From contig JAVRCV020000046.1 in the NCBI GenBank assembly GCA_034530615.2, positions 1 to 64,000 of the forward strand: 64,000 nucleotides of DNA. The letters are read 5' to 3'. Shown piece after piece: positions 1-64,000 of this stretch. How positions within the stretch are numbered: the stretch's first letter is position 1; each line of letters opens with the position of its first letter. Source of the DNA: Aulosira sp. ZfuVER01. Its GTDB lineage: Bacteria; Cyanobacteriota; Cyanobacteriia; Cyanobacteriales; Nostocaceae. The translations under genes and the position numbers were made by a program. The notes under the pieces were generated by a model. That model searched no databases. It saw nothing but the letters and a program-made list of their open reading frames with translations, and was not told the DNA's origin.

Positions 1-56
1 CTGTTTCCGATTTCCTTCCTGATTATACTCCTCCCGTAGTAACAAAAGAGGGTTAA
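1..56 (+). CDS. 3' end of a gene entering the window (…VSDFLPDYTPPVVTKEG*)
   Basis: Frame starting at position 3 is open to TAA at 54-56; too short to identify. Confidence 0.3.
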   Translation, partial: VSDFLPDYTPPVVTKEG

Positions 57-390
57 AAGTGGTTAGCTGTGATTTTAGATACTAATTGATCCCCCCTACT
101 CCCCTTAAAAAGGGGGAAAACTGAATCAAAGTCCCCCTTTTTAAGGGCAGGGCTGTTTCATTCCCTAAAAGGCCTGAAAATGCAAGGGTTCAGGAGATGA
201 AAAATAAGCTTGGCATTCAATATTAGGCATCAAAATGGTCATCGATTTATGACTTTTGCCCTGATATTTATCGCCAATCGTATTGACAAAATACATACCA
301 TTATGAATGAAACGGCCCTGCTTTTTAAGGGGGATTTAGGGGGATCTAAAAGTATTTGATACATCATTAGGGACTTTTCAAACATCCTCT
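47..390. repeat. Outer short repeat/MITE (CCCCCTTTTTAAGGGGG hairpin type) interrupted by the 148-320 MITE
   Basis: gatcccccc…ccccttaaaaaggggg on the left and aagggggatttagggggatc on the right. Ends acttttcaaacatcctct (373-390) and degenerate agagggttaaaagt (47-60). Confidence 0.5.
148..320. mobile_element. 173-bp MITE with 16-bp TIRs and 11-bp target-site duplication
   Basis: Left end cagggctgtttcattc (148-163), right end gaatgaaacggccctg (305-320), one mismatch. ctttttaaggg is repeated directly at 137-147 and 321-331. Confidence 0.85.
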
Positions 391-609
391 AAATTCTTTA
401 ATTTCTATTGCAATACGGCTATGATTTTTTTCAGCCCCAATTAAGCTACCCTCAATACTATTAGTTGTAGATTTACTTGCCCCAAGGTCAACAAAAAGAA
501 ATCTCTCACCATAGGATATTACTTAAGGGTCGTCGGTATCTTTAATGAGCCAACCATCTTTAGTAAGTGCTTGCTTGACAATTTCATGAATTGCATCCCT
601 TGGCGGCAC
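367..609 (-). pseudogene. xisH: XisH-family pseudogene (internal stop, 3' truncated)
   Basis: GTG start after a GGAG RBS. Translation VPPRDAIHEIVKQALTKDGWLIKDTDDP*VISYGERFLFVDLGA…IAIEIKEF parallels the intact XisH at 37365-37781. In-frame TAA at 523-525; the frame runs into the repeat end at ~390. Confidence 0.75.
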
Positions 610-707
610 TATATTTCTCCTACACAAATATGCAATTAAACCACTTAAGAAACTCTCAAAACAGATACACACAAATATATATCAGTGTGCATCTGTAGTT
701 TTTTATT

Positions 708-2600
708 TCACTCAAACACAGTTAAGTCGAACCAAAAAGTAGTACCAATTCCAACTTCACTCACTAGATTAACTTTACAGTGATGCCTTTCCATAATATT
801 GCGCACAATTGATAAGCCTAAACCCGTGCCTTCGAGGGTGTGAACGCGATTTTCTACGCGGAAGAAGCGATCGAAAATTGCTTGTTGGTCTTCTGTAGCA
901 ATACCAATACCAGTATCGGAAATTTCCACTCGCACTTGAGGCGATTGCTTATTAGAGTTGTTAGGTTTGGGAGCTAATTGATAGGCGCGGATGGCTACTT
1001 TACCACCAGATGGAGTAAATTTGAGAGCGTTACCTACTAAATTAGCTAATACTTGCAGCAACAAATCATAATTACCTAAGACTGGGGGTAAAGGCAATGT
1101 CACTTCTTGAATTAATTCAATGCCTTTATCTTTAGCATTTAGTTGGTAAGTACGCAGGGTTTGCTCGATTGCTTGCCCTAAATCTACGCCATCAAAATTA
1201 TAGTTGCGGCCAGATTCGAGTTTGGATAAATCTAAGACATCATTGACTAGGCGTGTTAGGCGATCGGTTTCATGATTAACTGTTTGGAGAAACTCTTGGC
1301 GTTGTTCTGTACTCAAGTCTTCGCCGTAGTCGTGCAAAGTTTCGATAAAAGATTTGATATTAAATAAGGGCGTTCTTAGTTCGTGAGAAACGTTGCTGAT
1401 AAATTGGCTTTTGGCTTCGTTGAGTTCAACTTCACGGGTAATATCTTGCACGGTGATGGCAATACCTTTAATGCTTTCCCGTTGTAAATTGAGAACTGTA
1501 GTTAAAAGAATACGGATAGTGCGTTGGGTCGGTTGATTTAAAGCAATACGAAATTCGGCGCTTTCACATTCGCCTGCTGCCATTTCATATAAGGTACGGC
1601 TAACTTCCATTTGCACTGCTGGGGGTAAGTGATGCAGCACATTGCTGCCTACAACATCATCACTTTCCCAAGCAAAAATCCGCCGTGCTGTGGGGTTGAC
1701 TAAAATCACTTGCATATTATTGTCAATCAACACAGCACCGTCAGCAATTGTCGAAACTAAAGTTTCTAGCTTGGCTTTTTCTGCTGTAAGTTCTTCAATA
1801 TTTTGTTCTTCATAGCTTTCTAGACGCTCTGCCATATCATTAAAGCTGAGAATTAACTCTCCGAGTTCACCTCCTAGGGGTAAGTCAATTCGTTGCTTGA
1901 AGTTCCCGGCAGCGATTTGTTTAACACCTACTAATAATTCTTTAATTGGCTTGGTGATGGTCAAAGCGTTAATTACCCCCGCCAAAATTACCATGACCCA
2001 AATTGTGATAAAAACTGCAATGGTGACATCGCGGGTAAAATTGGTAGAGATAACGGCAGTTTGGTTAGGGTTAATGCCAATTGCCAAGACACCCAAGTAT
2101 TTGTTATTGGCCATGAGAGGAACAAACACATCGGTGACAGACCCATCTGGAGTCATGTGTTGTCGCACCATCGGCTTATCGCTGTCTCTAGCGTAATCTT
2201 CTGGCAGTTGGATGCGCCGTTCAATAGTTAAGGAATTTTTCACCTCCGCTTCCCAAAAGGGAATGCCAAAAAAGATTTTCCCGGTTTCATCAGCGTAGAG
2301 CATATAACGCACGCTAGAAGTGCTGCTGTAAAAGCGTTGGGAAAATTGGGCAACTTCCGTGAGATTTTGGTCAGCAATTAGCGGGGTAACATTGGCAGCC
2401 AGCAGCAGTCCAAGGTCACGACCGAAGCGGGTATCATTCATTTGCGCATCCTGCTGAATCGTATTCACCGCCCAGAAGGTCAAACCGCTCATGATTAAGG
2501 AAACCACCAATGTGGCCACAGCTAACAGCTTGGTCTGGAGTGTGAAATCTGACCACCAATTTGCGATCGTTTCTCGGATTGTTTTCAAAGGAGCCAGCAT
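708..2600 (-). CDS. nblS: Sensor histidine kinase NblS/Hik33 (TM-HAMP-PAS-HisKA-HATPase)
   Basis: N-terminus WWSDFTLQTKLLAVATLVVSL typical of Hik33; H-box SHELRTPL; G-boxes DTGIGI and GTGLGL. Confidence 0.9.
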   Translation of the reverse strand: MLAPLKTIRETIANWWSDFTLQTKLLAVATLVVSLIMSGLTFWAVNTIQQDAQMNDTRFGRDLGLLLAANVTPLIADQNLTEVAQFSQRFYSSTSSVRYMLYADETGKIFFGIPFWEAEVKNSLTIERRIQLPEDYARDSDKPMVRQHMTPDGSVTDVFVPLMANNKYLGVLAIGINPNQTAVISTNFTRDVTIAVFITIWVMVILAGVINALTITKPIKELLVGVKQIAAGNFKQRIDLPLGGELGELILSFNDMAERLESYEEQNIEELTAEKAKLETLVSTIADGAVLIDNNMQVILVNPTARRIFAWESDDVVGSNVLHHLPPAVQMEVSRTLYEMAAGECESAEFRIALNQPTQRTIRILLTTVLNLQRESIKGIAITVQDITREVELNEAKSQFISNVSHELRTPLFNIKSFIETLHDYGEDLSTEQRQEFLQTVNHETDRLTRLVNDVLDLSKLESGRNYNFDGVDLGQAIEQTLRTYQLNAKDKGIELIQEVTLPLPPVLGNYDLLLQVLANLVGNALKFTPSGGKVAIRAYQLAPKPNNSNKQSPQVRVEISDTGIGIATEDQQAIFDRFFRVENRVHTLEGTGLGLSIVRNIMERHHCKVNLVSEVGIGTTFWFDLTVFE

Positions 2601-2689
2601 CTTAAATAAAAGTTGTTAGTAGTTTTTTTATAAACCCCAACAACTAAAAAATTAACAGTTAATTTGACAAATAGGTCAAGAGTGGGAAA

Positions 2690-2832
2690 GAAAGGCAGGA
2701 GGCAAGGGGCAGATGGCAGAAGGAGGAAAAGCAAACACAATTCTCTAAAAATGTTAGTTGCCCAGGGCTGTGCTGAAAACTCTCCTGATAGAGAGCAGAA
2801 TTATTTTCTACAACCTCCTGCCCTCTGCCTTC
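2690..2832. repeat. Heptamer (STRR-like) repeats in inverted orientation downstream of purD
   Basis: aggcaggaggcaaggggcagatggcagaagg … cctcctgccctctgccttct. Confidence 0.55.
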
Positions 2833-4116
2833 TTAACATTGTCCCTTGACTCTATGCCCGATGTCTCTACGGTAATACATCCCCTGAAAGTGAATGGATT
2901 GAATGCCGACGTATGCTTGGGCGATCGCCTGCGCAAAATCCTCACCAGTACCAGTTACGTTTAATACTCGCCCACCGTCTGTTACTACTTGTTGTTGCTC
3001 GTTCAATTTTGTGCCTGCATGAAATACGGTGACTCCTACTGCGGTGGCTTGCTCAGTGCCAGTAATCACCTGTCCTTTTTGATATGCTCCTGGATAGCCT
3101 CCCGCCGCAGCCACGACTGTAGCTGCTGCTCCCTGTTTCCACGCGATCGCGGGCATTTCTCCCAAACGCTGTTCTACACAAGCTAAAATTAACTCTTCTA
3201 AGGGTGTTTCCAATAGTGGCAGAATTACTTGCGTTTCGGGATCGCCAAAGCGACAGTTAAATTCCAACACCTTAAAGTCGCCATTGGGTGCAATCATTAA
3301 CCCGGCGTAAAGTACACCCCGGTAATCTATCGCCTTAGATCTTAAAGTGGCGATCGCTCTTTCTAAAACTTCTGTTTGCACTCGTGCCATGATCTCTGGT
3401 GTGGCAATCGGCGCCGGGGCGTAGGCTCCCATTCCCCCAGTATTTTCCCCTGTATCGCCTTCACCAATCCGCTTATGATCCTGTGCTGGGAGTAAAGGGC
3501 GAATTGTTAACCCGTCAGTTAAGGCTAACACCGAAACCTCTTGCCCAATTAAGCATTCTTCAATCACGGCAAATTCGCCAGCACTGCCAAACTGTCCTTG
3601 AAAAATCGCATCAATGGCACTATTGGCTTGTTCTACCGTCTCTGCCACTGTCACACCCTTACCAGCCGCCAAGCCATCAGCTTTCACCACAATGGGTGCG
3701 CCCTGTGCTTTAACGTAGGATTTGGCAGCTGCGGCTTCTGTAAATACAGCGGCTTTGGCTGTAGGAATCCCCGCTTCTTGCATTAAAGCTTTCGCCCAAG
3801 CCTTGCTTGCTTCAATTTGTGCCCCGGCTCTGCTGGGGCCAAATACCTTCAATCCTTGCTGATTAAGATAATCTGTAATTCCTTTGGCTAAGGGCACTTC
3901 TGGCCCAACTACAACCAGAGTTATCCCATTTTCATGACAATACTTACCAATGCCCTCAAAATCATCTACCGCTAGGGGTAAATTTTGGCAACCTGCCATA
4001 CTTGCCGTACCGCCATTTCCCGGTACACAAACAACTTGCTCAATTTGCTTAGATTGCAGCAGTTTCCACGCCAGAGCGTGTTCGCGCCCCCCATTTCCGA
4101 CAACTAAAACTTTCAC
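2833..4116 (-). CDS. purD: Phosphoribosylamine-glycine ligase
   Basis: MKVLVVGNGGREHALAW, KADGLAAGKGV, NTGGMGAY, EFNCRFGDPE; GTG start. Confidence 0.97.
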   Translation of the reverse strand: MKVLVVGNGGREHALAWKLLQSKQIEQVVCVPGNGGTASMAGCQNLPLAVDDFEGIGKYCHENGITLVVVGPEVPLAKGITDYLNQQGLKVFGPSRAGAQIEASKAWAKALMQEAGIPTAKAAVFTEAAAAKSYVKAQGAPIVVKADGLAAGKGVTVAETVEQANSAIDAIFQGQFGSAGEFAVIEECLIGQEVSVLALTDGLTIRPLLPAQDHKRIGEGDTGENTGGMGAYAPAPIATPEIMARVQTEVLERAIATLRSKAIDYRGVLYAGLMIAPNGDFKVLEFNCRFGDPETQVILPLLETPLEELILACVEQRLGEMPAIAWKQGAAATVVAAAGGYPGAYQKGQVITGTEQATAVGVTVFHAGTKLNEQQQVVTDGGRVLNVTGTGEDFAQAIAQAYVGIQSIHFQGMYYRRDIGHRVKGQC

Positions 4117-4286
4117 AAATTTCCTCTTTCGTCCCTTGCCAACAGCGAAGCTACTCGCGGATCAATTTTTTCATCAAGCTTGTGCTTACGCAAGTGAATG
4201 GGCATTGGGCATTGGTCATTGTTCATTGGTTAAGTTTTTCTCTCCTGCTCCCTGCTCCCTTGCTTCTTCCCCCTGCCCCCTGCCTC

Positions 4287-4480
4287 CTAACTGGCTGCAT
4301 CAAAAATCTGCTGCACGGTGAGCTTAAGTTTGGGAAACCTGGGGGATATGATCGGCTGATTGCCTCTAAAGGCAGTCATTTTGTATTCTTCATCAACAAG
4401 TTCGCAGACAAAAATAGTTGGTTGTTTGGGATTACCAATAAAGTTGCGTCCTCCCAGTGCTTTGTAATCGACAAGCCATG
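4287..4480 (-). pseudogene. C-terminal fragment of a Uma2-family protein
   Basis: WLVDYKALGGRNFIGNPKQPTIFVCELVDEEY…IISPRFPKLKLTVQQIF is a Uma2-type C-terminus; the N-terminal part is replaced by a short dispersed repeat (gtagacgcgaagc…). Confidence 0.65.
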
Positions 4481-4546
4481 TCGAACGACAAGCAGCTTCG
4501 CGTCTACACATTTTTCATAATTTCAAATTGGTATCGTGTTGAGAGT

Positions 4547-4712
4547 CTTCAAAGTCGTTTTGATTGGCTTCAAAGTCGTTTTGATCGGCTTCAAAGTCGT
4601 TTTGATTGGCTTCAAAATCGTTTTGATTAGCTTCAAAATCGTTTTGATTGGCTTCAATGTCATTTTGAATGTCTTCAATATCGTATTGATGGCTTCAGAG
4701 TTGTCTTGAGGT
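4547..4712. repeat. 21-bp tandem repeat, about 8 units
   Basis: Unit cttcaaagtcgttttgattgg starts at 4547, 4568, 4589, 4610 and 4631, then decays. Confidence 0.9.
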
Positions 4713-4857
4713 ATACAATGATGGGTTTATCTGGCTTAACCCGAACTACGGTGAAGGCGATCGCTAACCTGGTAAATAAATCAAGCAATTCGCACTTATC
4801 AAATAATCTCCTTTTATCCCTTTATTTCTTCACTTCTGCCTTCTGCCACGCCACTTG

Positions 4858-7800
4858 CTACAACGGAGGGAACCTCCGCAACGCAGTGGCTCCCCTGCCC
4901 TCTGCCTTTAAATCATCGCAGAGATGCCTGTCACTCTCACTCAAATTAACATTAGGATTCTTTAAATAAACTTGCAACCACTTGCAACCCCGCACCAACA
5001 ACTCATCTAAATTCTCCACAGGCCACAACCGCGCTGTATTATCATCTGATGCGGTGGCGATGGTTTTGCCATCGGGGCTAAAACTCACACTCCAGACACC
5101 GCCGTGATGCCCTTTGAATTCTTGTAGGATTTGCCCTTGCAGGTTCCACAACCGCGCTGTATTGTCCAATGAGGCGGTAGCGATGGTTTTGTCGTCGGGG
5201 CTAAAACTCACCAATAAGACAACGCCGTGATGCCCTTTGAATTCTTGTAGGATTTGCCCTTGCAGGTTCCACAACCGCGCTGTATTGTCATCTGATGCGG
5301 TAGCTATGGTTTTGCCGTCGAGGCTGAAACTCACACCCCTGACACTGTCCTGATGACCTTTAAATTCTTGAACTAGTTGCCCTTGCAGGTTCCACAACCG
5401 TGCTGTTTTGTCATCTGATGCAGTGGCGATAGTTTTGCCGTCGGGGCTGAAACTCACACCCCTGACACTGTCCCGATGACCTTTAAATTCTTGAACTAGT
5501 TGCCCTTGCAGGTTCCACAACCGTGCTGTTTTGTCATCTGATGCAGTGGCGATAGTTTTGCCGTCGGGGCTGAAACTCACACTATTGACACCGCCCTGAT
5601 GCCCTTTGAATTCTTGAACTAGTTGCCCTTGCATGTTCCACAATCGCGCTGTTTTGTCTGAGGAGGCGGTGGCAATAGTTTTGCCGTTGGGGCTGAAACT
5701 CACACTTAAGACACTGTCCTGATGCCCTTTAAATTCTTGAACTAGTTGCCCTTGCAGGTTCCACAACCCTGCTGTTTTGTCCAATGAAGCGGTGGCGATG
5801 GTTTTGCCGTCGGGGCTGAAACTCACACCCCAGACACTGAACTGATGACCTTTAAATTCTTGAACTAGTTGCCCTTGCAGGTTCCACAACCGCGCTGTAT
5901 TGTCCGAGGAGACGGTGGCGATGGTTTTGCCGTCGGGGCTGAAATTCACACCCCAGACACTGTCCCGATGACCTTTGAATTCTTGTAGGATTTGCCCTTG
6001 CAGGTTCCACAACCGCGCTGTATTGTCCAATGAAGCGGTGGCGATGGTTTTGCCGTCGGGGCTGAAACTCACACCCCAGACACTGAACTGATGACCTTTA
6101 AATTCTTGAACTAGTTGCCCTTGCAGGTTCCACAACCGCGCTGTATTGTCCAATGAAGCGGTGGCGATGGTTTTGCCGTCGGGGCTGAAACTCACACCCC
6201 AGACACTGAACTGATGACCTTTAAATTCTTGAACTAGTTGCCCTTGCAGGTTCCACAACCGCGCTGTATTGTCAGATGAGGCGGTAGCTATGGTTTTGCC
6301 GTCGGGGCTGAAACTCACACTATTGACACCGCCCTGATGCCCTTTGAATTCTTGAACTAGTTGCCCTTGCAGGTTCCACAACCGCGCTGTTTTGTCAGAT
6401 GAGGCGGTGGCGATGGTTTTGCCGTCGGGGCTAAAACTCACACTATTGACACCGCCCTGATGCCCTTTGAATTCTTGAACTAGTTGCCCTTGCAGGTTCC
6501 ACAACCGCGCTGTTTTGTCAGATGAGGCGGTGGCGATGGTTTTGCCGTCGGGGCTAAAACTCACACTATTGACACCGCCCTGATGCCCTTTGAATTCTTG
6601 AACTAGTTGCCCTTGCAGGTTCCACAACCGCGCTGTTTTGTCAGATGAGGCGGTGGCGATGGTTTTGCCGTCGGGGCTAAAACTCACACTATTGACACCG
6701 CCCTGATGACCTTGAAACTGGTTGCGTTCTTTAATATTGCTCAGAATGGTATGCAAAGCATAAATCGGGCTAAAAGCTGGGTATTGTTCTAGTGGGCGAC
6801 CATCTTTGACAATATTTTTCAACTCTTTACTACTGTGCATTGCCGACATCAGCGATTCTAACTCGGCAGATTCAAATTGTCTTAAGGCATTAACACCCGC
6901 CCGTTCTAAGTTTGTTCCTTGCAATGCTTCTTTTTGTGCTGCTTGGGCGGCAATTTTTGCGCTTTGTGCTTGTGTAAGGTTTGCTTGTGCTTTACTTAAA
7001 GTCTCGTCAGCTTGTCTAGCTTTTAATTCTGCATCCTGTTGTTGTTTTTCTGCCAGTTTTACTTTATCTTCAGCAATTTTTACATTTGTGTTAGCCGTTT
7101 TAATACTCTCTTCTGCTTGGACGTTTTTCTCTTGTAATGTTCCTGCTTGCTGCTTTACCTTTTCTAAATCTGCTTTAGCAGTTAACAAGTTTAGCTTTGC
7201 CTGTTGCGTCGCCTGTTCTGCTAATTTTGATTTATCTTCTGCGGTTTTCTTAGTTTTTAATGCCTCTTGATAGTTTGTTTCTAAACCTTTCTTTTTATTT
7301 TCTAAGTCTTGCGCTTTTTTCTGAATTTCTCCCAGTCGCTTTTCTGTTTGTCGCTTTTGTAAATTTACATTTTCTAGATTGATATTCGCTTCTGTCATTT
7401 TTGTAAGTGAGTCTTGCTTCCCTGCATTGGCAATATTTGCTTCCTTAATTTTATTGACTGCATACAAAGCAGCCATACCTGCCACTACCAATAAAACTAT
7501 TGCTAAACTAGAACTTACCACCAAACTCTTACGCCCTTGCTTAATTTTTTGTTCAGCTTCTCGGTTAGCATCGGCTAATATCTTCTTAGCTGCTTGTTCG
7601 CGCTGTAAATTTTCTTCGGCTTGCAAACGTTGCTCACGTTCCCTCGCTAATTCTTCTAACAAGTCATTTCCCTGTTGCTGGCGAATCAGATCAACTAAAT
7701 AATCATGCACTAATTGATAACGTTCCGCCGGAGATTCTTGTAACAGCAATACCAACCCAGATTTAACAAAAATCTCCAATACCAAATCTAATTTCTCGGC

Positions 7801-10326
7801 TGATGTTGCTAAATCTGCGGCTAACTCAGCTTTAGTTTTTAAAGGACGTGTTCCATTTTCATCAGTTAATAAATATAAAACTAATCTCGCAGTACGTTCA
7901 TTAACTGCACCACAATCTTTAATTACTTCCTCTAAAAATCGCTCAACTAGTTTTTCTTTAGTCCCCGCCTGACGATACTTTACTAAAGTCGTAATTTTCT
8001 CAGTTTGCAATTGCGCCCCTACAATTTGCAACTCAATTGGGCGTACTTCGCCAATATCACCCGCCAAATCTTTTACCAATTCATCAATCAGGTTAGGCTC
8101 TAAATAAAAATGTGTCTTCTCCGTCAAACTCTGAATTACTGTCTTAGCATCTTCAGATGAAAAATTACCTAAATAATAACGAATATTTTTATCGAGAATA
8201 TTATTATTAATTACTTTTAAATCATATATCCTGTCTAATTCTAATAAATAGTGTAAATAATCTTCCCGCAAAGACAAAATCACCTTGACAAAAGGAATAT
8301 CTAAACAGACGCGCAGAAATTTATAAAACGGTCGCCTTTGAGCTTGGTCTTTATAAACAAAGAAAAACTCTTCAAATTGGTCAAATATTAAAACTGTTAA
8401 TAAATTCCGTCTTTCATTGTTCCGCAACTGCTCTAATATATCTTCCGCAGAATTTAGAAATATTCCCTGCAATCTCTCAACACTTTCTGCAAAAAGCCGT
8501 CCCAACATCCCTACCCAATCTGTATAAACTCGCAACAAAATTGGTAAAGCATCTCGCTCACCAATTGGTTGTTGTTGCAAAGCTGGGATTAATCCTCCTT
8601 GTAAAATTGAACTTTTCCCGACTCCTGACTGTCCGTGAATTACAGTTAATTTATGTTCAGTACTGCTAACTCTTTCGCGTAAACGCCGCAGATCTTGTAC
8701 TCGGCTAGAAACTGCAATTTCTTGAGCAATTGTTTCTGTATTTTCTGCTTGTACCTGTGCGGGGTTAATTGCCTGTCGCTGCGGGTTAAGATAAGATGCA
8801 CCAATAAAAGCACGAAAACCATATTGCTGTTCAATTTGTAATTGCTCTTGCTTGAGATGAAAAGCATCTAAATATCTAGCTTGCTCAAAGTAAAGTTCGC
8901 GCAATCTTGACAAAATAGAGATATATAATTGCGGGTTGTACTGAGGATTACTTTCTGATTTTGCGAGTTCTAAGGTATTAATTTCTGCTTCTACTTCGCC
9001 TAAACCTCTTTGAGAACGTGCTAAGAGAAATAGATATAAACTACGCTCATGGGTTTGTGCTATATCTACTTGGTTTTTAGATATAAAAAATCGTAACCAT
9101 GGCATTGCGAATGGAACGAAGTGGAGTGAAGCAATCGCAATATTTCGGGATTGTTTCGCTTCGTTAATAGTGGGTTGAGATTGCTTCGCTTCGTTAATAG
9201 TGGGTTGAGATTGCTTCGCTTCGCTCGCAATGACATTTAATATAGTTAAGATTTCTAATGCTTGTTCAGCAAATTGATGAGCTTCATTCCAACGAGACTG
9301 CTGTAACGCCACCTCTGCCAAAAAACCATAATCTTGAGCTATCTGTCGCGGTTTAGCATACTCTTGATGCAGTAATAAAGATTGCTCGGCAAGGCTTTGT
9401 AAATCGCTCCATGCTTGTAAGCTGCGCAGTACTTCACCCAATTTACTAATATATTCAGCAGTTAAATCCGGCTTTTGTGCTTGCTCAAAAATCTCAATAG
9501 CTTGCTGAACATAATTTCTTGCAGCTTGCCAATAGCTTTGATTTTCTCCCCCATCAATACTAGCTTGGCGTTGATATGCTAAAGCAATATGCGCTAATAA
9601 TATACCTTGCCGTTCTAAATGATTACTTTGTCGCCAAAAACCCAAGCTTTGCTGATAATGTGCTAAAGCCGAATCTATTCTGTCATGTAAATAATCATCT
9701 AAACCAATTACAAATTCTAGACTAGCTTGAATCGCTGGCTCTAAAACTTGCTCCCGGCTTTGTAAATCTTGTTGAGCAGTTGTGAGTTCCCAACAAATTT
9801 GCGGATTGGGGATAACATCACCAGCAAATATTTCATCAGTCTTTTGCCGTAAAAACTCTATTAAATTATTATTAGTATTATTAAAATTAATTGTTGTCGC
9901 CCAATTATCCAAATCTGCTGCTAAACGAATCATCTTTTGCAGAACTTGGTCATTAATCCACAACAAAGTAGGAAAAGGAAAGTTTTTTCTAAACTCTTCC
10001 CTGACTTGGTTAGCCGCAGTTAATACCGTATCAATATCTTTAACTGATTCCAAACCAAAAACCATTAAAGCTGGTGGCTGTTCATCTCCCAATTCTGCTT
10101 TAATAGCCGTGTAAAGCGTTTTCACCGATGTAGGTAAAGTAATTTCGCGGATTTCTACGGGAGATAATTCGTGCAGGCGTTGCACCATACGCTGACGCAA
10201 AGCATCATAATTACAGCGTAGGAGTATCAGCGAGAATTCGCCTTGAGAAAGGGTAATTGCTCTTACTAGCGTTCGCAATGATCTTTCGTTTTCAGCGTCT
10301 AAATTTTCCGATTCTTCATGATTCAT
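4858..10326 (-). CDS. Large STAND-type (nSTAND1-like) NTPase: N-terminal domain, TPR, P-loop, TM, coiled coil, 14 WD40 repeats
   Basis: Walker A HGQSGVGKSS, Walker B LIFDQFEEFF, hydrophobic helix SLAIVLLVVAGMAALYAV, 14 GH…W repeats. ATG at 10326 (MNHEES) preferred because the upstream extension runs through a repeat element. Confidence 0.85.
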   Translation of the reverse strand: MNHEESENLDAENERSLRTLVRAITLSQGEFSLILLRCNYDALRQRMVQRLHELSPVEIREITLPTSVKTLYTAIKAELGDEQPPALMVFGLESVKDIDTVLTAANQVREEFRKNFPFPTLLWINDQVLQKMIRLAADLDNWATTINFNNTNNNLIEFLRQKTDEIFAGDVIPNPQICWELTTAQQDLQSREQVLEPAIQASLEFVIGLDDYLHDRIDSALAHYQQSLGFWRQSNHLERQGILLAHIALAYQRQASIDGGENQSYWQAARNYVQQAIEIFEQAQKPDLTAEYISKLGEVLRSLQAWSDLQSLAEQSLLLHQEYAKPRQIAQDYGFLAEVALQQSRWNEAHQFAEQALEILTILNVIASEAKQSQPTINEAKQSQPTINEAKQSRNIAIASLHFVPFAMPWLRFFISKNQVDIAQTHERSLYLFLLARSQRGLGEVEAEINTLELAKSESNPQYNPQLYISILSRLRELYFEQARYLDAFHLKQEQLQIEQQYGFRAFIGASYLNPQRQAINPAQVQAENTETIAQEIAVSSRVQDLRRLRERVSSTEHKLTVIHGQSGVGKSSILQGGLIPALQQQPIGERDALPILLRVYTDWVGMLGRLFAESVERLQGIFLNSAEDILEQLRNNERRNLLTVLIFDQFEEFFFVYKDQAQRRPFYKFLRVCLDIPFVKVILSLREDYLHYLLELDRIYDLKVINNNILDKNIRYYLGNFSSEDAKTVIQSLTEKTHFYLEPNLIDELVKDLAGDIGEVRPIELQIVGAQLQTEKITTLVKYRQAGTKEKLVERFLEEVIKDCGAVNERTARLVLYLLTDENGTRPLKTKAELAADLATSAEKLDLVLEIFVKSGLVLLLQESPAERYQLVHDYLVDLIRQQQGNDLLEELAREREQRLQAEENLQREQAAKKILADANREAEQKIKQGRKSLVVSSSLAIVLLVVAGMAALYAVNKIKEANIANAGKQDSLTKMTEANINLENVNLQKRQTEKRLGEIQKKAQDLENKKKGLETNYQEALKTKKTAEDKSKLAEQATQQAKLNLLTAKADLEKVKQQAGTLQEKNVQAEESIKTANTNVKIAEDKVKLAEKQQQDAELKARQADETLSKAQANLTQAQSAKIAAQAAQKEALQGTNLERAGVNALRQFESAELESLMSAMHSSKELKNIVKDGRPLEQYPAFSPIYALHTILSNIKERNQFQGHQGGVNSVSFSPDGKTIATASSDKTARLWNLQGQLVQEFKGHQGGVNSVSFSPDGKTIATASSDKTARLWNLQGQLVQEFKGHQGGVNSVSFSPDGKTIATASSDKTARLWNLQGQLVQEFKGHQGGVNSVSFSPDGKTIATASSDNTARLWNLQGQLVQEFKGHQFSVWGVSFSPDGKTIATASLDNTARLWNLQGQLVQEFKGHQFSVWGVSFSPDGKTIATASLDNTARLWNLQGQILQEFKGHRDSVWGVNFSPDGKTIATVSSDNTARLWNLQGQLVQEFKGHQFSVWGVSFSPDGKTIATASLDKTAGLWNLQGQLVQEFKGHQDSVLSVSFSPNGKTIATASSDKTARLWNMQGQLVQEFKGHQGGVNSVSFSPDGKTIATASDDKTARLWNLQGQLVQEFKGHRDSVRGVSFSPDGKTIATASDDKTARLWNLQGQLVQEFKGHQDSVRGVSFSLDGKTIATASDDNTARLWNLQGQILQEFKGHHGVVLLVSFSPDDKTIATASLDNTARLWNLQGQILQEFKGHHGGVWSVSFSPDGKTIATASDDNTARLWPVENLDELLVRGCKWLQVYLKNPNVNLSESDRHLCDDLKAEGRGATALRRFPPL
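5020..6720 (-). repeat. 123-bp near-identical tandem repeats encoding WD40 units
   Basis: 14 copies of GHxxxVxxVSFSPDGKTIATASxDxTARLWNLQGQLVQEFK; neighbouring units are nearly identical in DNA. Confidence 0.95.
9101..9234. repeat. Short dispersed repeat (GTCATTGCGAGCGAAGCGAAGCAATC type) inside the CDS, with an internal 30-bp tandem repeat
   Basis: Inverted ends ggcattgcga…tcgcaatgac; 30-mers at 9149 and 9179, partial at 9209; translated as VIASEAKQSQPTINEAKQSQPTINEAKQS. Confidence 0.8.
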
Positions 10327-10518
10327 AACATAATATGTAGGGTGGGCATTGCCCACTGAAACCCGGATATGGTTGGTATTGCTGATTATTTCAAGATGTT
10401 GGCGGTGCGTTAGATTTCTAATTGATAGGGCGCTAAAGCGCAACTACAAACATTTTTTATTACAACATTTGCTACTACGTTATTCATCTCTTTTCCAATG
10501 GCCTATGCCCATTTTCCA

Positions 10519-11826
10519 TTACCGAAATTCTTTCGCCTCTGTCAAAATGGGATTGATATCAAACCAAGAACCATCGTCATCCCGATATTCAAATACAAAC
10601 ATACTGCGGAGCAAAAGGTCGTATTTTTCATGTCCTCTAAAGCTTTTAGCTTGTCCTACCTCTCGCAACAATTGCCATTCATCAGGTGTAATGCCTAAAG
10701 TTAGCTCATTACAGCGTTGTTTAATTACGCTTTCTACGCAATTACGCGAAAGCGGTGGATCTTCTCTTTGCAGACAGCGAAACAATAGCATCAACAAGTT
10801 ACGCAGATGTCCACCGCTAACTCGGCAAATTCTTTCTAATGTATCTGGACTGTCAAAAACCTGAGTAATTAAGTTTAAATTTAAATTCTGGCTTTGTTCC
10901 CAACTCACCCCAGGAAAAGCTCTGACCATAATCATCTTTTGCAATAAGGTAATTCCTTCCTCAAAGTCCGAACCATCGCGTAACTGTACAGGAACCATCG
11001 GTAAAACTTTGGGATCTACGCCAAAGCGATTGGTTAACCTGCCTAAAGCGTTAGAAAATATTAATATCAAGGGAATTGTATAAATAACATGACAATTTAG
11101 CTGGTTTAGCTGTTCGCCCCGTTCTACAAATAAATATTCAGGCTGATAATAACCCGATGGCTTCAAAGAATTATCTACTCGGTCGAGATTATCAATAATT
11201 ACCACCAGTCCGGCTTTACCTTTTTCCTTCAGCTTATCTCTAGCAGGTTTGAGTAATTCTTGATTAATTGCTTCTAAAATTCCATTAGTGCGTGGTTCGA
11301 GATATTGCCGCAACTGACTGCGTAATTTCGGACTATCTTTGGTTTTAGCAGTTATCTTAGCAATCCCCGCCGAAAGTTCAACTTCCGAAAGTTCCATCGG
11401 CGTGAGTAATAAATCGGTAATTTCTTTAAATAAATTTTGAAAATATCCTGGTTTGAGGTTAATTTTTATTGCTTCCAGACTTTGGCTTACCTCGCGCGCG
11501 ATCGCTAATAAAATATCTGTAACATCAATATCTGCCATATCCAGGCTTTGGCTAGACTCAAAATACACTACATGAAATTCCTGTTTTTCTAACTCTGCCT
11601 TTAATCGCAGTAATTCCGTAGACTTGCCACAACCGATATGTCCCGTAAATAATTGACAGGTAGATTCTTCTGAAAGCAGGGTAATAGTTCGCCCTAATTC
11701 TTCAATAATCTTTGCACCCCGCACTTTAGAAAAATCAATATAATATTGCCGATCCTCTGGTTTGCTGACAACCAAAGTTTTGCTGGGGTTGGACGCTTGG
11801 AAAAACTTCTTTAAATCCAGTTTCAT
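10519..11826 (-). CDS. P-loop ATPase, upstream partner of the STAND-WD40 gene
   Basis: Walker A TGHIGCGKST, Walker B VVIIDNLDR, SGGHLR motif. Confidence 0.8.
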   Translation of the reverse strand: MKLDLKKFFQASNPSKTLVVSKPEDRQYYIDFSKVRGAKIIEELGRTITLLSEESTCQLFTGHIGCGKSTELLRLKAELEKQEFHVVYFESSQSLDMADIDVTDILLAIAREVSQSLEAIKINLKPGYFQNLFKEITDLLLTPMELSEVELSAGIAKITAKTKDSPKLRSQLRQYLEPRTNGILEAINQELLKPARDKLKEKGKAGLVVIIDNLDRVDNSLKPSGYYQPEYLFVERGEQLNQLNCHVIYTIPLILIFSNALGRLTNRFGVDPKVLPMVPVQLRDGSDFEEGITLLQKMIMVRAFPGVSWEQSQNLNLNLITQVFDSPDTLERICRVSGGHLRNLLMLLFRCLQREDPPLSRNCVESVIKQRCNELTLGITPDEWQLLREVGQAKSFRGHEKYDLLLRSMFVFEYRDDDGSWFDINPILTEAKEFR

Positions 11827-11897
11827 GACAAATCACCCAAGATTAGCACTCTCAGGTTAGACGAACAAAACCCGCAGTGCTTTGCTAGGGAAATCTT

Positions 11898-12048
11898 ATA
11901 CCATTTTGGATTTTAGATTTTGCGAAAAGTTGCGTGCGGGGGTTCCCCCAGTTGAGCAAACTTTTCAAGACAGATTTTGGATTGGGAATTGCTTTCTATG
12001 TCTCGCTTGTGGGAATCCATCTGTTGCATTCTTTTTTCAAATTGGTAT
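11898..12048. mobile_element. MITE (ATACCA…TGGTAT ends) carrying a nested short dispersed repeat
   Basis: Near-identical to the reverse complement of 62837-62923 apart from an insert at ~11922-11971 flanked by agatttt. Confidence 0.75.
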
Positions 12049-12081
12049 TACAGCAGTTTTTATGTATTTAGACCTGCGTTG

Positions 12082-12124
12082 CTAGACGGCTTTAGATCCC
12101 CGCCGGGGATCTAAAGCCGTCTAG
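12082..12124. repeat. Perfect 20-bp inverted repeat
   Basis: ctagacggctttagatcccc-gcc-ggggatctaaagccgtctag. Confidence 0.9.
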
Positions 12125-12181
12125 AATTACAAATTAATTCCCATGATTTGCGATCGCTAAACTAGAAAATACAACAAGCGA

Positions 12182-12300
12182 CAATACGGTTTAGTTAAGG
12201 ATCTTTGTAGGGAACATCCAAAAATTTTTGACAACTAGACAATCTGACTAGCGCCGTGCCCCTACTAGATGTAATCCTTTCCTAATAATCTTCCTGTATT
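12182..12300. mobile_element. Degenerate MITE (CAATACGGTTTAGTTAAG end)
   Basis: Shares core tagacaatct(g/t)actagcgccgtgcccctac with 41401-41502, which ends in the complementary cctaactgaactgtattg. Confidence 0.55.
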
Positions 12301-12347
12301 TCCATCCCTGCTTTATTTCCTACCATCTGCCCTCTGCCTTTCTTCGG

Positions 12348-12938
12348 TCAAGGTCGATACTCACTACCGTCAGCACGAAAACCTTTCTGCTGCAAAATCA
12401 CCTTATTTTCCTGAATAATTGTCAGTTCAGTGTCAGCACCAGGAATGAATCTGACTTGATAGGTATATCCATCTTTGGAAGCAATGTAGGTTGTCCAAAG
12501 ACTATTAGTTTCAGTTTTAGGTAATTTTGCAGCCGGGGCACGATTTGTGGTTTCACTCTTGTTATCGTAGACATTTATATATGCTTGCCCCTTGCCATAA
12601 ACTCTGACTGTTTTGGTATCAGTCACGAAATACACTAGCGTATCTGCTTCTGAAGGATTTTTATCTGGCGTAGGCTGTTTAGCAACTATGGAAATTACAT
12701 CTTCGCGTACCCAGCCGACATCTTTTGCTTGTGTACCAAACTGCACTTTGTACCAAGTACGAGTGTCTCCTGAAGGCTTTTGTTTATCTAGAATTTTGAC
12801 GCGATCGCCTGATTTTCCTTGACGTATAATATTACCGTCCTTGACTACGGGAGTCGAACGAATATTAACTACGTTCGTACTGGTAGAATTAGTCTTCAAA
12901 ACGCCTTCGCTGGGGAGAACTGGGTTGGAATTTGTCAT
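12348..12938 (-). CDS. Bacterial SH3-domain protein
   Basis: VNIRSTP…GDRVKIL…WYKVQF…GWVREDVI. Confidence 0.75.
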   Translation of the reverse strand: MTNSNPVLPSEGVLKTNSTSTNVVNIRSTPVVKDGNIIRQGKSGDRVKILDKQKPSGDTRTWYKVQFGTQAKDVGWVREDVISIVAKQPTPDKNPSEADTLVYFVTDTKTVRVYGKGQAYINVYDNKSETTNRAPAAKLPKTETNSLWTTYIASKDGYTYQVRFIPGADTELTIIQENKVILQQKGFRADGSEYRP

Positions 12939-13122
12939 AATGTGATGCAGCCAAATTTGATTATTTTGACAATGGACGCCTCAAATGATACATCTGGGTT
13001 TCCAAATTGGCAAAAAATATACTTGAATTTCTTAATAATGTACACAGGTGTTAGCAGGGACATAGCCTGAAATTTTTCTCAGTCGGGAGAAGAATTTCAT
13101 ATTCAGGACTTTAGTCACAATC

Positions 13123-14448
13123 TTATTTAAAACCCTTGGCTGGCTTTTTTTGCCCTTTACTTTGAGGCTTAGATTTGTGAACCTCTGCTACAGCTGCTTG
13201 AAATAAGTTGTGCAGATGTAGAGGAACACTAGCAATTTCTGGTAAATCAGGCGCTAGAGGTTTGTTAAATTCTTGCAAAAGTTGATCCAAATCGCTATTT
13301 AGGTGAAAATCGGAACGTTCTAGAACTGTTTGCAAAACATTTTCTAATGTATTGGGGTATTCTTGGGCTAACCGATACCAAATAAAAGCATTAATACTTT
13401 TGTCTTCAAGATAATAGCGAATTAGTTTTTGGGCACCTTCAATATTTTGCCAATCTGCTGTTGATAAAATTGTTTTTACTTTACTGTATGTTGGTAAAAA
13501 CATTTGTCCCCAACGAGGATGAGAAATGGCTGTCACTTGTTCTGCTTTCTTAAGTTCGGCAGGTAAATCCACCTTTGGCATCACCATTTTACCCTTGCCG
13601 TTATTTTGCAATATTTGCGATGCTACTTTTGAGTCAGCACCCATTTCTTCTACTGCTGCTTTGATTTCTTCTTCTCCAATACCTGCTTCTTGTGCCATTT
13701 CTGCTATAGGTTTGGAAGTATCTATGCCTGTGGCTGCCAAATATTTCTCAGTAACGATTTCCTGAAATTCAGCAATTTTTTTATTTAGTTGATATCCTGG
13801 TAAGGTGATTTCATCTGTACCAAAAAATTCCACAAATTGCTGATGGTATTGGGTAACAGAATTCCAGGCTTCTTCTAATAAATCGGGCGCATCGCTGTAA
13901 AGATTATTTTTATAGGTTTCTTTAAAATTACCAATAGCTACAGCAAGTTTTGGTTTACCCAATTTACCCATAATTGTATAATTACTGAAAAATGTCCAGT
14001 AACTTTCGGTGACAGGAGAAATCCGAGTTAGCAAGATTTCGCCTTCTTTTAACCGAGATATTTCCTGTAGTGTTTTGGCATTATTTGGTTTAACGATGTA
14101 ATATTTATCTGTCAACCAATTCCTTAACTCAAAGCCATCAGGTAAGATTTTTGTGATGGCAAATAAGCCCATAAAACTACGATGCCAACTGCTAATTAAA
14201 TTGCGATCGCTCTGTGGTAAATCTGGATGACTATCTATAAATAATTCTAATGGTGACTTATCGCCTACTTTACCTTCTGTAATAAAGCTATCAATAACTA
14301 AGTCTTGCTGTGCACTGTTACCATTACCAGTGCGTAACTTTCCGGCTGCATAGGTTTCTAGCGCTTGTGCTAAATCGCCTTCTGCTTCCAAAACAAAATC
14401 TACTAAGGCTTGTTTGAGTGCGTGCGATCGCTCTAATATTGCATCCAC
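13123..14448 (-). CDS. Hypothetical protein
   Basis: 441-aa ORF, GTG start, no motif recognised. Confidence 0.7.
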   Translation of the reverse strand: MDAILERSHALKQALVDFVLEAEGDLAQALETYAAGKLRTGNGNSAQQDLVIDSFITEGKVGDKSPLELFIDSHPDLPQSDRNLISSWHRSFMGLFAITKILPDGFELRNWLTDKYYIVKPNNAKTLQEISRLKEGEILLTRISPVTESYWTFFSNYTIMGKLGKPKLAVAIGNFKETYKNNLYSDAPDLLEEAWNSVTQYHQQFVEFFGTDEITLPGYQLNKKIAEFQEIVTEKYLAATGIDTSKPIAEMAQEAGIGEEEIKAAVEEMGADSKVASQILQNNGKGKMVMPKVDLPAELKKAEQVTAISHPRWGQMFLPTYSKVKTILSTADWQNIEGAQKLIRYYLEDKSINAFIWYRLAQEYPNTLENVLQTVLERSDFHLNSDLDQLLQEFNKPLAPDLPEIASVPLHLHNLFQAAVAEVHKSKPQSKGQKKPAKGFK

Positions 14449-14553
14449 AAGTTTATCTCTCTAACCAACAGAGGTAGATTATAGCTTTTAAAGCTATTAG
14501 CGCATCTAGCAATAGCTAGATTTATTAAGATGCATACTTAGCAAATTTAGCCT

Positions 14554-15237
14554 TCAGCTTCTTTGTCTTTGATATTCAATCAGCAGTTGCTTCACATCAA
14601 TTTGCGCAGATTCTAAAAATGCCAGCCGTTTTATTTGCTGTAATCCTAAATTTTCAAATTCTGCTAGTTCATCGTTGGACAATGGCCAGGGAGGCCCAGA
14701 GGGTTCGGCTTCTGTCTCTCGAAAACGAGTAATTACTAATAGTTTGCCACCTGGAGCCACAACTGAGGCAATTGAGGAAATAACAGAGGAACGCACACTC
14801 AAGGGTAAAGCTTGGATATTACGACATTCAAAAACCAAGTCAAAAGCAAGATGCCATTGTGAAGGAATTACCAATAAATCTGCAACTACATAGTTTACAG
14901 TCGAATGGGGAAATCGCTGCTGACACCAAGCAATAGCTGTCGGGGAAATATCAAAAGCTGTGACTTCAAACCCTTGTTTTGCTAAAGCTTCTGCATCGTC
15001 TCCCAAGCCACACCCAATTACCAGCGCTTTTTGTCCAATTGCTGTTGGTGGATGAGTAATCAACCAATCTTGCAAATAGGGATGGGGAGTTAACTTTGCC
15101 CAAGGAACTTGTGCTGCATCACCCTTAGCTGAAGCATATAGAACTTCAAACCATGCGGAAGGTTCTGATTTTTCTAAGGCTTCTTGCGCTAATTTGGCAA
15201 CATAACGCTGTAAATTTTCCGGTTTTTCTTCTAACAT
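14554..15237 (-). CDS. Class I SAM-dependent methyltransferase (TPMT-like)
   Basis: ALVIGCGLGDDA, AFDISPTAI, GPPWPL. Confidence 0.85.
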   Translation of the reverse strand: MLEEKPENLQRYVAKLAQEALEKSEPSAWFEVLYASAKGDAAQVPWAKLTPHPYLQDWLITHPPTAIGQKALVIGCGLGDDAEALAKQGFEVTAFDISPTAIAWCQQRFPHSTVNYVVADLLVIPSQWHLAFDLVFECRNIQALPLSVRSSVISSIASVVAPGGKLLVITRFRETEAEPSGPPWPLSNDELAEFENLGLQQIKRLAFLESAQIDVKQLLIEYQRQRS

Positions 15238-15415
15238 AAAAACTTCTACTACAGGTTAAACCCGATCGCTATCTGTCTTTGTATTATGCGATCGCCTAAC
15301 TAGGACAGCGTAAATCATTAAAGGTTTGTCGTCAGGACTTTAGCTTTCGTCAGCAAATTTTATTATACTACCATATAGTAATATAATAAATGTATGTATA
15401 AATTAGAAAATCTAT

Positions 15416-15760
15416 ATGTTAGAAACTTCACCTGCGGCTCTAGGGCAAATTGCTGATTATTTTAAAGTACTATCGGAAATTAGCAGACTGCAAGTGCTAT
15501 GTTCTCTAAGGTCAGGTAGCAAGAATGTCACGGAAATTATTGCTACAACTGGACTGGGACAGGCAAATGTGTCAAAACACCTGCAAATTCTTACAAAGGC
15601 GGGGATGATTAAGCGTCAACCGCAAGGGGTGAGTGTGTTTTATGAAATTGCCGATCCGTTAATTTTTGAAATCTGTGAACTAGTGTGCGATCGCTTGTCG
15701 ATTCGCTTGGAAGAACAGTCACAGCAGTTGAAAGAGTTAGAAATGTTGCGTAATTCGTAA
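15416..15760 (+). CDS. ArsR/SmtB-family transcriptional regulator
   Basis: FKVLSEISRLQVL…GQANVSKHLQIL…G…VFYEI. Confidence 0.88.
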   Translation: MLETSPAALGQIADYFKVLSEISRLQVLCSLRSGSKNVTEIIATTGLGQANVSKHLQILTKAGMIKRQPQGVSVFYEIADPLIFEICELVCDRLSIRLEEQSQQLKELEMLRNS

Positions 15761-15823
15761 TTGAGAGGGGTCAGATGTTTGCGTGGGGAAAATGTGTGAA
15801 CGAAGTCCCGACGACGAACTATT

Positions 15824-18800
15824 TTACCGATCGCAGATATGGCGATCGCTATTGTTTACATTGGGGTTATTTTGTAGGTAATCTTTGATTTGCAAGCATC
15901 CCCGCCGCCTAAGGTCATCCAAATTTAAATCCCATACTTTTACCCCAACATCTTCACTTGCACTAATTAGCGCCTTACCATCAGGAGTGAAGCTGATGCT
16001 ATTAACTTTACCAGGATGACCTAATAGGGTTTTGAGTAAAGTGCGATCGCTAATATTCCACAGCTTAATTGTACCGTCAGCGCTGCCAGAAGCTAGTATT
16101 TGGCTGTTTGGCAGAAAACTCAAACTCGTTACACCAGCCGTATGTCCAGCGAGAGTGGTAATTAAAGTCCCGTCAGCGACGTTCCAAAGTTTGATATTGT
16201 TATCTAAACTAGCAGCAGCCAGGATTGTGTTATCTGGACTAAATTTTACAGATGCGATCGCTAGTCCATTTCCCTGTAAAGTTCTGACAAGACTACCATC
16301 AAGCCTCCAAAGTTTGACTGTCTTATCGTAACTGCCGGAAGCTAGCATTTGACCATCAGTACTAAAGCTAACGCTGGTTATTTCATCAGTATGTGCTTTG
16401 AGAGTTTGTAGTAATTTCCCATCTGAAATTTGCCATAATTTGATAGTTTTATCTGCATTACCAGAAGCCAGCACCTTCCCATCAGAACTAAAACTAATAC
16501 TAGTTACTCGTGCTGTATGTCCTGTGAGTGTTTGCACTAGAGAATTATTTGCGATATTCCATAATTTAATTGTTTTATCGTCACTGGCAGCAGCGATAAT
16601 TTTGCGATTAGGACTAAAATCTACAGCGTAAATTATCCCTTGATTTCCTAAAATAGTTTTTATAAATTTTCCATTATCTTCCCATATTTTAATTTTGCCA
16701 TCCCAACCAGCCGCAGCAAATATTTTGTTATCAGGACTAACACTCACACTATAAAAACTAGTTTTATCCCGGTTTGTTGCAGAATTATTTACTCGCCAAA
16801 GTCTAACAGTTTTGTCAGCACTAGCAGAAGCGATGATTTTACCATCAGGACTAAAGCTAATCTGATTAATTTGTGCGCCATGCCCTCTGAAAATTTGCTG
16901 TATTTCTATACTTGATTTATCTTGAATACTCCATACTTTCAGTATTGCATCAGCATCACCAGCAGCGAGCAATTTACCATCTGGGCTAAAGCTGATACTG
17001 TTAATTTGATTTGTATTACCTTCAATAGTTTGTAAAAGTATGCCTTGACGATTCCAAAGTTTAATAGTTTTATCCCCACTAGCAGAAGCTATAAATTTAC
17101 CATCGGGGCTAAATCTAACACAAGTCACTCGTTCTTTATGCCCTGACATTGTTTGCAATAACTTCCCATTTGCTTGCCAAAGCTTGACTAAATTATCTTC
17201 ACCACCTGAAGCGATTACTTGACCATCAGGACTTAAGCTAACAGTATTTACCCAACCCTTATGAGCATTCCAGCTTTTAATTAAACTGCCATCGATACGC
17301 CATAATTTGATAGTTTTATCTCGGCTATTAGAAATAAGCGTTTTATCATCTGGACTAAAATCTACACTATTTATAATATCAGTATGCCCAGTAAAAATTT
17401 TGATTAGCTTGCTATCTATAGTATATATTTTAATAATTTTATCTGTACTTGTAGCAATAAATTTCCCATTGTGGCTGAAATTAATATCTATAAATCTACT
17501 TTGATTATCAGTTATAGTATTAATTAATTTCCCTTCTGTATTCCAAATTTTAATTGTACCGTCATCGCTAGCAGAGGCGATAATTTTTCCATTAGGGCTA
17601 AAACTTACAGCATTAACTTGTTGACTATGACCTTGTAAGCGATTAAGTTCTTGAGTTTGCTCAACAGCTTGCTGAAGAGTTGCTACAGTTGCTAACTGAA
17701 TATCTTTGTCTGGTGCAAACACCCGCTTTACTTCTCGCCCAGCTTTTACACTGGCAATTAAAGCTTCTAGTTGCTGATTTGATAATAATAATGCTTCCGA
17801 TGAGGCATTCAAAGCAGAAATTTCGCGTAACTGCGCTGCTTGTTTTTGAAAATAAGCTAATCCACCCAAACCACTAGCAGCAATTCCCAAAACGCTGATA
17901 ACTGCAATAGCTTTTTGCGCTTGTCGAAGTCGCTTTTTCTGTTCAAATTGTTGTCGTTGTCTTTCTTCTAAACAAGCAGCAATGAAACGTTGAACATCTT
18001 GAGATAACTCATCCGTATATTTGACATAGATTTCTTCCGCCTCTGCCAAACGGATACCTTGCAACAAAAAATCAGCTTCTTCAGAATTATATTTCCACAA
18101 AGCTGCCGCTTGTTCAATTTGACGTTGCGATCGCAACCTACTGCGATTCTCCTCCAACCACCAGCGCAAAGTTGACCAATGGCGAATCAATATTTCATGC
18201 GCCACCTCAATAGTTACCGCCGACGCATTAGGACTGACACGGAGACTGTCTGACGCGGAGACGCGGAGAGATTTTAATGATAGATTACTCGAACTAGATA
18301 TCACAGATTCTCCCTCATCTGCATATCTTCCCATCTCCGTGTCCCCGCGTCCCCGCGTCCCCGCGTCTCCTTTACTCTCCTCTTCCAAATTCACCACCAC
18401 TAACTTCGCAGCAGTTAACACTTGCAGCGTTCTTTCCACCAACGCCGCCGGATATTTTTGCACCACTAACTCTGATTTCAGCACCCTGCGCCTGGTATCT
18501 TCTGTACCATCGCCTAATTGAGTGAGAGAGAGAAAAATCCACCTTGCACAATCTTGAGCTTGGGTATCTAAACTTTCATAAACCGCTTGGGCTTTACGTT
18601 CCAATGCGCCCTTAATTCCACCCACCTGTTGCTGATACGCCGCTAGAGTCAGTTCCCCCTCTTGCCGAAATTCCCACAACTGGTCTAGTACAAATTCTAA
18701 CAGCGGTAAATCTCCCGCCGAGTGGTTTAACTCCTGTACCAGTACTTCCACCAGTTCCGGTTCTACTTTTAAGCTGACTTGTTCCGCTGGATTAATAATG

Positions 18801-21091
18801 ACACGCCGATAATCGCGATCGCTCAAATTAGGCGGAACTAAAACACTCGATTCTTGCAATAAACTCGCCAGTGCAGGTACTTCCAAGCAAGCAGCAATAA
18901 AATCTGCCCGCAAAGTAACGACTAATTTAAACTTATCAGCAGCATATTCTATTGCTCCCAACACCAAATCTAAAAATCGCTGTCTATCTTCACTAGGCGC
19001 AAGCGTAAACAATTCCTCAAACTGGTCTACCACCAACACCACCACAGTTTCAGGCCGGCTACGCAACCAGTAAACAAAGCCTTCCACCCCCTGATACAGC
19101 ATCCCCTCTAACACCAGTTCAGGAGACGAAGAATCTTCAATTCCCCCTTGTCCCCCCTTTCCCCGCGTCCCCGCGTCACTCCGTCTCCGTGTCTCCGTAT
19201 CCCCTCCCAACCGCTTCGCCAACTCTTCCAACGGACGCGCACCGGGACGCAAACATTTAATTAACCAAGAATCGCTTCCCGGTAATTGTTTACCAAGACG
19301 CAATTGCGCCATTAATCCCGCTTGTACAACGGAAGATTTACCACTACCAGAAGCACCCACTACAGCTAAGAAAGATTTATGTGCTATCTGACTAATTAAA
19401 TGCTGGGTTAAAGATTCTCTACCAAAAAAATATTGCGCATCTTCTTCAACAAAAGCCCTTAATCCCCGGTAAGGACAAATTTTTAAATCTAATGCTGCTT
19501 TTTTATGACTACGTGACCCAGTTGTAGCAGGAATAATTTCAATTACACCTTGAGTTCCTGATAGCCAAAAATGCAGTGGTAGAAATGGGGTACTTTGTGT
19601 TGCTAGTTGAATTTGCAATTGCGTAATCCAACCTGCTACAGATAAACCTGCTGGTTGATTAGCAGCTTTTAAAGTAGCGATAAGTATTTGCGCAAAGAAT
19701 TCTGGATTATCTTTTGGGGAAGTAGCAGCAATAATACATTGCCCCTTTTCCAATTCTAACTGCAAGTCTTCCACCCATTCCTGAATGGAAGAAACAACAG
19801 TTGCGACTACAGAAAAATCTAAAATAATGATTTGCTGGGATATTTGCGAACGGCGTAATTGTTGCCTTAACCAAGAACGACTGAGCCAAATATCTTCGGC
19901 TATTAATAATGCTGCTTCTCCTGCTGGGGTTTCTTCTAAAATTCCGCGTAGATATAACAATACAGTTGCAGCTTCTTCATTTCTGGCGTGGCGTTGTTGA
20001 TTTGCCGAACCTAAACATTCTTGAATAGCAGCACGAACGTCCTTAGCAGTTGTTTCCACCGAACGAGCCACATATTCTAACTCAAAATCGCCAGCATCAA
20101 CCAATATCTTACTAAAATCTAGAGTTGTTTGATAGCCGCTAAATCTCTCAATTACTAGCGCTATTCTTGAAGGGGTCGATTCTGCGATCGCCGGAATTGA
20201 ACCTAAAATTAATTCCCCGACTCCTTCAACGATTCGCTTAGGTGTTTGTAAGGGGTATTCGCTAAAAAGTTGGGTATCTCCTTTACCGCGTTTTTGTTGA
20301 TTAATTAAGCGTAACTGTTGATTAGTTTTATCAATATATTGCAACGTTTGATGATAAACATAGCGATAAAGCCCATCAGCAAAAATTACACCTTGGGCAT
20401 CAGCAGCATCACCATTTAAACCCCGCATTAAAAAATAAGTAAATACCCCATGACCCAGTTCGGGAAACTCCCAAGATTGCTGATTAATATCGCAGGAAAG
20501 TAATGCATAAAAGCCTTTACCTTTACTAGCATTACGCTGCAAAGCGTCTACTAATTGCGGAGTAGGATTTAGCAATGGTTCTGCAACTGCTCCCCTCAGA
20601 GTCATTCCCCCGCTATGGCAAGCATCCAACCACACTAACTGATTTTGTACCCCACTTTTACTTAACTGTGCTAACAGTTCTTTAACAGGTAAACCAGTCT
20701 TTTCTAAATTATCTTTGTGCGTATCTGCCAAACACAAAAATGCTTCTTGAGTATTTGGCTGTAGCATTCCATGACCAGAAAAATAAAATAGAACCGTGTC
20801 AATCGGTTGGGCATCAACAGCAATTTGCCGTAAACTTTCGCGCACAGTTGCTAATAGTGGCAACTGATGAGCAAAATCGTGATAAATTTTTACCTGTCTT
20901 TGGGGAAACTGTTCTTTAGTTGCGCTTGCTAAAGCTTCAGCTAATACCTGACAATCAACTGCTGAATAACGTAGCGAAGGAAGTTGATCGTCTTGGTATT
21001 GATTGACACCCACCAGTAACAACCACAATTTCGGGGCAATTGTTTGTTTAGCTTGACTTGAACGACTGGTAGTAACACCGCGTGGACACAT
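15824..21091 (-). CDS. Caspase (peptidase C14)-STAND NTPase-TM-WD40 protein
   Basis: Catalytic dyad FSGHG / LDACHSG; CPYRGL; Walker [10 protein letters not shown]; Walker B VVDQFEE; TM helix; many diverged WD40 repeats. Confidence 0.9.
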
Positions 21092-21188
21092 GAAAATTTA
21101 CAATTCCCAAATTTAAGCGATCGCACTTAACTTCACTATAGGTTTAGTGCCCTTGCTTTATGCAGGTTTGTAAACAATCTGAGTAAAT

Positions 21189-21554
21189 TTAAGAGTCTTC
21201 TAACAACACAAGTTCATATCCTGCATCGGCGGGAGACACGACTGAAATAAACACTAATGGCTCATCACCGTTGTTGAATACTCCATGCACACAACCAGTA
21301 TAAGCAACTACTACATCCCCAGCAGAAATTGGCTTTGTTGTGCCCACTTTATCTAGATAATACTTTCCCTTTCCACTTAAAATAGTCCAGGTATCTTGTC
21401 CATTCGGGTGGATATGCGCAGGGATTTCCTGTTCTGGCTTGATGTACCAGGCTACAACGACTGCATCTTGGGATTCTGTAACAACTGAACGAATAGGTTC
21501 TCCGTCTGTTGGTTGAAGAAATTGTGAACTGTTGAATATTCTGGTTGTACTCAT
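21189..21554 (-). CDS. Cupin-domain protein
   Basis: HIHPNGQDTWTILSGKG…AGDVV…HGVFN. Confidence 0.85.
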   Translation of the reverse strand: MSTTRIFNSSQFLQPTDGEPIRSVVTESQDAVVVAWYIKPEQEIPAHIHPNGQDTWTILSGKGKYYLDKVGTTKPISAGDVVVAYTGCVHGVFNNGDEPLVFISVVSPADAGYELVLLEDS

Positions 21555-21623
21555 CTTTGCAACACATCAATATATTAATAGAGGCGCAAAGCCTTGCGCC
21601 CCTAATATGATTTCACGCTCAAG

Positions 21624-22802
21624 TTAAACCACAGCAATTGACTCAGCTTTGACAGTATTGTAAGCCCAGTCTAACCAAGGCAGCAGCGCTTCAATATCTG
21701 CGGTTTCAACTGTTGCGCCTCCCCAAATTCTCAATCCTGGTGGTGCAGCACGATAAGGTGCAATATCGTAAGCTACTTTCTCTTTCTCCAGCAGTTTGGC
21801 TAATTGGGTAGCACATTTTGCTTGTGCTTCTGGACTCTGGCTAGTGAACCAAGAATCAATAATTTTCAAGCAGATGGAAGTACAAGAACGAGTTTCCGGC
21901 TTTTCTGCTAGAAAATCAGCCCAATCGCTTTGCTCAATCCATTTTGCGATCGCGTTTAAGTTAGCTTCACTGCGACTAATTAAGCCAGGAAGTCCACCAA
22001 TGCTTTCTGCCCAAGTTAATGTATCGAGGGCATCTTCTACACACAACATTGATGGCGTGTTGATGGTATCTCCTTTAAAAATACCTTCAATTAGCTTGCC
22101 TTTTTGTGTCAAGCGAAAAAGTTTAGGTAAAGGCCAAGCTGGTGTATAACTTTCCAGGCGTTCAACAGCACGAGGCGAAAGTACAATCACTCCATGCTGT
22201 GCTTCTCCACCCAATACTTTTTGCCAAGAGTAAGTCAGCACATCTATCTTTTCCCAAGGTATATCCATCGCAAATACTGCGGATGTAGCATCGCAAATGG
22301 TCAACCCTTGGCGGTCATCTTTGATCCAATCGCCATTGGGAACTCTCACACCGGAAGTTGTACCATTCCACAAAAAAACTACATCATGACTAAAATCAAC
22401 AGATTCTAAATCTGGCAAACTGCCATAGGGTGCTTTAATCAGGCGAACATCAGGTAACTTTAACTCGTCTGTGACATCTTTTACCCATTCCTGACCAAAA
22501 CTTTCCCATGCCAGGATATCAAGGGGTCTGTTTCCTAACAGTGACCACAAGGCCATCTCTACTGCACCAGTATCAGATGCGGGAACGATACCCAAGCGGT
22601 AATCAGCAGGAATTCCCAGCATTTTTTTGGAACGCTCAATGACATCTGCTAATTTTGCTTTCCCATCCTTGGAACGATGGGAACGACCAACACAGGCGTT
22701 TGCCAAGTTAGAAACAGACCAACCAGGACGCTTTGCACAAGGGCCAGAGGAAAAGTGAGGATTGGCAGGTTTGCTTGCGGGAGGAGAAAGGGGTTGCGAC
22801 AT
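21624..22802 (-). CDS. serC: Phosphoserine aminotransferase (Methanosarcina/alphaproteobacterial type)
   Basis: [38 protein letters not shown] (PLP lysine), INTPS; ATG at 22802. Confidence 0.9.
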
Positions 22803-22959
22803 GCGTACAGTATTAAACAATTACTTAATGATGTACATAGTATCGGAGAAGCAGTACTTGATGATGTACTGACGCCCGATTCAACATCATATCCTTCCTG
22901 TTTATACCAAAATATTTAGTAAAAAAAACTTCATTTAATTGGGGCGATTGTGATTGTTC

Positions 22960-23409
22960 TTAAGTAGGGGGAACTTGCTTAATGAATGTCACAATTCTTT
23001 CTACCTCTTGAAAACCAACCTGACGATGAAATTCATAACTTATTGTGTTTTCTAATAAAGCATCTGAAGCAATTTCCACACATCCATGTTCCCGTGCCCA
23101 CTGTTGGGCATACTGGATTAAGTATCTGCCTACACCTTGCTGGCGATATTCACTTTTGACATAAATCCCTTCTACAAATGCAACAGGACTTTGAGTAGCA
23201 CCAGGCACGTAATCATATCTCAGCGAGAGATTCATAAATCCAATTGCTGTGTCCTGGTCATCTTTAATCAAAAATCCTGCCTCACGGGGAGATTGATGAA
23301 TCTTGTTCAGACTTGCGCGCATTTCTTCTGGCGATCCACCTGGCCATAGTTGCAAAGCAAGATTTAACCATGTATCGAAGTCATCCCGATCAACTGGGAC
23401 AATTTTCAT
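22960..23409 (-). CDS. GNAT acetyltransferase, AAC(6')-I-like
   Basis: LRYDYVPG…PVAFVEGIYV…RQQGVG…GCVEIASDA…N…FH…GFQEVER. Confidence 0.8.
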   Translation of the reverse strand: MKIVPVDRDDFDTWLNLALQLWPGGSPEEMRASLNKIHQSPREAGFLIKDDQDTAIGFMNLSLRYDYVPGATQSPVAFVEGIYVKSEYRQQGVGRYLIQYAQQWAREHGCVEIASDALLENTISYEFHRQVGFQEVERIVTFIKQVPPT

Positions 23410-23627
23410 TTTTGTCTCCTCTGCAAATAGCAACACATAGGGGATTTCTCGCCATTTTAGATATCGAACAACAGATAAATATCGATGTTCATCTGTTGTT
23501 CCTTTTATTCATATTCGGATTTTCGCAAGATGTCTATTAAATCAACACATAAATACCAAATATAAATGATGGAAAAAACAAACCTGTCGTAGGGGTTTAG
23601 CAGTGCTAAACCCTGCATAGCGCGGAT

Positions 23628-24629
23628 CTATCTCCGAAAATATTTCTTGCGTACTTTAGTATATATACTCTGTGTGAGTAATTTAGCCAGACGTATTTTT
23701 GTCAACTCTGGGATATTTTGTGGTTGTTGAATTTTATGATCGAAAAATTCATTTAATTCATCCAAAATTACCCGAAAACGCTTAATAATATTTTCGTAAC
23801 GATACTCTGTAAAAAACTGTTCTGTTAATGTCACATTTACTGGAGATACCAGCAATTTTAAAATACGTTGAATATCAAATTCTTGAGAATATCCAGCAAT
23901 TTTATGGCAATTAAATCCCGGATCTAAGTAATCAGATAATCCGCCATTGACGCTAGAAAATACCTTACAGCCACAGGCAAGAGCTTCCATTGGTTGCAGA
24001 CCAAATCCTTCACTCACGCCCTGTTGTGCCCAATATTCCGCAGAATCGTAAAGATAAATCTTAGCGCGATTGAATAACCCAGGTAAATCCTCAACATAGG
24101 AATTCACAACAAATACATGACATTTTTTCTGTAATTCGGGAATCAATGCTTGCATTAAATATTGCGAAGATTTTCTTGCCTGAATTAAAACATCAATATC
24201 TCGCTCTAGATGTAAATTTTGAAATTCGTCACTAATTTGATTGGGTAAATAATAAATTAAAGAGTTGGGAGCTTTTTGTCCCCAGTATCCCATTGTATTG
24301 CGGCTCACAGTAATAATCGGTACACTGGATGACAAGCGGAATTTGTAACCTGCACTGTGAGCATGGTAGACAACGTTATATTTTTGAAGCCTAGCAGCGA
24401 GTTTTGCTATATCAAATCCCCAACTGATGACAAAAATTACATCATCTAAATTTTTCTCTTTGAGCAAATCGTCTAGGAAAAGTTTATCTGTTTCTCGTTG
24501 ACGGTAAGTGACAACATCAGCACTACAAATCTGTTGAGCCAATTTAACTGTTTTTAACTCTGCCCAAAGACCACCACAAGCAAATTTACCATCTGTCCCT
24601 GGAACTAAGAAATAAAGCTTTCTCATCAC
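23628..24629 (-). CDS. Glycosyltransferase (GT-B, GT4-like)
   Basis: EGFGLQPMEALACG. Confidence 0.8.
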   Translation of the reverse strand: MMRKLYFLVPGTDGKFACGGLWAELKTVKLAQQICSADVVTYRQRETDKLFLDDLLKEKNLDDVIFVISWGFDIAKLAARLQKYNVVYHAHSAGYKFRLSSSVPIITVSRNTMGYWGQKAPNSLIYYLPNQISDEFQNLHLERDIDVLIQARKSSQYLMQALIPELQKKCHVFVVNSYVEDLPGLFNRAKIYLYDSAEYWAQQGVSEGFGLQPMEALACGCKVFSSVNGGLSDYLDPGFNCHKIAGYSQEFDIQRILKLLVSPVNVTLTEQFFTEYRYENIIKRFRVILDELNEFFDHKIQQPQNIPELTKIRLAKLLTQSIYTKVRKKYFRR

Positions 24630-24727
24630 TGAACTCTCTGAAAATGGGTGGACGCGCGATCGCGTCGCGGTAAGTCACTATCTTAATAGATTCGGATCTT
24701 AACTACTAGCAAAGGTTCGCCCAGACT

Positions 24728-25450
24728 TTATTCTTGCCAATTTACCTTGACAAAATGAGCATCCCGTCCCCAAACATCGCTTGTACGTGTAATTTGTTCA
24801 ATTTTGAGGTTAAAGGGAATGGCAGTTGTCAGGTAGCGCTGTGCCATTGAACCTAAATCGGGTGCGATTTCCGCTGCTGTTGTGGCTGCTAATCCTAAAC
24901 CGATGAGTTGTTCAATTGGGCGAAATGGTAGCAATAGATACACACCTACAGATAGCCCGGCGGTTAACAGCATAGCTACTGACAAATTCGTGCCGCAACG
25001 GGGATGTACAGCTAAATCTCCTTCACCACTAGTCAGGCGATGTAAGGCCAAGGTGACTGCACGGCGTAAATCGCTAATATTGACTTCACCATAGAGATAG
25101 AATCCATGCTCTGTAGACAAACCACTTAATAATTCGTTATCAACTTGAACAGTATCTCTAGAAGTATGGACACGGTTTGATTCACTCAGAACCCAAACAG
25201 TAGCGTGTTCTAGGGCATGAACTTGTCGCAGCATCAAAATTTCTTTTAATCCAGGGACAAATGATAGCTGCTTGAGTAAATCAGCATCTTGTGAGGGTTG
25301 TGGAAAATCTGTAGAGGTGGAAAAGCTTTGACCTGCAACCTTTGGAATATTCCCAGACAGAGGTACTGTCCAATCAAAGCTAAAAAAGTCAAAGAGAGAT
25401 GAGCCACTTTGAAAAGAAGCAGAAGTATTCATAGAAGCACTGCTCCCCAA
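24728..25450 (-). CDS. Conserved hypothetical membrane protein (DUF6391-like)
   Basis: RQVHALEHAT, LAVHPRCGTN, two C-terminal hydrophobic helices. Confidence 0.6.
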   Translation of the reverse strand: MGSSASMNTSASFQSGSSLFDFFSFDWTVPLSGNIPKVAGQSFSTSTDFPQPSQDADLLKQLSFVPGLKEILMLRQVHALEHATVWVLSESNRVHTSRDTVQVDNELLSGLSTEHGFYLYGEVNISDLRRAVTLALHRLTSGEGDLAVHPRCGTNLSVAMLLTAGLSVGVYLLLPFRPIEQLIGLGLAATTAAEIAPDLGSMAQRYLTTAIPFNLKIEQITRTSDVWGRDAHFVKVNWQE

Positions 25451-25979
25451 ACCAATGGAGCAATCTAGATTTCTTTCAAATGTAGCGCTTGCGGCAAAAT
25501 ATTATTGCTAATTTTTATTGAAAGCGACGGGAAACTCCATTTCTTCATGGGCATTGGGCATGGGGCATTGGGCATCTGACAGGTGTAGGTTTTTCATCAA
25601 TCATTTGAACGCAGGAATCAGCTTTTTCTTCCTTGTCCCCCTTCTCCCTTTTCCCTAAATTCATAGCGATGGGAAATTGGAAGTCTCTGATGCATAGGCA
25701 GCAAAAAACCAAGGGTTTGAGTAAGGGGTGCAGGTATTCAAACCTTCACGCCCTTACACCCTTACAGTCAGCCTGCGTAAGTCCTAATCTGGTTGATTGC
25801 GACGCTAATAACAGTTTGTGGTAGAAGTTCACACTGATGAAACAAATGCGTGAAGAGTAGAACTTTTAGTTAAGCGTCAAATTTGCCTTGGCCGTAAACC
25901 AAAAGAACTTGAACATGATAACGCAATCAATGATGTCGGGGTTTAGACGCCATCGATCGCGTCTTTACTAGCAACTTGT

Positions 25980-26243
25980 CTAATCGTTAGGGTTAGGCAG
26001 AGGACAGCAATTGATATCATTCAAACAGACTTTGCCCCACTGTAATGCCCAGCGCACAAGCGCTACTCGGTTTTCCGTCTGGGTTTTAGTGAGAATATTG
26101 CTGATATGGTTATCAACTGTGCGTTTGCTAATTTCCAGTTTTCCTGCAATCTCTTGGTTAGTTAAGCCAGCGGCCACTAAGTCGATTATTTGCAGTTCTC
26201 TGTCTGACAGACTAACAGGGGTCTGAGACTCGCCAGCAGCCAT
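25980..26243 (-). CDS. pedR: Small LuxR-type regulator PedR
   Basis: LuxR HTH only, with C-terminal WGKVC…NCC cysteine motif. Confidence 0.85.
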   Translation of the reverse strand: MAAGESQTPVSLSDRELQIIDLVAAGLTNQEIAGKLEISKRTVDNHISNILTKTQTENRVALVRWALQWGKVCLNDINCCPLPNPND

Positions 26244-26595
26244 GACTTATTCTATCCTCCTTGGTATATGTACTTAATCACTCTATCTAATTCTAGAAGA
26301 TTCTTTTGTAGACAGGGGTTTCTCGTGTCATTAGCATAACAATTGCCATTATTTTCCTTTTATCTATGGTTCATAGTCATGAAATTGACAAAATCATAGT
26401 ACTAAATACTACCATCTCCTAGAGAAAGTCAGCTTTTTTACCGATGCAAAGAAATGTGGGGGCAAAAGCAATACATCTTAAGATTAGTAGCAAAAATTGC
26501 TATTTCATTCTATGAAGGACGGGCGACAGATAGCACAGATTATTGTAGATTTTATACTGGAAAATCTTCCTCCCAAATCGAAACCCTAAAATGAA

Positions 26596-27573
26596 ATGAG
26601 CAATCCCCGTGTTTTGTGTCTCGGTGAAATTTTGTTTGATTGTTTAGCCGATCAATTGGGGCTAAAGCTAGAAGAAGTTAAGTCCTGGACTCCTTACCCA
26701 GGAGGAGCACCAGCTAACGTAGCCTGTGCTTTAGTAAAGCTAGGGACGCCAGCAGGTTTTATTGGATCTGTTGGTGAAGATGAACCAGGAAATCAATTAA
26801 TTAAGGTCTTACAAGAAGTAGGCGTAGACACAACAGGAGTGCAACGCCATTCTACAGCACCAACGCGACAAGTTTATGTTACGAGAGATCTAGCAGGCGA
26901 TCGCACTTTTGCTGGATTCGGCAAGTATGATACCACCGAATTTGCTGATACGCGCCTGCAAGCAGAAAAATTGCCCCATCTGCTATTTCAAGAGGCGGAT
27001 TTTCTCGTTTTAGGTACTTTGGAATTAGCTTATCCAGAAAGTGAAAAGGCAATTCACCGCGCTCTAGAATTAGCGGAATATTACGATTTGAAAATTTTGC
27101 TGGATGTGAATTGGCGTCCTGTATTTTGGCAAGATGCCAATATTGCTCGACAAAAAATTGAAGAAATATTTAAGCGAGTCGATTTTGTCAAACTCTCCAA
27201 AGAAGAAGCAGAATGGCTATTTGATACAAAAGACCCTGGTGCAATTACTTATCGAGCAGACTCAATTGAGGGCGTGCTGGTGACAGACGGAGAAAACGGT
27301 TGCGCCTATTGTTTGGGCGAGAATGAAGGCAAATTACCCTCATTTTTTATGCCTGTTGTAGATACGACAGGTGCAGGGGATAGTTTTTTAGCAGGATTTA
27401 TTCACCAAGTACTTCAGCATGGTATTCAAAGTTTGGGGAAAGCAGAAATAGCCAAACGCATTGTCACCTATGCTAGTGCTGTAGGTGCTTTGACTACTAT
27501 TAAACCAGGAGCGATCGCTTCCCAACCAACGGCGGCGGAAGTTGAGGCTTTTCTCGCTTCTCATCAACTGTAA
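26596..27573 (+). CDS. PfkB-family carbohydrate kinase (fructokinase-like)
   Basis: PGGAPANVA, DVNWRP, VDTTGAGDSF. Confidence 0.9.
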   Translation: MSNPRVLCLGEILFDCLADQLGLKLEEVKSWTPYPGGAPANVACALVKLGTPAGFIGSVGEDEPGNQLIKVLQEVGVDTTGVQRHSTAPTRQVYVTRDLAGDRTFAGFGKYDTTEFADTRLQAEKLPHLLFQEADFLVLGTLELAYPESEKAIHRALELAEYYDLKILLDVNWRPVFWQDANIARQKIEEIFKRVDFVKLSKEEAEWLFDTKDPGAITYRADSIEGVLVTDGENGCAYCLGENEGKLPSFFMPVVDTTGAGDSFLAGFIHQVLQHGIQSLGKAEIAKRIVTYASAVGALTTIKPGAIASQPTAAEVEAFLASHQL

Positions 27574-27719
27574 CGGGCATGGGGCAAACAAGGAGTGTGA
27601 GAGGATGGGGGAGAAAACTCCCCACACTCCCTCATCCGGAATAGTAAAAATATCGTTTGTAGCCTAGTGTGTTCTGAAACTTGATAGCGATCGTAGAATT
27701 TGTAGGTTCAAGAGACAGT

Positions 27720-28877
27720 ATGCACACAACTGACTACATTATCCCAGTTAGCGGCAAACGAATTCCTGGATGGACTAGCGCCTATTACCCTGGTTGGAGA
27801 CAAGAATATTTACATCCTGAGAATATTGATTATAGCGTTGTCACTACTATCATCCATTTTGCTGTAAAACCTGGCATTAAACAGCACGACTCGCTTTTAG
27901 ACCCAGCAGGCTTGGACTTTGAGACTAATCAAATCACCCCAGACAACTCGGCGGCGCTATTGCAAGCAGCTCATATAGCCGGAACTAAAGTTCTGTTTGC
28001 GATCGGCGGAAGAGACGGTAAAGGCGAAGTAAAAGGAGCGACACGCAATAGATTTAGAGCCGCTATTAGCCCAGAAAACCTTGAAGCCTTTACTACTAAT
28101 CTTGTCAAATTTTTGACAAACAATGGTATAGGCTATGATGGCGAACAATACGATGGTATTGATATTGATTGGCAACCTGTGACAGAAGACGATGAAGAGC
28201 AGTATGCTGCGTTCATTCATCTTTTAAGTCAGAAATTGAGTGCTATTGCTCCCAAGCCGATATTAACTGCTGCTGTTAAAGAGCGACCAGGACTATTTGC
28301 AAGATTACATAAGCAATTCGAGCAAATCAATATCATCAGCTATAACTTAGCCGGGAATCAACTAGGTTCAGTAACATGGCACAATGCACCAATTTATGAT
28401 GGTGGTAACAAGTTTCCTAGTAATGGCGATCTGCTTCCTTCGGCTGATGGCCTTGTCAAAGCCTTTATTAATGCAGGCGTGCCAGCAAATAAATTAGCGA
28501 TTGGCATTGATTTTGAGGGAAAAAAATGGGGTGGTGTTTTTGAGCCACTACAAAAATGGGATAAAACCCAGATACCTACATTGGGAGCAATCCCATATTT
28601 TGAAATTATCAATCGCTATTACAAAAAACAAGTCTACCACTGGGATACAACTGCTCAGGCAGCCTATTTGAAGATTAATACACTAGGTTCGGCTACTGAT
28701 AGTTTTATCTCTTATGACGATGAAACATCTGTTAATGCAAAGATTGATTATGTGGAAAGCAATGGCTTAGGAGGCGTAATCATTTGGGATCTAGCTGCTG
28801 GCTGGCTACCCGAAGCCGAGATTCGCGATCCTCTACTTCAGGCTATTAAAAATGCTGCATACCCATTAGTTTACTGA
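27720..28877 (+). CDS. GH18 chitinase-like protein, catalytic Glu replaced by Gln
   Basis: KVLFAIGG, YDGIDIDWQ, ISYDD, GLGGVIIW. Confidence 0.8.
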   Translation: MHTTDYIIPVSGKRIPGWTSAYYPGWRQEYLHPENIDYSVVTTIIHFAVKPGIKQHDSLLDPAGLDFETNQITPDNSAALLQAAHIAGTKVLFAIGGRDGKGEVKGATRNRFRAAISPENLEAFTTNLVKFLTNNGIGYDGEQYDGIDIDWQPVTEDDEEQYAAFIHLLSQKLSAIAPKPILTAAVKERPGLFARLHKQFEQINIISYNLAGNQLGSVTWHNAPIYDGGNKFPSNGDLLPSADGLVKAFINAGVPANKLAIGIDFEGKKWGGVFEPLQKWDKTQIPTLGAIPYFEIINRYYKKQVYHWDTTAQAAYLKINTLGSATDSFISYDDETSVNAKIDYVESNGLGGVIIWDLAAGWLPEAEIRDPLLQAIKNAAYPLVY

Positions 28878-29627
28878 TGGGGCTGGGATATCAGTTGCGA
28901 TCGCTTGATACTCCCGGCCGGAAAATGGACGAAAGTCTTCATGCCATTCTCCTGTCAGATTACACAACAAACGTAACTGAAGTGGTGTTGGTACTGGATT
29001 TATACGCTCAACGTGTACTTTGACAAGCTGTGAATTTTTATTTTTGAGTTGAGAAATATCATCCACAATATATCGAGGGCAATAACCTACAATATGATGA
29101 TCCTCAGTGCATAAGAGCAATGCATGCGAGTCATAGGGATTTTGAAATTCATGAGCTAAATATAAAATTTCACCCGGTTGCAATTGATTAATTCGTTCAA
29201 TTGCACAATCGGGAAGGTGTCGAACTCCGTGTGCAAAAAAGTGGATGTGATATAAACCATTCTCATCTGGTTCTGGACAGGGAAAAACCTCAAAATTATC
29301 TGTTGCTTTTCTACCACCACTGCGAGCCAGAATTGCAATTGGATCGTCTTCACCTTCTGGAATATTCAGCCATTCAATATAATTTTTATAGTCAGGGCGA
29401 GAACGTTGCATTAATCGATTGTAGAACAAGGGAAAAATTTCACTAGAAGTGTATACCTTGTTGAAATCTGGGAATGAAATTAATGGTTGAAAGCCGTACT
29501 TAGACTTAGCTTCTACTGCACCATGCGTATAAGCAAACTGGTATTTGTTTTCATCAAAATTTAACCGACCAATGGGAAACCAATCGCGACTTTTGGGATC
29601 TTGCCAAGCTAAAAATAGTGTTTTCAT
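28866..29627 (-). CDS. HIRAN-domain protein
   Basis: FFAHGVRH…EFQNPYDSHALLL…VGYCPRY; N-terminal WFPIGRL…FAYT…LFYNRL region. Confidence 0.8.
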   Translation of the reverse strand: MKTLFLAWQDPKSRDWFPIGRLNFDENKYQFAYTHGAVEAKSKYGFQPLISFPDFNKVYTSSEIFPLFYNRLMQRSRPDYKNYIEWLNIPEGEDDPIAILARSGGRKATDNFEVFPCPEPDENGLYHIHFFAHGVRHLPDCAIERINQLQPGEILYLAHEFQNPYDSHALLLCTEDHHIVGYCPRYIVDDISQLKNKNSQLVKVHVERINPVPTPLQLRLLCNLTGEWHEDFRPFSGREYQAIATDIPAPSVN

Positions 29628-29629
29628 AG

Positions 29630-30529
29630 TCAGGTGTCCAGCAGCTTTAGGAGCCTTTTTTGATTGAAATCCAATATTGTTTGTGCAAATGTAATTGCTG
29701 TTTTTGATATCCGATTAGATGGTATGCGCTCAAAAAGCTCTAGCGTATCATTGCTGGACACCCTTGCTAAATTGCTTAACCACACCCTAGCTGCTTCTGG
29801 ATAGCGCTGTTGCACTTCACGAAAAGCATCAAAAGTTTTAAGGCGTTTTTTCTCACCAAAACTAGCATAAATTAAAGAACTACACTTTTCCGCATAACCT
29901 ATGACAGATTTGTTGTTAAGCTTTAAGTGTCGTTTTTCATCAGCAAGTTCTCGACCCATACTAGAGGCGTGGTCATAAGTTGGTGCTAGATAAATCTTCT
30001 CTTTCAAACTAATAAACGCCCAATTTTCATGGTGTCGATCAGTGTTCCCAATCCAAGCATCCAAAAGTAAATATCCAACAAAAATTTCTATTGCACGGTT
30101 TATTCCCTCTACTGGTATCCAGCCGATGGGCAAGTTAACCGAAGGATCTTCTATGGCATGAGATATATTGTGAATTGTGTGTTGAGTTAAGTCTTTAGAA
30201 TCTTGTGGATAATCAGGTACTATCGGAGCCAGAATTTCATTACCAAGAATGAGATTTCCACCTTTAGCCAAAAAAGATGGTGAAATAGTGCCATTTTCAC
30301 CATTGAATGTAGCTAGTTCATAATCTGCATGAGGTAGTCTCAGCAATTTGCACAACTCAGATGCAATCTTTTCTACCCAGTCTTCTCCCGTGTTTGGTCT
30401 AGCTTTCTTGTAGAGGTAACGACCTAGATTTTGATAGCGGAACCAAAACTTTTCTTTGGTTCCTAAATCTTCAATAACTTCAGGTGCTTCTAGGGGAACC
30501 TCAATTATAGAAAACTTTTCTGGCAACAT
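29630..30529 (-). CDS. HipA-like kinase
   Basis: LGTKEKFW, EKIASEL, LDAWIGNTDRHHENW, LAPTYDHASS; ends 2 bp before the HIRAN gene start. Confidence 0.85.
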   Translation of the reverse strand: MLPEKFSIIEVPLEAPEVIEDLGTKEKFWFRYQNLGRYLYKKARPNTGEDWVEKIASELCKLLRLPHADYELATFNGENGTISPSFLAKGGNLILGNEILAPIVPDYPQDSKDLTQHTIHNISHAIEDPSVNLPIGWIPVEGINRAIEIFVGYLLLDAWIGNTDRHHENWAFISLKEKIYLAPTYDHASSMGRELADEKRHLKLNNKSVIGYAEKCSSLIYASFGEKKRLKTFDAFREVQQRYPEAARVWLSNLARVSSNDTLELFERIPSNRISKTAITFAQTILDFNQKRLLKLLDT

Positions 30530-30576
30530 TTTGATTTTGTGACAAGCCGCTACGCATTTCCCCATCAAAAGGTATT

Positions 30577-31323
30577 CTAAGCTGAGAGTGAAGTTTTAAC
30601 TTGACCAAAACGGCGATCGCGTTTTTGGTAACTCAATAAAGCTTGATGAAATGCTTCTCTGTTAAAATCTGGCCAAAGAATATCAGTAAAGTACATCTCT
30701 GTATACGCCATTTGCCATAACAGAAAATTACTCAAGCGCATTTCACCGCTAGTACGAATCAACAAATCTGGTTCAGGAGTATCTGCTGTGTAGAGATGTT
30801 GGGCGACAAAACTTTCATTCACCTCTTCCGCACTGAGTTCGCCACGTTCCACTAGTTCCGCTACTTGACGACAAACCCTAGTAATTTCGTTGCGGCTACC
30901 GTAGTTGACTGCAACAGTAAAGTGTATGGCTTGATTGTGCAATGTCTCTGTCATTGAACGTTGCATTTCGGTTTGTAGAGACTGGGGTAAAGCCGATAAA
31001 TCGCCAATAAACGTGATTCGCACTCCTTCTTGATGCATTTGGGCTAATTCCCGATGCAGGAGTCGTTCAAATAAATGCATGAGAAAATCTACTTCTTCAA
31101 CAGGACGCCGCCAATTTTCTGTAGAGAAAGCGTAGGCTGTCAGCGCTTTGATTCCCCAATCCTTGCAGCAGCGCAATAGTTCTTTCAGGGTTTTTGCACC
31201 TTGGCGATGTCCGGCGATGCGGGGTAATCCTCGACTTGTTGCCCATCGACCGTTACCATCCATGATGACGGCTATGTGTTGGGGTAAGTGTTGCGGGTTT
31301 AAATCTGGGGGTAATAAAGTCAT
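30577..31323 (-). CDS. uppS: cis-Prenyltransferase (undecaprenyl diphosphate synthase family)
   Basis: [39 protein letters not shown]. Confidence 0.92.
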
Positions 31324-31519
31324 AAATTTTTAGTGTAGATGAAGAATGAAAAAGTTCGCGCAAAGAGCTGGAGATTGCTACCCTGTGGGAAGCCACTTCG
31401 TGTCTACGCTACACTCCGTTTCGCTCGCAATGACAATTGTGCATTTTTTTACTAGGAGTACTCTTACCTAACTTCTTTTTCTTCCTTCGTGTTCTTTGCG
31501 TACTTTGCGGTTCGTTAAA

Positions 31520-32473
31520 TTAATTCTTTGGCGCAACAAGAGTAGTCCCAAACAAACCTTGCAAATACTCTGGTGTCAGGCTATTGTTCCAACTCCACAA
31601 ACGATGCATTACATAAGCGAAAGTGAATAGGAGAGTAGCTTTGTTACTCCAAGACCAAGCATCCCAATTAAGTGTACCCATCATGCGGCGTAGAGTACGC
31701 ATGAGGTTGTTGCGTTGATAGTTTTGAGAGCGTGTTTTGATTAAGGTACGCCCAATGCGCATCAGTCCAGTATCGGGAAAAGCCCAGACACCAAACCCCC
31801 AGAATTTAGTCATGTGGTTGATTTCGTCTTGTGCTAATTCCTCTAGAACATCCTGAAGTGGGCCTGTGGTGTAAGCCATCAGCCAAAGATAAAGACAGGT
31901 TGCACCGTATTCTGTGGCTACGCGGTGTAAGCCGTGGCGATATAGGTCTTCGTAAGGATCGTTTGTGGGAAGGTAGCCGCGAACTATGCGAAGTTTGGGA
32001 GTAATTTTTTCCCCTGTGAGTTGGGTGTAAACCTTAATTAATGCAGGTGTATGTTGACGTTCTTCTTTTTCCCATAAGCCAGGTTCTAGTAGTTCCCCAT
32101 ATTCACCGACACTTCCACCAACAAACCGCGCCATTTGAGGATGCAATTTTGCCAAATACTTTCTACTGGTTTGGGTATAGCCGCGAATCGGGGCTTCTGT
32201 ATCCATTGCACCTATCAAGATAGATAGAAATACTTCTAGATCTATGCCGATAATTTGATTGCAATTAATCGCTTGCCAATCAATGGGTTCCCAGGGACGC
32301 GGTTGGGGATTGGTAAATTGTATCGGTAAATCCTGCAAGCGATCGCGTAGTTTTTCGACTCCGAGGTATTTATCTATTAGGGAACGAATACGGCGCTGTG
32401 TTTGTAAGTAGTGAGGAGAGGGAAAGCTTTGACCTGCTAAATCTTCTGCACCTGGGCTAAGGGTGTTAAGCAT
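31520..32473 (-). CDS. Ferritin-like (di-iron) domain protein
   Basis: Two ExxH motifs (EERQH, DEINH) plus DTE and ATE carboxylates. Confidence 0.7.
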   Translation of the reverse strand: MLNTLSPGAEDLAGQSFPSPHYLQTQRRIRSLIDKYLGVEKLRDRLQDLPIQFTNPQPRPWEPIDWQAINCNQIIGIDLEVFLSILIGAMDTEAPIRGYTQTSRKYLAKLHPQMARFVGGSVGEYGELLEPGLWEKEERQHTPALIKVYTQLTGEKITPKLRIVRGYLPTNDPYEDLYRHGLHRVATEYGATCLYLWLMAYTTGPLQDVLEELAQDEINHMTKFWGFGVWAFPDTGLMRIGRTLIKTRSQNYQRNNLMRTLRRMMGTLNWDAWSWSNKATLLFTFAYVMHRLWSWNNSLTPEYLQGLFGTTLVAPKN

Positions 32474-32629
32474 ATTTTTATACTTTGTTTTTATCTCTAT
32501 GCCCTAGCCTAAGCGATCGCACTTTCTTTTGTCAGTCGGTTGAAGTCGGCAGTTTTATATAATTTAGTTGCAAAAGTTGGGGAAAAAGTAAGATAAGGAA
32601 TGTGTAGATTTTTAGCTAATATCAAAATA

Positions 32630-33595
32630 TTAGTTAAGTTTTTCAAGGAAGTCTTGACTATATTCTGCTGTTTGCCAATTTTTGGCAGATTTAACTTGTT
32701 CTACAGTTAAGCCGGCTGCATTCCAAAAACTAGCTCCTTCTATATCAGCATCATCCAGCTTTGCTCCTTCGAGATTAGCATTGCCAAACTTTGCTCCTTT
32801 TAAATTTGCTTTTTGGAAATTGGCATTTTTAAGTAATGCTCCGTGAAAACTAGCCTCTGAAAAATTAGATGCTTCTAGGTTAGCGTCCTGAAGATTAACT
32901 CCCCAAAGAATAGCATTTGGAAGTTTAGCTCCTTGAAGAGAAACACCAGGAGCTATCAAGTATGCTCCCATTAATGCAGCATTAAACCCCATGGGAAATT
33001 GAGTATGCTCATCGTATAAAACATCTCTAAGGTCAGTACTTTCCAATTTTGCGGTTAAAAGAGAAGCACTGTATAGCCTAGCTCCATAAAGGTCGGCTTT
33101 AGAAAGATTAGCTCCATCAAGTTTTGCTTCCGTAAAATCCGTCTTGTAGAAATTAGCTCCTACTAAATCTGCTCCAGTTAAATCAATCTGCCTCAAGTCA
33201 GCATTGGGAGCATCTACATTTCTCAAAGAAACTCCTTCACTAGCTAAATCTTCCAAGGCAATTTTTCTCGCATAGCTAGTAACTGTATTTGAGGCTGCGG
33301 CTGCATCAATAGCCTTCCAGTATTCAAAATGTGCCCTTTTTCGTTCAGCTTTCGCTCTTTCTTCTTGCTTGGGAAGCTCAAACAAGAAAGTGATTACACC
33401 TATTAAGATACCAAGTTTACTGAGTGCATCAAGTATGTTAATAAATGCTAGCTCTTTCAGCCAATTGTTAATCGGTTTAGAATAAATTAATATACCTGCT
33501 AAAAATATCAGACTAATAAACCAAATTATCCCAATTAAAAGTGTTTTTTGTTGTAAAAAAGATTGATTTTTTTGGAGTGAATTATTGCTTTTCAA
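32630..33595 (-). CDS. Membrane-anchored pentapeptide-repeat protein
   Basis: Two N-terminal TM helices and A(D/N)Lxx repeats; TTG start. Confidence 0.85.
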   Translation of the reverse strand: MKSNNSLQKNQSFLQQKTLLIGIIWFISLIFLAGILIYSKPINNWLKELAFINILDALSKLGILIGVITFLFELPKQEERAKAERKRAHFEYWKAIDAAAASNTVTSYARKIALEDLASEGVSLRNVDAPNADLRQIDLTGADLVGANFYKTDFTEAKLDGANLSKADLYGARLYSASLLTAKLESTDLRDVLYDEHTQFPMGFNAALMGAYLIAPGVSLQGAKLPNAILWGVNLQDANLEASNFSEASFHGALLKNANFQKANLKGAKFGNANLEGAKLDDADIEGASFWNAAGLTVEQVKSAKNWQTAEYSQDFLEKLN

Positions 33596-33934
33596 GTTAT
33601 GTCTACCTTCGCTTATTATATGCTTAGTAAATATCTATACTAATCAAAAAAATAAAAATTTACAGCGTATTTCAGGTAAATGAGGTATTCCTTCTACCTT
33701 GAAAGAGTACTGAGTACAAAGTTAAGAGTAATTAATTATCCTCCTTGTCCTCCTTGTCTCCCTTGTCCTTTTTCATTGAAAGCAACGGGAAACTCCACCC
33801 ACAAGGGGATGGAGTTTTTTATAAAGTCGGGAAAAAAGTCGGATTTACAGAATCTTATCCGAAAATTTGAGAAGCATAACTGTAGAGTAATTTATAGTGA
33901 TTACTAAAGTCTGAACTACCCTAGTCGTTACACA

Positions 33935-36298
33935 ATGGACGCTGAAGCAGCATTAGCATGGTTAGACACCATTATTCCTGCTCAGACCGGGGAACGGTTG
34001 AGCGATTTGCAAAAAGTTATTCTTCAGCAGGTTTGGTTGGGTAGAAAATACTTGGATATCGCCCATTCTTACGGTTGTACGGAAGGACACGCTAAGGATG
34101 CTGGTTCGCAGTTATGGCGGTTACTTTCTAAGGTACTGCGACAGAAGATTACTAAAAGTAATTGTCGTGCTACTTTGGAGCGTGTTCTGAGAAAAAGTAC
34201 TACGATATCCAGTCTGATTGATTATACGCGATCGCCTCAGCAACTCACCCCAACACCAGAGGATGTTAATTTTATTGGACGACAAGATGCGATCGCTCAC
34301 TTGAATACTTTGGTAAATCAAGGGTCGAAGGTGATTGTCATCCAAGGTGAGGGCGGATTAGGCAAAACGACTCTCGCCCAGCAATATCTCCACCAAGGTT
34401 TTGACTTGGTTTTAGAATTGCTGATGGCCAAGGAAACCCAAAATATCACCCCGGCGGAACGGGTAGTAGAGGAATGGCTGAAACAAGACTTTCATGAAGA
34501 ACCAGGGGTAGAATTTGGGGTGACATTGGGACGACTCAAGCGTCAACTCCACAATCGGCGGATTGGGGTGTTAATCGACAATCTCGAACCAGCATTAGAT
34601 CAACAAGGACGGTTAATTGCATCACACCGCAACTATGTAGAACTATTGCGGGTTTTGGCTGATGCAAGGGTGCAGTCTGTGACTCTAATTACCAGTCGCG
34701 ATCGCCTGTGCGAACCTGGGTTGAATGTTGATCGCTATCGACTTCCTGGCTTGGATCTAGGTGCATGGCAACAATTTTTTAGCAATCGTGGGTTAACTAT
34801 CAACTCGTCAACTCTGCAAATGATGCATCGCACATACGGCGGTAATGCCAAAGCGATGGGAATTCTCTGCGGTTCAATTCAGGAAGATTTTGACGGAGAC
34901 ATGGCACTGTATTGGCAAGAAAATCATGCCGATCCGCTAGCAGCCACCGACTTAAAAAATTTAGCAGTTAGTCAAATTAATCGTTTGCAAACCCTCGACC
35001 CTCAAGCCTATCGCCTGCTTTGCCGTTTGGGATGTTATCGTTACCAAGATATACCCACTATCTCAACTCAAGGATTGTTTTGTTTACTGTGGGATGTACC
35101 ACCTGAACAACATCGGCAAATCATTGCTTCCCTGAGAAATCGGTCTTTAGTGGAGTGTCATAACGGTGAATACTGGCTGCATCCGGTGATTCGTGCAGAA
35201 GCGATCGCGCGTTTACGCCCCAGCGATGAATGGGAATTGACTAACTATCAAGCCGCAGAATTTTGGACAACTAGTGTTCAACAAATTGAAACTTTCAAAG
35301 ATGCTTTGCAAGCTCTAGAAGCATATTATCACTACATAGAAATTCATCAATTTGAGTTAGCAGGTAAAGTCATCCTCAAAAGCCGACATAACCAATGGCA
35401 GCAGTTTTTACCTCTCGGGAGTACTCTGTATCGTATGGGTTTAATTCAACCTGTACTGGCGGCAATTCATCAAGTTGTGAACAATCTTGATGATGAGCAA
35501 AATCTCAGCGAACTTTACAATATATTAGGCGATTTATACTGGATAACAGGCAAAATAAATCAAGCGATCGCTTGTCAGGAAAAAACTATCACTCTAGCAA
35601 CCCAAGCACTAAAATCATTTGTACCTCAACCAGAAAATAAACATACAGTTTACTATCTGCGAATGCTAGAGGTAGATTCTTTATTAAGCATTGGTCTGTA
35701 CAAAATAGATTTGTGGGAACTAGAGGCGGCTGCAAAGTTATTTCAACAAGTAATTTACCTAGCTCAAAATACTGAGCATCATCGCTGGGCTGAGAAAGCT
35801 TCTGTGTGTTTAGCTTTAGTATATTCTTATTTAGGTTTGCGTGATGCTTCTTATGCTTTAGCAGATGTAGCTTATCGAAATATGACAACCGAAAAACTAG
35901 GGGAACAGACTGGAAGATTTGTCTATTTCATGCAAATTTTGGGACAAACCTACGTCAATTTAGGAGAATTTGAGCGGGCAAATCAAATATTTCAGCAAGC
36001 TTTAACTGTTGCAGAAGAAAGCCACTATATGCAAGTGAAAGCAAAAACACTGAATGGTTTAGCAGAAATTTATCGTCAACAAGCAGAATTTGATTTAGCC
36101 CTGGCTAATCATACAGAAGCAATTGAACTTTTGGATCAAATTGGTGCTAAGTGTGATTTAGCTGAAGCTTATTTTCAATTGGGTTTAACTTATCAACAGA
36201 TGACAAAGCTTGATGAAAGTCAGATGAATTTTCATCGAGCAATGCAGCTATTTACTGAAATAGAAGCTCCCAAACAAGTTGACAAGATTTTAAATTGA
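33935..36298 (+). CDS. NB-ARC/STAND ATPase with N-terminal HTH-like domain and C-terminal TPRs
   Basis: FIGR, GEGGLGKTT, LIDNLE, LITSR, WLHPVIR, TPRs. Confidence 0.85.
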   Translation: MDAEAALAWLDTIIPAQTGERLSDLQKVILQQVWLGRKYLDIAHSYGCTEGHAKDAGSQLWRLLSKVLRQKITKSNCRATLERVLRKSTTISSLIDYTRSPQQLTPTPEDVNFIGRQDAIAHLNTLVNQGSKVIVIQGEGGLGKTTLAQQYLHQGFDLVLELLMAKETQNITPAERVVEEWLKQDFHEEPGVEFGVTLGRLKRQLHNRRIGVLIDNLEPALDQQGRLIASHRNYVELLRVLADARVQSVTLITSRDRLCEPGLNVDRYRLPGLDLGAWQQFFSNRGLTINSSTLQMMHRTYGGNAKAMGILCGSIQEDFDGDMALYWQENHADPLAATDLKNLAVSQINRLQTLDPQAYRLLCRLGCYRYQDIPTISTQGLFCLLWDVPPEQHRQIIASLRNRSLVECHNGEYWLHPVIRAEAIARLRPSDEWELTNYQAAEFWTTSVQQIETFKDALQALEAYYHYIEIHQFELAGKVILKSRHNQWQQFLPLGSTLYRMGLIQPVLAAIHQVVNNLDDEQNLSELYNILGDLYWITGKINQAIACQEKTITLATQALKSFVPQPENKHTVYYLRMLEVDSLLSIGLYKIDLWELEAAAKLFQQVIYLAQNTEHHRWAEKASVCLALVYSYLGLRDASYALADVAYRNMTTEKLGEQTGRFVYFMQILGQTYVNLGEFERANQIFQQALTVAEESHYMQVKAKTLNGLAEIYRQQAEFDLALANHTEAIELLDQIGAKCDLAEAYFQLGLTYQQMTKLDESQMNFHRAMQLFTEIEAPKQVDKILN

Positions 36299-36328
36299 GG
36301 ACGATTGCATCCTATATCGCTCATCTAT

Positions 36329-36910
36329 TCAACTTTCAGCTTCTTCAGCTTCAAACTGCACTTGTCGGTACAAATCAGCAATTGCTATTTCTACATTCAC
36401 CGATTCAAGTGTCAATCTATCTTCCAAACTATACTCCGACAGCACCCATTTTCCCTGTTCGTTGCGCCGAAACACTTCCACCCCCGGTTGCGCTACTTGT
36501 ACTAAGACATATTCTTGCAAGGTTGGAGATTGGCGGTATTTGGCAAACTTTTTCCCCCGATCGGCGGCTTCCGTTGAAGGTGATAGCACTTCGACAATTA
36601 AGCAGGGAAATTGCACCAACTGCGGATCGTTTTCGCGATCATCGCAAGTCACTACCACATCGGGATAAAAATACTTTTGCCCAGGTTCTACCTGTACCTT
36701 CACATCTACAGTGTATACTTCATAGGAGCGATCGCCTAAAGCATCATCTAGAAGCTTAAAGAAATTTGCAGAAACCCGATTATGGTTGCGTGTACCACCA
36801 CTCATCGCCACAACTTCGCCATCCCAATACTCGTAGCGTTGTTCTTGGGTGGATTCCCAAACCAGATATTCTTCTGCACTCATCAAAATGCGATCAGGTA
36901 AAGCAACCAT
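36329..36910 (-). CDS. Uma2-family endonuclease-like protein
   Basis: YEYWDGEVVAMSGG, YPDVVV, EVLSPST; ATG at 36910. Confidence 0.88.
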   Translation of the reverse strand: MVALPDRILMSAEEYLVWESTQEQRYEYWDGEVVAMSGGTRNHNRVSANFFKLLDDALGDRSYEVYTVDVKVQVEPGQKYFYPDVVVTCDDRENDPQLVQFPCLIVEVLSPSTEAADRGKKFAKYRQSPTLQEYVLVQVAQPGVEVFRRNEQGKWVLSEYSLEDRLTLESVNVEIAIADLYRQVQFEAEEAES

Positions 36911-37041
36911 CGGTGCGATCGGGGAATGATTTACTGTTCTAAGATAGCGAAAAAGGACATCTTTTTTGTACAACTCTCGCAAAGGAGAGACATTGAGCCA
37001 AGCAACGCACCACGTTTCCTACTACATATATGGCTAACTAT

Positions 37042-37377
37042 CTAAGCAACGCCGTAATCTGTGTACTGCCTTTTATACGGAGGTTGCAATCCCAAAACAA
37101 TATCGTCTTTGGCAACACCCATTTTAACTAACTCCTCAGCAGGATTCTGATCTGTTAAGTTCTGCTGAAGCCATATTTTTCCATTTTTAATATCAAAATG
37201 CATCACACATCTATAAATACGATCAAATTGTTGCCAACCCACATTCATCCACTGATAATGATCTCGCTTTGTATCAAAGATGAGTTGAGTTTCTACTTCA
37301 TTATTTGAAACATCATCATTGGCATAATGAGTTAGCAAGGTTTGAATATACTCTCGGTACTTTGCTATTTTATCCAT
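37042..37377 (-). CDS. xisI: XisI-family protein
   Basis: DTKRDHYQ…GW…HFDIKNGKIWLQQN…GVAKDDIVLG. Confidence 0.9.
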   Translation of the reverse strand: MDKIAKYREYIQTLLTHYANDDVSNNEVETQLIFDTKRDHYQWMNVGWQQFDRIYRCVMHFDIKNGKIWLQQNLTDQNPAEELVKMGVAKDDIVLGLQPPYKRQYTDYGVA

Positions 37378-37781
37378 TGTACAATTACCTCATTCACTGG
37401 GTCGTAGACAACTAACAAAACTTGATATTTTTGCACTGCTGTCTGCGTGAACTCAAGTTGAAAGAAAGTTCGATAGGCATCTACTGGAACTGCTAAATAT
37501 AATACTCGCTCTGGCTCAGTTCCTTCTAAAGCTAGGCGATAACTAAGAAATTGACCTAAAGCCGCATAGAAATCTGTAATTGCAGAAGCATTCAGAAAGC
37601 TCTTAATCTCAACTGCTATTTTCTCACCTGCTCTCTCGGCTGCAACCAATCTTTCTGCGCCCAAATCAATCTGAAAATTGACGTTACCAAATTTAAATTT
37701 AAGTGGATCATCTGTAATTACCCATTGCTCTTTTTGCAAAGCTTGCTTGACTGATTCGTGAAAGATGTCCTTTGCTGACAC
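37365..37781 (-). CDS. xisH: XisH-family protein
   Basis: GTG start SAKDIFH, IDLGAE, IAVEIKSF, ALGQFLSY; overlaps xisI. Confidence 0.9.
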   Translation of the reverse strand: MSAKDIFHESVKQALQKEQWVITDDPLKFKFGNVNFQIDLGAERLVAAERAGEKIAVEIKSFLNASAITDFYAALGQFLSYRLALEGTEPERVLYLAVPVDAYRTFFQLEFTQTAVQKYQVLLVVYDPVNEVIVQWIK

Positions 37782-37938
37782 AGATAAAATTAAATATTTA
37801 TACACTCACGATCGTACTCTTTTTACTGAAAAAGTAAACGTCTGTGTGAACACCAGATATAATATGACATCACCTCATAAATCAATCTGTGAGAAAATAA
37901 TCTTGTTGTCCTACCAGCAATGCGATCGCTTACGACTT

Positions 37939-38508
37939 ATGATTTCTACCATCAAGCGCCGCTACACTTTAGATGAATATCGCGCCATTGAAGAGAAAGC
38001 AGAAGGACGCAGCGAATATCGAGATGGAGAAATTGTACCCATGCCTGGAGGAACGCTGAAACACAGCCGCATCGGTGGTAATATTTTTGCCTTTCTCAAG
38101 TTTCTGCTGCGCGATACCCAATTTGAGCCAATTAATAGCGATTTGCGGCTGTGGATTCCTGAATATCGACGCGGAGTCTATCCAGATGTGATGGTTTTTG
38201 ATGGAGAACCGCAACTCAATGGTGAGCGTTTAGATGAAGTCTTAAATCCCTTGGTGATTGTTGAAGTATTATCTCCTTCTACCGCAGATTACGACCGTCA
38301 AAATAAATTTCGCATATATCGCTCAATTCCTAGTTTTAGCGAATATTTATTAGTCGAGCAAGATGAACCTTTTGTTGAACGCTATAGCAAGCAAACTCAA
38401 GGTTGGTTGCTTAGTGATTGTAACGGCTTAGAGAGATCTATTTCCCTAGAGTCTGTTGGGATTGAATTGCCAATGGCGGAAATTTATCGCGGTGTTGCTT
38501 TTGAGTAA
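37939..38508 (+). CDS. Uma2-family endonuclease-like protein
   Basis: SEYRDGEIVPMPGG, YPDVMV, EVLSPST. Confidence 0.88.
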   Translation: MISTIKRRYTLDEYRAIEEKAEGRSEYRDGEIVPMPGGTLKHSRIGGNIFAFLKFLLRDTQFEPINSDLRLWIPEYRRGVYPDVMVFDGEPQLNGERLDEVLNPLVIVEVLSPSTADYDRQNKFRIYRSIPSFSEYLLVEQDEPFVERYSKQTQGWLLSDCNGLERSISLESVGIELPMAEIYRGVAFE

Positions 38509-38751
38509 AATAGTTCTGGCTGAAAAGGCGATCTCTAACGCAATGCCAAGAATCGCAACATTTTAGTTTATCTTTATGGGTTGCGTCTCGCTAATAAGCG
38601 ATCGCGTATCCCAACAGGGTTAAAAGTATTGAGGATTTAGAGTTATGTTTAAGTGATCGCTAGCTTCAACATGGAAATTGCTGCAATTGTGCGATCACTT
38701 TCTGTAAGAATACATACTAGCGATCATGCTTGGTTTGCGCCTTTAGGACAT

Positions 38752-41202
38752 TTATGCCACAGTAATTGCTTCAATTTTTTTAAGTTCTTCTACTAGCCTA
38801 GTAGCTTCACCTATTAATTTTTGCAGATATATACTTTTTGTTTGGAATTCTTTCTCTAATTTTTTAATTTCTTCTTTTTCTACATGATCTCCTTCTTTTT
38901 GCATTTGAATTTCCTCTTTTAATTTTTTCACTTCTTCTGTTCTTTTGTGTAAAATTTCTCCTAGCTGTTTAAATGCTTCAGTTATTGATGTCTCTTCTGT
39001 TAATTTTTGGGAGTTTTCTGCTGTTTCACTTGACTCTTCTATTAATTTCCAGATTATTCGATTTAATTCACTCCTCTTGGCTGCTTTTCCTTGTAGTATC
39101 TCAATTTTTTTCTCTAATCTTTGTTTTTCTTCATTTAGTATCTGAATTTCTTTATTTTTATCCTGATTGATTTTTTCTGTTATTTCATTTATTTGAAAAA
39201 GGTTAAAATTGTTGAACTCTTCCTCTTTAAATAAACCTTTTACATATTCTATAGATTGATAATCCTCACTAATAACAAGTTCTATCTTTTGTTTGAGCAA
39301 GCGATCAATTTCATACTGTTGAAGAACTCGATTCAAATCTGATTTAGCCTCATCTATATTTCCTTTAAATATATTGACCATACCACGAAATATAAAACAC
39401 TCTTCTTTATCAGGCGCTAGGCTAATAGCTTGAGTTAAACTCTCCTTTATGTGATTTAAATTAGGAATTTCCTCTGTTTTCCATCTAACTTCAAAAATAT
39501 TATTTTTAGATATGAAGCAAAGTAAAGGAAACATTCCTTGATATACCAGTGCGATCGCACGACACTTGTCCTCAAGCAAAGTAACTTGTAGCAGTGCCGA
39601 AAGTACCTCTACTATCTCACCCGAATGGTTTTGTGCAAGACTTTTTAGCCCATTGAGAAACTGCTGACTCCACCGTTTTATATCTTCTGAGCTAGTAGCA
39701 ATCCCTGCCATGTTCATGGCTTCTGCCCATTCCTGTGCAAACTTTTGTGAAGTATCTAACGCCATTAGCCAACCATTTAATGCCATCCTCATCTGCTGCA
39801 AGGGATTTGCACAAAGACTGTGATACAACCACTCCAAGGTGTACTTCTGCCAGGTTTCATTCTTTAGCTGCTGTGTATCGGTTAAACCTAGACTTTTTCG
39901 GAGTTCATCATAATACTCAGCTAACTGTTTATGCTGCTTTGTCCATGCTTGAGGCGATATCCGACGTTGATAGCGCAACATCTGTTCTCGTACAATGTTG
40001 TGATACTGCCATCCTTCGGGATGTTCTACAACAAAAGAGCGCTCCTTCAACCACTCAAATAGATCATTTACTGCTGACTCATCCACCAGCAACGCTAAAA
40101 TATCTCGATTCAACATTCTTGGAAGCGCAGCATCTAAAGCTAACTGACGCTTTGTTCCATCCGATTCCCATTTTAGAAAACGCTCTACCGCTTCCTCACA
40201 GGGATCAACTACCACATTTATACTATTTGGAGTTGCCTGCGCCATCATCCCAATCAATAATGGCAATCCCCCTGATGAAAGTCGCCAAATCTCCTGAATC
40301 ACTGCCTCATTTGTAATTCCCCTATTGGTTAGATATTGCCGTGTTTCATCTTGTGTAAAAGGCTCTAATTCTGACCGAGCGATGCAGCTTTCCATGTCAG
40401 CCCAAATATTTCGGCTCAGGGGATCTCGTCCTGCAATTACTAGTAGAAAATTTGGTGTTAGATATCCATAGCGGTCATCCAAAAGAGAACGTAGCCAATC
40501 GTCTAAAAAAGCTCCTGTTTGCTCATAAGTATCCAACAGCAAAACTACAGTCTGCTTCTCTGCAATTTGGTTGAGATCCTCCAAAAATAGCGGAGTCAAA
40601 ACCTCCAGTGGTTCCCGTAGTAACAACACTTCGTCTTTGTTAGTCAATTTGCGAGCAATGAACGCTAGATACTCACCTGCTTTGTTCGCTACTGCATCTG
40701 TTTCGACCAAATCCAGCACCGCCCTGCTGCCGGGAATCGACTTCGCTGCACCTAAACTTGCCTTAGTCAACATACGCCCCAGTCCTGCTGCAAATCCTTG
40801 AGGAGCATCCGGATCTGCTTCCAGTTCTTGTCGCTTTTGACGGTATGTTTTGTAGCGTTCCTGAAACTTGTCAAACTTATGCCCCTGTTTTTCAAAATCC
40901 ATTGCTAGCCGATAAAGTGCTTCTGGCAAATCATCTACTCGGTTACTCTGTGCACCCTCATCTACGTAAGCAATCAATTGCTTCAAGTCTTCTGCAATTC
41001 TGCAAAACTGCTTTAGTAAAGTTGTTTTACCAATTCCGCCTTGACCGGAGATATTGAATATCACCTGATTACGCTGGTCATAGGGCGTGCTTAGAATAGC
41101 TCGAAACAATTTAATCTGAGCTTCTCGACCAATGAACGACTTTTGAGTGGCGCGATGAGCGCGCATTTCTTTCCAACTACGGGGGCGGTTGTCTTTCGAC
41201 AT
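38752..41202 (-). CDS. STAND/AAA ATPase with TPR and a charged coiled-coil tail
   Basis: FIGRE, GQGGIGKTT, LLLDTYE, SGGLPL; E/K-rich C-terminus. Confidence 0.8.
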   Translation of the reverse strand: MSKDNRPRSWKEMRAHRATQKSFIGREAQIKLFRAILSTPYDQRNQVIFNISGQGGIGKTTLLKQFCRIAEDLKQLIAYVDEGAQSNRVDDLPEALYRLAMDFEKQGHKFDKFQERYKTYRQKRQELEADPDAPQGFAAGLGRMLTKASLGAAKSIPGSRAVLDLVETDAVANKAGEYLAFIARKLTNKDEVLLLREPLEVLTPLFLEDLNQIAEKQTVVLLLDTYEQTGAFLDDWLRSLLDDRYGYLTPNFLLVIAGRDPLSRNIWADMESCIARSELEPFTQDETRQYLTNRGITNEAVIQEIWRLSSGGLPLLIGMMAQATPNSINVVVDPCEEAVERFLKWESDGTKRQLALDAALPRMLNRDILALLVDESAVNDLFEWLKERSFVVEHPEGWQYHNIVREQMLRYQRRISPQAWTKQHKQLAEYYDELRKSLGLTDTQQLKNETWQKYTLEWLYHSLCANPLQQMRMALNGWLMALDTSQKFAQEWAEAMNMAGIATSSEDIKRWSQQFLNGLKSLAQNHSGEIVEVLSALLQVTLLEDKCRAIALVYQGMFPLLCFISKNNIFEVRWKTEEIPNLNHIKESLTQAISLAPDKEECFIFRGMVNIFKGNIDEAKSDLNRVLQQYEIDRLLKQKIELVISEDYQSIEYVKGLFKEEEFNNFNLFQINEITEKINQDKNKEIQILNEEKQRLEKKIEILQGKAAKRSELNRIIWKLIEESSETAENSQKLTEETSITEAFKQLGEILHKRTEEVKKLKEEIQMQKEGDHVEKEEIKKLEKEFQTKSIYLQKLIGEATRLVEELKKIEAITVA

Positions 41203-41400
41203 TGTAAATTATGACAATAGTGAAGCATATTTTCTCTTCACCAGTATGTCTTATGATTCCGTAGACTATCTAGTAAAATCCTGAGATGGAAAGATGCTCA
41301 CCCAAACTCGGCAGCGAAAGGATTGAACCAAAGCTAGTCTCTAACCAAACGGCGATCGCAACCAATTTAAATTTTAGTTTATGGCGATCGCTATTTAAGT

Positions 41401-41502
41401 AGTAGGGGTGCAGCATCCTAAATATTGTTCACAATTAGACAATCTTACTAGCGCCGTGCCCCTACAAAATATAATCCATTACAGCCTAACTGAACTGTAT
41501 TG
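41401..41502. mobile_element. Partial MITE related to 12182-12300
   Basis: Shared core sequence; terminal cctaactgaactgtattg. Confidence 0.55.
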
Positions 41503-41513
41503 GTTTATATTGA

Positions 41514-43466
41514 TTAATTCAATAAAAATTCTTTGACAAACATCACCGTTGCATAGAATTGAAAGTCAATATTTTTCTTCTTACTAAACCCATGTCCTTC
41601 ATCCTTCGCCATCAAATACCAAACTGGCACTTGATTATTTTTCACTGTTTTCACAATTTGTTCTGCTTCATTGAGAGGAACGCGGGGGTCATTTTTGCCG
41701 TGAATCACAAATAGCGGTTTCTTAATGCTACTGGCATTATTCACAGGTGAAATCTTCAGCAAGAATTCTCGCATTTTGGGGTCGCGTTCATCACCGTATT
41801 CTACCCTGCGCAAATCACGCCGATAACCTTCAGTTTTTTCTAAGAAGGTGACGAAGTTAGAAATGCCAACTATATCTATAGAAGCACGAATTTTGTCACC
41901 ATATTTAGTCGCAACTGCCAAGGACATATAGCCACCATAGCTTCCCCCTGTGACTAAAATCCGGTCTTTATCTAAATCTGGTTGAGTAGCAATCCAGTCT
42001 AATAATGCACCGATATCTTTAACTGAGTCTTCCCGTTGATAGCCGTTATCCAACTTTAAGAAGTTTTTGCCGTAGCCACTTGAACCCCTGACGTTAGGAA
42101 ACAAGATAGCAACACCTAATTCGTTGAGATAGTAATTACCCCGCCCTAAGAATGAGGGAGTAAATTGGCTTTCCGGCCCTCCATGAATATCAATTATTAC
42201 TGGACGCTTACCTTTAAATTTAGCTGGGGGATGATACAAAAAGCCGGAGATGGTTCTATTATCGAAACTCTTCCAACGTACTAGTTGGGCTTCGGGGTAA
42301 TTCTCTGTGTTTAAGCCGCCTGTTTCGCTTTCTGTCCAGCGTTCAATTTTGTTGCTGAGGATATTTAAGGAGTAAACATCTGCTGTTGTTCGTGCCGAAA
42401 CTAAAGTAAAGCCTAAATCTTGGTTATTGCGATGCCAATTAACGCCATATATCTCTCCTATTGGTAACTTTGGCAATGGCTTTTCTTTACCTGTGGCTGT
42501 TTCCAAAAGATGCAACACAGCAGCCCCATCTTCATTGGTGACGAAAGCAATGTGTTTACCATCATAGGAAAGGTCAAATTCCTCCACATCCCAAGGAATG
42601 TTACTGGTGAGATAGGTGTGCTGTAATGTTGCTAAGTCAATGTATGCCAACCGAGAAAATTCAAAGTCGCGGTCTGTAATCGCATACAAACCCTTACCAT
42701 CTTTACTAAATGCGCCGCCATAATAGGCAACTTTTTCCTTACCTCCCTTGGGTGTGACTAGTTTCTTCTCACTCGACTGAGTATCAACCAACCAAAGATA
42801 ACTTTCATTGGCAGAAACATATTCCTGTATCAACAATTGACGGTCGTCTGGCGACCAATCCAAAGTACCCCAACCACCGCCTTCAACTTGTGCTAACAAG
42901 CGATCGCTCTTCGGATTTTTTGGGTCGATAATGTAAAAATCATAATCTTTACCTGTACGGCGGGTAGAAGTGTAAATCATTCTATCCCCCCGATTCGCCC
43001 ACACACCCCGGCTGTTTTTGGACTTTCCATCAGTTAGGAGTGTAATCTCTCCTGTCGCTAATTCATAACGGTAATTTTGGTTAAATTCATTACCACCAGT
43101 ATCTTTACTAAAAACAAAATACTTGCCTTCGGTGGGTTGAAAAGTTCCCCCGCCAACTCGTTCCGGGAAGAACGTCAACTGCTTGCGATTCCCTAGAGGA
43201 AATTTAACTAAGTGTACTTGAGGTACATCCCCAAAGCGCGTCGAAATCAGCATTTCCCGGCGATGAGGATGCCAACTCGCAAGACCCGCCGATCGAAATT
43301 GGGTGTAGCGGTCTACTGTTTCTGACAGTGATGCGGGTATTGGTGGAATACCTTCAGTTACAAGATTTTCTCCCGGATTAACTGTGGGGTTTTGGGCAGA
43401 AACCATAAGAATGGGCAGTAGTAATACTGCAATTAAGGTAGTAAAAAACTTGGAAAAAAATCGCAT
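41514..43466 (-). CDS. S9-family (prolyl oligopeptidase-like) peptidase with signal peptide
   Basis: HGGPE, GGSYGG, HGKNDPRVP, DEGHGF. Confidence 0.92.
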   Translation of the reverse strand: MRFFSKFFTTLIAVLLLPILMVSAQNPTVNPGENLVTEGIPPIPASLSETVDRYTQFRSAGLASWHPHRREMLISTRFGDVPQVHLVKFPLGNRKQLTFFPERVGGGTFQPTEGKYFVFSKDTGGNEFNQNYRYELATGEITLLTDGKSKNSRGVWANRGDRMIYTSTRRTGKDYDFYIIDPKNPKSDRLLAQVEGGGWGTLDWSPDDRQLLIQEYVSANESYLWLVDTQSSEKKLVTPKGGKEKVAYYGGAFSKDGKGLYAITDRDFEFSRLAYIDLATLQHTYLTSNIPWDVEEFDLSYDGKHIAFVTNEDGAAVLHLLETATGKEKPLPKLPIGEIYGVNWHRNNQDLGFTLVSARTTADVYSLNILSNKIERWTESETGGLNTENYPEAQLVRWKSFDNRTISGFLYHPPAKFKGKRPVIIDIHGGPESQFTPSFLGRGNYYLNELGVAILFPNVRGSSGYGKNFLKLDNGYQREDSVKDIGALLDWIATQPDLDKDRILVTGGSYGGYMSLAVATKYGDKIRASIDIVGISNFVTFLEKTEGYRRDLRRVEYGDERDPKMREFLLKISPVNNASSIKKPLFVIHGKNDPRVPLNEAEQIVKTVKNNQVPVWYLMAKDEGHGFSKKKNIDFQFYATVMFVKEFLLN

Positions 43467-43646
43467 TTGCCGATTATCGCAAATTTTGGCAGCAAAATTA
43501 TACCTGCAATCTCTTAGCTAAAGTTGAGAATATTTTATATAAAAGAACCACAAAGATACAAAGACAAAAATTTATCTGCGTCCATACTCTTCTTCTATCG
43601 GCGGTTAATTCTTTGTTGTTCTCACCAATGTGGGAATCACTATATA

Positions 43647-44915
43647 TTAATTACCGCGATCGCGTTCTAATTCTGTAATCACTTTTTGTAAATACCACTC
43701 TTCTGGCATCTGCGGATAGTACTCTTTCTTTTGCTGAATTAATCTTTGGGCAATTTCCCACTGTCCGCCAACCAGACGCAACAATCGCTGACGCAGAAGA
43801 TTATATTTATGGTTTTTGTTTTCAGGAAGAGATTTCTGAATTTTATTCAGGCTATTTAACACTTGTTGATAGTTGTCCCAGTCTTCTTTTTCGAGGAAAA
43901 TACTTGCCGCTTTTTGATAATCTTCAATCGCCTGTTGCATTTCTTCTAAAAGAGTATGAGCAATACCGCGATTATAGTAAGCTTGGGCATCTTCAGGATT
44001 AATTTGTAGTGCTTGGGAATAATCTTGAATTGCAGCGAGATAATTGCTCATTGCTCGATAGGCATTGCCTCTGGCAACATAGACTAAGGCATCCTGGGGT
44101 TGAATTTGCAGTGCAGAGTTAAAGTCTGCGATCGCACCTTGGTAATCGCCTAACAAAGAACGGGCTTTACCTCGGTTACGATAAACAATAGCATCCTGAA
44201 AATTCAATTTTAGTGCTTGGTTAAAATCTGCGATCGCACCTTGATAGTTACCCATTTTGCAACGCACCACCCCACGACAGCAATAAGCTTGAGCATCTTG
44301 CGGATCGGCTTGCAACACCCAGTTTAAATCTTCAATCGCCTCGCGGGTGTCTCCCTTTTCTGCCTTATTTAATAGTTGCGTAAAATATTCTTTCTCGGAT
44401 TTGATGGTAACACTTGGGGAATTGGATTGCTGTACAGTTGGTTTTTCTGGTGGTTGTAGCTGTTTAATTTTTTCCAAACACAGACGACAATTTTCCTTAT
44501 CCTTTTGCGCTAGATATAATTCTGCCGCTTTTTTAAAATTAGCGATCGCATCGTGAATATACCCTTGTTTGCGCCGCACCATCCCCCGAAGACTGTAAGC
44601 TGCGGCATAATTATAATTAAGGCGAATAGCACGTTCCACATCTTCCAAAGCACCCGGCAGATTTTTCAACGCTACCCTAGCTAAGGCGCGAGAATAATAT
44701 GCTTCAACACTTTCAGGATTCAGCTTTAGGACTTCGGTGTAATCTGACACAGCCTGGAGAATTTCCCCTGAGTCATAATATGCCAACCCCCTTTGAAAGT
44801 AAGCTTCGGGAAAGTAAGGTGTCACCTGCAAAGCACGATTAAATTCCTCAATAGCTCCAGCGTAGTCTTTTTGTTTAGCTTTTTCCAACCCTCGATTATA
44901 GAATTCTTCATTCAT
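43647..44915 (-). CDS. TPR-repeat protein
   Basis: Repeated AY.NRG…A..D…AL units. Confidence 0.88.
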   Translation of the reverse strand: MNEEFYNRGLEKAKQKDYAGAIEEFNRALQVTPYFPEAYFQRGLAYYDSGEILQAVSDYTEVLKLNPESVEAYYSRALARVALKNLPGALEDVERAIRLNYNYAAAYSLRGMVRRKQGYIHDAIANFKKAAELYLAQKDKENCRLCLEKIKQLQPPEKPTVQQSNSPSVTIKSEKEYFTQLLNKAEKGDTREAIEDLNWVLQADPQDAQAYCCRGVVRCKMGNYQGAIADFNQALKLNFQDAIVYRNRGKARSLLGDYQGAIADFNSALQIQPQDALVYVARGNAYRAMSNYLAAIQDYSQALQINPEDAQAYYNRGIAHTLLEEMQQAIEDYQKAASIFLEKEDWDNYQQVLNSLNKIQKSLPENKNHKYNLLRQRLLRLVGGQWEIAQRLIQQKKEYYPQMPEEWYLQKVITELERDRGN

Positions 44916-45110
44916 GGCTTTTATTAGTTATGGCTATATAAGTATTCACCGTGACTCTAGCTCATTTCCTATGTTAATGACATTAAACTAAGCTTCAAGT
45001 ATAACTTTATCAAGTTCATACAGAGCACGAGGAGTAACCGTCTCTTCCTTGGCGCACTTGTCGTACTTGGCGGTTCGACATCAATGTTCGACATCAATTA
45101 TTTTTTAACT

Positions 45111-46259
45111 ATGAAAATTAGAACTATTACCACAGGAATTTCTCTGCAATCTCCTCAAGATACAGACAAAATTAGACAAGCTACTGAATTTAACCAACAA
45201 GCCAAAGAAATTTTCACACAACAAGGCTACGAAGTTCAAACAACGAGAGTAGCTACCAATTCCTGGGAAGAATATCTCCAAGGTTTATCCAAAATTGAAA
45301 TTTTAAATCAAATCCAAAATATAGAAGAAATCTGCCATCATTTGAATATCAGCTTCTTCAATATTGGTTATGCTAGCCAACCGTCAACTATTGCCTTAAT
45401 TCCAGAAATCAATAAACATACATCAGTCATTTACTGCACGAGCAAAATTGGCGATCGCGCAAGTGGAATCAACTTAGAAAATGCTTTAGAATCAGCAAAA
45501 GCCATTAAAAGCATTTCTCAAGAAACTGAAAATGGCTATGGAAACTTTCGTTTTTGTGCCTGGGCAAACTGTCAGCCAGGAATCCCATTTTTTCCAACAT
45601 CATATCATCAAGGTAATACAGCATTCGGTATAGGTTTAGAATTCTGCGATCTAGTAACAGAGGCATTCTCTCAAGCTGATAATATTCAAATGGCAGAACA
45701 AAAACTGCAAATACTCTTAGAAACAGAGTGCAATAAAATTGCAGCTATTGCTGAAGTAATCTCCGATAAATTTGCTATTGCATATCAAGGAATTGATACT
45801 TCTCTCGCTCCATCATTAGATAAAACTAATAGTATCGCCTTTGCCTATGAAGAGCTAATAAACGGCAAATTTGGTCAACCTGGAACTTTAGCAATTTCTG
45901 GAATGCTAACCCGTGTTTTGAAAAATGTTGCCGTGAAAATCTGTGGTTACTCTGGTTTAATGCTGCCAGTTTGTGAAGATGTCGGATTAGCGGCAAGAGC
46001 TAACGAGCAAACCTATGATATTACCAATTTATTACTTTATTCAGCAGTTTGTGGCTGTGGACTAGATACAGTCCCCATAGCAGGCGATATATCAATTGAA
46101 AAAATTGCAGCCATATTAATTGATATGGCAACTTTAGCAATTAAGTTAGATAAACCACTATCAGCAAGATTATTTCCCATCCCAAATAAAAAAGCTGGAG
46201 AAATGGCTGTATTCAATTCCCCCTACCTTGTCGATTGCCAAATATTTTCAGTTAATTGA
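45111..46259 (+). CDS. DUF711-family protein
   Basis: MKIRTIT, PFFP, GIDTSLAP, GYSGLMLPVCED, SAVCGCGLDTVP, KPLSARLFP. Confidence 0.8.
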   Translation: MKIRTITTGISLQSPQDTDKIRQATEFNQQAKEIFTQQGYEVQTTRVATNSWEEYLQGLSKIEILNQIQNIEEICHHLNISFFNIGYASQPSTIALIPEINKHTSVIYCTSKIGDRASGINLENALESAKAIKSISQETENGYGNFRFCAWANCQPGIPFFPTSYHQGNTAFGIGLEFCDLVTEAFSQADNIQMAEQKLQILLETECNKIAAIAEVISDKFAIAYQGIDTSLAPSLDKTNSIAFAYEELINGKFGQPGTLAISGMLTRVLKNVAVKICGYSGLMLPVCEDVGLAARANEQTYDITNLLLYSAVCGCGLDTVPIAGDISIEKIAAILIDMATLAIKLDKPLSARLFPIPNKKAGEMAVFNSPYLVDCQIFSVN

Positions 46260-46346
46260 ATGATCAACATTGACCGGGAACGCTTAAAGACTTATCATTA
46301 AGAACGCAGAGGAAGAAAGAGTTTTTAAATTTTTGCACTGAAGAAG

Positions 46347-46445
46347 ATCGGCAAGATTATTTTCCATCCCAAATAAAAAAGCTGGGGAAATGCTTAGATT
46401 CAATTCCCCAGCTTGTAAATTGACAAATATTTTAAGTTAATTAAA
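46347..46445 (+). repeat. Diverged direct duplicate of the DUF711 gene 3' end (46160-46260)
   Basis: gcaagattatt(t/c)ccatcccaaataaaaaagctgg…caaatatttt(a/c)agttaatt occurs in both. Confidence 0.85.
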
Positions 46446-46520
46446 TTATTTACAAACACAGATAAGCACCGATTATTTATATTTATCTATGTTTATCTAT
46501 GATTGTATGTCTCAATAGAA

Positions 46521-47189
46521 TTAATCAGAAAGTAAACTTGGAGAAGTTAGCACAAAAACATCTCTTGTTCCTAGAGTGTTTATCTCTGGTTTAATCGGAG
46601 TAGTAAAGTGCAAAAATTCATGGTCATTAACCAACAAAAGTTCTCCCGGATTTAGAACTTTACTAAAAATGGGTTCTTTCTGGGTGTCTGTATACAAATG
46701 TGTTTCTGCGCCTTGAATATTGTCTCTATCAACAGAGAAAATCCCGATAAAATCTGTCCCATCTCTATGGATACCTTCAGGCGCAGGATTACCCAAATTA
46801 TCAGGCGAACAGCTAATCCTAATTTGATGAACTCCTATTTCTGCCTCTGGATGAAGTTTACAAGAATCAGTAAATGCTAAGATAAGGTTTTGAAATATAT
46901 TAAGTTCTATCATCGCATCATCTAATTCTGCAAACTCTCTTTTAATATCTCCCAATAATGGATTGTAATCTTTGCTTTGGTAGAAATAACCATGAGGTAG
47001 TTTAATCAATCTATCCCCAACAACAGTAAATCGAGATAATCTTCGAGAGCGATAATTGCCTTTGATGTAAGGATCAACAGGCAGATCGTTGAAAAATGGT
47101 TTGAAACCTTCTAGCTTAATGGAATTAACCTTTCTTAGGGTAAAAAGAAAAGCGTATTCTAATTCCGTTGCGCCCCGAACTGTTTGCAT
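46521..47189 (-). CDS. 2OG-Fe(II) dioxygenase family protein
   Basis: PEGIHRDG, HFTTPI, RDVFV. Confidence 0.82.
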   Translation of the reverse strand: MQTVRGATELEYAFLFTLRKVNSIKLEGFKPFFNDLPVDPYIKGNYRSRRLSRFTVVGDRLIKLPHGYFYQSKDYNPLLGDIKREFAELDDAMIELNIFQNLILAFTDSCKLHPEAEIGVHQIRISCSPDNLGNPAPEGIHRDGTDFIGIFSVDRDNIQGAETHLYTDTQKEPIFSKVLNPGELLLVNDHEFLHFTTPIKPEINTLGTRDVFVLTSPSLLSD

Positions 47190-47433
47190 AGGATTTACCT
47201 ACTTGCACATTGCAACCCTCCTAACTTTTTTTCTTTTAGGAGGCTGATAATATCTATTGTATGCTACGGTTTATTAAACTGTCGTAAAAATAACTACAAA
47301 AATTGCCAAACTATGGTAAAGAAGATTTGTCGTACTAAATCATTAGCTCATCAGTAAAGCCAAGCAAGAGTCAACAGAAAATGTCCACTTGCCCAGAGTG
47401 AAGTCTAAGGTATGCCCAGTGCCTAATTTCAAT

Positions 47434-48549
47434 CTATCGGCTAGCTTTTTTAGCTCGCTTGCGTTGATACATTTGGATATCAGCGAGAGTAATCAACTCA
47501 TCTAAAGAAACAGGCTGAGTGGGGTTATAAGAATGAGCGCCAATACTCACAGATAGATAAAACCGATGCTGTTGAGTCTGGTTGAATCGGTCGATAGAAG
47601 CTTGCAATCGCTGCTGGATTACGTCAGAACTAGGATCGTTGCCTTGAAGCAGCACTACAAATTCATCGCCGCCCAATCGAGCCAGCATATCAGATTTACG
47701 ACAAGTCTGTTTGAGTAAGGTGGCAGTAGCGACAATGGCATTATCACCAATTTCATGTCCGAAGACATCGTTGATAGTCTTCAATCCATCCAAATCGATG
47801 AATAGCAAGGTTGTGGGGATATGCGATCTCTGGAGTAGCTTGATTTGCCGTTCAGCCAGCAGGAAAAAGCCACGCCGATTGTACAACCCTGTGAGTTCAT
47901 CAATTAGAGCAAGGCGGCAGACTTGAGCTTCAACATCTGCGCGATCGCTAATTTCTTTTTCTAAAGCAGCAGTGCGATCGCACAATTGCTGTTCCAATTC
48001 TAAATACTGCTGTACATTTTCCATTGCCACTGCGGCGTGATCGGCTAAGAAATGTAACAGCTTGACTTCTTCTGTTGTTGGATGATGATGCTTTGCCCAA
48101 TAAATCCCAATACAGCCAATCGGGTTAACGATGCGGATAGGCATCATTACCATGCTTTTGACAAATGTAGACTTGTAAATAGCATAACTAACCCTTTGAT
48201 CGCTGTATACATCTTTAATAATCGCAGGCTGACGATTTCCCATCGCCCAACCTCCAACACAGATATCCATCGGCAATCGCTGACCTTTCCAAAGAGGTGC
48301 GATCGCATCTTCATCAGCATAGTAGCAGTCGCCGTTGACTTTGAGTACAAAACTGCTACCATCTGACTCAGTTAATTGTCGTGCAGCCACCAGCACAATT
48401 TCTATAATCTGCTGCAAGCTTCGGGCTTTTGATAAATCTTGAACTACTAGCAATAAACTTTCCATTGCCAGCACATAGCGCTGAGTCTTAGCATCTTCCA
48501 AACTTAATGGCGGCTGGCATTGCCGTGGTAAGTCGAGTTTAACACTCAT
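47434..48549 (-). CDS. GAF-GGDEF diguanylate cyclase
   Basis: DELTGLYNRR, IDLDGLKTIND, RLGGDEF. Confidence 0.92.
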   Translation of the reverse strand: MSVKLDLPRQCQPPLSLEDAKTQRYVLAMESLLLVVQDLSKARSLQQIIEIVLVAARQLTESDGSSFVLKVNGDCYYADEDAIAPLWKGQRLPMDICVGGWAMGNRQPAIIKDVYSDQRVSYAIYKSTFVKSMVMMPIRIVNPIGCIGIYWAKHHHPTTEEVKLLHFLADHAAVAMENVQQYLELEQQLCDRTAALEKEISDRADVEAQVCRLALIDELTGLYNRRGFFLLAERQIKLLQRSHIPTTLLFIDLDGLKTINDVFGHEIGDNAIVATATLLKQTCRKSDMLARLGGDEFVVLLQGNDPSSDVIQQRLQASIDRFNQTQQHRFYLSVSIGAHSYNPTQPVSLDELITLADIQMYQRKRAKKASR

Positions 48550-49042
48550 ACATTTACCTAGAACACAATAAAGTTATACTTCCCTTAGAAATTACATCTA
48601 TTGAAACAGCTTTAAAAAATTTAATTACGATCAATTTATTTAAAATCTAGTTAGTTGAATATATGTTGAGTATCAGAGTTTCTCCATAAAATAAATCTTA
48701 AGTTTTCTCAGGTTTAATTGAGCGCGATCGCTATCTGTAATTTCTCTAATATTAGATGATTATTCGTCATTTAATATACTATCAACTGCTTTCTATATAG
48801 TGTGTTAAGTATCTTATAAACTTAAGATTTTCTTTATAAAGAAGCTACAATTATTTTTCAATCAGCAAAGAAAAAACCAAACAATTTTCGCGCAGACTAA
48901 GTATAAATTCTGCGGCTTGTTAACCTGATGAAATTTTAGATTTTGAATCTTCAAGTTCATTTTCCAAAATTCCCTCTTCCTTTAGGGTTAAACTTGTTTA
49001 GCTCTTAATTATCTCCTGGCTTTGATAGAGGAGAGTTTCAAA

Positions 49043-49768
49043 ATGATGGATTGGCTTTATCGCTACCCAACTTTATATCCTGGGATTCTACTCAAGCGCT
49101 ACAAGCGCTTTTTTGCTGATGTGCAACTAAATTCTGGTGAAATAGTAACAGCACACTGTCCCAATACAGGGCCGATGACTGGAGTATCGACTCCTAGTAG
49201 TGCAGTGCAGCTTTCTTTAAGTGCTAATCCTAACCGCAAACTAGCTTACACTTTAGAACTGATTCAGGTGCATGATAATGACCCAACTTGGGTAGGTGTG
49301 AATACTGCTTTGCCAAATCAGATAGTGAAGCTAGCTTTGGCGAGATATTTATTCCCAGAGTTGGGTGAATATAGCCAGATTAAGGGCGAAGTAGTTTATG
49401 GGCAAGATAAAAAAAGTCGCGTAGATTTTTTCTTAACCGCAAGTGATGAGGAACGCCCAATTTATTTAGAAGTAAAAAATACAACCTGGTGCCAAGGTAG
49501 TTTAGCACTCTTTCCCGACACAGAAACCACAAGAGGACAAAAGCACTTACGGGAACTGATGGCGCTGCTACCCCAAAGTCGCGCAGTCATGCTGTACTTT
49601 ATCAATCGAGGTGATTGTACAGAGTTTGCCCCCGGAGATACGACAGATCCTATATATGGTAAGTTGTTACGAGATGCGATCGCTCTTGGTTTAGAAGTAT
49701 TACCCTGCCGTTTTGACGTTTCTCCAGAAGGCATCCGTTATTTAGGTTTAGCCAAACTCAAAATCTGA
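49043..49768 (+). CDS. sfsA: DNA/RNA nuclease SfsA
   Basis: KRYKRFFADV, AHCPNTGPM, EVKN, FPDTETTRGQKHL. Confidence 0.93.
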   Translation: MMDWLYRYPTLYPGILLKRYKRFFADVQLNSGEIVTAHCPNTGPMTGVSTPSSAVQLSLSANPNRKLAYTLELIQVHDNDPTWVGVNTALPNQIVKLALARYLFPELGEYSQIKGEVVYGQDKKSRVDFFLTASDEERPIYLEVKNTTWCQGSLALFPDTETTRGQKHLRELMALLPQSRAVMLYFINRGDCTEFAPGDTTDPIYGKLLRDAIALGLEVLPCRFDVSPEGIRYLGLAKLKI

Positions 49769-49782
49769 ATCAAAACGAAATA

Positions 49783-49821
49783 AACCACAGATGTAGACGC
49801 TGCGCGTCTACATCTGTGGTT
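49783..49821. terminator. 18-bp hairpin between convergent sfsA and slipin
   Basis: aaccacagatgtagacgc-tgc-gcgtctacatctgtggtt. Confidence 0.6.
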
Positions 49822-49840
49822 CGATATCTAAAACATTGAT

Positions 49841-51379
49841 TTATTCACGATTCATCCGAATTAAATCCGTCAAAATGCTATCCAAACTACCATTAACTTG
49901 AATTTTCTCAATCTTCTCAGCAATTCGCTCTAATACTTCCAACTCCTTCAAACGCAACGCCACAGGGTTATCCTCCATCACCTTGGCAGTATTCAACATA
50001 CTGCGAGTAGCAGCAGTTTCTTCACGACGGCGGACTACATTTGCTTGGGCGGCTTTTTCCGCTTCCACTACTTTGCTCAAAATAGTCTTAATTTCACCGG
50101 GGAGAATAATATCTTTCACCCCAACTGAATCTACTTCAATTCCATAGTCTGCGGTTTTTTGGCGAATGTAGTCAGAAATACTTCTATCAATCGCGCCTTT
50201 ATCCTCCAGTAACGCATCCAGAGTTCTTTCGCCAACTGCACCACGCAAAGCAAACTGTAACTCTTTGTATAAATACCCAGCAATATCCGATAAGCCATTT
50301 TTAGCTCTTAAGGGATCGAGTATACGGAAGCCAGCAGTTAAGTTTAAGCGCAAAGGCACTTTATCCTTAGAGAGGATATCTTGACCAGATACTTCCATAG
50401 CTTGTTGGCGCAGGTCAAAAACTTCCGTTTGCAAAGAACGCCCAAACACCCACCATGCGTGCTTTCCTGGCTGGAGTTGTGTTTGAAATTCTTGATTAAC
50501 GTACAGCAAACCAACGTATTGTGATGGTACTTCGCAAATATGCAGACTACTGCGGCTAAGAGTAAAAGCCTCTGGTAAACCCGAAACTAACTCAGCAACT
50601 AAGCGAGATGACAACTTAGCATCATTGCTGATGTCAATCACCTCTACCTCAACACCTTGCCAGAAGAGTTTGCGACTACATGGCGCTAGGATCGAAATCA
50701 CCTTACCCTGATAGCGCACAATTGCTACTTGCTGATTCTGTAATTGGACTATTTCACAGTAAGCAGCTACAAACTCCGGATGTCTCTCAATTAAGACATC
50801 TTCCAAAGGAAAGTTTGGATTGGGTAAAATCCGGCTGAGAGTCTGGAGAGAAACATCCCTATTCACAGACCAAAAAGCATACTCACCTGGTTCTAATGGC
50901 CGGACAAAGTTACCTTGCACGTACAGCAAGCCAATCTCATACTCAGAAATTTGGAACTTCTTGATACCATTTAAGGCAATTCCCCGTACTTGCTGCACAA
51001 ACTCAGCAGGTAATTCCAAGCTTTCTTGCAAGTTAAACAGATGAGTTTCTACCTCAATAAAACCACGCCAAAAAGCACGTAATTGATTTGGCCCAACACT
51101 AATCCAATTTTGTCCCAAGCGCACTAAAGCAGCCTGATTGAATCCTGTCCGCACGACTATTAAGTATTGCTGTAACGCTGAACTATGATTGCGCAGCAAC
51201 AGTTCTAGGTTTTCAATCTGAGCTTCTGGTTGGTTAAGATCGTAAGTTTTTACTTGCCAATGCCAACCAACATAAGTATAAGTACTAGGCTGCAAGATTT
51301 TTTTAAAATCACTGCGGTAATATAAAATTCCAATTTCGTTAGGTTTGATATAGAAAGTTTTCCACATAGAAATTTGCAT
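49841..51379 (-). CDS. Slipin (SPFH/band-7) family protein with repeated N-terminal beta units
   Basis: GQDILSKDKV, LDALLE, GVKDIILPGE, RREETAATRS, ALRLKELE; start 51379 or 51367. Confidence 0.88.
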   Translation of the reverse strand: MQISMWKTFYIKPNEIGILYYRSDFKKILQPSTYTYVGWHWQVKTYDLNQPEAQIENLELLLRNHSSALQQYLIVVRTGFNQAALVRLGQNWISVGPNQLRAFWRGFIEVETHLFNLQESLELPAEFVQQVRGIALNGIKKFQISEYEIGLLYVQGNFVRPLEPGEYAFWSVNRDVSLQTLSRILPNPNFPLEDVLIERHPEFVAAYCEIVQLQNQQVAIVRYQGKVISILAPCSRKLFWQGVEVEVIDISNDAKLSSRLVAELVSGLPEAFTLSRSSLHICEVPSQYVGLLYVNQEFQTQLQPGKHAWWVFGRSLQTEVFDLRQQAMEVSGQDILSKDKVPLRLNLTAGFRILDPLRAKNGLSDIAGYLYKELQFALRGAVGERTLDALLEDKGAIDRSISDYIRQKTADYGIEVDSVGVKDIILPGEIKTILSKVVEAEKAAQANVVRRREETAATRSMLNTAKVMEDNPVALRLKELEVLERIAEKIEKIQVNGSLDSILTDLIRMNRE

Positions 51380-51751
51380 AGAGAATTTAGGCAGTCGTAG
51401 CCGACGCAGAAGTTTGATAAAGACATTTATAACTTTGGCGTAGGGAATTTTCCTTAGTTAGTTTTATTTCCACATCGTATATAAACAAGAGATATAGCCA
51501 CTTGTGTTACATTGCTTGTTGCAGCTATAAATAGAGTTAATTGCTATCCAAAATATAATATACTACATATAATACATTATATTTTTAAACTCTGCAAATG
51601 TCGTTTTTTACAGTTCAGCTGCGGGATAATTGCTCTTCAAAACTGGATTAAAGAGGTAACGCACTCATGAGTTTCCTTATGAGCGACGCTGCTGCTACTT
51701 TTTCTAAGACTATCCAAAGGCAATCCAGAAAAAGATAACATCTCTCAAATA

Positions 51752-51852
51752 TAGAAATCATACTTGAATCTTGCTAAGTATACTTAGAAACAAACCTTTG
51801 TATGGCAAGCTTCTAGCTAGTCTGGTTTTTCAGAAATCAAATATGAGTCCTA
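51752..51852. mobile_element. 101-bp MITE with TA duplication (IS630-like behaviour)
   Basis: caaaTA[tagaaatcatacttga…tcaaatatgagtccta]TAtgcc; copy B has the empty site caaaTAtgcc. Confidence 0.85.
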
Positions 51853-52112
51853 TATGCCATTCAGTTTGCCAGTTCCGCCAAAGTAGGATGTGTCAAACGA
51901 AGGGACATACTCAAGTTAGGGAGGAAACAATTGCACAGGCTTCTTAGCTGTGACTACTGAGTATAACGAGTATAAACAGTAGCATAACAACAACATCGCA
52001 GAGTTTACTAAACTAAAACAGATTTTGTCCGTTTCGGCTTTTTTCCCAGTCGCGTAAATGCGAAGTAGCCTTGTCCCTAACAAGGTGCCCGTACCCAGGG
52101 CGAGGGTGTGTT

Positions 52113-52186
52113 TGCTGAAATTACAGGAGTTTACCTGTTACTGATCGCCGATACAGCGATCGCTCTACTAAAAGAGTTAACTTTCA
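52113..52186 (-). pseudogene. Degenerate tRNA, homologous to the tRNA-CAT at 55155-55229
   Basis: tgaaagt-ta-actc…gagc-gatcg…acagg-taaact-cctgt-aatttca: acceptor, D and T stems still recognisable; T and anticodon loops are broken. Confidence 0.6.
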
Positions 52187-52382
52187 AAGGGTAGTAACAT
52201 ATCGTTCCACGGTATACACTCAATCCAAAGGTTGGCGTACCAGTTGGGCATACAGAACCCGCACTAATGCTTTGCAAAATGTCTTCCTACCTCGCTACTC
52301 AATGTAACTCAAGCAAATATGAGGAGACACGCGGTAATTACTTAATGAAATACTCACTTCAAGAGCCAAAGGTTTGAAATTA

Positions 52383-54398
52383 TTAAGCAGCAAGCTGCCT
52401 TTGCTGGTGTAATGGAAGTGAAATCACAAATTCTGTACCTTTACCAAACATAGAATTACACTGTAATTTCCCTTGATGTTTTTCAGTGACAATTTGATAA
52501 CTGATAGATAAAGCCAAGCCTGTACCTTTACCAACAGGTTTAGTAGTAAAAAAGGGATTAAATAATTGTTTTTGTAAAGCTTCAGGAATTCCAACTCCAT
52601 TATCAATAATGCGAATAATTATTTGTTGGTCAATAGTAAGTTCAGTTTGAATACGAATTTGACCTTTACTTTTTCTTGATGAAGTAGACGCGCTTTCTTC
52701 ATTATTAGTTACGGGACGATGAATTACGAATAACTCTTCTATGGCATCAATTGCATTTGTGAGAAGATTGATAAACACCTGATTGAGTTCTCCGGCGTAG
52801 CATTCTACTAGTGGCAGGTCAGCATATTCTTTGATAATTTCAATAGCTGTACGATCTGGTGTAGCCTTGAGGCGGCTTTCTAAAAACATTAGTGTACTAT
52901 CGATACCTTCATAGATATTTACCATCTTCATTTCTGCCTCATCTAACCGTGAAAAGTTTCTCAGAGATAGCACAATTTGTTTAATTCTCTCAGCACCGAC
53001 TTTGATCGAATTCAGCAACTTCGGCAAGTCTTGCATTAAGAAATTAAATTCGATTGCTTCTTCCTCATCTTGAATTTCTACTGCTGGCTGGGGATAGTGA
53101 TGTTGGTAAAGTTGCAGTAATCTGAGCAAATCTTGGATATATTCATGGGCGGGAGTAATATTACTATAAATAAAGCTAACTGGGTTGTTAATTTCGTGTG
53201 CTACTCCTGCTACTAACTGACTTAAGCTAGACATTTTTTCAGCTTGAATCAATTGCGCTTGAGTTTGTTGTAATTCTCGTAAAGCTTGCTCAAGTTCTTG
53301 CGCTTGCTGTTGCAGTGTTTCTTGTTGTTGACTAAGCAACACAACCTGCATTTTTGCTTGTTGAGATAGTTGTATTTGTCGCCAAGCGATAATTGCTGCG
53401 ATTCCAAGCAATCCACCCAATATAGAAGCAAGTAAGTTCAGTGCGTATAGTTGAGATTCAATGTTTTCACGCGGTATAACTAGAGCTATTGACCAATTCG
53501 CTTGTTTGAGATGACCATAAAGAACATATTTGTTAGTGCCATCAATGGAAATAAGTTCTATTCCTTGCTGTTGCTTCACCATTAGACTAGCCAGTGCCGC
53601 TAAGTTAGGATCAGTTGACTCTAGAAAACTAGGAGCAGGTTTTTCTTGTGTTGACATCAACGCTGGATTGGGATGAATAATTGGCTCTCCCTTAGAGTTG
53701 AGTGCAAATGCATAACTACCATTACCGTAATGTAATCTGTTGACTACTTGAGTAATTCGATCTACCTTTAAGCTACCGTTGATAACTCCAATGGGACGAC
53801 TGTTAAGGTCATAACTTTGGCGAATAGGAGAAGCGATCGCCACAGAAGGAATTCCAGTAGTCCGACTGATGAAGGGATCTGATATATTGACTTCTCCTGC
53901 CATTGCTTTTTGAATAAAATCCCGATCCTTGTTATTGGTATCTGCTTTACCTACCTCAGTGTTGTAATAGGAACCGTTCGGCAGCGATACTGCCATTTTA
54001 GAAAATTCCCCAGTGCGCTTAATTTCTGCGTTTAAATATGGTTGAATAACTTTCCAATCTAAAGAACGCGCCACATCTGTATTAGCAATAGTTTGAATTT
54101 CAATAGAGCAAATTGCTAACCATTGATCGATCTCATCAGTTCCTTGACGAACCTGAAGCAGGGCTTTTTCCTGAAGTTGTTGAACAATTAACTCTCTGAC
54201 TATCAAGTAGCTAGCAATACCAATTACCCCTATTGCTAAGGTAGAGCCAATCAAAATCAGTGGTGTTTTCAGATTAGGCAGTTGCTTTTTTGGCACAGGT
54301 ATGGATTGCCTAACTTTGAAAAATTCACGTAATAGTAGATAAGGCATGATAGTCAGCAGTGAAAAACTATAGGTATACTTGTTACCTATAGTTCCCAT
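52383..54398 (-). CDS. Cache-domain sensor histidine kinase
   Basis: Two TM helices around a Cache domain; AHEINNP, QVFINLLTNAIDA, DNGVGI, PFFTTKPVGKGTGL. Start may be 54347. Confidence 0.9.
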   Translation of the reverse strand: MGTIGNKYTYSFSLLTIMPYLLLREFFKVRQSIPVPKKQLPNLKTPLILIGSTLAIGVIGIASYLIVRELIVQQLQEKALLQVRQGTDEIDQWLAICSIEIQTIANTDVARSLDWKVIQPYLNAEIKRTGEFSKMAVSLPNGSYYNTEVGKADTNNKDRDFIQKAMAGEVNISDPFISRTTGIPSVAIASPIRQSYDLNSRPIGVINGSLKVDRITQVVNRLHYGNGSYAFALNSKGEPIIHPNPALMSTQEKPAPSFLESTDPNLAALASLMVKQQQGIELISIDGTNKYVLYGHLKQANWSIALVIPRENIESQLYALNLLASILGGLLGIAAIIAWRQIQLSQQAKMQVVLLSQQQETLQQQAQELEQALRELQQTQAQLIQAEKMSSLSQLVAGVAHEINNPVSFIYSNITPAHEYIQDLLRLLQLYQHHYPQPAVEIQDEEEAIEFNFLMQDLPKLLNSIKVGAERIKQIVLSLRNFSRLDEAEMKMVNIYEGIDSTLMFLESRLKATPDRTAIEIIKEYADLPLVECYAGELNQVFINLLTNAIDAIEELFVIHRPVTNNEESASTSSRKSKGQIRIQTELTIDQQIIIRIIDNGVGIPEALQKQLFNPFFTTKPVGKGTGLALSISYQIVTEKHQGKLQCNSMFGKGTEFVISLPLHQQRQLAA

Positions 54399-54409
54399 TC
54401 CATGAAATT

Positions 54410-54666
54410 TCAGAACATTTTGATTTCATATTTTTCGTTAATACGTTTAATTTGTTTTTGAAACTCTGTACCTTTTTGGGGATTGACCATTGCCACAAAG
54501 TTTGCAAATCCCGTTATTGACGCAATGAGGTTACGTGAGTTGCCCCAATGCTAATTTCCATCGCTGCCGCAATTTCTTCGGCAGTGTTGTATAGCTCTAA
54601 GCCATAATTATTCAAGCATTCGATGTTTCCTTGTTTGCTATTTTTCAAACCCATTGAAACATCCTC
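54410..54666 (-). pseudogene. Internally deleted remnant of a retron-type reverse transcriptase
   Basis: EDVSMGL…YGLELYNTAEEIAAAMEISIG(QL) joined near 54536, with a frame change, to NLIASITGFANFVAMVNPQKGTEFQKQIKRINEKY…*. I recall these as the segments flanking the RT core in cyanobacterial retron-like RTs. No YADD core remains. Confidence 0.65.
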
Positions 54667-55054
54667 TTAAAATATTTACTAATTTGTAATATGCAAACTC
54701 AATTTTATTTGAAAACTCTGCAAATGCAGGTGTTTACAGTTCAGTTGCGGACAAATACATCTCCAAAACTGGATCAAGATTGCTGCTACTTATCCTTAAA
54801 CTACCCAAGGGCAATCTAGAAAAAGAAAACAGCGCTCAAATATGCCGTTCACTTTGCCAGTTCCAGAAATCTAGATCTAACAAGAGAAGGGACATACTCA
54901 AGTTAGGGAGAAATGCATTTGCGCTAGCTTCTTTACTGTTACTACAGACATCACATCGTAATGAGCAGTAGTAAGCACCTACATCACAGAGTCTTTACTA
55001 AAGTTAAATTAGCTACCGTGACGGGGTAGTGTCTTTTGACCCGGACAGGGTTTG

Positions 55055-55127
55055 TGGAGCAGAAAGTGGATTTGAACCACTGACATTTGGATACTAGTCC
55101 AACGAGCTACCACTGCTCTATTCTGCA
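55055..55127 (-). tRNA. tRNA-like gene (fMet-like D and T arms, 6-nt anticodon loop, encoded CCA)
   Basis: gcagaa/ttctgc acceptor, gagc-agtggta-gctc, ttgga-ctagta-tccaa, agtgg-ttcaaat-ccact, cca. Confidence 0.6.
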
Positions 55128-55154
55128 AATTTGCCTTTTTCCCTAGACAAATGT

Positions 55155-55229
55155 TGGTCGAAAGTACAGGAATCGAACCTGCAACCAATCGATTATGAGT
55201 CGATCGCTCTACCAGTGAGCTAACTTCCG
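55155..55229 (-). tRNA. tRNA with CAT anticodon (Ile2 or elongator Met), encoded CCA
   Basis: cggaagt/actttcg, gctc-actggta-gagc, atcga-ctCATaa-tcgat, gcagg-ttcgatt-cctgt, a-cca. Confidence 0.88.
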
Positions 55230-55231
55230 GG

Positions 55232-55301
55232 AGTTTGATGTAGGACTCGAACCTACGCCCCACCGATCGCTTCGGCTGCTCTACCACTGAGCTAATCAAA
55301 C
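55232..55301 (-). tRNA. tRNA-like gene with a 5-nt anticodon loop
   Basis: gtttgat/atcaaac, gctc-agtggta-gagc, gccga-agcga-tcggt, gtagg-ttcgagt-cctac. Confidence 0.65.
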
Positions 55302-55416
55302 AATGGAGTAGTGACGCATTACTCGGCGATATACGCTCAATCCAGAGGTTGGCGCACCAGTCGGGCATACTGAACCCGAACCATAGCTTTGCTTATGTAT
55401 TACTATTCCACTACTT

Positions 55417-55460
55417 AATGTAACATAGGCAAATCTTAGGCGGTAGTGAATAATTACTTA
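55417..55460 (-). promoter_or_regulatory. Putative promoter of ncRNA copy B (-10 TACATT, upstream TAAGTAATTA box)
   Basis: The same two motifs at the same spacing precede copy A (52301-52306 and 52335-52344). Confidence 0.5.
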
Positions 55461-55619
55461 CTTCCAATATTTAGGCAAAAACCATCACATCTCATGGCTG
55501 ATGATACATGACGTAGCTCAAGTTTTAGTAGACTGTTCGGCAGAAAACTGGGATGCGGAAATTGCTACCCATAAAATAGGTAGCAATCTTTGGTGTTCTA
55601 CACCTGATAAAAATTAAGG

Positions 55620-55643
55620 AAGGGTGAGAAATAACCCACCCTG
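55620..55643 (-). terminator. Hairpin downstream of nifH
   Basis: agggtg…caccct immediately after the nifH stop. Confidence 0.4.
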
Positions 55644-55652
55644 TCACATTAT

Positions 55653-56720
<1,068 letters not shown>

Positions 56721-58074
56721 TCAAGAGCTTGCGAGCGGATATATTTGCTAGGATTTTCTATCAGGAGAACCAAGGGCATCAGCATTGTAGATAGTGGTAA
56801 CTAAATCCATCGGTTGCTCAAGCCTTTAGAGTTTTTACAGTAGCAATTTCAACCTGTACAGAGTTTTGCCCTGCACCCAACCAACCAAAATTGCAATTTA
56901 CTCTTAATGGTTGCTACAAATTTCCTATTTTGCTTGTGCGATAGTTGCCACATTCGATATCCTGAAATACTGCGCGATCGCTTCTTAGTGTTTCTTCTAG
57001 TTATTCCTAAAAAATCACTGAATCCTATTCCTATGAATGCAAGGAAGGGAGTCCTCAATTACAAGGGGATTCTCTGCATTGACAACCTTTAACACTATGG
57101 TTTAGGCAGTGTATTGGTGAATTTTGACAATCTAGTTAAATTCCTTAATTTTGTGGAACGGTATCTACTCTGCTGGAAGTTTTAATTTCCACAGTAAGTA
57201 ATTTCTAGAAAATAGTTAGAGCAATGAAAAATAGTTAATATTGCTTGCCCTAAGTTCAGTAACCGTTCTAATTCATTTCGGATTGCCAGGATTTACTATG
57301 AGTCTTTCTCCGTAGACTCTAAGAGTAATTAGATCTGGCGGTTTAACTAACTAGTATAGCCAAACATTACTGGCTATTACCTAAGCAAGCTATAATTGAC
57401 TTCAAGTTCTTACTAAGGTGATTATCTTGCTTATCTGGCTTTTGTTTATCGTTACTAAAAAGCATAACGATATTGAAGCGGACTTACCAGAGCAAAAGGA
57501 CTTTATCGAGTTTACCTCAATATTGTCTTGAAGTCTTTTTGCAGTTCTTACTTTTTGATTCCTGTTTTTAGATTAGCACAGATTTGCTAATTTGTTTTTC
57601 CATATTCAAATTATTTTTTCATTGGCCATAATATTGAAAATCCCACAATTTTTTTAAACTATTGCTCATATCTAACTTATTTAGATTTTATTAACGTTAT
57701 TTGCAAGATATAAAGTAGGAATTCTAGCGATTTTTAATAGTGAAATGCTTTAGCATCGCGCTCGTATAAACTGCAAGATGCATACAAGCATGGTTATATA
57801 CAATACCTTAGTGTACATAGTCTATATAGTTTAGCTTCACAATATTTACCCTAAAATTAAGGTATGAATAGAAAAATGCTCCTTGTACAATCTGCAACTC
57901 AAACCTTAGAAAGATATTCTGTAGAGTAACTGAATATCGTGTTAAGGTTGAAGATGAGAATAGAAATCGGACACAAATTTTGTTTTTAGTATTAACAGGC
58001 TTTTACTCTTTGTTATTGACAGGCTTGTCTCCGAAATTTAAATCTCTCTACACTTTTAATTTTGGAAACAATTT

Positions 58075-58374
58075 ATGTCACTTTACGTAGGCAACCTCTC
58101 ATATGAAGTTACACAAGAGACTTTAAATACTGTTTTTGCAAAATATGGTTCTGTAAAGCAAGTTTCGCTACCTACTGACCGTGAAACAGGTCGTTTGCGT
58201 GGCTTTGCTTTTGTAGAAATGGGTACAGATTCAGAAGAAAATGCCGCCATTGAGGCTCTTGATGGTGCTGAATGGATGGGACGTAACTTGAAAGTGAACA
58301 AAGCTAGGCCTAGAGAAGATAGAGGTTCGTTTGGCGGGAACCGAAATAACTCCGGCTTTCGGAACCGTTACTAA
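58075..58374 (+). CDS. rbp: RRM RNA-binding protein (Rbp family)
   Basis: RNP2 LYVGNL, RNP1 RGFAFVEM, short Gly/Asn tail. Confidence 0.93.
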
Positions 58375-58409
58375 ATTTTGAACTCAGAAATTTAAACTCT
58401 AACGTCTTT

Positions 58410-58438
58410 AGGACAGACAATGAGTCTGTCCTTTTTTT
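58410..58438 (+). terminator. Rho-independent terminator
   Basis: aggacagac-aatga-gtctgtcct followed by a T-run. Confidence 0.7.
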
Positions 58439-58492
58439 CAGATTGACTAGATAGCCTCACACTAAGCAGTAATAATTAAGTAAGGAAATAGA

Positions 58493-58681
58493 ATGACCCA
58501 AATAATTGTGGACGATCGTGAAGGAATTGAATCAGCCTTGCGTCGTTTTAAGCGAAAAGTTTCCAAGGCAGGTATTTTTCCAGATATGAAGAAGAATCGC
58601 CATTTTGAAACACCAGAGCAAAAACGTAAGCGTAAAGAAGTTGCGCGGCACAGACAAAATAAGAGAAATTTCCGCAAATAA
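58493..58681 (+). CDS. rpsU: 30S ribosomal protein S21
   Basis: [19 protein letters not shown]…RHFETP. Confidence 0.93.
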
Positions 58682-58878
58682 GTTTAAGCGGTTGCATCAT
58701 CTCTCTATGCTGATAAATACTCCAGAAGCAGATTAAAAATAGCAACTTTAATACGATAAGAGCCACAAATCCCCCTCACATTGCTAGTGTGGGGGAGAAG
58801 CTTATCATTGGAGGGCTGAACAAAAAAATCCTACAAATTCAAGATTATTTTTAGTTAATGATGTGATGTCATTTATTT

Positions 58879-59295
58879 ATGGAATCTAAAAAATACAAAA
58901 TTGAGTACAAGTTTCATTCAATTCATATTGAAGAGGAATCATTAAGTAGAAAAGCTTATTACTATAAAATTTCTGGTGAGTTATGTCATAATGGTGGGTT
59001 TGTCAATTCGATTGCTGAGGCAGAAAAGGAAGCAAAAGCGAAGATTGACGAAAAATTTAATCTAATAGAAAAAAAATCTGCATTACACAGATATTGTGTA
59101 ATGCGTGATTTTGAAAGCTTTGTTGAGTTGTTAACTCAACAAAAGGAAATGCCGAAAGAGGTAGCTTATCAAGTAGCTTCTCAACTAGCTTTAGCTTCAA
59201 CTTTAAAGTATTTTACGAAAGAAGCACTCAATGTTGATGCAAATGGCTCAGTAGATGTTAATAGAGATGTAAGCACAGAAAACTTGCAGCAATAA
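58879..59295 (+). CDS. Hypothetical protein
   Basis: 138-aa ATG ORF in an AT-rich region; no motif recognised. Confidence 0.55.
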   Translation: MESKKYKIEYKFHSIHIEEESLSRKAYYYKISGELCHNGGFVNSIAEAEKEAKAKIDEKFNLIEKKSALHRYCVMRDFESFVELLTQQKEMPKEVAYQVASQLALASTLKYFTKEALNVDANGSVDVNRDVSTENLQQ

Positions 59296-59318
59296 TCAGT
59301 TGTGTTTGACCAGATTAT

Positions 59319-59837
59319 TTAAAATGCTGGCTGCATCATTTTTGTGAGGAGGCAAGAAGCTTCAAGAGTCCATGCATTATTACATAACTCAAGCGCTGGT
59401 ACTTTTAATTCAAATGGATGAGGTGGTGACTGTAGTAGCGAGGGTGCAACTCGGTCGTGGACTTCAACTAAGCTAACTATCCAAGGAAGAAAATCTAAAA
59501 TTTCCCTTGGCAATACAGTTAACTCAAAGTCCCATACCAGATTAAGTCCTCGGGATTTTTGCAACTTTTTTCCCATCATGAATTGAAGAGCACTTTTATT
59601 AATAGCTAGCCGCAGAATGAACGGGCGCAATGGGTTAAATTCGTCTGGTGCTGTATAAGCATATATATTTATATAATTCAGTTGCTGCCTATCATCTATC
59701 CAAGATGCAATAGGAGAATTACTACTATAGGATGTACTACTTATGCTCACTGGTGTCTTCATTGCAACAGCAAACAGAGAATAGAATTCATGCCTTAGTT
59801 CACTAACAATATGTTTGGTTTCTGGAGTCATGGTCAC
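59319..59837 (-). CDS. Hypothetical protein
   Basis: 172-aa ATG ORF; no motif recognised. Confidence 0.6.
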   Translation of the reverse strand: MTMTPETKHIVSELRHEFYSLFAVAMKTPVSISSTSYSSNSPIASWIDDRQQLNYINIYAYTAPDEFNPLRPFILRLAINKSALQFMMGKKLQKSRGLNLVWDFELTVLPREILDFLPWIVSLVEVHDRVAPSLLQSPPHPFELKVPALELCNNAWTLEASCLLTKMMQPAF

Positions 59838-59950
59838 TACACCTATAATTGTGTAGATTGTATTTGTAGAAGAAGTTTCAGGGGTAATATAATTATGGCT
59901 TAAGTACCTCCCAAAAAAATGGGAGAAGTAAGAATCTCCCCGAAAAAAAG

Positions 59951-60283
59951 CTAAAGAAGCTTAGAAACAGCACTGCTAAATTGCTCGTAAGGAGAAACTC
60001 CTACGATGGTTTCTACTAACTCAGCATCTTTAAAAATTAAAACTGCTGGAATACTGCGAAGTCCGAATTTTTTAAACAGCGGTTTGTTATTATCCACGTC
60101 TACCTTAACGACTTTGGCGCAATCTTTATATTCTTGAGCGAGTTGCTCCATTAATGGAGCGATCAAGCGACAAGGCCCACACCAAGTAGCAGTAAAGTCA
60201 ACTACAACAACTTTTTCTTCACTTAAAAGAGTCTCAAATTCACTTTCTTGAATGTAAGCAACTAGATCAGTGTCAGTAGACAT
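59951..60283 (-). CDS. trxA: Thioredoxin
   Basis: DFTATWCGPC, RSIPA. Confidence 0.9.
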   Translation of the reverse strand: MSTDTDLVAYIQESEFETLLSEEKVVVVDFTATWCGPCRLIAPLMEQLAQEYKDCAKVVKVDVDNNKPLFKKFGLRSIPAVLIFKDAELVETIVGVSPYEQFSSAVSKLL

Positions 60284-60393
60284 TTTTTAATTCCTCAGTA
60301 TTAAACTAACATTTCAAAAAAAAAGAATTTTCGGGGACATGATAGCCAACGAAGATTCAATATCTTACCTACACAGTCATGAAAAAGAGTTCA

Positions 60394-60699
60394 TTAATAA
60401 AAGGCTTCTACATTATTTCGAAAGGCAATTAAGGCGTGCTTGCCCTGCTCTTCTTTTAGTGTCTCAAAGATAGCATCAGATACTTCTAATGAAACAAGCG
60501 TTTTGATTTCAATATTAGTGTTGTAACCTGCCATATCTGCCAAGCGTTTTCCATGTCCACCTTCACCTTGTACTTGACTAATTGTATAACCGCTTACACT
60601 ATGGCTTTTTAGCAGTTTAACAATCCTTTCTTTCAAGACTGTTTCACCTATGATAGTGATAAGAACGGCGGGTTGAATCGGCAAGGTTAAGTTTGTCAT
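60394..60699 (-). CDS. PII-like (SbtB-type) protein
   Basis: LITIIGE, GYTI…GEGGHG, NIEIKTLV. Confidence 0.75.
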   Translation of the reverse strand: MTNLTLPIQPAVLITIIGETVLKERIVKLLKSHSVSGYTISQVQGEGGHGKRLADMAGYNTNIEIKTLVSLEVSDAIFETLKEEQGKHALIAFRNNVEAFY

Positions 60700-60859
60700 A
60701 AAGAATTCCAGAAAAAGGATTTTCGCTTTTCAATCTGACATTTTCATTCGCAGTCAAAATTGTGCAGAAAAAGACTCAAGCAAAAATGCCTGAGCCGTTA
60801 ATAGATGAAGTTAAGTTATTGAACTAACGGGTTAGGCCAAATAGCTAAATCAGTGAAGC

Positions 60860-61165
60860 TTAGTAACGGTTGCGTCCACCGTAATTGCCACGGTTCCCAC
60901 CACCAAATGAACCGCCTCTGTCTTCTTTAGGTTTAGCCTTATTTACTTTGAGGTCTCGTCCCATCCATTCGGCACCATCAAGAGCTTCAATAGCCGCAGT
61001 TTCTTCTGCATCGGTACCCATTTCCACAAAACCAAAGCCGCGCACACGACCTGTTTCGCGATCGGTAGGTAGCTGAACCCGCTTGACAGAACCATATTCT
61101 GCAAACACTGCATTCAGACTATCTTCTGTAACTTCGTAAGAAAGATTGCCTACATAAACTGACAT
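60860..61165 (-). CDS. rbp: RRM RNA-binding protein with Gly-rich tail
   Basis: VYVGNL, RGFGFVEM, GGSFGGGNRG tail. Confidence 0.95.
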   Translation of the reverse strand: MSVYVGNLSYEVTEDSLNAVFAEYGSVKRVQLPTDRETGRVRGFGFVEMGTDAEETAAIEALDGAEWMGRDLKVNKAKPKEDRGGSFGGGNRGNYGGRNRY

Positions 61166-61343
61166 AGATTGTCTCCGAAATTGTAAATGTGTAGAGATTT
61201 AGATTTCGGAGAAAAGTTTGTAAATACCAAAAACAAAAAACCTGTCAATACTAAAAACAAACGCTGTTAACCGAATTAATTCTCATCTTATATTATGACA
61301 TAGAAATCAACTTTTAGGTGAACAATGGGAAAAAGATTATATA

Positions 61344-61553
61344 TCAGCTTACTAATTCAACTAAAGCGTCCCACTGAAACCTGACTACGCATGAGACTAA
61401 GCAGCCACGATAATGCTCACTTGTGAATACTGAGAGTGTAACATTGGTCTGACTTAGATCTAAAATTTGTTTCACCTTACAGATTTGCCGTTTGTTCTTG
61501 CAGTATGCAACGATGCGATCGCCTGCTTTGACATCTAACGCTTTAATTTTCAA
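61344..61553 (-). CDS. Small hypothetical protein
   Basis: 69 aa, TTG start, co-oriented within the cluster. Confidence 0.5.
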   Translation of the reverse strand: MKIKALDVKAGDRIVAYCKNKRQICKVKQILDLSQTNVTLSVFTSEHYRGCLVSCVVRFQWDALVELVS

Positions 61554-61701
61554 TTTCTACTCACTGCTACCGTTATTTAACTAAACCATAATATGTATTT
61601 AGATTTTTTTCACCTTCTTTTGGTTATAATTTCTTCTGGGTTGTATGTAACCGCTATGAGAATTCCAACGCTTTTGCGTAACCCACTATAATAAGGCAGC
61701 A

Positions 61702-61956
61702 TTAAGCTACATCTACGATGGTTTTAGCTCTATTAATTTTCAGGCTATAACCCATCCATTCAGTACCTCTTAATCCATTAATCGCTGCTACTTCTTCGGT
61801 GTCTGTTTCCATTTCTACAACTGCAAATCCCCTCTTTTCACCAGATTTTTGCTTTGTAGATACTAGAATTCTTCTAACAGACCCATACATTAAAAAAACT
61901 TGTCTGATGTCTTCATCTTCAATTTCACTGGATAAATTACCAATATAAACTGACAT
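61702..61956 (-). CDS. rbp: Divergent RRM RNA-binding protein without Gly tail
   Basis: VYIGNL, RGFAVVEM, GTEWMG…LKINRA. Confidence 0.88.
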   Translation of the reverse strand: MSVYIGNLSSEIEDEDIRQVFLMYGSVRRILVSTKQKSGEKRGFAVVEMETDTEEVAAINGLRGTEWMGYSLKINRAKTIVDVA

Positions 61957-62272
61957 ATACTATCTCCCAATTAACAAAATGTAGAGATTTAGATTTGGAG
62001 AGGCGTCTATATATAATCAGTCACTTGACCAAAAATATTTCTCAATAATTTAATAATAACATAGTTTTAAATTTGAAACTTACTTAAATATGTGTGAGTC
62101 TCAAGCAGTTTATTCAGCTTAAACCTCGAACAAAATTAGAAAACCAGGCTCGTCCACACAAATAGTTTAAGACATACTTGTGCGTAAAATAAGCAACTGA
62201 GAATTAACTAAATCTTGTGAAATTTAAAATTTCTACAATTGTTGCTCAATAATATATTTTTGATTTTTAAAT

Positions 62273-62470
62273 TTAATTAGAAATAGCAGCTATTTGTAGT
62301 TGAACCCACAACTCTTTTTTCCACTTCAGGGTTAAAATTTCTGGGTTTGTAATTCCCAAAGCTTTTAAGCAATTAGTTATGTCTTTTTTACTTAATGAGC
62401 TTGGTTCAAGTTCTGAAGCAACAAAGCGAGCAAAGTTAGCTGAGATAAATGTAGGTATTTGTAAATTCAT
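62273..62470 (-). CDS. Small hypothetical protein preceded by an rbp-type leader
   Basis: ATG at 62470 after a GGAGG RBS; 65 aa. Confidence 0.55.
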   Translation of the reverse strand: MNLQIPTFISANFARFVASELEPSSLSKKDITNCLKALGITNPEILTLKWKKELWVQLQIAAISN

Positions 62471-62836
62471 TTCATCCTCCCGAATCACATACAGTGTAGA
62501 GAGTTAGATCCGGAAAGGTGTCACGGGCTTATTCACATAGCCGAAAATATTTCTCATTGGTCTAAACATAACACTTGAATCTGTAAGGAGATTGGTAGGA
62601 CTCTACAGGTCGTTATAACTACAAGTTCATATCTTTGTAAGCTCTGCTGCTAAATGATTGTGGCTTCTAATTTACCCTAAAAAAGTTAATTATTATCTAG
62701 GGGCAGCTTTATCCATAACCCTAGAGCGTAATACAAATTTAACGTAAAATTAATATTTAGCTTATACTACAAATACTACTGCAAAGCTTATTCTTTATAT
62801 ATCTTTGTATTTCTTTATATTGTTTTCTGATATTTG

Positions 62837-62923
62837 ATACCAATTTGAAAAAAGAATGCAACAGATGGATTCCCATAAGCGACACACAAAAAGCAATTCC
62901 CGATCTAAAATCCAAAATGGTAT
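62837..62923. mobile_element. MITE, empty version of 11898-12048
   Basis: ataccaatttgaaaaaagaatgcaacagatggattccc…aaaatccaaaatggtat. Confidence 0.75.
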
Positions 62924-62986
62924 GACATCGATTTTGATTGTCAGACAATCGGAGAATTTGAGAAGGCTTTGATTTATATCAGATTG

Positions 62987-63898
62987 CTATATATTGTTAA
63001 TTAATTTACTTTTACGTTCGCGAAACCATTGCAAACGTCTCTCAAAACGCTGCAAACTGTCGGGGTGTTGCTGCCCGATAATATAGTTCCAGAGAACTGT
63101 TTGAAATGTACGTGCCTCAATAAATAAATCCAATACCTCATCATCAATATTTAAACCATAGCCATTGATTGCTGCATCGGCTTGCTCTACATCCTTCCCA
63201 AAGACACGAGATGAGGCAACAAAACAAGCAATATCCCAAAAGATGGGGGCGATAAATGTATCCTCCCAGTCACCCCACAATATCCCGCGTGTGGTATTCA
63301 AAACATTCGACGGGTTAGAGTCGCCGTGAACAGGTTGCATGGGTAAGTCTAGTTGCTGGAACTTAATTTTTAACCGTTCGTTCACTTGTTGCAGCATTTC
63401 TGCGTCTGCGGGGCTGAATACTCTCTCGCTGCAAAGTTGGGAGAAAATCTGCTCAGATTCTGATAATGCATCAAGAACAGGAAGTTCGCCATCAAAATCT
63501 ACGAGTGCTTCGTGACACTCACGTAAAGCCTCTCCCGCAGTAGCTGGATCTACTGGCTTGTCTAATTCTCGGACAAATTCCCAAAAGCTTAAAACCAAAC
63601 CGTTGTGGTGATAGGGGCCAGGTGAAACGACTGTACTAGGAGGCATAACAGGTGCACCTGCTGCTGTCAGATGACTCGCAACTGCAATTTCTCGTTTTAA
63701 CCATGCATCGCCTTTGCGGACTGTTCCTGTTGTCGTCGCTACCCGCGCAACTACTGGAGTTGGGTGCAGATGTACGAGCAAATTACTACGGTCTGCCAAA
63801 ATAATTGCTGTATCAAATTTAATTTTTTGCTGTTGAGCAACTTCATGTACAGTACGTACCGCAGCTTGTACGTGAACTGCATGACCCTTTTGAGTCAT
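62987..63898 (-). CDS. Aminoglycoside phosphotransferase-like kinase
   Basis: PVHGDSNPSNV, WGDWED. Confidence 0.8.
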   Translation of the reverse strand: MTQKGHAVHVQAAVRTVHEVAQQQKIKFDTAIILADRSNLLVHLHPTPVVARVATTTGTVRKGDAWLKREIAVASHLTAAGAPVMPPSTVVSPGPYHHNGLVLSFWEFVRELDKPVDPATAGEALRECHEALVDFDGELPVLDALSESEQIFSQLCSERVFSPADAEMLQQVNERLKIKFQQLDLPMQPVHGDSNPSNVLNTTRGILWGDWEDTFIAPIFWDIACFVASSRVFGKDVEQADAAINGYGLNIDDEVLDLFIEARTFQTVLWNYIIGQQHPDSLQRFERRLQWFRERKSKLINNI

Positions 63899-64000
63899 CG
63901 TTTAACCTTTGAAATCTGCATAAACCACCATCTATTACCATATCTCTATGCATTATCAAGAAAGCGCGATGATTCTAAAGTAGAACTCGCTAACTTAAAT

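Follow-up and report, generated by a model that had tools for sequence, protein, structure and literature searches.

A structured RNA with tRNA-shaped modules and its probable partnership with a soluble SPFH/Band-7 protein in Aulosira

Two non-coding loci in Aulosira sp. ZfuVER01 are probably the cyanobacterial form of a tRNA-like RNA that goes together with one particular soluble SPFH/Band-7 protein ("slipin"). The explanation that we favor, and consider probable as a whole, is that a structured RNA carrying tRNA-shaped modules is the partner of a stress-induced slipin, its function and processing being the parts that we infer. The window referred to below is the whole 64,000-nucleotide stretch of DNA that was analyzed.

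Two copies of a structured RNA

The stretches at 51589-52345 and 54715-55460 are colinear minus-strand paralogs of ~700 bases each, as the initial annotation had proposed. Pairwise MAFFT alignment of window positions 51560-52380 and 54690-55500 (both minus strand) gave a mean column identity of 73% and contains the shared sequence blocks that had been quoted for them. In a search of the Aulosira genome the element was found in these two copies only (A and B), the remaining matches being ordinary tRNAs. The middle is variable, with three tRNA-type units in copy B and one decayed unit in copy A, and the copies have no common ORF, both as previously described; the sole long ORF (55009-55368) crosses the tRNA units of copy B. 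The features are as follows.

49841..51379, minus strand: slipin gene, encoding a 512-aa soluble SPFH/Band-7 protein (Pfam Band_7, 107 bits, residues 283-454)
51560..51598, minus strand: slipin promoter with TrcR-type operator, at the end of copy A (promoter-like call at 51598-51569; exact TGTAGTAT at 51560-51567)
51585..52104, minus strand: 3' domain of copy A, terminal hairpin at 51592-51613 (from alignments)
52105..52184, minus strand: single decayed tRNA-shaped unit of copy A (aligns to copy B unit 2)
52185..52316, minus strand: 5' domain of copy A, including a -10-like block (model R1, 104.8 bits)
52383..54398, minus strand: dCache histidine-kinase gene between the two RNA copies (Pfam dCache_1, HisKA, HATPase_c)
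54709..55009, minus strand: remainder of the copy B 3' domain (covarying pairs in alignments A5 and A6)
55010..55054, minus strand: degenerate fourth tRNA-like piece of copy B (both helices covary in A6: UA<->CG; CG/UA/GC/AU)
55055..55127, minus strand: tRNA-shaped unit 3 of copy B, 6-nt anticodon loop, encoded CCA (ARAGORN "tRNA-???"; Rfam RF00005, 53.5 bits, match 55056-55127)
55152..55229, minus strand: tRNA-shaped unit 2 of copy B, CAT anticodon, normal cloverleaf, encoded ACCA end (ARAGORN; Rfam RF00005, 68.1 bits; tRNA match proper 55155-55229, the feature taking in the ACCA end)
55230..55301, minus strand: tRNA-shaped unit 1 of copy B, 5-nt anticodon loop (ARAGORN; Rfam RF00005, 55.9 bits, 5 loop bases)
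55302..55412, minus strand: 5' domain of copy B (model R1, 137.5 bits over 55302-55432)
55417..55425, minus strand: putative extended -10 promoter of copy B, TGTTACATT (TGnTAnAnT block conserved here in 36 orthologs, alignment A3)

The element is a conserved structured non-coding RNA in which, generally, a 5' domain of ~110 nt is followed by one to four tRNA-shaped modules and then by a 3' domain of ~350 nt. The earlier proposal of a large structured RNA carrying tRNAs is borne out by base-pair covariation in all three parts. For the 5' domain, 89.3% of cells were paired in alignment A4 vs. 30-46% in slid controls, with both sides changed in 27 of 34 pairs (a level matched by 0 of 500 shuffles), and across phyla (A8, which takes in weak matches up to E=1) 88.1% were paired vs. 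33-43%, with both sides changed in 31 of 34 pairs, the pair counts of both alignments being inflated because each was fitted to the model. The 3' domain gave similar patterns in plain MAFFT alignments, with 94.1% paired vs. 27-48% slid and 16 of 23 pairs changed on both sides in the proximal block (A6), and 88.8% vs. 36-44% and 18 of 40 pairs in the distal block (A5), although these pair counts too are inflated because the structures were chosen from those very alignments.

In copy B a long helix (P1-P3) closes the 5' domain around a junction from which two hairpins, P4 (7-nt loop) and P5, emerge, and the same fold was obtained for divergent orthologs. We infer that the block at 55417..55425 is the promoter of this RNA and that transcription starts near 55410; the consensus promoter scan made no call at this block. 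More generally, each RNA would start from its own extended -10 promoter, and its 3' domain would end in a hairpin and U-run. In copy B the 3' domain contains a hairpin of variable length, an invariant CCCUAACUUGAGUAUGUCCCUUC block and long-range helices; its terminal hairpin, at 54718-54739, is followed by AGAGUUUUC and a degenerate promoter. In copy A, the 3' domain is interrupted by a 107-nt insertion (51749-51855), a multicopy dispersed repeat with dozens of copies in related genomes. Its single unit (~52105-52184) belongs to the unit-2 lineage, is damaged in the D-arm and T-loop, and gave neither an ARAGORN call nor an Rfam match at E<=1.

The slipin gene lies directly downstream of copy A, not of copy B. 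Downstream of copy B are short ORF scraps and the histidine-kinase gene, which is intervening DNA outside the module; one relative (G003, locus L046) keeps the same order of element, kinase, remnant and slipin. The description of the system as partly decayed is too simple: copy B is intact though displaced from slipin, and copy A retains slipin and its promoter. An ancestral RNA-slipin unit would have been duplicated and split, leaving copy B with an intact RNA that now faces the histidine-kinase gene and a dead promoter, and copy A with decayed tRNA modules and an inserted repeat, but with slipin and the operator retained.

The tRNA-shaped modules

The tRNA-shaped modules retain their acceptor, D and T arms, often together with an encoded CCA, but they are not decoders, since their anticodon loops drift or shrink. 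Among the 90 units counted in 55 elements there are 29 different "anticodons", many of them A34 anticodons, and the anticodon loop is other than 7 nt in 15 units. In a whole-genome tRNA scan, unit 3 of copy B was the sole odd-loop call, while unit 2 shares at most 73% identity with any genuine tRNA of the Aulosira genome. In a 41-member alignment of the unit-2 lineage, the acceptor, D and T arms hardly vary and the anticodon is variable. Roughly three-quarters of these members encode ACCA, by eye count of the printed alignment, vs. an encoded CCA in 7 of 43 non-array tRNAs of the Aulosira genome.

The degenerate fourth piece of copy B combines a helix resembling a D-arm (GUCC/GAC) with a 5-bp stem (CUACC..GGUAG) that closes a 7-nt loop. 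Some lineages retain a long variable arm and T-arm at this position, and in Betaproteobacteria a related motif comes after the last unit. We expect that the modules would act as shapes recognized by tRNA-binding machinery, at which RNase P and 3'-end tRNA enzymes would cut or dock. A slipin oligomer would have this folded RNA as its cofactor or scaffold, either in one piece or as 5' and 3' fragments released from it.

Slipin, its linkage to the RNA and its regulation

The proposed link to an SPFH protein extends across the order and beyond. The element is upstream of slipin on the same strand in 13 of 15 contexts of relatives, and element parts were present at all 29 slipin loci sampled across the order, 27 of which matched model R1, the remaining two being cut short. 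Distant slipin orthologs were element-positive in 11 of 11 cases by nhmmer and 10 of 11 by R1; two loci of a shorter, 390-aa SPFH type had no element. R1 matches 20 of the 151 genomes of the order, and 18 of these are exactly the genomes with full-length slipin. With named genomes, 21 of 23 cyanobacterial slipin loci were R1-positive.

Judging from sequence comparisons, the RNA-slipin pairing spans several bacterial phyla. At slipin-family loci outside the cyanobacteria, a same-strand tRNA-like call lies within 900 nt upstream in 37 of 55 (median gap 347 nt), and R1 matches 11 of 57 at E<0.01, each time just 5' of a tRNA-like unit. Proteobacteria and Deinococcales have a homologous 5' core and a tRNA-like unit upstream of slipin relatives, often following tRNA arrays, and the betaproteobacterial alignment shares this 5' core as well as the motif that follows the final unit. 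The cyanobacterial 3'-domain profile had zero matches in these non-cyanobacterial loci.

Slipin consists of five N-terminal beta-repeats, the SPFH domain and a long helix; with a maximum 19-residue hydropathy of 0.95, it is predicted to lack a membrane helix. Its best PDB sequence match is PH stomatin, and the AF2 model (pLDDT 90.8) matches stomatin and, over its full length, the major vault protein (MVP). Both have beta-repeat domains leading to an SPFH "shoulder" and a long helix, and model residues 75-492 align with MVP 323-712 (Foldseek E 2e-13; VIA Z 10-12). The eukaryotic vault (MVP plus vault RNA) and slipin also each have a dedicated small-RNA partner gene. However, the rmsd is ~15 A over this multi-domain alignment, a Pfam search of slipin gave no Vault-repeat family, and the likeness is one of predicted fold. 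True bacterial MVP homologs, as presented in bioRxiv 10.1101/872010, are a different protein set.

In the slipin promoter the -35, TTGCAG (51592-51597), is the 3' half of the copy A terminal hairpin and is followed after 17 nt by the -10, TATTAT, which tandem 9-nt repeats, TGTATTATA and TGTAGTAT (51560-51576), overlap. The TGTAGTAT motif and tandem-repeat rule of TrcR were defined in PMC10272220 and PMC8421152, the latter reporting that regulation is conferred by tandem 9-nt repeats across the -10 box and transcription start. On its own TGTAGTAT is not significant, since it has three exact occurrences in the window vs. 1.79 expected by chance, and the weight of the match derives from its conserved position. 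The repeat, with at most one mismatch, lies within 40 nt past the hairpin in 31 of 55 listed elements (exact in 25; two gave no sequence), while all six displaced element copies that were scanned are without it.

In an Anabaena trcR mutant, alr0739 (a YdeI homolog) was up 72-fold and alr0740 (slipin) 42-fold, their promoter fragment was shifted by TrcR in EMSA, and the TGTAGTAT site overlaps the -10 box (PMC10272220). Chloramphenicol raised both genes along with rtcB and the tRNA operon (PMC10272220), and the same co-induction is described in PMC9938897. The earlier guess of a translation-stress system fits this published regulon, for which the transcriptome, as reported, excluded non-coding RNAs (PMC10272220). 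As in Anabaena, the Aulosira slipin promoter, overlapping the terminal hairpin of the RNA, would be bound by the TrcR repressor through the tandem repeats. Slipin would be made only during a translation block, together with the RNA ligase RtcB and the spare-tRNA array. In the Aulosira genome rtcB is on other contigs, not adjacent to the element, and no clear TGTAGTAT repeats were seen in the ~160 nt upstream of it.

Alternative readings and related systems

The RNA might instead be only a cis-acting leader or processing cassette, the 5' part of a slipin (or tRNA-array-slipin) transcript with no trans-acting product, in which the tRNA shapes do no more than mark where cleavage occurs and the 3' domain acts as a regulatory 5' UTR. 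This would account for RNA and slipin invariably sharing a strand and for the non-cyanobacterial loci, where the last tRNA-like unit is just 236-629 nt ahead of the slipin start, the conserved region reaches a Shine-Dalgarno-like AGGAG and many loci extend upstream into long same-strand tRNA arrays. We nevertheless consider it unlikely, based on the conserved promoter and TrcR-type operator that separate RNA from slipin in cyanobacteria, the YdeI-type gene that sits between them in several genomes, and the intact 5' domain (at 137.5 bits in copy B) and modules of displaced copies that have no downstream slipin. In addition, a helix-rich 5' domain upstream of cleavage sites has no obvious leader role. 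Less plausible still is a decoy that absorbs or detects toxins acting on tRNA (anticodon nucleases, acetyltransferases) or else ribosome-stress factors, the drifting anticodon loops reflecting an arms race and slipin being merely a co-regulated neighbor. Conserved arms and CCA beside widely variable loops (29 types in 90 units) are in keeping with this, as is a regulon that includes RtcB, GNAT enzymes and HNH nucleases (PMC10272220, Table 1), but 5- or 6-nt loops are poor mimics for anticodon-specific enzymes, and neither the large covarying 5' and 3' domains nor the strict cross-phylum linkage to one SPFH subfamily would be explained.

The element as a neutral leftover of a tRNA array that has decayed, kept by recent common descent only, is a disfavored and very improbable reading: its units are tRNA-like, some are decayed (copy A) and tRNA arrays lie near many proteobacterial loci, yet the helices are upheld by compensatory changes across families and phyla, the arms of unit 2 are near-invariant while slipin has diverged to 56-86% identity, and slipin co-occurs in 18 of 20 R1-positive genomes. 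Scarcely credible is the reading of the initial annotation, in which a retron-type or GOLLD-class RNA works with a reverse transcriptase (RT) whose remnant lies beside one copy. The size is similar to that of GOLLD, and GOLLD RNAs are tRNA-associated. However, no Rfam 15 family other than tRNA matches the element, at gathering score or at E<=1, which leaves GOLLD, ROOL and all retron RNAs without a match, and the conserved partner is slipin in every lineage. The supposed RT remnant did not hold up either, as searches of Pfam and NCBIfam with the ORF scraps at 54382-54733 gave no RT family, and the RT/retron link is left without support.

Returning to the RNA as a partner of slipin, the closest known counterpart is the tRNA associated with Band-7 (b7a-tRNA; Burroughs and Aravind, 2016), an in silico prediction that we compared through the description in bioRxiv 10.1101/312249. 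The suggestion that the system may be undescribed thus holds in part only, a tRNA-like RNA beside a Band-7/SPFH gene having been predicted in 2016, distributed across phyla and tied functionally to RtcB and RNA damage or translation stress. The b7a-tRNA is described there as a single tRNA-like RNA, without experimental validation, whereas in our element the tRNA shape makes up just the central part of a ~700-nt RNA whose 5' and 3' domains covary, the modules number one to four and their anticodons have decayed, and rtcB is not adjacent but, in Anabaena, co-regulated through TrcR. Four features are apparently new: the large domains on either side of the modules, the multi-unit form, the connection to TrcR and the vault-protein-like fold of slipin.

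Other systems share single traits. YrlA, the bacterial Y RNA of Ro60/Rsr (rsr-yrlBA-rtcBA operon), is likewise a non-coding RNA that has a tRNA-mimicking domain, a gene for a ring-forming protein next to it and ties to RtcB and stress, and TrcR is considered functionally equivalent to RtcR by the authors of PMC10272220. The Rfam YrlA model, however, scores the element at 24.6 bits, short of its gathering score of 69, SPFH takes the place of Ro60 as protein partner, and our RNA is larger several-fold. MALAT1/mascRNA and other tRNA-punctuated transcripts also have tRNA-like shapes inside a longer non-coding RNA, shapes that would recruit RNase P or RNase Z and set the ends of flanking RNAs, but they are eukaryotic and unrelated in sequence, and for our element such processing is conjectural. 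In the cyanobacterial tRNA L-array (trn operon) the operator is of the same type, with TGTAGTAT repeats in tandem across the -10 box, and slipin (alr0740) belongs to the published TrcR regulon (PMC10272220). L-array tRNAs are aminoacylated decoders (PMC8421152, PMC10272220), unlike the present modules with their drifting or shortened anticodon loops inside a structured RNA, and the L-array and TrcR accounts in these two papers, in the parts concerned, make no mention of a structured RNA. The Aulosira genome has a 28-tRNA array of its own, at C32:178953-181569.

Two paralogous RNA loci and their gene surroundings

The initial annotation had described two colinear, paralogous non-coding loci on the minus strand whose conservation no shared ORF explains, and both points held: copy A and copy B are colinear on the minus strand with 73% column identity, and we found no ORF that accounts for the conservation of the element. 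The 8.03-Mb genome has no further copy. Along the minus strand the order is nifH-family gene, hairpin, copy B, ORF scraps, histidine kinase, copy A and slipin.

Features of the two loci and their surroundings (positions in the window; the last line refers to another contig of the genome)
55653-56654, minus strand: nifH-family gene upstream of copy B (TIGR01287 nifH equivalog, 468 bits)
55642-55621, minus strand: terminator-like hairpin between the nifH-family gene and copy B
~55425 to 54709, minus strand: copy B, with three tRNA-type units (ARAGORN and Rfam tRNA model)
55230-55301, minus strand: copy B unit with a 5-nt anticodon loop
55155-55229, minus strand: copy B unit with a CAT anticodon and a normal cloverleaf
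55056-55127, minus strand: copy B unit with a 6-nt anticodon loop
52383-54398, minus strand: dCache histidine-kinase gene, after the ORF scraps and before copy A
~52316 to 51585, minus strand: copy A, with one decayed unit
51749-51855: 107-nt dispersed repeat, MITE-like, interrupting copy A within its 3' domain
49841-51379, minus strand: slipin gene, directly after copy A in gene order
Contig C32, 178953-181569: array of 28 tRNAs, L-array type

This gene order means that it is copy A, rather than copy B, that precedes slipin. The claim that one locus lies before a reverse transcriptase (RT) remnant and the other before slipin was correct in its second half and wrong in its first, as no RT follows copy B: the ORF pieces at 54382-54733 have no RT match in Pfam or NCBIfam, and with them the proposed retron link was lost. 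The arrangement that defines a retron, an RT gene directly 3' of the ncRNA, is absent, copy A being followed by slipin and copy B by the ORF scraps and the histidine kinase. A PADLOC search with slipin and the kinase gave no match to a defence system, just one chance match of 15.8 bits.

The decayed unit of copy A was called by neither ARAGORN nor the Rfam tRNA model. The 107-nt repeat inserted in the same copy occurs dozens of times in related genomes at 80-93% identity, and 30-nt fragments of its ends are far more numerous. The 5' domain of copy B is 88-92% identical to those of relatives in the genus and that of copy A 75-78%; copy B is thus the more orthologue-like of the two, but it has lost its downstream promoter. 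Most genomes have one copy of the RNA, directly adjoining slipin, and a split or duplicated arrangement as in the window was seen also in G003, G008 and G055. The nifH gene of the window is solitary, with the hairpin and then the RNA downstream and without nifD next to it; outside the window this nifH-RNA neighbourhood was found in the genomes G003, G008 and G011 only.

Structure of the RNA and its tRNA-shaped units

At the gathering score, Rfam 15 identified tRNA alone in the window, and a search of 51300-55700 at E<=1 likewise returned tRNA alone. GOLLD, ROOL and retron RNAs, with which the initial annotation had asked for a comparison, did not reach the gathering score, nor did OLE, HEARO, raiA, YrlA or other Rfam 15 families (for YrlA in 51300-55700, 24.6 bits vs. 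69). That the element is a large structured RNA, as had been proposed, was upheld by covariation in both its 5' and 3' domains. The 5'-domain orthologues (alignment A3, 36 sequences) have in common an extended -10-like TGnTAnAnT block, 3' of which seven divergent sequences adopt the same fold, consisting of a long closing helix, a junction and two hairpins. The covariance model of this domain, R1 (131 positions, 34 pairs), had 57 matches across 58 sources, with scores of 137.5 bits for copy B and 104.8 bits for copy A, and no match in two loci of the shorter SPFH type. In the 5'-domain alignment fitted to R1 (A4), 89.3% of cells are paired vs. 30-46% with a slid partner column, both sides have changed in 27 of the 34 pairs, and none of 500 shuffles reached the observed values. 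Two blocks of the 3' domain were aligned with plain MAFFT, their structures being picked on those same alignments: the proximal block (A6, 26 sequences) is 94.1% paired vs. 27-48% when slid, with both-side changes in 16 of 23 pairs, and the distal block (A5, 25 sequences) is 88.8% paired vs. 36-44%, with both-side changes in 18 of 40. RNAalifold on the raw MAFFT alignments recovered part of the structure only, the outer helices requiring model-based realignment.

At the end of the RNA is a hairpin, CUGUAAA..UUUGCAG, and after it AGUUUU. The first 45 nt past the last tRNA-type unit look like a degenerate fourth tRNA: they include a helix resembling a D arm and a 5-bp stem closing a 7-nt loop, with covariation in each, and some lineages retain a T-arm and a long variable arm here.

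The three units of copy B score 53.5-68.1 bits against the Rfam tRNA model (RF00005). Among 55 elements, ARAGORN called 90 units (none in 6 elements, one in 16, two in 28 and three in 6) with 29 different "anticodons," the commonest being CAT (21/90). Anticodons with A34 (aat, att, aag, act, aga, atg) are frequent, and 15 of the 90 units have an anticodon loop of other than 7 nt. A decoding tRNA has a 7-nt loop and a conserved anticodon, whereas units 1 and 3 of copy B have loops of 5 and 6 nt; window unit 3 is the sole odd-loop call among the 74 tRNA calls of the genome. The 41 members of the unit-2 lineage hardly differ in their acceptor, D and T arms and vary most in the anticodon, and the majority have an encoded ACCA end. 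Of the genome's own tRNAs, 7 of the 43 outside the array on contig C32 have an encoded CCA, as do 13 of the 28 inside it. Based on their sequences, we consider that the tRNA-shaped modules are not decoders: invariant arms and an encoded ACCA, together with drifting anticodons, indicate that selection retains the tRNA body and 3' end rather than decoding, a pattern that would fit a tRNA shape recognized by RNase P, by 3'-end enzymes or by some other reader.

Linkage to slipin, spread across phyla and the intervening promoter

The proposed association with an SPFH protein recurs in each set of cyanobacterial loci compared. The element lies on the same strand and 5' of the 512-aa SPFH gene in 13 of 15 contexts from relatives and in all 29 slipin loci taken from across the order (R1 matched 27, and the remaining two end before the 5' domain). 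For distant orthologues, with 56-76% protein identity, it was found in 11/11 loci by nhmmer and in 10/11 by R1. Twenty of 151 genomes in the order are R1-positive, and 18 of these are exactly the genomes with a full-length slipin; in the other two slipin is broken or absent.

The slipin family comprises 539 representative clusters at E<=1e-30, in two length classes of ~510 and ~380 aa. We compared 80 named genome loci, 23 of them cyanobacterial by sequence (including one labelled as an Acetobacteraceae MAG, yet 80% identical to the window slipin) and 57 from Burkholderiales, Pseudomonas, Competibacter, Thiotrichaceae, Methylococcaceae, Deinococcales, Chloroflexota and more. R1 was positive in 21 of the 23 cyanobacterial loci and, at E<0.01, in 11 of the 57 others, where its match was always directly 5' of a tRNA-like unit. 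Fifty-five of the 57 have at least 700 nt upstream, and in 37 of these 55 a same-strand tRNA-like call lies at most 900 nt from the protein match (median gap, 347 nt). In the betaproteobacterial alignment the 5' core is as in cyanobacteria, with a GGGG/CCCC hairpin, a 7-nt loop and then CCGGUGCGC..GCGUAUGCCGC, and past the last unit CCGGUCGAAAGACCAC matches the cyanobacterial CCGGGUCAAAAGACAC. The cross-phylum alignment to the model (A8; 45 R1 matches, up to E=1) is 88.1% paired vs. 33-43% when slid, with both-side changes in 31 of 34 pairs. An nhmmer profile of the cyanobacterial 3' domain had no match in the non-cyanobacterial loci, and Rfam identified tRNAs and one unrelated FMN riboswitch, and nothing else, in a search of 20 of these loci, from several phyla.

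At many non-cyanobacterial loci long tRNA arrays continue upstream. In the proteobacterial loci L124, L129, L147, L149, L151, L172, L176, and L177 the module forms the 3' end of an array in each case, after 5-13 same-strand tRNA genes of normal appearance, which suggests that it travels with tRNA arrays. In an uncultured cyanobacterium MAG (L122, 463-2078) a single slipin gene is preceded by three tandem 5' domains (R1, 28.8-32.6 bits), and tRNA-like units come after each of them.

The junction between copy A and slipin contains a putative promoter (51560-51598, minus strand), the -35-like TTGCAG of which is the 3' half of the terminal hairpin of the RNA. Located 17 nt past it are tandem 9-nt repeats, TGTATTATA and TGTAGTAT (51560-51576), over the -10 box TATTAT. 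In published work, the ribbon-helix-helix repressor TrcR of Anabaena PCC 7120 is described as binding TGTAGTAT overlapping -10 boxes (PMC10272220), and a pair of tandem 9-nt repeats spanning the -10 box and transcription start as sufficient for such regulation (PMC8421152). With two tandem TGTAGTAT-type repeats overlapping its -10 box, the window slipin promoter is a predicted member of the TrcR regulon. Readings of this block as a palindromic operator, an NtcA box or a LexA box were dropped in favor of the published tandem direct repeats. The repeat, with at most one mismatch, occurs at the conserved position in 31 of the 55 listed elements and is exact in 25, counting as misses two elements that yielded no sequence. 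It is absent from the six scanned displaced copies without slipin downstream (window copy B, one copy in L053, one in L046, L048, and both in L052). A short stretch searched upstream of rtcB in this genome had no clear TGTAGTAT repeats. Further exact TGTAGTAT sites are at 39092-39099 (plus strand) and 62764-62771 (minus strand). Before the slipin start codon there is another conserved block, at 51380-51460 and in orthologues (TATAAATGT..TTATCAAAC..CTGC..CGGCTA..CTGCCCAAATTATCT), which could act as an additional promoter or form a structured 5' UTR.

The study of TrcR binding also reports that alr0739 and alr0740 (slipin family) are up 72- and 42-fold, respectively, in a trcR mutant, that TrcR shifts an alr0739 promoter fragment and that chloramphenicol raises both genes along with rtcB and a 26-tRNA operon (PMC10272220). 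Another study describes them as homologs of YdeI (alr0739) and slipin (alr0740) that are induced jointly with rtcB and the tRNA array (PMC9938897). Long non-coding RNAs were excluded from the trcR transcriptome analysis, and the RefSeq tag RS05570, between alr0738 and alr0739, is absent from the mRNA table of the supplement (PMC10272220); this absence suggests a non-mRNA gene between alr0738 and alr0739. In several of our loci an inserted ORF of ~190 aa separates the RNA from slipin, in the place taken by alr0739.

Slipin and the predicted Band-7-associated tRNA

Slipin is assigned to the SPFH/Band-7 superfamily based on its only Pfam match, Band_7 (PF01145; residues 283-454, 107.2 bits vs. 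a cut-off of 23.6), and Pyrococcus stomatin is closest to it in sequence among PDB entries. Its 19-residue hydropathy never exceeds 0.95, which predicts no membrane helix and leads us to expect a soluble protein. An AlphaFold2 model from a 60-sequence alignment (mean pLDDT 90.8) has five 5-stranded beta repeats (residues 6-47, 73-116, 139-182, 208-249, and 279-322) followed by the SPFH domain and a long helix. Foldseek ranked stomatin first, over the C-terminal 220-250 columns only, and aligned major vault protein (MVP) chains over 580-640 columns (E 2e-13 to 2e-9). With VIA-align, Z was 17 for stomatin SPFH domains and 10-12 for MVP, the latter with model residues 75-492 on MVP 323-712 and an rmsd of ~15 A. 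By these alignments the domain order of the model is vault-protein-like. Pfam detected no Vault family in slipin, and the likeness that we note is one of domain order.

We conclude that the RNA and slipin form a real, conserved gene pair, of a kind that has been predicted in silico. The abstract of Burroughs and Aravind (2016) reportedly describes SPFH/Band-7 scaffolds with "a novel tRNA-like molecule." A later preprint relates that these authors predicted a tRNA-like RNA beside a Band-7 protein and RtcB, that this "Band-7-associated tRNA," or b7a-tRNA, was proposed as a counterpart of Y RNA with Ro60, and that as of 2018 it had no experimental validation (bioRxiv 10.1101/312249). Like this RNA, copy A has a Band-7/SPFH gene next to it, with both on one strand, and the three units of copy B are strongly tRNA-like (RF00005). 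Unlike the prediction, the window has no rtcB nearby, the genome's rtcB matches being on contigs C36, C63, and C50; for b7a-tRNA an RtcB neighborhood appears to be frequent rather than defining. Co-regulation with rtcB is known for Anabaena alone, from two studies (PMC10272220, PMC9938897).

The literature that we checked on tRNA-like RNAs in cyanobacteria, SPFH proteins and alr0739/alr0740 yielded no account of a slipin-linked RNA, and the main text of PMC8421152 makes no mention of Band 7, SPFH, stomatin, HflC, prohibitin or YdeI. Within that literature, the covarying 5' and 3' domains and the multi-module cyanobacterial form are additions to what is known, as would be the putative TrcR-type operator at the RNA-slipin junction and the vault-like fold of the slipin model. 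The locus shows that the tRNA shape lies at the center of a far larger RNA with covariation, which Rfam lacks, in an RNA-slipin unit that can be traced from cyanobacteria to Proteobacteria and Deinococcales, and it adds a protein partner, predicted to be soluble and, in the model, vault-protein-like in domain order.

How the pair acts we infer with caution. One reading, which we consider improbable, is that slipin is a vault-like soluble cage protein, with the RNA as its dedicated component, in a stress-induced ribonucleoprotein for damaged tRNAs. Such a particle would hold or present damaged tRNAs or tRNA-like substrates for RtcB repair or quarantine under attack on translation. If this were true, it would be a prokaryotic counterpart of the vault particle or of Ro-Y RNA particles and might link SPFH cages to vaults in evolution. 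Any particle made of the RNA and slipin would add a new bacterial ribonucleoprotein to the RNA-damage response. The locus makes the pairing of Band-7 proteins with tRNA-like RNAs testable in a model organism, as the slipin of Anabaena PCC 7120 is strongly induced within the TrcR translational-stress regulon, so that mutants and inducing conditions are already published.

A second RtcB gene of the genome, on contig C63, is in two same-strand pieces ~800 nt apart (39344-40060 and 40878-41246; L099, L101), which cover family positions 154-426 and 2-151; an insertion, intein or intron may have divided the gene.

Follow-up and report, generated by a model that had tools for sequence, protein, structure and literature searches.

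Organization of the locus

The window, as the whole 64,000-nt stretch of DNA under analysis is called here, contains two paralogous non-coding units of ~720 nt each, B (~55425-54702) and A (~52308-51576). Unit B is followed by the remains of a reverse transcriptase (RT) gene and by a histidine kinase gene, unit A by a gene encoding a membrane-scaffold protein of the SPFH/Band 7 type (Table 1). Across relatives the units have the same modular order, and are made by a ~120-nt 5' element, 2-3 tRNA-like genes and a ~300-nt structured RNA (SAR). Genomes compared to the window genome (G000) are denoted by handles where they have to be told apart.

Table 1. Features of the locus, in minus-strand order (window positions)
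Feature	Position	Strand	Basis or remark
nifH-type gene upstream of unit B; terminator-like hairpin at 55642-55621	55653..56546	-	annotation
5' element of unit B, promoter-like start and two hairpins	55307..55425	-	profile match, E 3e-32
tRNA-like gene 1, called Arg-GCG, short loop, anticodon not conserved among relatives	55230..55301	-	Rfam, alignment
tRNA-like gene 2, anticodon CAT here, CCA encoded	55155..55229	-	Rfam, 68.1 bits
tRNA-like gene 3, from an initiator-type tRNA, 6-nt anticodon loop	55056..55127	-	77% identical to the C71 tRNA-Met of the genome
SAR copy B, 304 nt; closing helix 54995-54976 with 54732-54712	54702..55005	-	nhmmer, full-length, E 1.7e-92
RT gene, 5' remnant: start ATG (54654) and codons 1-35 (MGLKNSKQGNIECLNNYGLELYNTAEEIAAAMEIS)	54550..54654	-	blastn to G008; HMMER E 1.4e-10 to P0003 aa 1-38
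Residual 46-aa open frame, N-terminal remnant running into out-of-frame C-terminal segment	54514..54654	-	no family match
Deletion junction, 797 bp of the orthologue gone, frame shifted, 2-nt microhomology (AG)	54551..54552		blastn against G008
RT gene, 3' remnant in the shifted frame: HWGNSRNLIASITGFANFVAMVNPQKGTEFQKQIKRINEKYEIKMF and stop, G008 aa 302-~344	54410..54550	-	blastn, 88%; HMMER E 9e-19
Cache/HisKA/HATPase histidine kinase gene, between RT remnant and unit A	52383..54398	-	absent here in G008, present in G003
5' element of unit A; tRNA-likes behind it degenerate, none called	52191..52308	-	profile match
SAR copy A, 440 nt with two insertions; the SPFH gene comes directly after it	51576..52015	-	copy comparison, profile search
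SPFH/Band 7 gene, ~520 aa, constant partner downstream of the RNA unit	49847..51418	-	Pfam

An RT gene disrupted by an internal deletion

The segment 54654-54410 is, on the minus strand, a pseudogene of a retron-family RT. An earlier note, made from the sequence alone, had quoted two peptides from this segment and viewed them as parts of an internally deleted retron-type RT. Both peptides are encoded by the minus strand as quoted, the first at 54514-54666 (EDVSMGLKNSKQGNIECLNNYGLELYNTAEEIAAAMEISIGATHVTSLRQ, then a stop), the second at 54410-54532 (NLIASITGFANFVAMVNPQKGTEFQKQIKRINEKYEIKMF, then a stop), and the deletion is borne out by an intact orthologue in G008, a genome of the same genus. 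Used as DNA query, the 321 nt from 54380 to 54700 matched 5 of 41 genomes (the window genome and 40 relatives). In G008, residues 1-150 (90% identity, E 4e-52) and 149-282 (88%, E 2e-42) of the query align to one contig in collinear order; the two matches lie ~800 bp apart, and correspond to both ends of one intact, syntenic ORF of 351 aa (P0003). Direct blastn to the G008 locus (L010) aligns window 55700 to 54551 with L010 10270 to 9118 (88.9% over 1158 nt), and window 54552 to 54419 with L010 8320 to 8187 (88%). Residues 8321-9117 of L010 have no counterpart in the window; these 797 bp correspond to codons 36-301 of 351. The junction at 54552/54551, which reads AG and then, across the join, CATTGGGG, features two bases of microhomology; it had been placed near 54536, and lies ~15 nt upstream of that site in gene direction. 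As 797 is not a multiple of three (797 mod 3 = 2), the downstream part is in another frame, in which 46 codons (HWGNSR...EIKMF, 54550-54413) precede the stop codon at 54412-54410. The IGATHVTSLRQ stretch of the first peptide, previously read as N-terminal, already belongs to the C-terminal segment, translated out of frame.

The deletion removes the whole RVT_1 domain (aa 61-271) with the YVDD motif, as well as the VTNATPH and QQEVTG motifs, and leaves no complete RT domain with a catalytic YxDD in the window gene; the catalytic core is entirely gone, as the note had proposed. Its expectation of matches at the N-proximal and C-terminal ends of one RT was likewise correct, since the window pieces match P0003 at aa 1-38 and 290-345 (HMMER, E values in Table 1), and are 71-75% identical to the two ends of the protein. 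No Pfam family was matched by the window-derived P0001 and P0002, and no competing ORF of at least 30 aa was found on the plus strand at 54400-54690.

The remnant has a dN/dS of 0.27 relative to G008 over 81 codons; the same codons give 0.18 in the comparison of G044 to G008. Since the two values are close, the deletion may be recent, and the window genome alone is uninformative as to whether the locus is independent of the RT. Searches of the window genome with P0003 hit nothing beyond the two remnant pieces, and tblastn of the same genome with a long RT, the SWIM_XIII protein and a 303-aa partner protein (p303, see below) gave no match. The window RT is unable to make cDNA, and the genome contains no second RT of the family as stand-in. 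The RT remnant had no match in the plasmid collection.

Short and long RTs of the type XIII clade

Pfam RVT_1 spans aa 61-271 of P0003 (E 7.5e-24). The best PADLOC model is by far RT_XIII (E 1.4e-161), which aligns residues 5-348 to profile positions 96-433 of 469; the next is RT_other (3.2e-92). The assignment to the Mx162/type XIII family in the earlier note was right. Among the NCBIfam retron models, those of the Ec67 and St85 families score below cut-off (232 bits against 450, and 204 against 235, respectively). P0003 contains YVDD, VTNATPH and QQEVTG, the last two presumably representing the retron 'NAxxH' and 'VTG' marks.

Of 301 genomes sampled from the order, 80 encode relatives of P0003 at E<=1e-40. 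Most are frames of 470-500 aa, a few measure ~350 aa. In a maximum likelihood tree of 37 RTs, unrooted and without outgroup, a branch with support 89/94 separates the 6 short RTs from the 31 long RTs, which cluster by taxonomic family; three more short RTs fall on the short side in a FastTree analysis of 40 rows. By sequence, the short (~350 aa) RTs are a distinct branch of the type XIII (Mx162) clade. The deleted gene belongs to this branch, and not to the 450-500-aa form with a SWIM partner that had been expected: no SWIM gene lies alongside where short-RT loci were scanned. Short and canonical long RTs are members of the same clade, and are 63-68% identical. The short ones lack the N-terminal ~95-130 aa, and their alignment begins at profile position 96. 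A dN/dS of 0.14-0.24 indicates that intact short copies are under purifying selection. The short RT and the adjacent SPFH gene have diverged at synonymous sites to a comparable extent when the same pairs of genomes are considered.

The long RTs of canonical loci measure 466-484 aa. In the 33 RT loci scanned, the long RT is preceded by a SWIM_XIII gene in 7 (G250 copy, E 8e-236), and directly by that of p303 in 10; 13 other long-RT loci carry neither in their 1.5-kb flanks. p303 matches no Pfam or PADLOC family, and is possibly the ARM-like partner of type XIII. The seven SWIM-RT gaps host a canonical ncRNA of ~270 nt, with paired termini, one short and one long hairpin, and a T-run behind. An nhmmer profile built from these 7 cyanobacterial ncRNAs identified 23 places, all in long-RT loci among the loci then collected; G250 and G318 have two tandem copies between SWIM and p303. 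The profile found no canonical ncRNA in the window, in the rest of its genome, or in the short-RT loci. PADLOC gave no match for the neighbours of the G008 RT, and in tblastn searches of the fetched short-RT loci neither SWIM nor p303 adjoins the RT. By these searches, the window genome has neither the SWIM/winged-helix and HEAT/ARM-like partners nor the msr-msd ncRNA beside the RT that make up a type XIII system. A canonical type XIII locus resides elsewhere in the genome of G003, a member of the same genus, and canonical long-RT loci are mostly unlinked to the SAR/SPFH module.

5' element and tRNA-like genes

Across relatives, the 5' element starts in a promoter-like manner and forms two hairpins, of which one covaries. 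Behind it, tRNA-like gene 1 has the acceptor stem GUUUGAU/AUCAAAC, gene 2 the acceptor stem NGRAAGU/ACUUUCN, often with an encoded CCA, and gene 3 occurs in some lineages only. The three tRNA-likes of unit B fold as cloverleaves that score 68.1, 55.9 and 53.5 bits in Rfam, where the gathering score is 29. Conservation reaches >=90% in acceptor, D and T arms, and the anticodon region is the least conserved part. Anticodon calls are of 20 kinds in 34 loci for gene 1, in which several loops measure 5, 6, 8 or 9 nt, of 12 kinds in 37 loci for gene 2 (CAT in 16), and of 5 kinds in 9 loci for gene 3. The 7-nt loop and conserved anticodon of decoding tRNAs are not found together in these genes, and genes 1 and 3 are short-looped in the window. 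The window genome has 74 tRNA calls, and a full ordinary set besides these elements; Arg-GCG is called only here. The unfixed anticodons and odd loops suggest that the tRNA-likes do not decode.

Two further readings of these genes were discarded. G3:U70 in tRNA-like 2 is no alanine identity mark, as roughly half of the loci have G at position 3 and the others A. Diversification of the anticodon in the manner of DGRs was rejected because the short loops differ between species by single substitutions, and a template repeat was not seen. Unit B gave just short tRNA-like matches to unrelated plasmids in the plasmid collection.

The structured RNA

The RNA copy B singled out in the earlier note is a genuine structured RNA. 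The RNAalifold consensus of 32 SAR copies has 47 pairs in 7 helices, with 95.7% of cells paired, and 21 of the 47 pairs carry compensatory changes on both sides. None of 500 column shuffles equalled any of five measures, and slid controls fell to 25-41% paired. The closing helix of SAR-B has 20 pairs in the minimum free energy fold, and 12 covarying pairs in the 32-sequence consensus (e.g., G-U/C-G/A-U; C-G/U-A in 13 sequences). Internal loops are highly conserved in sequence. The RT start codon is 58 nt away if counted from the end of the 3' helix strand (54712), and 48 nt if counted from the end of the aligned RNA (54702), in agreement with the ~50 nt previously estimated between closing stem and RT. 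SAR and tRNA-likes of unit B are intact in the window.

A structured ncRNA with terminal inverted repeats just upstream of an RT is a retron feature. The same order is found in G008 and in three further records (G634-G636), where SAR ends 40-60 nt ahead of the start of an intact RT; these intact homologues do have this RNA upstream, as anticipated. Judged from sequence comparison, SAR is not the canonical type XIII msr-msd, which sits between SWIM and long RTs, and homology between the two was rejected for lack of any nhmmer match. A short motif, AACAG...GCC..TGCAAT, common to SAR and canonical ncRNA by eye, is too short to count. At Rfam gathering thresholds only the three tRNAs were matched, and neither SAR nor the 5' element has a family; a search of 51400-55700 at E<=5 gave no above-threshold match for either. 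Two weak rows retrieved at the same E<=5, RT-9 in the kinase gene and YrlA across the tRNA-likes, are at chance level.

Blastn located SAR in 31 of the 301 genomes sampled from the order. In species-representative genomes, a 19-nt SAR motif is matched exactly at 79 places. Nearly all titles are cyanobacterial (Nostoc, Calothrix, Tolypothrix, Chlorogloeopsis, Scytonema, Microseira and others), three are not; no exact match was found in viral contigs. In loci SAR was searched by nhmmer profile, by which the most divergent ones (L087-L089) may hold undetected copies.

SPFH-proximal copies of SAR are marked by a feature of their own. TTGCAG, in the 3' strand of the closing helix, is followed after 17 nt by a conserved TGTAGTAT; this promoter-like TTGCAG-17-TAGTAT arrangement is conserved in proximal copies only, and distal copies are without it. 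In G003 and G637 only the 3' part of the proximal SAR is left, beside SPFH. The conserved spacing and the retained 3' part suggest that the 3' end of the SPFH-proximal SAR may double as the SPFH promoter. A generic promoter scan was not above chance (9 sites found, 12 expected).

The SPFH gene and its association with the RNA unit

The SPFH protein matches Pfam Band_7 over aa ~295-470 (E 1e-28 to 1e-33), and its Atlas neighbours belong to the slipin family. The extra N-terminal part, ~290 aa long, contains internal SPFH-like repeats, detected as tblastn self-hits. PADLOC has no match for the protein. The dN/dS of SPFH, measured in pairs of genomes other than the RT-less ones, is 0.05-0.09. The gene follows SAR on the same strand in 27 of 28 SAR loci, either immediately or with a gene for a ~200-aa OmdA-domain protein in between. 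In G264, the one locus that deviates, OmdA alone lies behind SAR, and neither the genome search nor an 18-kb stretch revealed an SPFH gene. SPFH orthologues (E<=1e-100) were found in 43 of 301 genomes of the order, among them all the SAR genomes (31/301) except G264. Fifteen further SPFH loci, which include SPFH copies only 57-75% identical, have at least one tRNA-like gene upstream in all 15, the 5' element in 13, and SAR in 12 (one weak). In a phylum-wide sample, the orthologue resides in 22 of 401 genomes, all of one class.

RT states across the module loci

Altogether 47 module loci (28 + 15 + 4) were surveyed. An intact RT lies beside the unit in 12, a broken one in 5, and none in 30, 'none' meaning within the 4-8 kb fetched upstream. 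Loci were chosen from blast hits, and the proportions are not those of a random sample. The last 4 loci derive from five records, three picked for two matches to the SAR motif and two with a single match. RT is intact in all three two-motif records and broken in G637, a single-match one; the sole RT of G638, the other one, is unrelated and lies elsewhere, and this record, which was not annotated, is outside the 47.

The intact RT is short in G008, G044, G242, G226, G075, G634, G635 and G636, and long in G202, G264, G250 and G318. G103, at a contig end, shows a short RT followed by SAR, and is outside the 47. Every short RT found in the samples searched lies within this module. The short lineage occurs in three arrangements and at least 5 taxonomic families, always on the same strand as the module. 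The first arrangement, in which SAR precedes the RT in classic retron order, is unit, RT, unit, SPFH (G008, G634-G636 and the window). The second is RT, SAR, unit, SPFH (G044 and genera of family f36), the third RT, unit, SPFH (G242, G226, G075). Short RTs of clade B, to which the latter belong, have no conserved RNA upstream, and G299, a congener of G242, lacks the 782-nt stretch ahead of the G242 RT.

Breakage took different forms. Codons 36-301 are deleted in the window genome; in G003 a ~40-nt trace is left and ATG has changed to ATA; in G299 the gene is split into two overlapping pieces in different frames; in G200 residues 14-157 and 296-347 abut; in G637 residues 16-112 alone are left, fused to a truncated SAR. 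Intact, broken and absent RTs are found within three genera (G008/G000/G003; G242 and G226/G299/G194; G044 and G103/G079 and G126). Six SAR genomes, G118, G156, G173, G268, G079 and G126, are devoid of family RTs at E<=1e-40. In the five of these that were aligned or scanned (G118, G156, G173, G268, G079) the SAR pairs are kept.

Interpretation

Taken as a whole, the data are very probably explained by an RT pseudogene, which arose by the 797-bp deletion, in a conserved composite locus whose RNA/SPFH module carries an RT only optionally. In relatives this locus is made, as read from the alignments, by the 5' element, 2-3 tRNA-likes and SAR, then the RT, a second unit, and SPFH. The earlier note had reconstructed the ancestral locus as ncRNA-RT. 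This order is confirmed in relatives with an intact RT, but is only part of the ancestral locus, because the RNA is tied most consistently to tRNA-likes and SPFH, and persists in many RT-less genomes.

The RNA unit would be made as one precursor starting at the promoter-like 5' element, and the precursor would be cut at the tRNA-like modules by enzymes of tRNA maturation. The RNA/SPFH module would work without RT, as suggested by its conservation, with covariation, in G118, G156, G173, G268 and G079, and the short RT would be its optional companion. The RT may have been repeatedly lost or broken, with RNAs and SPFH conserved, because the module keeps working without it. Confidence is highest in a single transcript cut at the cloverleaves, lower in a module independent of RT, and lowest in the use of SAR as RT template or primer. 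That the short RT, where present, uses SAR in either of these retron-like roles is conceivable, but somewhat less than probable.

The locus may be a true retron, and RT-less loci its relics, in view of the 12-20-bp helix that closes SAR and of the retron-like distance at which SAR precedes the RT in 4 intact loci. In a fuller form of this view SAR would be the msr-msd of the short RT, SPFH the effector, and the tRNA-likes would aid processing or stability; the system would be dead in the window, and RT-less loci would be either relics or served by another RT. Such a tripartite retron accords with the confinement to this module, in the samples searched, of all 9 intact short RTs and of the 5 broken ones, which were placed by similarity. 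It accords also with the 40-60 nt between SAR and RT in G008 and G634-G636, with a covarying terminal helix that closes SAR, inner hairpins included, as a1/a2 repeats would, with the similar synonymous divergence of RT and SPFH, and with a patchy distribution (43/301 genomes) resembling that of defence genes. It is nonetheless doubtful. No RT is nearby in 30 of 47 loci, and SAR pairing is kept in five of the six SAR genomes devoid of a family RT. SPFH shows a dN/dS of 0.05-0.09 in the pairs measured, though these are other genomes than the RT-less ones. In clade-B loci (G242, G226, G075) the RT is located upstream of the tRNA-likes and not behind SAR. The SAR internal loops are very conserved in sequence, and SPFH has no PADLOC match.

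The adjacency of RT and module could alternatively be incidental, the site upstream of the tRNA-likes merely receiving or keeping retron RTs with no functional tie to RNAs or SPFH. The module-adjacent long RTs (G202, G264, G250, G318) do nest in the ordinary clade of family f36, those of G250 and G318 bring their own SWIM, canonical ncRNA and p303, and sister genera carry the same retron elsewhere. As an account of the whole lineage this is improbable: short RTs are confined to the module in three arrangements and at least 5 families, in one strand orientation, and no integrase or mobile-element gene was seen alongside them. It is hardly credible that the 46-aa frame at 54654-54514 is a live small gene, such as one for a helix-turn-helix peptide, instead of a relic: ATG and open frame are kept, and its TAEEIAAAMEIS stretch presumably resembles a helix-turn-helix, but the last 11 residues are out-of-frame RT sequence, no family is matched, and in G003 the start and the greater part of the stretch are gone.

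A bolder proposal is made only tentatively. Unit, 520-aa SPFH and private short RT might form an undescribed retron-derived RNA-protein system of filamentous cyanobacteria, in which the RT copies SAR or primes from the 3' end of a tRNA-like, the product or SAR itself acts with SPFH, and the RT step is dispensable in many lineages. If true, the locus would represent a retron on its way to domestication as an RNA system free of RT.

Deletion of an RT gene is nothing unusual in itself, and the interest lies in the conserved module around the remnant. A distinct short branch of Mx162-type RTs is confined to one conserved module, both non-coding and coding, which combines supernumerary tRNA-likes, a covarying 300-nt RNA without Rfam family, and an SPFH gene not seen without at least one tRNA-like upstream in the loci examined. 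RTs that are intact, frameshifted, internally deleted or absent in three genera provide natural knock-outs, suited to asking what a retron-type RT adds to an RNA. What vertically inherited type XIII retrons do in the cell, a question of long standing, becomes testable in culturable Nostoc-type strains.

Relation to known systems

Type XIII retrons are defined by SWIM and HEAT/ARM partners, an ncRNA of their own and vertical inheritance in the available text of Mestre et al. (2020, PMC7736814). Putative RTs of Nostoc punctiforme and Trichodesmium had already been grouped with Mx162 (Simon et al. 2019, PMC6868368, as far as the accessible part goes). The likeness to this type (Retron-Mxa1/Mx162, Mxa2/Mx65, Nex2, Sau1) concerns RT_XIII as best model and the YVDD, VTNATPH and QQEVTG motifs of the intact orthologue; vertical inheritance, as described in the available text of PMC7736814, is common to both. 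In contrast, the short RT lacks the N-terminal ~95-130 aa and has no SWIM or p303 alongside in the loci scanned, its locus differs in the neighbouring RNA and in the attached tRNA-likes and SPFH, and the window RT is dead. Canonical cyanobacterial type XIII loci, made by SWIM_XIII, the ~270-nt ncRNA, an optional p303 and a long RT, share the RT clade and occur in the same genus, but have their own ncRNA, of other sequence, upstream of the long RT or p303. The short lineage has neither the accessory proteins nor the ncRNA of type XIII, and its attached parts are absent from the accounts of Mestre et al. and Simon et al. in the text available. The dead gene is a member of a known clade; what is new is the type of locus, formed by tRNA-likes, SAR and SPFH.

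Neither PADLOC nor the literature search revealed SPFH as a retron or defence effector. In the literature retrieved, retron and SPFH occur together only in incidental co-mention, and a cyanobacterial RT with tRNA-likes is undescribed; the supplements of Mestre et al. may list cyanobacterial RTs and predicted ncRNAs. The available part of a 2026 survey (PMC13712802) mentions neither cyanobacteria nor SPFH.

The module also resembles systems other than retrons. Cloverleaves (53-68 bits) abut each other and another RNA, and their anticodons are unconserved. Modules resembling tRNAs serve as processing or structural units of non-coding RNAs in the Y-like RNA YrlA, in mascRNA/MALAT1 and in the tRNA punctuation of mitochondria. 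The match of YrlA to the tRNA-like region is weak (24.6 bits, cut-off 69), and, in contrast to those modules, the acceptor stems of the window type are conserved far beyond the need of mere processing. The Band_7 domain and slipin-family neighbours link the protein partner to SPFH/Band 7 proteins of the slipin, PA4582-like kind. The module SPFH differs from these in being longer (~520 aa, owing to the additional N-terminal part) and in having an RNA unit upstream.

Sequences flanking the RT remnant

A gene for a Cache/HisKA/HATPase histidine kinase separates the RT remnant, a broken type XIII-clade reverse transcriptase gene, from copy A of the RNA unit in the genome analyzed here and in the same-genus genome G003, and is absent from this position in G008, a third member of the genus. 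On the kinase side, homology breaks at 54418/54419, exactly at the last codons of the RT.

Coordinates of features in the window and in loci from other genomes
Feature	Location	Strand	Remark
Histidine kinase gene	window 52383-54398	(-)	between RT remnant and unit A
tRNA-like gene 3	window 55056-55127	(-)	
tRNA-like gene 3	L010 9620-9696		
tRNA-like gene 3	L058 9535-9611		
Canonical type XIII ncRNA, tandem copies	L053 5565-5815, 6072-6330; L054 4439-4690, 5655-5905		G250 and G318

tRNA-like gene 3

The source of tRNA-like gene 3 is, judging from sequence, an initiator-type tRNA-Met. The window gene and the tRNA-Met copy of the same genome at C71:37764 are 77% identical. No two of the three congeners compared share the same anticodon loop: that of the window gene measures 6 nt, and of the two remaining genes (L010, L058) one has TAG, the other GAG.

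Variant units and canonical loci

In G044 the unit is split between tRNA-like genes 1 and 2 by a group II intron ORF (L056 5558-7246, minus strand) of 562 aa, with RVT_N, RVT_1, GIIM and HNH domains. At its locus L057 (4319-5125 and 8824-11202), G090 retains the pair formed by p303 and the long RT, and has lost the RNA unit; SPFH is reduced to a partial match with a stop, and a WD40 gene lies in between. In both G250 and G318 the canonical type XIII ncRNA occurs in two tandem copies, flanked by the SWIM gene on one side and the 303-aa gene on the other. A 19-nt motif of the SAR, the structured RNA of the unit, is matched also in three records (L139, L153, L154) titled Galbibacter, uncultured Acetobacteraceae MAG and uncultured bacterium, where chance or bin contamination could account for it.

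Other repeats in the window

A 123-nt repeat, probably coding, is reiterated head-to-tail in 13 copies, 82–87% alike, at 5023-6798. About 10 copies of a 123–126-nt repeat span 16054-17633, in a pattern which we take to resemble WD40-type repeats on the reverse strand. Shorter units are found at 4512-4711 (21 nt, 7 tandem copies) and in two patches, 18321-18385 and 19147-19227, of an 8-nt repeat of the CCCCGCGT type. A 61-nt sequence at 12220-12280 recurs 29 kb apart, at 41420-41480, with 85% identity.

Follow-up and report, generated by a model that had tools for sequence, protein, structure and literature searches.

A covarying structured RNA of heterocystous cyanobacteria, probably of retron type, persists beside a reverse transcriptase remnant in Aulosira sp. 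ZfuVER01

The 64,000-nucleotide stretch of the Aulosira sp. ZfuVER01 genome analysed here (contig JAVRCV020000046.1, positions 1 to 64,000; hereafter the window) carries two copies of a structured RNA, whose closing stem and branched interior are maintained by compensatory substitutions in homologues from many other genomes. We consider it probable that this RNA is the equivalent of the msr-msd of a clade-10 (type XIII-like) retron that has a fixed chromosomal place in heterocystous cyanobacteria, that has been orphaned of its reverse transcriptase (RT) here, and that probably has a second role independent of the RT. Some relatives carry a retron-type RT gene directly downstream of the RNA, and a remnant of this gene lies at the same position in the window. 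The features on which the argument is built are as follows.

54715..54992, minus strand: structured RNA, copy B (fold z -6.75; family consensus; nhmmer profile match)
51589..52004, minus strand: structured RNA, copy A (alignment to copy B; fold z -5.12; nhmmer match in two pieces)
55302..55397, minus strand: structured 5' leader (alignment of 11 copies; consensus fold; contig ends)
55301..55230, minus strand: tRNA-like module t1 (ARAGORN 'Arg-GCG'; no U33)
55229..55155, minus strand: tRNA-like module t2 (Met-CAT form)
55127..55056, minus strand: tRNA-like module t3 (6-nt anticodon loop)
52120..52340, minus strand: upstream part of unit A, with a leader copy and a decayed t2-like tRNA remnant (alignments)
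54410..54672, minus strand: RT gene remnant (tblastn of P0001, the RT of genome G113, against the window)
52383..54398, minus strand: histidine kinase gene with dCache, HisKA and HATPase_c domains (Pfam), between the RT remnant and unit A
49841..51379, minus strand: SPFH/Band 7 gene, 512 aa (Pfam PF01145, E 1.3e-30), downstream of copy A

Read on the minus strand, the arms of the copy B stem are ACUCUGUGAUGUAGGUG at 54992..54976 and CACCUGCAUUUGCAGAGU at 54732..54715, and they form 17 pairs with one bulged U, just as a sequence-only reading of this DNA had described. The 5' arm of copy A begins with ACUCUGCGAUGUUGUU from 52004 and its 3' arm ends with AACGACAUUUGCAGAGU up to 51589. The outer nine pairs are identical in the two copies and the inner pairs are altered yet pairing, including the four changes that the same reading had listed, all of which keep the pair. 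The minimum free energies (MFE) are -103.5 kcal/mol for copy B and -125.6 kcal/mol for copy A; none of 200 and none of 100 shuffles, respectively, folded as well, and the closing stem is present in both MFE folds. Compared with copy B, copy A contains two insertions, one of about 85 nt and one of about 36 nt.

The interior of copy B is made up of a short hairpin (helix 2) and a large domain that contains two long hairpins, and the family consensus bears out the multi-branched interior that had been suspected from the two copies. Two inner hairpins had been proposed as well. The first (UUACUAC/GUAGUAA in one copy, GCUACUG/CAGUAGU in the other) is helix 2, in which 7 of 14 pairs show compensatory change among 28 homologues; the second (CAGUU/AACUG) found no support, since the alignment gives those bases better-supported partners, one example being pair 70/278, where locus L024 has a U-A swap. 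No ORF was found within the RNA on its own strand, and Rfam returned no family except tRNA, both at gathering scores and, over 51400-55600, at E<=10. An nhmmer profile of the primary sequence matched copy B at 54993..54714 (profile positions 2-280) and copy A in two pieces (52006..51848 and 51752..51588). These are the only two copies in the genome, the remaining matches of the 731-nt query being tRNA genes.

Conservation of the pairing was quantified in an alignment (A3) of 28 trimmed homologues, for which the consensus contains 109 pairs in 10 helices. Standard pairs were formed in 93.6% of the cells compared to 32-42% in slid controls, two-sided changes were observed at 30 pairs compared to 10-17 in the controls, and none of 500 shuffles attained any of the observed measures. 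The closing helix, which comprises 18 pairs in the consensus, was paired in 95.6% of the cells, and the stem is thus conserved in homologues beyond the two copies from which it had been predicted. We extended the dataset by adding distant and second copies with mafft --keeplength and removing seven rows that repeated the same places. In the resulting 60 distinct homologues, 91.4% of the cells were paired (33-42% in slid controls) and compensatory changes affected 64 of the 109 pairs (30-41 in slid controls), which argues for selection on RNA structure, as had been proposed.

Within the closing helix, the 60 sequences showed two-sided changes at five positions, including columns 10/299 and 19/289. 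Column 7/302 is UA in 54 sequences and CG in 4, column 16/292 is GC in 45 and AU in 7, and column 14/294 is UA in 32, UG in 17 and CG in 10. G-U pairs made up 13.1% of the paired cells and A-C 2.4%, indicating that it is the minus-strand RNA, rather than an inverted repeat in the DNA, that is constrained. Column 19, at the interior-facing end of the 5' arm, is a G in 55 of the 60 sequences and pairs with C in 45; the bases next to it, (C/U)U, are unpaired. A retron would have an unpaired branching G at the 3' end of a1, and the G of column 19 is not clearly unpaired. The short hairpin is absent from L035, L039 and L048, and the tips of the two long hairpins differ in length. Part of the conservation of the 3' arm could come from an overlapping promoter.

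Using copy B as the query in BLASTN searches, the RNA was detected in 85 of the 201 genomes sampled from the same family, representing 35 of 68 genera (own genome counted), and in 31 of 301 genomes from 8 families in an order-wide sample. Most of these genomes have one or two copies. The copy in G113, the closest relative and a carrier of the RT, is 91% identical to copy B; 5 of 7 genomes of the window's own genus contain the RNA with no RT match, and many other RNA-bearing genomes lack any RT. For the 45 distinct sequences from loci without an RT, 90.6% of the cells were paired and 62 pairs showed compensatory change compared to 28-35 in controls. Judged from these alignments, conservation of the RNA does not depend on the RT. 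In loci with two copies, copy B and the other upstream copies, which are located away from the SPFH gene, are the better conserved ones. A genome from another family (G219) has two RNA copies 3.1 kb apart.

Of the 85 RNA-bearing genomes in the family sample, 8 have an RT gene that adjoins the RNA downstream and is encoded on the same strand, namely G113, G196, G169, G030, G152, G089 and G182 and, in broken form, G176. The gap from the 3' arm to the gene is 6-60 nt; in G113, the RT gene (P0001, 368 aa) begins about 60 nt past the 3' arm. The adjacent RTs match Pfam RVT_1 and have their best PADLOC matches to RT_XIII (E 1.7e-162 and 3.7e-162; next best model 2.5e-92), and they lack the first ~85-95 positions of that profile. 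P0001 contains the motifs NAxxH (as NATPH), VTG and YVDD. The resemblance of the stem to the a1/a2 repeats of retrons, noted before any relatives had been compared, is strengthened by the presence of an RT_XIII gene so close to the 3' arm. The accompanying statement that the stem lies just upstream of an RT is true of the relatives with intact genes; for the window it has to be replaced by a remnant only.

This remnant occupies exactly the position of the RT in G113. One piece (54672..54547) corresponds to residues 12-53 of the G113 protein, and a second piece in a different frame corresponds to residues ~319-362, reaching 54419, with a stop codon at 54412..54410. Residues ~54-318, which contain all RT motifs, have been deleted, so that no msDNA is expected from either copy A or copy B in this genome. 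A 46-aa ORF at 54654..54514, downstream of copy B, matched no Pfam family. No other retron RT was detected in the genome at E<=1e-20, and the best match elsewhere to another retron-RT model, in further scans that included the RT-DUF3800 models PDLC02957 and PDLC02958 of PADLOC, had an E-value of 3.7e-6. Remnants next to the RNA were also seen in G157 (a fragment) and in G176 (a gene with a stop), suggesting loss in progress rather than gain.

In a midpoint-rooted tree of nine RTs, the RNA-adjacent enzymes were found on both sides of the deepest split and not in a single clade: those of G113 and genus g30 formed one clade, and that of G182 grouped on a long branch with a set of RT_XIII proteins that we refer to as group b. 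The group-b genes stand alone in many genomes, encode proteins of ~470-507 aa with a charged N-terminal extension, and match the RT_XIII profile over its full length (E 2e-200). No SWIM or ARM genes were seen as their neighbours in L046, L047 and L049, the upstream regions of three of them shared no conserved block, and the nhmmer profile of the RNA gave no match near them. General use of the RNA in trans by these enzymes was rejected since five genomes with group-b RTs are without the RNA motif, searched for as one pattern with exact match, and many genomes with the RNA have no RT of any kind. A GC-rich block upstream of the group-b gene of G072 was considered as a candidate ncRNA and discarded; it folds weakly (z -2.36) and is a dispersed repeat with 84 matches. 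This block is located at L046 6880-7125, upstream of the RT_XIII gene, and a similar block is inserted in a hairpin of the RNA in G145 (L019). The G072 gene itself (L046 5326-6738, minus strand) is flanked by sodB-like and rubrerythrin-like genes.

The RNA is the last element of a unit with a constant layout in relatives of several genera, in which a promoter-like stretch is followed by a leader of about 95 nt, two or three tRNA-shaped genes, a spacer and the RNA. A leader hairpin covaries, with CGGG/CCCG in the window and CAGG/CCUG or UGGG/CCCA in relatives, and the spacer between t3 and the 5' arm is variable (55-65 nt). The three tRNA-like genes (55056..55301, minus strand) score 55.9, 68.1 and 53.5 bits against the Rfam tRNA family. 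Two of them, t1 and t3, lack the 7-nt anticodon loop with U33 of a canonical decoding tRNA, while the loop of t2 has the canonical form CU-NNN-AA. The t1 loop in the window reads AAGCGAU or, alternatively, is a 5-nt loop on a 5-bp stem. Across relatives, t1 is mostly without U33 and t3 often has a 6-nt anticodon loop. Homology between units A and B extends upstream of the RNA, where unit A has the leader copy and the decayed tRNA; ARAGORN called no tRNA at 52120..52340.

The tRNA-like modules are orthologous across relatives (L040-L048 and the upstream flanks of L011-L074), with near-invariant D, T and acceptor arms. Their anticodons are highly diverse, with 17 forms in 31 distinct t1 sequences, 14 forms in 47 distinct t2 sequences and 8 forms in 16 distinct t3 sequences. 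Because t2 retains the CU and AA flanks, its variation is concentrated in the anticodon triplet itself. This variability could be due to drift or to diversifying selection. An encoded CCA end is common in t2 and t3. The genome contains a full set of tRNAs elsewhere (74 calls), and t1-t3 are thus extra. Apart from this unit, several tRNA genes are clustered at about 179-181 kb on contig C32 of the same genome (G000); together with the occurrence of many anticodons twice among the 74 calls, the cluster hints at a tRNA array elsewhere.

Logan contigs matching parts of the stretch were obtained from four metatranscriptome runs in four studies, other matching runs being DNA of the likely source sample; the RNA runs shared only small fractions of the sequence words of the stretch. 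Two of the RNA contigs, from different studies (X6 record 5, 577 nt; X9 record 10, 581 nt), span the unit from 55397 to 54719 and 54716, respectively, extending from the beginning of the leader to the base of the closing stem; both are without t3. These contigs derive from relatives and not from this strain, and contigs are no proof of transcription or of exact ends; two independent assemblies bounded by the limits of the unit are nevertheless what a single transcript predicts. The segments 54380-54691 and 55433-55520 had no contig cover, which is uninformative either way. A short run of U residues follows the closing stem. On the other side of the unit there is a NifH-family gene of 333 aa with an N-terminal extension (55653-56654, minus strand); a terminator-like hairpin (55642..55621) comes next, and nifD does not follow. 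In G113 and G163, the same gene also precedes the unit.

Of the 50 loci examined in relatives, 34 have an SPFH gene as the immediate downstream neighbour of the RNA and 8 are of the RT type; in the other 8, the fetched flank was too short or an SPFH gene was not seen. The SPFH proteins are 67-91% identical among these loci and the gap between the RNA and the start of the gene is as short as ~55-60 nt (L063, L064, L066 and L067). In the window, the 3' arm of copy A is overlapped by a -35/-10-like pair (ACGACA-17-TATAAT, 10/12), and a TATAAT-containing block past the 3' arm is conserved in the SPFH-adjacent copies. Promoter-like sites are not enriched in the region, where 9 were found compared to 12.0 expected from shuffles.

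Other neighbours vary. In G113, no histidine kinase gene occupies this place, and unit A comes immediately after the RT. The second RNA copy of genus g30 is situated past the RT and precedes a 190-aa RidA/L-PSP gene (L040 4866-5438 and L041 5308-5880, both on the minus strand) and not directly an SPFH gene; in G030 an IS630-type transposase lies in between. At a distance from both units, the window contains two ORFs of 1861 and 1755 aa (4858-10443 and 15824-21091, minus strand) with tandem repeats of 123-126 nt, 13 copies of which are located at 5023-6798.

Three anatomical features point to a retron: the terminal duplex, the conserved G where this duplex meets the interior and, in the genomes that have one, an RT of the retron clade encoded directly downstream on the same strand. 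In the reading that we prefer, the closing stem would be the a1/a2 duplex. It would bring the conserved G that lies innermost in the 5' arm next to a template start immediately 5' of the 3' arm. Priming from a 2'-OH, the downstream-encoded RT would then reverse-transcribe a portion of the interior to give single-stranded DNA. The RNA would form the final part of a single transcript that runs from the promoter through the leader of about 95 nt, the two or three tRNA-shaped modules and the spacer, and whose end would lie at the base of the closing stem, ahead of the short U run. In the present genome, either copy should be able to fold and neither would be reverse-transcribed by a cognate enzyme.

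The fold has been kept by compensatory change in dozens of genomes without an RT, nearly always in front of an SPFH gene. This persistence, the fixed place and the promoter-like boxes over the 3' arm lead us to infer that the RNA most likely serves a second function without the RT. It may act as a stable RNA, or it may take part in the control of the SPFH gene by way of the -35/-10-like boxes that overlap and follow the 3' arm.

The main rival turns this history around: a lineage-specific structured small RNA with tRNA-like modules, tied to the SPFH gene and of non-retron origin, came first, and an RT that may or may not copy it was placed behind it later in a few lineages. Since an adjacent RT is present in only 8 of the 85 RNA-bearing genomes among the 201 sampled, the RT could be a late guest rather than the original partner, and the prevalence of SPFH-adjacent copies fits such a history. 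Units in tandem in other families (G370, G415, G478 and G287) are spaced about 750 nt apart, too close to leave room for an RT gene. The adjacent RTs belong to two branches of the tree, and five genomes with a group-b RT have no RNA motif. Nevertheless, two RT lineages have the same place and orientation 6-60 nt past the 3' arm, which is what a template relationship predicts, the remnants in the window, G157 and G176 show the RT being lost, and the terminal duplex is a hallmark of retrons. On balance, we regard an RNA-first origin as doubtful, if worth serious attention.

A bolder proposal starts from the retron reading and takes the leader, the three tRNA shapes and the retron-type RNA as a self-standing system of heterocystous cyanobacteria that has outlived its RT. 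The RNA would have been domesticated for an RT-independent task tied to the SPFH membrane protein, and the anticodons would be diversifying under selection rather than drifting, for example as baits or spares in tRNA-cleavage conflicts. We think this unlikely.

We give still less credence to the RNA being chiefly a cis-acting leader, terminator or promoter that controls the downstream SPFH or RT gene, with the stem acting like a terminator or occluding the ribosome binding site. The short distance to the SPFH gene in the four loci named above, the U run after the stem at which the RNA contigs end, the -35/-10-like pair over the copy A arm and the conserved TATAAT block are all compatible with such a function, and the RNA of a type VI retron has been described to repress translation of its effector (bioRxiv 10.1101/2025.10.22.683967). 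However, the better conserved copies, copy B among them, are the ones away from the SPFH gene, a covarying multi-branched structure of 250 nt far exceeds what a terminator needs, and promoter-like sites are no more common here than in shuffled sequence.

The two copies might instead be functionless relics of a dead retron, in which the stem persists for lack of time. The destroyed RT, the absence of a retron RT elsewhere in this genome, the two insertions and decayed tRNA of unit A, and the 91% identity that copy B still shares with the RT-associated copy in G113 would all fit recent decay. The RT-less loci tell against it: 45 sequences from many genera retain 90.6% pairing and 62 compensatory pairs, which indicates long purifying selection without an adjacent RT and makes the relic explanation very improbable.

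We can practically set aside that the arms are the terminal inverted repeats of a small DNA transposon (MITE), as an imperfect 18-nt inverted repeat around ~250 bp present twice in the window might suggest, given just two copies genome-wide, a syntenic place across genera, the strand-specific excess of G-U over A-C, covarying interior helices and no copies found on plasmids. Copy number and the excess of G-U over A-C exclude an inverted repeat at the DNA level. A diversity-generating retroelement (DGR) was also rejected, the differences between copies A and B being of all kinds and neither copy lying in a coding region. Plasmid carriage was dropped after a plasmid search in which only the t2 tRNA part matched, to plasmid tRNA genes.

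If the retron reading holds, a covariation-supported RNA is now available for the cyanobacterial branch of the Mx162-type clade. The presence of an RNA under structural selection in many genomes without an RT makes it testable whether a retron RNA can exist in its own right, and the tRNA-shaped modules with hypervariable anticodons and the conserved SPFH gene provide two further handles. Our literature search found no work joining retrons with SPFH genes, and none joining retrons, tRNA-like modules and cyanobacteria.

Unusually long a1/a2 repeats are a feature of Mx162 and Sa163, both of the clade to which the cyanobacterial RTs are most similar. Transcripts punctuated by tRNAs are processed at the tRNA-shaped modules by RNase P and RNase Z. 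The unit described here resembles such transcripts in that tRNA shapes with a conserved body and a free anticodon are located between two structured RNA parts, and tRNA-guided processing may occur in it. Since 55-65 nt separate t3 from the 5' arm, tRNA cleavage alone would not create the end of the stem.

Retrons have been described as units of an RT, an ncRNA and an effector (PMC6868368). Putative cyanobacterial retron RTs are already in print: the review by Simon 2019 groups those of Nostoc punctiforme and Trichodesmium with Mx162, Mx65, Ne144 and Sa163, and, according to the review, no cyanobacterial retron has been validated and there is no msDNA evidence for any of them (PMC6868368). Mestre 2020 classified the clade of Mx162, Mx65, Ne144 and Sa163 as type XIII and reported signs of vertical inheritance (PMC7736814). 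Our system is like type XIII (RT clade 10: Mxa1/Mx162, Mxa2/Mx65, Sau1/Sa163 and Nex2/Ne144) in that the RTs of the relatives match RT_XIII best, the RNA is directly upstream of the RT in these relatives, on the same strand and with a long terminal duplex, and its presence at a fixed locus matches the vertical inheritance reported for the type (PMC7736814). It is unlike type XIII in that no WH-SWIM (cluster 114) or HEAT/ARM genes were seen among the ORFs beside the RTs in L040, L041, L043 and L046, which include RidA, an IS630-type transposase, DUF3854, SodB, rubrerythrin and others. Furthermore, the RNA here is usually without an RT, upstream of an SPFH gene and preceded by tRNA-like modules, and the adjacent RTs are shorter than the profile at their N-terminal side.

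The architecture of the RNA also appears to depart from the classical one, in which one to three short msr hairpins are combined with one long msd stem-loop (Mestre 2020, PMC7736814); the interior of the cyanobacterial RNA is instead a multi-branch with two long hairpins. As far as the preprint on the type VI Retron-Vpa2 describes it, the 'hybrid RNA' of that system belongs to a different RT clade, contains the effector ORF within the RNA and is accompanied by its RT, in contrast to the RNA studied here, which has no internal ORF on its strand and mostly no RT. The two are alike in that a structured retron transcript would also control an adjacent gene, and Retron-Vpa2 is therefore a possible model for the relationship between the cyanobacterial RNA and the SPFH or RT gene just downstream of it (bioRxiv 10.1101/2025.10.22.683967).
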